NCBI GenBank assembly: GCA_048939465.1
Contig: JBHLPL010000059.1
Location: forward strand, 1 to 12,054
Direction of reading: 5' to 3'
Length of the DNA: 12,054 nucleotides
DNA from: Promethearchaeota archaeon
GTDB taxonomy: Archaea > Asgardarchaeota > Odinarchaeia > Odinarchaeales > JBHLKK01
The position numbers were made by a program, and so were the translations under genes. Below the pieces are notes generated by a model, which was not told the DNA's origin, made no database searches, and saw nothing but the letters and a program-made list of their open reading frames with translations. Position 1 is the first letter of the stretch. Every line of letters starts with the position of its first letter. Below, piece by piece: positions 1 to 12,054 of the stretch.

Positions 1-1
1 A

Positions 2-187
2 AGGCTAACCCCCCAAAAACAGTTTGGAATCAGAGTAAGTAAAATAGAAGGAGTATGGGACACAGCTGCACCTTCAACTCATGAAAAGAAAAACATATTC
101 CCAGAGCTCCATACTCATGAGATAATAAATAGAAGCACAAAACCCAGGAAAACGGGAAAGAATTACATCATATTTGTCTTCAGCTAG
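2..187 (+). CDS. Possible 3' part of an upstream gene entering the window (hypothetical; frame 2 open from the edge)
   Basis: Manual translation: RLTPQKQFGIRVSKIEGVWDTAAPSTHEKKNIFPELHTHEIINRSTKPRKTGKNYIIFVFS*, stop TAG 185-187. Frames 1 and 3 are closed early. No family recognised. Confidence 0.3.
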   Translation, partial: RLTPQKQFGIRVSKIEGVWDTAAPSTHEKKNIFPELHTHEIINRSTKPRKTGKNYIIFVFS

Positions 188-308
188 AAAATGTGAAACA
201 AGAGATTTGATAATCACGAGCGGAGTAAGAAGAGATGTAATATTGTATCATTTGCATGAATTCGAGAAAAGAAGTCTTATCAAGAAAAATAGGAAAGATA
301 GAAGCTAA
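129..308 (+). CDS. Winged helix-turn-helix-like segment (no ATG; may be the 3' portion of a frame-broken or intron-containing gene)
   Basis: Frame 3 is open 129-308: IEAQNPGKRERITSYLSSARKCETRDLIITSGVRRDVILYHLHEFEKRSLIKKNRKDRS*. The R-x2-I-x3-L ... DL-x4-GV-x3-V-x-YHL-x2-FE-x3-LI pattern resembles ArsR/MarR-type wHTH domains. Absent from the ORF track. Confidence 0.45.
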   Translation: MEAQNPGKRERITSYLSSARKCETRDLIITSGVRRDVILYHLHEFEKRSLIKKNRKDRS

Positions 309-319
309 AGACGGTATGC

Positions 320-327
320 GAGGTGAT
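320..327 (+). promoter_or_regulatory. Shine-Dalgarno site GAGGTGAT for the DRG GTPase gene
   Basis: GAGGTGAT at 320-327, 3 nt before ATT-CCA-ACA-AAT-CTA-CCT-CCA (x-PTNLPP). Confidence 0.6.
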
Positions 328-330
328 AAT

Positions 331-1515
331 ATTCCAACAAATCTACCTCCAAAGGCACTGAAAGCAAAAGAAGAATATGAAGATGCAAAAAGCATAGAAA
401 CGAAGATATCGAAGTTGAAGAATTATATTAGCCAAATCCCTCGTCACATATGAAATATAAAAATAGACGAAAAGGGAACCGAAAAGCTCTTAGCTGTGCT
501 GAAAACAAAACTTGCAAGATACAAGGAAAAACTCGAGAAGCAGAAAAAAGCAAAAAAAGCAAGCAGTAGTGGCTTAAGTGTAAAGAAAGACGGGGATGCG
601 CAGATAGTCCTTGTTGGCGTGACAAACTCTGGTAAAAGCAGCCTACTTTCTATTCTGACCGGGGCAAAGGTCAAAATTGCAGACTATCCTTTTACAACTA
701 AGAACCCGGCCCCAGGTATTCTGGACTATGAAGGTGTCAAGTTGCAGATAGTTGAAGTTCCCTCCTTGTTTCGAGGTATAAGCAGTAGTAAGACAGGCCC
801 TCAGGTTCTAAGCATAATCAGAAATGCCGATGCAATACTACTGGTTATTGATTTAACACGAAATCCTTCAGAACAGATGAAAATACTATTGACTGAACTT
901 GAAGAGTCTGGAATCAAGATTAATAAGAAACCACCTCCGATCAACATCAAAAAGACAGGAATGGGCGGAATACAAATATTGGGTCTTCAATTCTATGATG
1001 GTCAAAAAGAAGACTTGATAGATCTTCTTCATGAAAGCAATATTTACAACTCCGTCATAAAAATCGAGGGGAGAATAGGGTTAGATGAAATAAGAGAGGC
1101 CCTCGATGAGAGCATCGTTTACAGATCAGCATTGGTTGCTGCAAATAAGGGAGACGGTGAGTCCTCAGCGGAGAATTACAGTAAACTCGAGAGAACGTAC
1201 AAGACTCGTTTTGATATAGTACCGGTTTCTGCTATGAAGATCATTGGATTTGCCGGACTCAAATCAAACATCTTCGATTTACTGGACATAGTTCGTATTT
1301 ACACTAAAGAGATAGGAGGTGGGGTTTCAGACAGACCTCTGATTCTTAGCAGGGGAATGACGATTGCAGACGTGGCAAAGAAGCTACATAAGCGCTTTCT
1401 AGAGAAGTTCAAGTATGCCAGAATTTTTGGCTCATCTGCAAAATTTGACGGGGAGCGTGTCGGGTTAGATCATGTTCTCAAGGATAAAGACATAGTCCAG
1501 ATATTCACCGATTGA
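331..1515 (+). CDS. drg: DRG/OBG-family GTPase with C-terminal TGS domain, interrupted by a 24-nt BHB intron (exons 331-447 and 472-1515; about 386 aa spliced; alternative start ATG 316)
   Basis: N-terminus PTNLPP...IPRH|KGTEKLL matches the archaeal DRG N-terminal pattern. G1 GVTNSGKS, G2 YPFTT, G4 NKGD, G5 SA. TGS domain IVRIYTK...TIADVAKKLH...VGLDHVLKDKDIVQI. The ORF-track pieces 256-453 and 496-1515 are in the same frame. Confidence 0.93.
448..471 (+). other. Bulge-helix-bulge (BHB) micro-intron in mRNA, 24 nt (ATATGAAATATAAAAATAGACGAA), with in-frame TGA
   Basis: Outer stem TCCCT 437-441/AGGGA 473-477; central 4-bp helix CGTC 442-445/GACG 466-469; 3-nt bulges ACA 446-448 and AAA 470-472; inner stem TAT 449-451/ATA 463-465. 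Cutting after the second nt of each bulge joins CAC|AAG (His-Lys). Confidence 0.9.
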
Positions 1516-2243
1516 TAGAGGTGTTGACCATTATTAAAGACAATAAATTATCGAATATTGTTATAATCTTCTTGGGGGCAGAGAATGAGGGGAATATTGG
1601 GGCCATCGCCAGAGCCATGAAAAATTTTGATTTGAACAAACTGGTATTGGTTGATTCCAAAGTCGAGATTGGGGACATAGCCAGAATGATGGCTATGCAC
1701 GGAGAAGATGTATTAAACAAAACTAGAAATGTTTCTTCATTAGAAGAAGCAACAAAAGATGCAGACTTCATAATTGGGACCACAGCTATATCGGGAGGAG
1801 ACTATAATATCTTGCGAGTCAGTGTTCCACCTGAAGACATGGGAGATATTGTGGGAATAAGAGGAAAGATTTGCATCATATTTGGACGCGAGAGCCGAGG
1901 ATTATCAAACGAAGAGTTAGACAGGTGCGACTCCATAATCACAGTACCTTCCAGCAGCAAATATCCGACACTCAACGTAGCTCAAGCAGCCACCATTGTC
2001 TTTTATGAGCTCTTCAAAGCGGTCCGGAGTCATAGGCATATAAAATACCGCGAGGCAGACAGAATTGAAAAGGAGAAACTTGTCGACTATTTCAAAGAGC
2101 TACTTAGGAGAACGAGTTATCCTGTTCGTAAGCAATATATTGCTTTACGCATTTTCAGGAGCATTCTTGGAAGATCCTTCATCTCCGGACGCGAGTCGCA
2201 CACCCTAATGGGAGTATTTAGACGTGCTCTGAAGATGCTGTAA
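1512..2243 (+). CDS. trmJ: SPOUT-family tRNA (C32/U32) 2'-O-methyltransferase TrmJ/LasT type (start uncertain: TTG 1512, GTG 1521 or TTG 1524)
   Basis: Motifs ENEGNIGAIARAMKNF, IIFGRESRGLSNEEL, YPTLNVAQA and the C-terminal helical extension typical of TrmJ. Confidence 0.88.
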   Translation: MIEVLTIIKDNKLSNIVIIFLGAENEGNIGAIARAMKNFDLNKLVLVDSKVEIGDIARMMAMHGEDVLNKTRNVSSLEEATKDADFIIGTTAISGGDYNILRVSVPPEDMGDIVGIRGKICIIFGRESRGLSNEELDRCDSIITVPSSSKYPTLNVAQAATIVFYELFKAVRSHRHIKYREADRIEKEKLVDYFKELLRRTSYPVRKQYIALRIFRSILGRSFISGRESHTLMGVFRRALKML

Positions 2244-2274
2244 AGCATGAATTGTGAATCTGAGTAGTTAATGG

Positions 2275-2595
2275 CTACTTCTTGAATCCCAGCAGCCTTT
2301 TTGTTTCATCGGACATTCTCTCCGGAGTCCATGGAGGGTCCCAGACTACTTCGACATCCACATCGTCAACTCCATCGAGTTCCATTATTTTTTGTTTCGC
2401 GTTGTCTGCAATAAACGAATGCATAGGGCATCCCCGTGCAGTCAAGGTCATTTTGACTGATACTTTTTTCCCCTCAATTTTAACATCATAAACCAAGCCC
2501 AGATCCACTATGTTCACTGGGATCTCAGGATCATAGCAATTCCTTAAGGCACCAATTACGTCCTCTTCAGCTACCAACTCAATCACCAATTCCAT
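2275..2595 (-). CDS. DUF59/SufT/PaaD-like Fe-S cluster assembly protein
   Basis: DPEIPVNIVDLGLVY, MTLTARGCP and VWDPPWTPERMS are the family signature motifs. Confidence 0.9.
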   Translation of the reverse strand: MELVIELVAEEDVIGALRNCYDPEIPVNIVDLGLVYDVKIEGKKVSVKMTLTARGCPMHSFIADNAKQKIMELDGVDDVDVEVVWDPPWTPERMSDETKRLLGFKK

Positions 2596-2635
2596 AATAA
2601 CGTCGTTATATCAGAAGTATCCTCGCGTCAATCAA

Positions 2636-2650
2636 CTTATAAACCTTTTC
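2636..2650 (-). promoter_or_regulatory. BRE + TATA box for the DUF59 gene
   Basis: The minus strand reads GAAAAGG-TTTATAAG, about 40 nt upstream of ATG 2595. Confidence 0.65.
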
Positions 2651-2704
2651 TTCAGCTTTTGCCAATATCTTGTGTTTTGCCTTCCAATATTCTTCACAAA
2701 TATC

Positions 2705-2712
2705 TTTATAAA
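2705..2712 (+). promoter_or_regulatory. TATA box for rpl10e
   Basis: TTTATAAA about 65 nt upstream of ATG 2778, within the divergent intergenic region. Confidence 0.55.
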
Positions 2713-2777
2713 GAAGACATTTTAATTTTAGGTGATAACACGGTCAATTCTGAAACCAAACAAGAGGAGAGAGAAAA

Positions 2778-3332
2778 ATGCCCAAGAGACCTGGTAGATG
2801 CTACACCTCACTTGATAACAGACCCTACGTTAAGAAGAGAACGAGAAGAAAAAGAGATTTAGTACGGGGAGTTCCAAACCCAAAGATTAGGATATTTAAT
2901 ACCGGAGACAGGAAAGGAGTGTTTCCGATTCGTGTCTGGTTGATCACCAAAGAGGCAGGTCAGATAAGACATATGGCATTAGAAGCTGCAAGAATAACAG
3001 CAAACAGATATTTGGAAAAGAATACGGAAGGTAAAATGAACTATCACCTGAAGATTCTCGTCTATCCACACCATGTCCTCAGAGAAAACAAAATGATGGC
3101 TTTCGCCGGCGCAGATAGGATCCAAGATGGAATGCGTCGAGCTTTTGGTAAACCTGTAGGAACAGCTGCAAGAGTAAGTCAGGGGCAAAAACTGCTCCTG
3201 GTTCGTGTGGGCCCTCAACATCTAGAGATTGCCAAAGAGGCCGTACAAAGGGCCGCGATGAAATTCCCGATGCCTTGTCGTAGGGTTGTTGAGATGGTTT
3301 CGGACGGGATGGAAATGGCCAAAGAGGATTAG
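2778..3332 (+). CDS. rpl10e: 50S ribosomal protein L10e (uL16)
   Basis: MPKRPGRCY, RGVPNPKI, ALEAARITANRYL, YPHHVLRENKM, GADRIQDGMRRAFGKPVGTAARV. Confidence 0.96.
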   Translation: MPKRPGRCYTSLDNRPYVKKRTRRKRDLVRGVPNPKIRIFNTGDRKGVFPIRVWLITKEAGQIRHMALEAARITANRYLEKNTEGKMNYHLKILVYPHHVLRENKMMAFAGADRIQDGMRRAFGKPVGTAARVSQGQKLLLVRVGPQHLEIAKEAVQRAAMKFPMPCRRVVEMVSDGMEMAKED

Positions 3333-3351
3333 TCAAGAATAGGATTTTACA

Positions 3352-5766
3352 TTATTCTTCCAGTATCTGCCAGAAATTAAGATCATCTTCACTAATCCCA
3401 GCTATGCTGAACTTAGTTCTTCCGGTCAATTGTTCTAAGAGAAGCTTGCGTTCTATCTGCGCCACGTGTCTTCTAGTTTCAATAACAACATCCGGATTCA
3501 CACTGATACTTGTAACACCCTGGCGAACAAGCAGTTCTGCGTATTCCGGATACACGCTTGGAGCTTGTCCACATATTGACACAGTAACTCCCATCTTCTT
3601 GCAAACTCTGATCAGGTACACTAATGCACGCAATACTGCTATGTCTCTTTCATCATAGAGTTCTTGAACGCTTGCATCGTTGCGATCAGTGCCTAGAATC
3701 AACATAGTTAGGTCATTTGAGCCAACGCTTACTCCCTGTAGGCCCTCTTTAATCAGCTTATCTATTATGAGCACAGACGATGGCACCTCAACCATAATCC
3801 ACAGCTTGAAGTCTGGATCCTCATCGGGGTCAAGACCTTCTTCCTTTATGATCTGTTTTGCCTTCTTGAAGACCTTCAGCGTTCTGACAAAAGGAAGCAT
3901 TATGTAGACATTCTTAAGATTATGTTCGTCTCTGACCTTCTTTATTGCTTCCAGCTCAAGGCGAAATATATCCGGCTCTTTAACATATCGGAATTGTCCA
4001 CGGTATCCTAACATAGGGTTTGGGCCAACATGTCCTGTTTCTTCTTCGTATTCAATACCCCCTTCAAGGGCTAAGAACTCATCAGGTTTGAAATCTAAAG
4101 TACGATAAATCACAGGATTTGGATAGAATGCCTCTGCCACCTTTCTGATGCCTTCGGCGAATTTGTCCACCATCAGCTGAGCTCCCCCTTCTTCAATCAA
4201 TTTGCGAGGGTGTTTGCCTATCGAAAGCATCAAATGTTCCGCTCGTAGTAAACCCACACCATCTGCCCGGGTCTCTCTCGCTACTTTCTCGGCTATCTCG
4301 GGAATTGATAAATTGACGTAGATTCTTGTTGTTGTCATCTCTGAAACAGCCGGCTGTGATAAGGTAGCCACCTGCTCTGCTGATTTGAGGACTCCCTCTA
4401 CTCTGCCTCTATAAACTAGTCCTTTTTTGCCGTCCACGGTAACTATCTCACCCTTCTTGAGAACCTTAGTTGCCTTCCCAGCCCCGACAATACAGGGTAC
4501 TCCAAGTTCTCTGCTGACTATCGCAGCATGGCAGGTATATCCCCCGTCCTCAGTTACTATAGCAGCTGATTTTTGCATCGCAGGAACCCAGGAAGGAGTA
4601 GTCATTTTTGTTACCAAAATGTCGCCTTCCCGAACTTCACCAATATCTTTTACACTCATTATTACGTTAGCAGGACCGATTCCCACCCCTGGACTAACAG
4701 GCAGGCCTTTAAGTATTGCTTCACCTTCAACAAGGCTCTCTGCGGCAGATCCTTTCTCTTCTTTAGATGTTTCTTTGCTTGACCAGACTGTTTCAGGTCT
4801 GGCTTGGAGAATAAACATTTCATTGTTCTCATCAATTGCCCATTCTATGTCCATCGGGCCACCATAATGATTCTCTATCTTATCTGCAATCTTAGCAAGA
4901 TCCAGTATCTGTTCATCTGTTATGCTCTGTTTCTCTCTTTCCTTTTGGGGGACCTTAACGTTGATGACTTTTCCGGTTTCTGGGTCTTTTACTGCCTTCG
5001 ATTCTTTCCGCCCTATAGTCTTAGATAGTATTTCAAATGAACCTTTGTCAACAATAAAAGTATCAGGAGTTACTGAACCGCTTACAACCGCTTCACCTAG
5101 CCCGTAGCTTGATTCAATTAAGATTTTCTTAGTGTCACCGGTAGCAGGATGTAGCGTAAAGATCACACCTTGTGCTCTGGGATTGGGAGCAACCATCTCC
5201 TGAACTACGACGCTCATTAGGACCTTAAAATGATCAAAGCCCTTCTGGGAACGATAATAAATCGCTCTTGCCGTAAACAACGAACTCCAGCATTTTGAGA
5301 TGCTTTTGTTCAATTGATCAGAGGTCACATACAGGAACGTGTCCTGTTGTCCAGCGAAACTTGCTCCGGGTAAATCCTCAGCCGTCGCACTTGACCTCAC
5401 AGAGACCTCTACGTCTTTATGTGTTCTTCGGGCTAATTCTTCGTACGCATCCTTTATGGTGCTTTGAATATCTGATGGTACTGCCGTCGATTCAACCAGT
5501 TCTCTAATTTCCCTAGAGACATTCTCAAGTTGTTTGAGATCAGTAATATCGGCATTGTCAAGTAGATTATGAATTCCTTTATTTAATCCCGTTTCTCCAA
5601 TGAAACGCTTATAAGCATACGAGGTTACCACAAAACCTTCTGGTGTTGGTGCCCCTGCAGAGGCCAACTCACCCAAATTTGCAGCTTTTCCTCCAACTAA
5701 AGCAGTATCCTTTTTTGACAATTTGTCAAACCATAGGATTAACTCAGTTGATCTTTTCATTATCAT
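3352..5766 (-). CDS. ppsA: Phosphoenolpyruvate synthase (pyruvate, water dikinase); start ATG 5766 or 5760
   Basis: VGGKAANLGEL, VRSSATAEDLPGASFAGQQDT, ILQARPETV, phospho-His motif TCHAAIVSRELG, MVEVPS, SVGSNDLT, SICGQAPS. The ORF-track extension to 5925 runs through the promoter. Confidence 0.95.
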   Translation of the reverse strand: MIMKRSTELILWFDKLSKKDTALVGGKAANLGELASAGAPTPEGFVVTSYAYKRFIGETGLNKGIHNLLDNADITDLKQLENVSREIRELVESTAVPSDIQSTIKDAYEELARRTHKDVEVSVRSSATAEDLPGASFAGQQDTFLYVTSDQLNKSISKCWSSLFTARAIYYRSQKGFDHFKVLMSVVVQEMVAPNPRAQGVIFTLHPATGDTKKILIESSYGLGEAVVSGSVTPDTFIVDKGSFEILSKTIGRKESKAVKDPETGKVINVKVPQKEREKQSITDEQILDLAKIADKIENHYGGPMDIEWAIDENNEMFILQARPETVWSSKETSKEEKGSAAESLVEGEAILKGLPVSPGVGIGPANVIMSVKDIGEVREGDILVTKMTTPSWVPAMQKSAAIVTEDGGYTCHAAIVSRELGVPCIVGAGKATKVLKKGEIVTVDGKKGLVYRGRVEGVLKSAEQVATLSQPAVSEMTTTRIYVNLSIPEIAEKVARETRADGVGLLRAEHLMLSIGKHPRKLIEEGGAQLMVDKFAEGIRKVAEAFYPNPVIYRTLDFKPDEFLALEGGIEYEEETGHVGPNPMLGYRGQFRYVKEPDIFRLELEAIKKVRDEHNLKNVYIMLPFVRTLKVFKKAKQIIKEEGLDPDEDPDFKLWIMVEVPSSVLIIDKLIKEGLQGVSVGSNDLTMLILGTDRNDASVQELYDERDIAVLRALVYLIRVCKKMGVTVSICGQAPSVYPEYAELLVRQGVTSISVNPDVVIETRRHVAQIERKLLLEQLTGRTKFSIAGISEDDLNFWQILEE

Positions 5767-5790
5767 CAGTCCCCTTGACTGCTTCCAACC

Positions 5791-5872
5791 AATATTTATG
5801 GTAGCAGCCATATTCCGATGATACATTCCATTTTCTGAGAGAGAATTCAACAGGCAAATATTTATGTTACCA
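5791..5872. repeat. Imperfect 16-nt direct repeat (5791-5806 and 5857-5872) in the ppsA leader
   Basis: AATATTTATGGTAGCA versus AATATTTATGTTACCA: 14/16 identical, first 10 nt exact. Confidence 0.6.
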
Positions 5873-5880
5873 CTTATAAA
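5873..5880 (-). promoter_or_regulatory. TATA box for ppsA
   Basis: The minus strand reads TTTATAAG, the same octamer as the DUF59 promoter, about 107 nt upstream of the ATG. Confidence 0.55.
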
Positions 5881-6078
5881 CGTGAAGTATTGCCCTCTCG
5901 AACTTATCGGAAAGCACCCCCCCATTTTTGATTATTGCTTAAAATCATCCAACAGGCTCTGAGGCACCAATAATCTGGGTCTTTGAATCTAGTCTGTTTT
6001 AGACTCGACTAATGAAACACATAGTGAAGAAGGAAAGAACAGATTCTATTTCCAGTTCTTGCCCGAAGCAGCCAACTG

Positions 6079-6849
6079 TCAAGTTTCATAGCCATTGTTG
6101 ATTATTCTTCCATCCTCCATCTTCCACTCAATGTTGGCTCGGGCCCCGATTTTAGGATCGTGGGATACGATGATTACTGTCTTATCATATTCCTTGTTTA
6201 ATCTCTCGATCATATCCATAATTTCCTGGCCAGCCTTCGTGTCAAGTTCTCCTGTAAGCTCATCTCCAAGAATAATCGGAGGATTGTTGATTAGGGCTCG
6301 GGCTATCGCTACTCTTTGTCTTTCTCCCCCGCTAAGTTGACCGGGTTTGTGAAGAATTCTATCGCCTAGTCCAACGGTATTCACCAGTTCTATAGCTCGC
6401 TGTTTATCCTGTTTTCTTATTCCTCTAGGCATTATAGGAACGAGTACATTATCCAGAACATTGAGAGTCGGTATGAGATGAAACGACTGAAATACGAATC
6501 CAATTTTATCTCTTCTGAGAACTGCTAGTTTTCTTTCTGGTAAATCAGTTATGTCAACACCATCAAGACAAACTCTTCCAGACGTAGGTCTGTCTAAAGC
6601 ACTAACGATATTGAGAAGAGTGGTCTTGCCACTACCAGAAGGACCCATTATCGATATGTAATCCCCTCGACGAATACACATGTTTATGTTGTTAAGGGCT
6701 ACAACCTTTGACGTACCTAGCATGAAGATTTTGCTCACATTCTTGCATAGAACTTCGATTTTTCTTTCACAAACACCTGCAGCGGTACCTATTTCACCCA
6801 TACTGAATTCATCAGTTTTCCGTTTTGGATCAAAGCTCGTGGCAGTCAT
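6079..6849 (-). CDS. ABC transporter ATP-binding protein, LolD/MacB/FtsE-like (start ATG 6849 after SD GAGGTGA; ORF extends to GTG 6861)
   Basis: Walker A GPSGSGKT, Q-loop GFVFQSF, signature LSGGERQRVAIARAL, Walker B IILGDE, H-loop VSHD. Confidence 0.92.
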   Translation of the reverse strand: MTATSFDPKRKTDEFSMGEIGTAAGVCERKIEVLCKNVSKIFMLGTSKVVALNNINMCIRRGDYISIMGPSGSGKTTLLNIVSALDRPTSGRVCLDGVDITDLPERKLAVLRRDKIGFVFQSFHLIPTLNVLDNVLVPIMPRGIRKQDKQRAIELVNTVGLGDRILHKPGQLSGGERQRVAIARALINNPPIILGDELTGELDTKAGQEIMDMIERLNKEYDKTVIIVSHDPKIGARANIEWKMEDGRIINNGYET

Positions 6850-6853
6850 TCGA

Positions 6854-7993
6854 CTATTCACCTCTTAGAATCTTAACCGGCGATACTTTCGATGCCTTAA
6901 GGGCAGGATATATTCCGCCAATAACCCCCATTCCAATGACAAACCCAATAAGTTGTAGAAATACCTGGATTTGAAGCGGATTAAGAGCAATCACAAACAT
7001 CGTTTCTATTACTTGCAAGAAACCTACCCCGATACAAAAACCGAATACTCCGCCTATGGATGTTATTATTAGCGACTCATAGATGATGTCTTTAACAACA
7101 TCCATATTTTGCCAGCCCGTGGCTTTAAGAGTGGCAAACTCCTTCATTCGTTCCATAACACTCATCAACATAGCCACGACAATACTCATTCCCCCTGCTA
7201 TTCCAGCTATTAGAGATATTGAAAATACAAGAATATTGATCGTATCAATAAACTCAGTGAATGAGCCTAGCTGTTCATCAAATGACAGAATTTCGACCCC
7301 TAATTCCTCATCCTTCGAGATTCTTTCAATTTCTTCTTTAATGGAATCTACATTTTCAGGACTGTTGGCCTTAATTAGCAAGACGCAGTATGTGTCATCC
7401 GTGAAGTTGGCTTTGAACTGCCTTACACATCCCAAGGTTGTATAGATACTCATTTCAGAAAAGAAATCTGCTGAAAATAGCCCTACTATTGTAATATTAA
7501 CCAGCTCAAAGGTGAGTTCGTTAAAAACAGAGATTTCCTCTCCTAACTCAAAATCTAGGAAACTGGCAGCAAATCCTCCCATGACACATTCATTATCGTT
7601 GTGAAAGATCCTTCCTTCGCTTAGCTTGGAAGTCGCCCCGCCGATCACAGTATCGTTTTCCACGTTCACGCCGACAAGTGATGGCGCGATTGGGGAGCCT
7701 GCGTGCAACTGAATTGAATGAATTACCTGCGCGGAATAAGCGTCTATGTGATCTATCTGAGTTATGTTGTGTATCTCTGTCAAGTTAAATTTGCTAAAGT
7801 AATAATTTCCATTCTCCTGCTGAACTATTATTGAATCAAGGTTCTGTTGTGCAAACAACGATGTTTGACCGGTTATGCTCGCTCCAAGGGATGCCATCGC
7901 TGTCATCAACGCAATGCCGATAGCTACACCTACTACACATAAGCCTGCAATACTCTTTTTCCTGAAGGCGTTTTTCAAGGCAAATTTGAACAA
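6854..7993 (-). CDS. ABC transporter permease, MacB/FtsX/LolE-like (start probably TTG 7993 after AGGTG; ORF extends to 8017)
   Basis: N-terminal FALKNAFRKK plus a TM helix, a large extracellular domain, SVMERMKEFATLKATGW, three C-terminal TM helices and YPALKASKVSPVKILR. Confidence 0.9.
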   Translation of the reverse strand: MFKFALKNAFRKKSIAGLCVVGVAIGIALMTAMASLGASITGQTSLFAQQNLDSIIVQQENGNYYFSKFNLTEIHNITQIDHIDAYSAQVIHSIQLHAGSPIAPSLVGVNVENDTVIGGATSKLSEGRIFHNDNECVMGGFAASFLDFELGEEISVFNELTFELVNITIVGLFSADFFSEMSIYTTLGCVRQFKANFTDDTYCVLLIKANSPENVDSIKEEIERISKDEELGVEILSFDEQLGSFTEFIDTINILVFSISLIAGIAGGMSIVVAMLMSVMERMKEFATLKATGWQNMDVVKDIIYESLIITSIGGVFGFCIGVGFLQVIETMFVIALNPLQIQVFLQLIGFVIGMGVIGGIYPALKASKVSPVKILRGE

Positions 7994-8053
7994 AGGTTTA
8001 CACCTTACGACCGTCAATAGAAGGAGACTTTATCTTAGAATCCGTCAAACGCG

Positions 8054-8067
8054 TATTTATACCTTTC
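8054..8067 (-). promoter_or_regulatory. BRE + TATA box for the ABC permease/ATPase operon
   Basis: The minus strand reads GAAAGG-TATAAATA, about 60 nt upstream of TTG 7993. Confidence 0.65.
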
Positions 8068-8257
8068 TCAAGTAATCGCAATGGAAGTTCAACATTCATC
8101 CTCTCTCAATAGCTCTGTTTGTCCATAACCCATGTCTCATTATTAGAAATTGCGAATATCGAGAGAGATATAATCAGGAGTACAAAAAGCTCAATTTGCA
8201 GGTTTATCTTAACATGAAGAGACGAATCACAATCCTTCCGTGAAGAAGCCGATAAGC

Positions 8258-8749
8258 TCAGTCGTGAAATCTTGACCGTTTATAGACATGAAGGAGCGCT
8301 TTACCTGTATTAACTAGTATTCTCTGCCTGGATTCTACCAAGGACGGATGTTCATCCGACAAGGTTCTCAATAGCAAATCTGAATCAACTTCTTCAGCCA
8401 ATCGACCTATTGATGGCTGTAATTCAACAGGTGGCCGGATAGCATAGATTAGCGAAGCGTCGAAGTATATTCTTTTATCTGGACTCATTATGTCGTCTAT
8501 GATTGCTATCAAATTCGGTGCATTTTCTTTTACAAAGTCAATGAAATCCGGCCCGATATCTGTTACTATGACTTTGGTTCTCGGCAGACTCCTCTTAATC
8601 CCAGAAGCGATTTGGAGATAACTACCAGCACAGACTTCAATAATCTTGCTTGAATAGGAATAGTTCTGCACAATATACTGGATAATTGCATTGGCGTCAG
8701 GGAGGCCATGTTTGGCCTCAGATGACTCGTCGGAAGTTCTTTCCCGCAT
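8258..8749 (-). CDS. UPF0146-family protein (methyltransferase-like fold, function unknown)
   Basis: IIQYIVQNY..KIIEV, VIVTDI, DDIMSPD..IY..ASLIYAIRPPVELQPSI..LAEEVDSDLLLR match my recollection of the UPF0146 pattern. ATG 8749 follows GGGGAG and overlaps the enolase 3' end by 32 nt. Confidence 0.75.
   Translation of the reverse strand: MRERTSDESSEAKHGLPDANAIIQYIVQNYSYSSKIIEVCAGSYLQIASGIKRSLPRTKVIVTDIGPDFIDFVKENAPNLIAIIDDIMSPDKRIYFDASLIYAIRPPVELQPSIGRLAEEVDSDLLLRTLSDEHPSLVESRQRILVNTGKALLHVYKRSRFHD
8702..8719. other. GC-rich hairpin at the enolase stop codon
   Basis: GAGGCCA-TGTT-TGGCCTC: 7-bp perfect stem, 4-nt loop. Confidence 0.5.
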
Positions 8750-10013
8750 AAACTCCCCTTTCCTCCAATTCTTCCTCGATTCTAAGGAGTTGATTGTACT
8801 TCGCAGTTCTATCACTTCTGGCCAAAGCACCAGCTTTGATTTGCCCAGAGCATATCCCGACAGCGATGTCAGAGATTATTGGGTCCTCAGTTTCTCCAGA
8901 TCTATGGCTTACCATCACAGAGTAGCCGTTGTCATAACATAGCTTAGCGGCTTCCAGTGCTTCCGTTAGTGTGCCGATCTGATTGGCTTTTAAGAGCAGC
9001 GCATTTGCTGCACCCATACTTATCCCTTTCTCTATGCGGTCAGGATTTGTCGCAAAAAGATCATCTCCAACTATTTGCACCTTAGAGCCAACTTTCTGTG
9101 TCAGTTTGGCGAATGTTTCATAATCATCTTCTTGAAATGGATCCTCCAACGACAGAATAGGATAGTTGTGGACGAGATCGCAATAGAAATCCATTAACTC
9201 CTCGGCGGTTAATTCTTTCTCATCCAGTGTATATTTCCCATCACTGTAAAAGACGGTCGCAGCTGCATCAAGCGCTATTCCGACGTCTTCTCCGGACCTG
9301 TACCCTGCATCTTCTATTGCATGAACAATAGTATCTAGAGGCTCATAAGTAAGATTCATGTTTGGAGCATATCCGCCTTCGTCACCTACGTTTTTGGCCG
9401 CTCTTCCATGTTTTCTGACAAGAGATTCACCTAGAGTCTGATAAATCTCGACACCTACACGAAGGGCTTCTCGAAATGTTTTTGCTCCATAGGGCACGAT
9501 CATGAATTCCTGAATAGTAAGATCATTTCCTGCGTGTCTCCCGCCGTTTATGACGTTCATAAATGGAACGGGTAAGACGAACTCCTTGCAGTTAGGATTC
9601 AGATACCTGTATAGCGGAATCTTCATAGTTATTGCTGCTGCTCTGGCTACAGCAAATGAGACTCCTAAGATTGCATTTGCTCCGAGATTCTGTTTGTTCT
9701 CAGTGCCGTCAAGTCCTATCATTTGTAAATCTATTGCCCTCTGCTCACGTACGTCCTTCCCGACTAGAGCCGGATAAATAATCTCTTCAACATTTGCGAC
9801 AGCCTTCAAAACACCTTTTCCTCTGTATCGGGATTCGTCCTCATCTCTTAGTTCCATGGCCTCGTGAGACCCAGTTGAAGCACCAGACGGAACTGCAGCA
9901 CGGCCGCATAAGCCGCTTCTTGTCATCACATCTACTTCAATTGTTGGATTCCCACGTGAATCCAAGATCTCACGCGCACGAATAAGTTGAATCTTAAAAT
10001 CAGAAGCAGACAG
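8718..10013 (-). CDS. eno: Enolase (phosphopyruvate hydratase), about 431 aa, likely CTG start at 10013
   Basis: AREILDSRGNPTIEV, PSGASTG, NVINGGRHAG, QEFMI, VGDEGG, EDPF, VGDDLF, LLKANQIGT, SHRSGETED, KYNQLLRIEE. The frame is open upstream of TTG 9965 up to a TAG just before CAA-CTG. Confidence 0.96.
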   Translation of the reverse strand: MSASDFKIQLIRAREILDSRGNPTIEVDVMTRSGLCGRAAVPSGASTGSHEAMELRDEDESRYRGKGVLKAVANVEEIIYPALVGKDVREQRAIDLQMIGLDGTENKQNLGANAILGVSFAVARAAAITMKIPLYRYLNPNCKEFVLPVPFMNVINGGRHAGNDLTIQEFMIVPYGAKTFREALRVGVEIYQTLGESLVRKHGRAAKNVGDEGGYAPNMNLTYEPLDTIVHAIEDAGYRSGEDVGIALDAAATVFYSDGKYTLDEKELTAEELMDFYCDLVHNYPILSLEDPFQEDDYETFAKLTQKVGSKVQIVGDDLFATNPDRIEKGISMGAANALLLKANQIGTLTEALEAAKLCYDNGYSVMVSHRSGETEDPIISDIAVGICSGQIKAGALARSDRTAKYNQLLRIEEELEERGVYAGKNFRRVI

Positions 10014-10091
10014 TTGCTAAACCCTCCAGCTTTTTCTTAATATCTAACATTGGATTTTTTAAGCATTAGCTTATTTAGAGAGTTGGTGTTG

Positions 10092-10736
10092 TTGGTGGCA
10101 GAGAGACACATTTCGCGAAAGAAACTTGAAATGATGATAGAGCAGGTATTACCACACCCGTCACCTGAGGTGATGTTGGAACAATACACAATCGATTCTG
10201 TCGCTGCCGCTAACGTGTTATACATTTCTGCTCATGTATACAACGATATTAATGGTAGGATAGTCTATGACCTCGGATGTGGATCGGGAAGGCTAGCCTT
10301 GGGTGCTGTAATCTTGGGTGCGAGACATACAGTTGGTGTCGACATAGATGCGCTGGCAATCAAAACGGCAAGAGAAAACTCAATAAGCCTAGGAATATCA
10401 GACAGGATAAATTGGATAATTTCAGATATTGACTGTGTTGATGGTAAAGCAGACACGGTAATTCAGAACCCACCGTTTGGAGTGCAAGTAAGAGGTACTG
10501 ACATAAGATTTTTGGAAAAGGCAATTAAAATATCACATGTAACGTATTCTTTGCATAAGAGAAATGAGAATACGAGGAGATTTATAAAGGAGATAACAGA
10601 AAGACACGATGGTACTATTGACAACATCATAGAGATGAGTATGGTAATTCCGCATCTGTTCGATTTTCATTATAAGAAACACCACTTGGTTGAAGTGGAT
10701 CTATACCGAATAAAATCGAAAGGAGGATTCAAATGA
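10092..10736 (+). CDS. METTL5-like (COG2263-type) SAM-dependent RNA N6-adenine methyltransferase; start uncertain (TTG/GTG 10083-10095; ORF extends to 10050)
   Basis: KKLEMMIE...LEQYT, SAM motif DLGCGSGRLALG, VDID, catalytic NPPF, YSLHK, HLFDFH. Lies next to csl4 and rpoL. Confidence 0.85.
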   Translation: MVAERHISRKKLEMMIEQVLPHPSPEVMLEQYTIDSVAAANVLYISAHVYNDINGRIVYDLGCGSGRLALGAVILGARHTVGVDIDALAIKTARENSISLGISDRINWIISDIDCVDGKADTVIQNPPFGVQVRGTDIRFLEKAIKISHVTYSLHKRNENTRRFIKEITERHDGTIDNIIEMSMVIPHLFDFHYKKHHLVEVDLYRIKSKGGFK

Positions 10737-11359
10737 GCGAAGAAGTTAAAACAGGAAACGCAGTCTTACCGGGAGACAGGCTTGGCGTCATAGAAGAATT
10801 TGTGCCAGGCAATGGAACCTATCAAGAAGATGGCGTAATTTATGCAGCTGCTGCAGGCACGATATTAATAGACATGAAGAAGAAAAAAATTGCCGTTTCT
10901 CCATACGTAAAACCAATCTTGCCAAAGAAAGGAGACATAGTTTTGGGCTCTATTGACTCAGTGGAAGGGAAAAAAGCCTTTGTCACCATTGGGATGATAG
11001 GAGAAAAAACCCTGCCATATCCGTTTTCTGGAGTAATATTCATAAGACAGGCAACCGGGCGCTTTTTGGACACAATATATGAGGCTTTTGCACCTGGAGA
11101 CATGGTTAAAGCAGTTATCATAGATGATGAAGATAATATGTATCGGCTATCAACAGCTGATGAGGATTTAGGTGTAATACGTGCTTTCTGCTCAAAATGC
11201 GGTGGAAATGTAGTTAGGGAGAAGAGAAGACTGAGATGTGTATCTTGTGGTAGCATTGAGCAAAGAAAGGTTGCAAGGGACTATATAATGACAATAGCTG
11301 ATAATCAGAAGGAGAGCAAAGAGAGGAAGAGAACGGTTAAGGAAAAAGGGAAGAAGTAA
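10733..11359 (+). CDS. csl4: Exosome complex RNA-binding protein Csl4
   Basis: VLPGDRLGVIEEF..G.GTY N-domain, S1 domain (PKKGDIV..., F.PGD.V.A), Zn ribbon CSKC..CVSC, EQRKVA. ATGA overlap with the upstream gene and SD GGAGG. Confidence 0.92.
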   Translation: MSEEVKTGNAVLPGDRLGVIEEFVPGNGTYQEDGVIYAAAAGTILIDMKKKKIAVSPYVKPILPKKGDIVLGSIDSVEGKKAFVTIGMIGEKTLPYPFSGVIFIRQATGRFLDTIYEAFAPGDMVKAVIIDDEDNMYRLSTADEDLGVIRAFCSKCGGNVVREKRRLRCVSCGSIEQRKVARDYIMTIADNQKESKERKRTVKEKGKK

Positions 11360-11380
11360 CGGATTGGGGAGAGTGCGTAT

Positions 11381-11662
11381 TTGAACGTGGAAATTGTTGA
11401 AAAAGACAGGAAAAGTATCGAATTACGTATCAGTGGCGAAGGGCACACATTATTCAGTGCCTTGAGAAAAATCTTATTTGAAGACAAGGATGTTTCCTTC
11501 GCGGGATATGATGTAGAACATCCAATGCTCGGATCGACAAAATTCTTCCTTAGGGTTAAAGGAAGGAAGGGAGTTACTACTGTTTTATCTGAGGCGGTAG
11601 AAAAACTCATGAAAAGAGCCAAAGAACTCAGAAAGAAGTTTGAGGAGTCTCTAATAGAGTAA
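11381..11662 (+). CDS. rpoL: DNA-directed RNA polymerase subunit L (Rpo11), TTG start
   Basis: GEGHTL..ALR..L...V.FAGY.VEHP signature; 93 aa; follows csl4. Confidence 0.93.
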   Translation: MNVEIVEKDRKSIELRISGEGHTLFSALRKILFEDKDVSFAGYDVEHPMLGSTKFFLRVKGRKGVTTVLSEAVEKLMKRAKELRKKFEESLIE

Positions 11663-11673
11663 AGGGGAAGTAT

Positions 11674-12054
11674 ATGGGAACTATCAAAACGGGCGAAGAG
11701 AGCGTATTCTCCACCAAATACAAGAACATCGAGGAGATTCTTAGAGACAAAGGTCTAGCAAAGCTCGGAGATAGCCTTGTGAATCTAACTTATTCCCTCG
11801 CAAAATCCCGCATACGGAACAAACCTGACGGTTGGAAAGTTCCAGGGAAGGTTCTTGCTGAGGCCATACGGAGGTCAGAACTAAAAGCATTTACACCTCG
11901 AAGATCGGATTCTCACTCTCTCGGTGACAGCGCAGAAGGGCTCATAGCATACGTATGGTTGGCCAAGGTGCTAACTTTGGAGGAGATCTCCCAAGTCTTG
12001 GAAGAAGAAATGACTAAGTGGAAAATCAGCAATAGACGAGACGAAATACAAATG
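11674..12054 (+). CDS. Archaeal stand-alone RNase III-like domain protein (3'-truncated by the window end)
   Basis: Manual translation: MGTIKTGEESVFSTKYKNIEEILRDKGLAKLGDSLVNLTYSLAKS...KVPGKVLAEAIR...HSLGDSAEGLIAYVWL..., open to the window end. Not in the ORF track. Confidence 0.8.
   Translation, partial: MGTIKTGEESVFSTKYKNIEEILRDKGLAKLGDSLVNLTYSLAKSRIRNKPDGWKVPGKVLAEAIRRSELKAFTPRRSDSHSLGDSAEGLIAYVWLAKVLTLEEISQVLEEEMTKWKISNRRDEIQM

What the first reader, a model, noticed from the sequence alone, without database searches (positions are those of the whole stretch)
437..477. Canonical BHB micro-intron interrupting the DRG GTPase mRNA
Seen in sequence: the gene is split by a 24-nt AT-rich insertion (448-471) with an in-frame TGA (451-453). 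It falls exactly inside the conserved P-x-H-K-G-T motif (IPRH[I*NIKIDE]KGTEKLL). The flanks form a complete BHB: 5-bp outer stem TCCCT/AGGGA, 4-bp helix CGTC/GACG, two 3-nt bulges ACA and AAA on the correct strands, and a 3-bp inner stem TAT/ATA. Established: the archaeal splicing endonuclease EndA cuts after the second nt of each bulge and RtcB ligates. Applying that rule gives CGT CAC|AAG GGA, so the structure-predicted and protein-predicted boundaries agree to the nucleotide. The well-established archaeal mRNA intron is in crenarchaeal cbf5; I do not know of one reported in a DRG gene. Inference: this lineage may use tRNA-type splicing on protein-coding genes, and annotation pipelines would miss this as a split or N-truncated gene.
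Basis: partly seen in the sequence, partly recalled or inferred. Interest (0 to 1): 0.95.

Follow-up and report, generated by a model that had tools for sequence, protein, structure and literature searches.

The report
tRNA-type mini-intron in archaeal DRG gene
The gene for a ribosome-associated GTPase (DRG) in this Asgard archaeon is broken by a 24-base insert shaped exactly like a tRNA intron, and sister species carry 16- and 17-base versions that only make sense if cut out of the mRNA, which adds a new gene to the very short list of archaeal protein genes that need this kind of splicing.

Summary
Positions 448-471 interrupt a DRG/TGS GTPase gene inside its conserved P-x-H-K-G-T motif. The flanks form a canonical helix-bulge-helix-bulge-helix (BHB) fold.

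Evidence that it is a spliced intron:
- Four congeneric sequences keep identical exon flanks but carry inserts of 24, 17, 17 and 16 nt, so three of them shift the frame.
- Exon 1 is under purifying selection in all of them.
- About 400 other Asgard genomes read ...PKHKGTE... without interruption, except one distant genus with its own 31/32-nt BHB insert 2 nt away.
- Independent DNA contigs confirm the 24 nt.
- The genome encodes two EndA paralogues and RtcB. Most of its detectable tRNA genes have introns.
- At least seven other conserved genes carry similar gene-breaking mini-inserts.

Splicing by EndA/RtcB is therefore the best explanation (about 0.88). No RNA data exist, and no compensatory double changes were seen.

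The published precedents I found are cbf5 and HVO_1309, so this is a new member of a known kind.

Earlier notes of this scan report the same kind of intron in other genes and genomes. None of my four look-ups returned one in DRG.

The parts
320..327 (+). Shine-Dalgarno-like GAGGTGAT, conserved in all five genus sequences
331..447 (+). Exon 1 of the DRG gene (39 codons, IPTNLPP...IPRH). The ATT at 331-333 aligns with the Met start of orthologues. An in-frame ATG at 316 exists only in this genome. Congeners have TGA just upstream and ATT or ATC here.
437..441 (+). 5' strand of the outer helix h (TCCCT), exon 1
442..445 (+). 5' strand of the central 4-bp helix H (CGTC), exon 1
446..448 (+). 5' bulge ACA; predicted cut between 447 and 448
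   Evidence: cut rule from established knowledge. The same rule restores the orthologue sequence at four other introns of this genome.
448..471 (+). 24-nt intron. It holds the in-frame TGA (451-453), the inner helix TAT 449-451 / ATA 463-465, and the loop 452-462.
466..469 (+). 3' strand of the central helix H (GACG; GGCG in congeners, a U-A to U-G change)
470..472 (+). 3' bulge AAA; predicted cut between 471 and 472
473..477 (+). 3' strand of the outer helix h (AGGGA), exon 2
472..1515 (+). Exon 2 of the DRG gene (347 codons plus stop), with MMR_HSR1, MMR_HSR1_Xtn and TGS domains
1512..2243 (+). Downstream SpoU-family methylase gene whose start overlaps the DRG stop. Context only, probably the same transcript.

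Best explanation
Positions 448-471 are a bulge-helix-bulge (BHB) intron in the coding sequence of an archaeal DRG/Rbg1-type GTPase gene.

Proposed mechanism:
1. The pre-mRNA folds into an hBHBh' motif. Exon bases supply the outer helix and the 5' strand of the central helix. Intron bases supply the 3' strand of the central helix and the inner hairpin.
2. The host splicing endonuclease (EndA; two paralogues, probably an alpha-beta heterotetramer) cuts after the second base of each 3-nt bulge, at 447|448 and 471|472.
3. RtcB joins CAC to AAG.
4. The mature mRNA encodes a 386-aa protein that reads ...IPRHKGTEKLL....

Unspliced RNA would give only a peptide of about 41 aa.

Shown here: the fold, its exact agreement with the protein-predicted junction, the length variation and frameshifts in congeners, selection on both exons, and the presence of the enzymes.

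Inferred: cleavage and ligation in vivo.
For: (1) The canonical geometry sits at exactly the junction predicted by protein alignment. The spliced product aligns without a gap over 385 aa, at 55% identity, to the orthologue in a closed genome of the same order.

(2) Four distinct genus sequences have identical exon flanks, TCCCTCGTCAC and AAGGGA. Their inserts are 24, 17, 17 and 16 nt, so three of them put the two exons in different frames.

(3) Exon 1 has pN/pS of 0.07-0.38, against 0.14-0.18 for exon 2, with pS of 0.25-0.57. It is therefore translated in all four.

(4) The exon-1 frame ends inside the insert with TGA, TAA or TAG, depending on the species. The first possible start codon of exon 2 is not conserved (GTG, TTA, TTG, CTG).

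(5) All 27 other Asgard orthologues that I read, and the frame lengths listed in the 400-genome survey, show an uninterrupted ...PKHKGTE.... The exception is genus g20, which has its own BHB insert.

(6) Contigs from other studies cover 437-477 with no difference and no indel.

(7) The genome encodes two EndA paralogues. One is most similar to the catalytic subunit of crenarchaeal heterotetramers (3p1z_B, E = 1.5e-44). It also encodes two RtcB genes.

(8) The genome relies heavily on this splicing. ARAGORN finds 7 tRNAs without intron mode and 25 with it, 19 of them intron-bearing.

(9) A motif-free homology census finds similar 22-32-nt gene-breaking inserts in ahcY (two), class-III aminotransferase, an amidohydrolase, aIF5B, aEF-2, gatA and CTP synthase. 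Four of these, in three genes, have a 4-bp helix plus 3-nt bulges exactly at the alignment-predicted junction.
Against: - There is no RNA evidence.
- No pair in the helices shows a compensatory double change; there is one U-A to U-G change. The structure is therefore supported by conservation, and part of that conservation is forced by coding.
- The minimum-energy fold prefers a register with a 5-bp central helix by 0.3 kcal/mol.
- A strict-motif genome scan combined with an ORF-joining test was not enriched over random pseudo-introns. The motif alone does not identify introns in this genome.
Confidence: 0.88

Rival explanations
1. Split or decaying gene without splicing. The insert is a fixed lesion. 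The cell makes a roughly 41-aa N-terminal peptide and/or an N-truncated GTPase from an internal start, or nothing useful.
For: Public annotation calls a 339-aa protein from GTG 496. No RNA data show joining.
Against: Exon 1 is under purifying selection in four species, although it is out of frame with exon 2 in three of them. The internal start is not conserved (GTG, TTA, TTG, CTG). The lesion would have to sit by chance in a canonical BHB, at about 2e-6 per position and length, and keep that fold while its length changes.
Confidence: 0.06
2. Translational recoding. The ribosome reads through the TGA, shifts frame, or hops over the insert.
For: In this genome the insert is in frame with a single TGA.
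Against: Congeners would need a different event each, because their inserts are 17, 17 and 16 nt and their stops are TAA or TAG. Orthologues do not encode the extra 8 residues. No recoding signal was looked for beyond this.
Confidence: 0.04
3. Assembly or sequencing artefact.
For: The window comes from a 152-contig draft genome.
Against: Logan contigs from other studies (X5, X9, X10) cover the site identically, with no indel and no intron-less joint. X9 and X10 give pieces of equal size and may be one data set filed twice. Related but different inserts occur at the same place in four further assemblies.
Confidence: 0.01

Closest known systems
cbf5 pre-mRNA intron of Crenarchaeota (Desulfurococcales, Sulfolobales; Watanabe 2002, Yoshinari 2006, Yokobori 2009 = PMC2738675)
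   Same: - A BHB-type intron inside a coding sequence.
- The same size range: cbf5 introns are 16-44 bp, and this one is 16-24 nt.
- Length varies between species, so some copies are in frame and some are not.
- Presence or absence varies among relatives.
- The host has a two-subunit EndA.
- Annotation pipelines overlook it.
   Different: - A different host gene (a DRG GTPase, not cbf5) and a different phylum (Asgard).
- The motif here is fully canonical hBHBh', whereas the cbf5 motif is described as relaxed.
- cbf5 splicing has been shown experimentally; this one has not.
Archaeal pre-tRNA BHB introns
   Same: The geometry is identical: a 4-bp helix, two 3-nt bulges, and the same strand topology as the 37/38 tRNA intron. 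Presumably the same enzymes act on it.
   Different: The substrate is an mRNA. The exon halves of the motif must also encode protein (I-P-R-H | K-G).
HVO_1309 mRNA of Haloferax volcanii (Schwarz 2020, PMC7714728; reviewed in PMC10485636)
   Same: An mRNA cut by archaeal EndA at a BHB, with spliced reads reported.
   Different: A euryarchaeon with an alpha2 enzyme, and a different gene. I did not check whether its intron lies in the coding sequence.
HAC1/XBP1 unconventional splicing (IRE1 plus RtcB or Trl1) in eukaryotes
   Same: It works alike. A protein endonuclease cuts two loops of an mRNA structure, a tRNA ligase joins the exons, and the reading frame changes.
   Different: The endonuclease (IRE1) is unrelated and the stem-loop motif is different. 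That system is regulated by stress. No regulation is known here.

Membership tests
Archaeal BHB (EndA/RtcB-spliced) intron | [quoted passage not shown] | tested here: met
   CGTC/GACG with bulges ACA and AAA, in all four genus variants
Archaeal BHB (EndA/RtcB-spliced) intron | Flanking helices h (exon) and h' (intron) | tested here: met
   Outer helix 5 bp in all four variants. Inner helix 3 bp, or 2 bp in L069.
Archaeal BHB (EndA/RtcB-spliced) intron | Cuts after base 2 of each bulge give a functional joined product | tested here: met
   The joint CAC|AAG gives ...IPRHKGTE.... The product aligns without a gap over 385 aa to the orthologue. The frame is restored in the 16- and 17-nt variants.
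Archaeal BHB (EndA/RtcB-spliced) intron | Host encodes the splicing endonuclease and an RtcB ligase | tested here: met
   Two PF01974 genes and two PF01139 genes
Archaeal BHB (EndA/RtcB-spliced) intron | Excision and exon ligation observed in RNA (spliced transcript, circular intron) | not testable with these tools
   No RNA run was listed for this sequence
Archaeal BHB (EndA/RtcB-spliced) intron | Helices supported by compensatory changes | tested here: inconclusive
   Nine pairs, no double changes, one U-A to U-G change. Only four closely related sequences were available.
cbf5 pre-mRNA intron family | Lies in the cbf5 gene at its catalytic-residue codon | tested here: not met
   The host gene is a DRG/TGS GTPase. 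It works like the cbf5 intron but is not that intron.
DRG/Rbg1-type GTPase (host gene) | MMR_HSR1 G domain, MMR_HSR1_Xtn insert and C-terminal TGS domain | tested here: met
   Pfam E-values 2e-19, 3e-12 and 7e-14. Sources name the relatives 'ribosome-interacting GTPase 1'.
DRG/Rbg1-type GTPase (host gene) | Canonical G1, G3 and G4 nucleotide-binding motifs | tested here: inconclusive
   G1 (GVTNSGKS) and G4 (NKGD) are present. G3 reads EVPS, not DxxG. The same-order orthologue reads EVPA at that position.
Stop-codon recoding / selenocysteine | One reassigned stop codon read in frame | tested here: not met
   The stops are TGA, TAA or TAG depending on species, and three of the four inserts shift the frame

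The most novel reading that the evidence does not exclude
The DRG intron may be one member of a genome-wide population of EndA-spliced micro-introns in essential protein genes of this Asgard lineage. At least eight genes are affected, three of them translational GTPases: DRG, aEF-2 and aIF5B. The actin gene of a same-order genome may carry one too.

Two distant families have an intron 2 nt apart at the same H-K codons, while their congeners lack it. That suggests an active, site-biased way of gaining introns, such as reverse splicing into proto-BHB sites. It also opens the possibility that splicing gates the expression of translation factors.
Probability: 0.45. Interest if true: 0.9.

Novelty: new member of a known kind. 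Interest (0 to 1): 0.75.

Why it matters
A 2023 review still counts two archaeal genes spliced by the tRNA endonuclease, cbf5 and HVO_1309, and says that more probably remain to be found (PMC10485636).

- **New case.** This is a textbook-canonical example in a universally conserved translation-associated GTPase. It lies in Asgard archaea, the closest prokaryotic relatives of eukaryotes. The genome also has interrupted aEF-2, aIF5B, CTP synthase, ahcY and gatA genes, and mostly intron-bearing tRNA genes.
- **Annotation.** Such genes are annotated as truncated or split. The public protein here lacks its first 47 residues. This distorts gene catalogues and completeness estimates.
- **Evolution.** It gives a testable system for asking how protein-spliced introns spread into coding genes, and whether they are used for regulation.

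Tried and rejected
- **RNA evidence.** No RNA holder was listed for the gene in two searches, so nothing can be said about expression or splicing.
- **Strict-motif genome scan.** I combined the scan (outer helix at least 3 bp, inner at least 2 bp, length 12-120) with an ORF-joining test, with and without a codon-usage score. It was not enriched over random pseudo-introns: 1087 against 1164, and 26 against 22.7 expected. The relaxed motif is too common, and most real inserts in this genome lack a good outer helix. I replaced this scan with a motif-free homology census.
- **More close relatives.** Pattern-based scans of genome and metagenome contigs returned nothing closer than 52% identity on a best segment, and 40% for full-length matches. 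Extra genus members came from the protein-cluster look-up instead.
- **Rfam on the window.** No family reached threshold.
- **Mobile-element idea.** The insert is single-copy in the genome.
- **Short frames in the phylum survey.** G103 and G396 looked short only because their contigs end there. The breaks on C20 and C31 in the census are runs of N.
- **Census candidates left unconfirmed.** C33, C61, C119 and C142, and the two long inserts (C77, 201 nt; C101, 183 nt), were not confirmed as introns.
- **Other intron types.** Intein and group I or II intron readings are rejected on size (16-24 nt) and on the stop codons.

Full report
**Observation**

The window is contig C113 of a 1.96-Mb, 152-contig draft genome.

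Frame 1 holds a gene whose product carries the MMR_HSR1, MMR_HSR1_Xtn and TGS domains of DRG/Rbg1-type GTPases. An in-frame TGA at 451-453 breaks it.

- outer helix 437-441/473-477
- central 4-bp helix 442-445/466-469
- bulges 446-448 and 470-472
- inner helix 449-451/463-465

My own scanner recovers the insert as intron 448-471, with an outer helix of 5 bp, an inner helix of 3 bp, and no G-U pair in the central helix.

The strand topology is that of the canonical tRNA intron. The 5' bulge lies on the inner side of the central helix and the 3' bulge on the outer side.

ViennaRNA folds the 56-nt region at -9.3 kcal/mol, z = -2.7. Its register shifts the 3' bulge by one A. The canonical register costs 0.3 kcal/mol more without the inner stem, or 1.0 kcal/mol more with it.

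**Chance**

The bare motif is not rare. There are 40,228 relaxed hits in the genome, about 9e-5 per start-and-length combination.

A motif of this quality occurs about 2e-6 per combination. The protein alignment allows only two equivalent combinations, so coincidence can be dismissed.

**Comparative evidence**

This is the decisive part.

The other two species of the genus held in the genome collection, plus two Logan contigs, give four distinct versions of the locus:
- The exon flanks TCCCTCGTCAC and AAGGGA are identical in all.
- The inserts are 24, 17, 17 and 16 nt. They differ mainly in the loop.
- The 3' strand of the central helix is GACG here and GGCG elsewhere, a U-A to U-G change.
- In three versions the two exons are therefore in different frames.

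Exon 1 (39 codons) nevertheless has pN/pS of 0.07-0.38 at pS of 0.25-0.57. Exon 2 has 0.14-0.18.

The exon-1 frame ends inside the insert at TGA, TAA or TAG, depending on the species. The first candidate start codon in exon 2 is not conserved.

One removal rule explains all four versions. Readthrough, frameshifting or bypass would each need a different event per species.

Removing 448-471 and starting at ATT 331 gives a 386-aa product. It aligns without any gap over 385 residues (55% identity) to the orthologue of a closed 1,418,269-bp genome of the same order.

**Distribution**

All other Asgard-phylum orthologues that I read are uninterrupted at ...PKHKGTE....

A 400-genome survey found short frames only at contig ends, with one exception. 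In genus g20 of another family, two of four species carry a 32- or 31-nt insert. It has central helix GCAC or ACAC paired with GUGU, and two AAA bulges. The canonical cuts (CAC AA|A) restore HKSSEK.

That site is 2 nt from ours. This points to independent gains at a favoured site, or to an old intron with sliding and many losses.

**Not an artefact**

Logan contigs from other studies cover 437-477 with no difference, no indel and no intron-less joint. Two of those runs give pieces of equal size and may be one data set filed twice.

The insert is single-copy in the genome.

**Machinery and context**

The genome has two EndA paralogues of 204 and 191 aa:
- The first is most like the catalytic subunit of crenarchaeal heterotetramers.
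- The second appears, by eye, to lack the catalytic His. That reading is an inference.

There are two RtcB genes.

ARAGORN finds 7 tRNAs without intron mode and 25 with it, 19 of them intron-bearing. This fits published reports of heavily interrupted Asgard tRNA genes (PMC11291895; bioRxiv 10.64898/2026.10.13.758758).

I ran a motif-free census, using tblastn of the closed relative's ORFs against this genome. It finds 22-32-nt gene-breaking inserts in these genes:
- ahcY (two inserts)
- a class-III aminotransferase
- an amidohydrolase
- aIF5B
- aEF-2
- gatA
- CTP synthase

Pfam names for five of these genes are. ahcY and gatA are named from conserved motifs and the earlier notes.

Four of these inserts, besides the DRG one, have a 4-bp helix and 3-nt bulges exactly at the alignment-predicted junction. 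The others are relaxed.

First-stage notes on other windows of this genome describe several of the same cases. I re-derived them independently.

The DRG intron is the most canonical of the set.

**Taxon**

The nearest named relatives at 54-56% identity are labelled Odinarchaeia. One congeneric MAG was deposited as 'Candidatus Hodarchaeota archaeon'. I call the organism an Asgard archaeon of the Odinarchaeia-labelled order and go no further.

The holding samples are mangrove and sediment metagenomes.

**Literature**

cbf5 introns are 16-44 bp, vary in frame, and are patchily distributed (PMC2738675).

A 2023 review counts cbf5 and HVO_1309 as the two known cases (PMC10485636).

Four full-text searches found no report of a BHB intron in DRG, or in any Asgard protein gene. 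The library lacks many subscription papers.

Earlier AI notes of this scan describe BHB introns in other genes of other archaea. None of my four look-ups returned a note of one in DRG.

**Limits**

- There are no RNA data.
- No compensatory double changes were seen.
- There is a near-isoenergetic alternative register.
- The strict-motif genome scan had no predictive power.

**Verdict**

This is a real BHB intron and very probably spliced. It is a new member of the cbf5-type class, set in an intron-rich Asgard genome.

Noticed in passing
window 316-333; L002, L003, L068, L069 at the homologous place: The DRG start codon is probably ATT (ATC in L069), 3 nt after a conserved GAGGTGAT. Congeners have an in-frame TGA four codons upstream and no ATG, GTG or TTG before the conserved PTNLPP. 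The ATT aligns with the Met of orthologues. Only this genome has an upstream in-frame ATG, at 316.
   Followed up: partly
L025:1471-1502 (G026) and L145, reverse strand, oriented 382-412 (G136): A second Asgard family has its own 32- or 31-nt BHB intron in the DRG gene, 2 nt downstream of this site (CAC AA|A). Two congeners (G036, G137) lack it.
   Followed up: yes
G000 contigs: C4 11883-11912 (-); C24 near 7268-7334 (-), two inserts; C118 3265-3291 (-); C69 about 18515-18543 (+); C68 about 10911-10944 (+); C77 (-), oriented 7551-7582; C116 (-), just upstream of 17803: Eight further 22-32-nt inserts break seven conserved genes. Four have canonical central helix and bulges at the alignment-predicted junction: class-III aminotransferase, ahcY (two) and an amidohydrolase. 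The inserts in aIF5B, aEF-2, gatA and CTP synthase have relaxed motifs. Three translational GTPases (DRG, aEF-2, aIF5B) are hit in or before their G domains.
   Followed up: partly
L098:3634-3667 (G003:C1:535634-535667, + strand): In the closed same-order genome, the actin-family orthologue carries a 34-nt insert with a canonical hBHBh' motif: GTAC/GTAC central helix, bulges TCA and AAA, and a 5-bp outer helix. Removing it restores ...APPERMY|SVWIGGSILASL. The orthologue in this genome (C38:18287-19471; Pfam Actin, E = 4e-134) is uninterrupted there.
   Followed up: partly
G000 whole genome: ARAGORN finds only 7 tRNA genes without intron mode and 25 with it, 19 of them intron-bearing. Many tRNAs are probably still undetected.
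   Followed up: no
G000 C31:2961-5708 (-): One of the two RtcB genes lies in a 973-aa open frame. Its Pfam match is split (profile 1-57 and 45-426), as expected for an intein-like insertion.
   Followed up: no
window 730-741 (codons EVPS): The G3 motif of this DRG reads EVPS instead of DxxG. The same-order orthologue reads EVPA. G1 and G4 are canonical.
   Followed up: no
window 496-1515: The public protein for this gene is a 339-aa N-truncated call from GTG 496. Congeners are annotated the same way (339 aa, or 375 aa in a wrong upstream frame).
   Followed up: yes
G000 C77 (-), oriented 17257-17460; C101 (+) 6087-6266: Two longer inserts (about 201 and 183 nt), relative to orthologues of the closed relative, are unexplained.
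   Followed up: no
L002 and L003, about 60-110 nt upstream of the DRG start: Upstream of the gene, congeners share a conserved stretch with a hairpin (ACGAC TTAA GTCGT). It is absent from this window, whose upstream sequence is unrelated.
   Followed up: no
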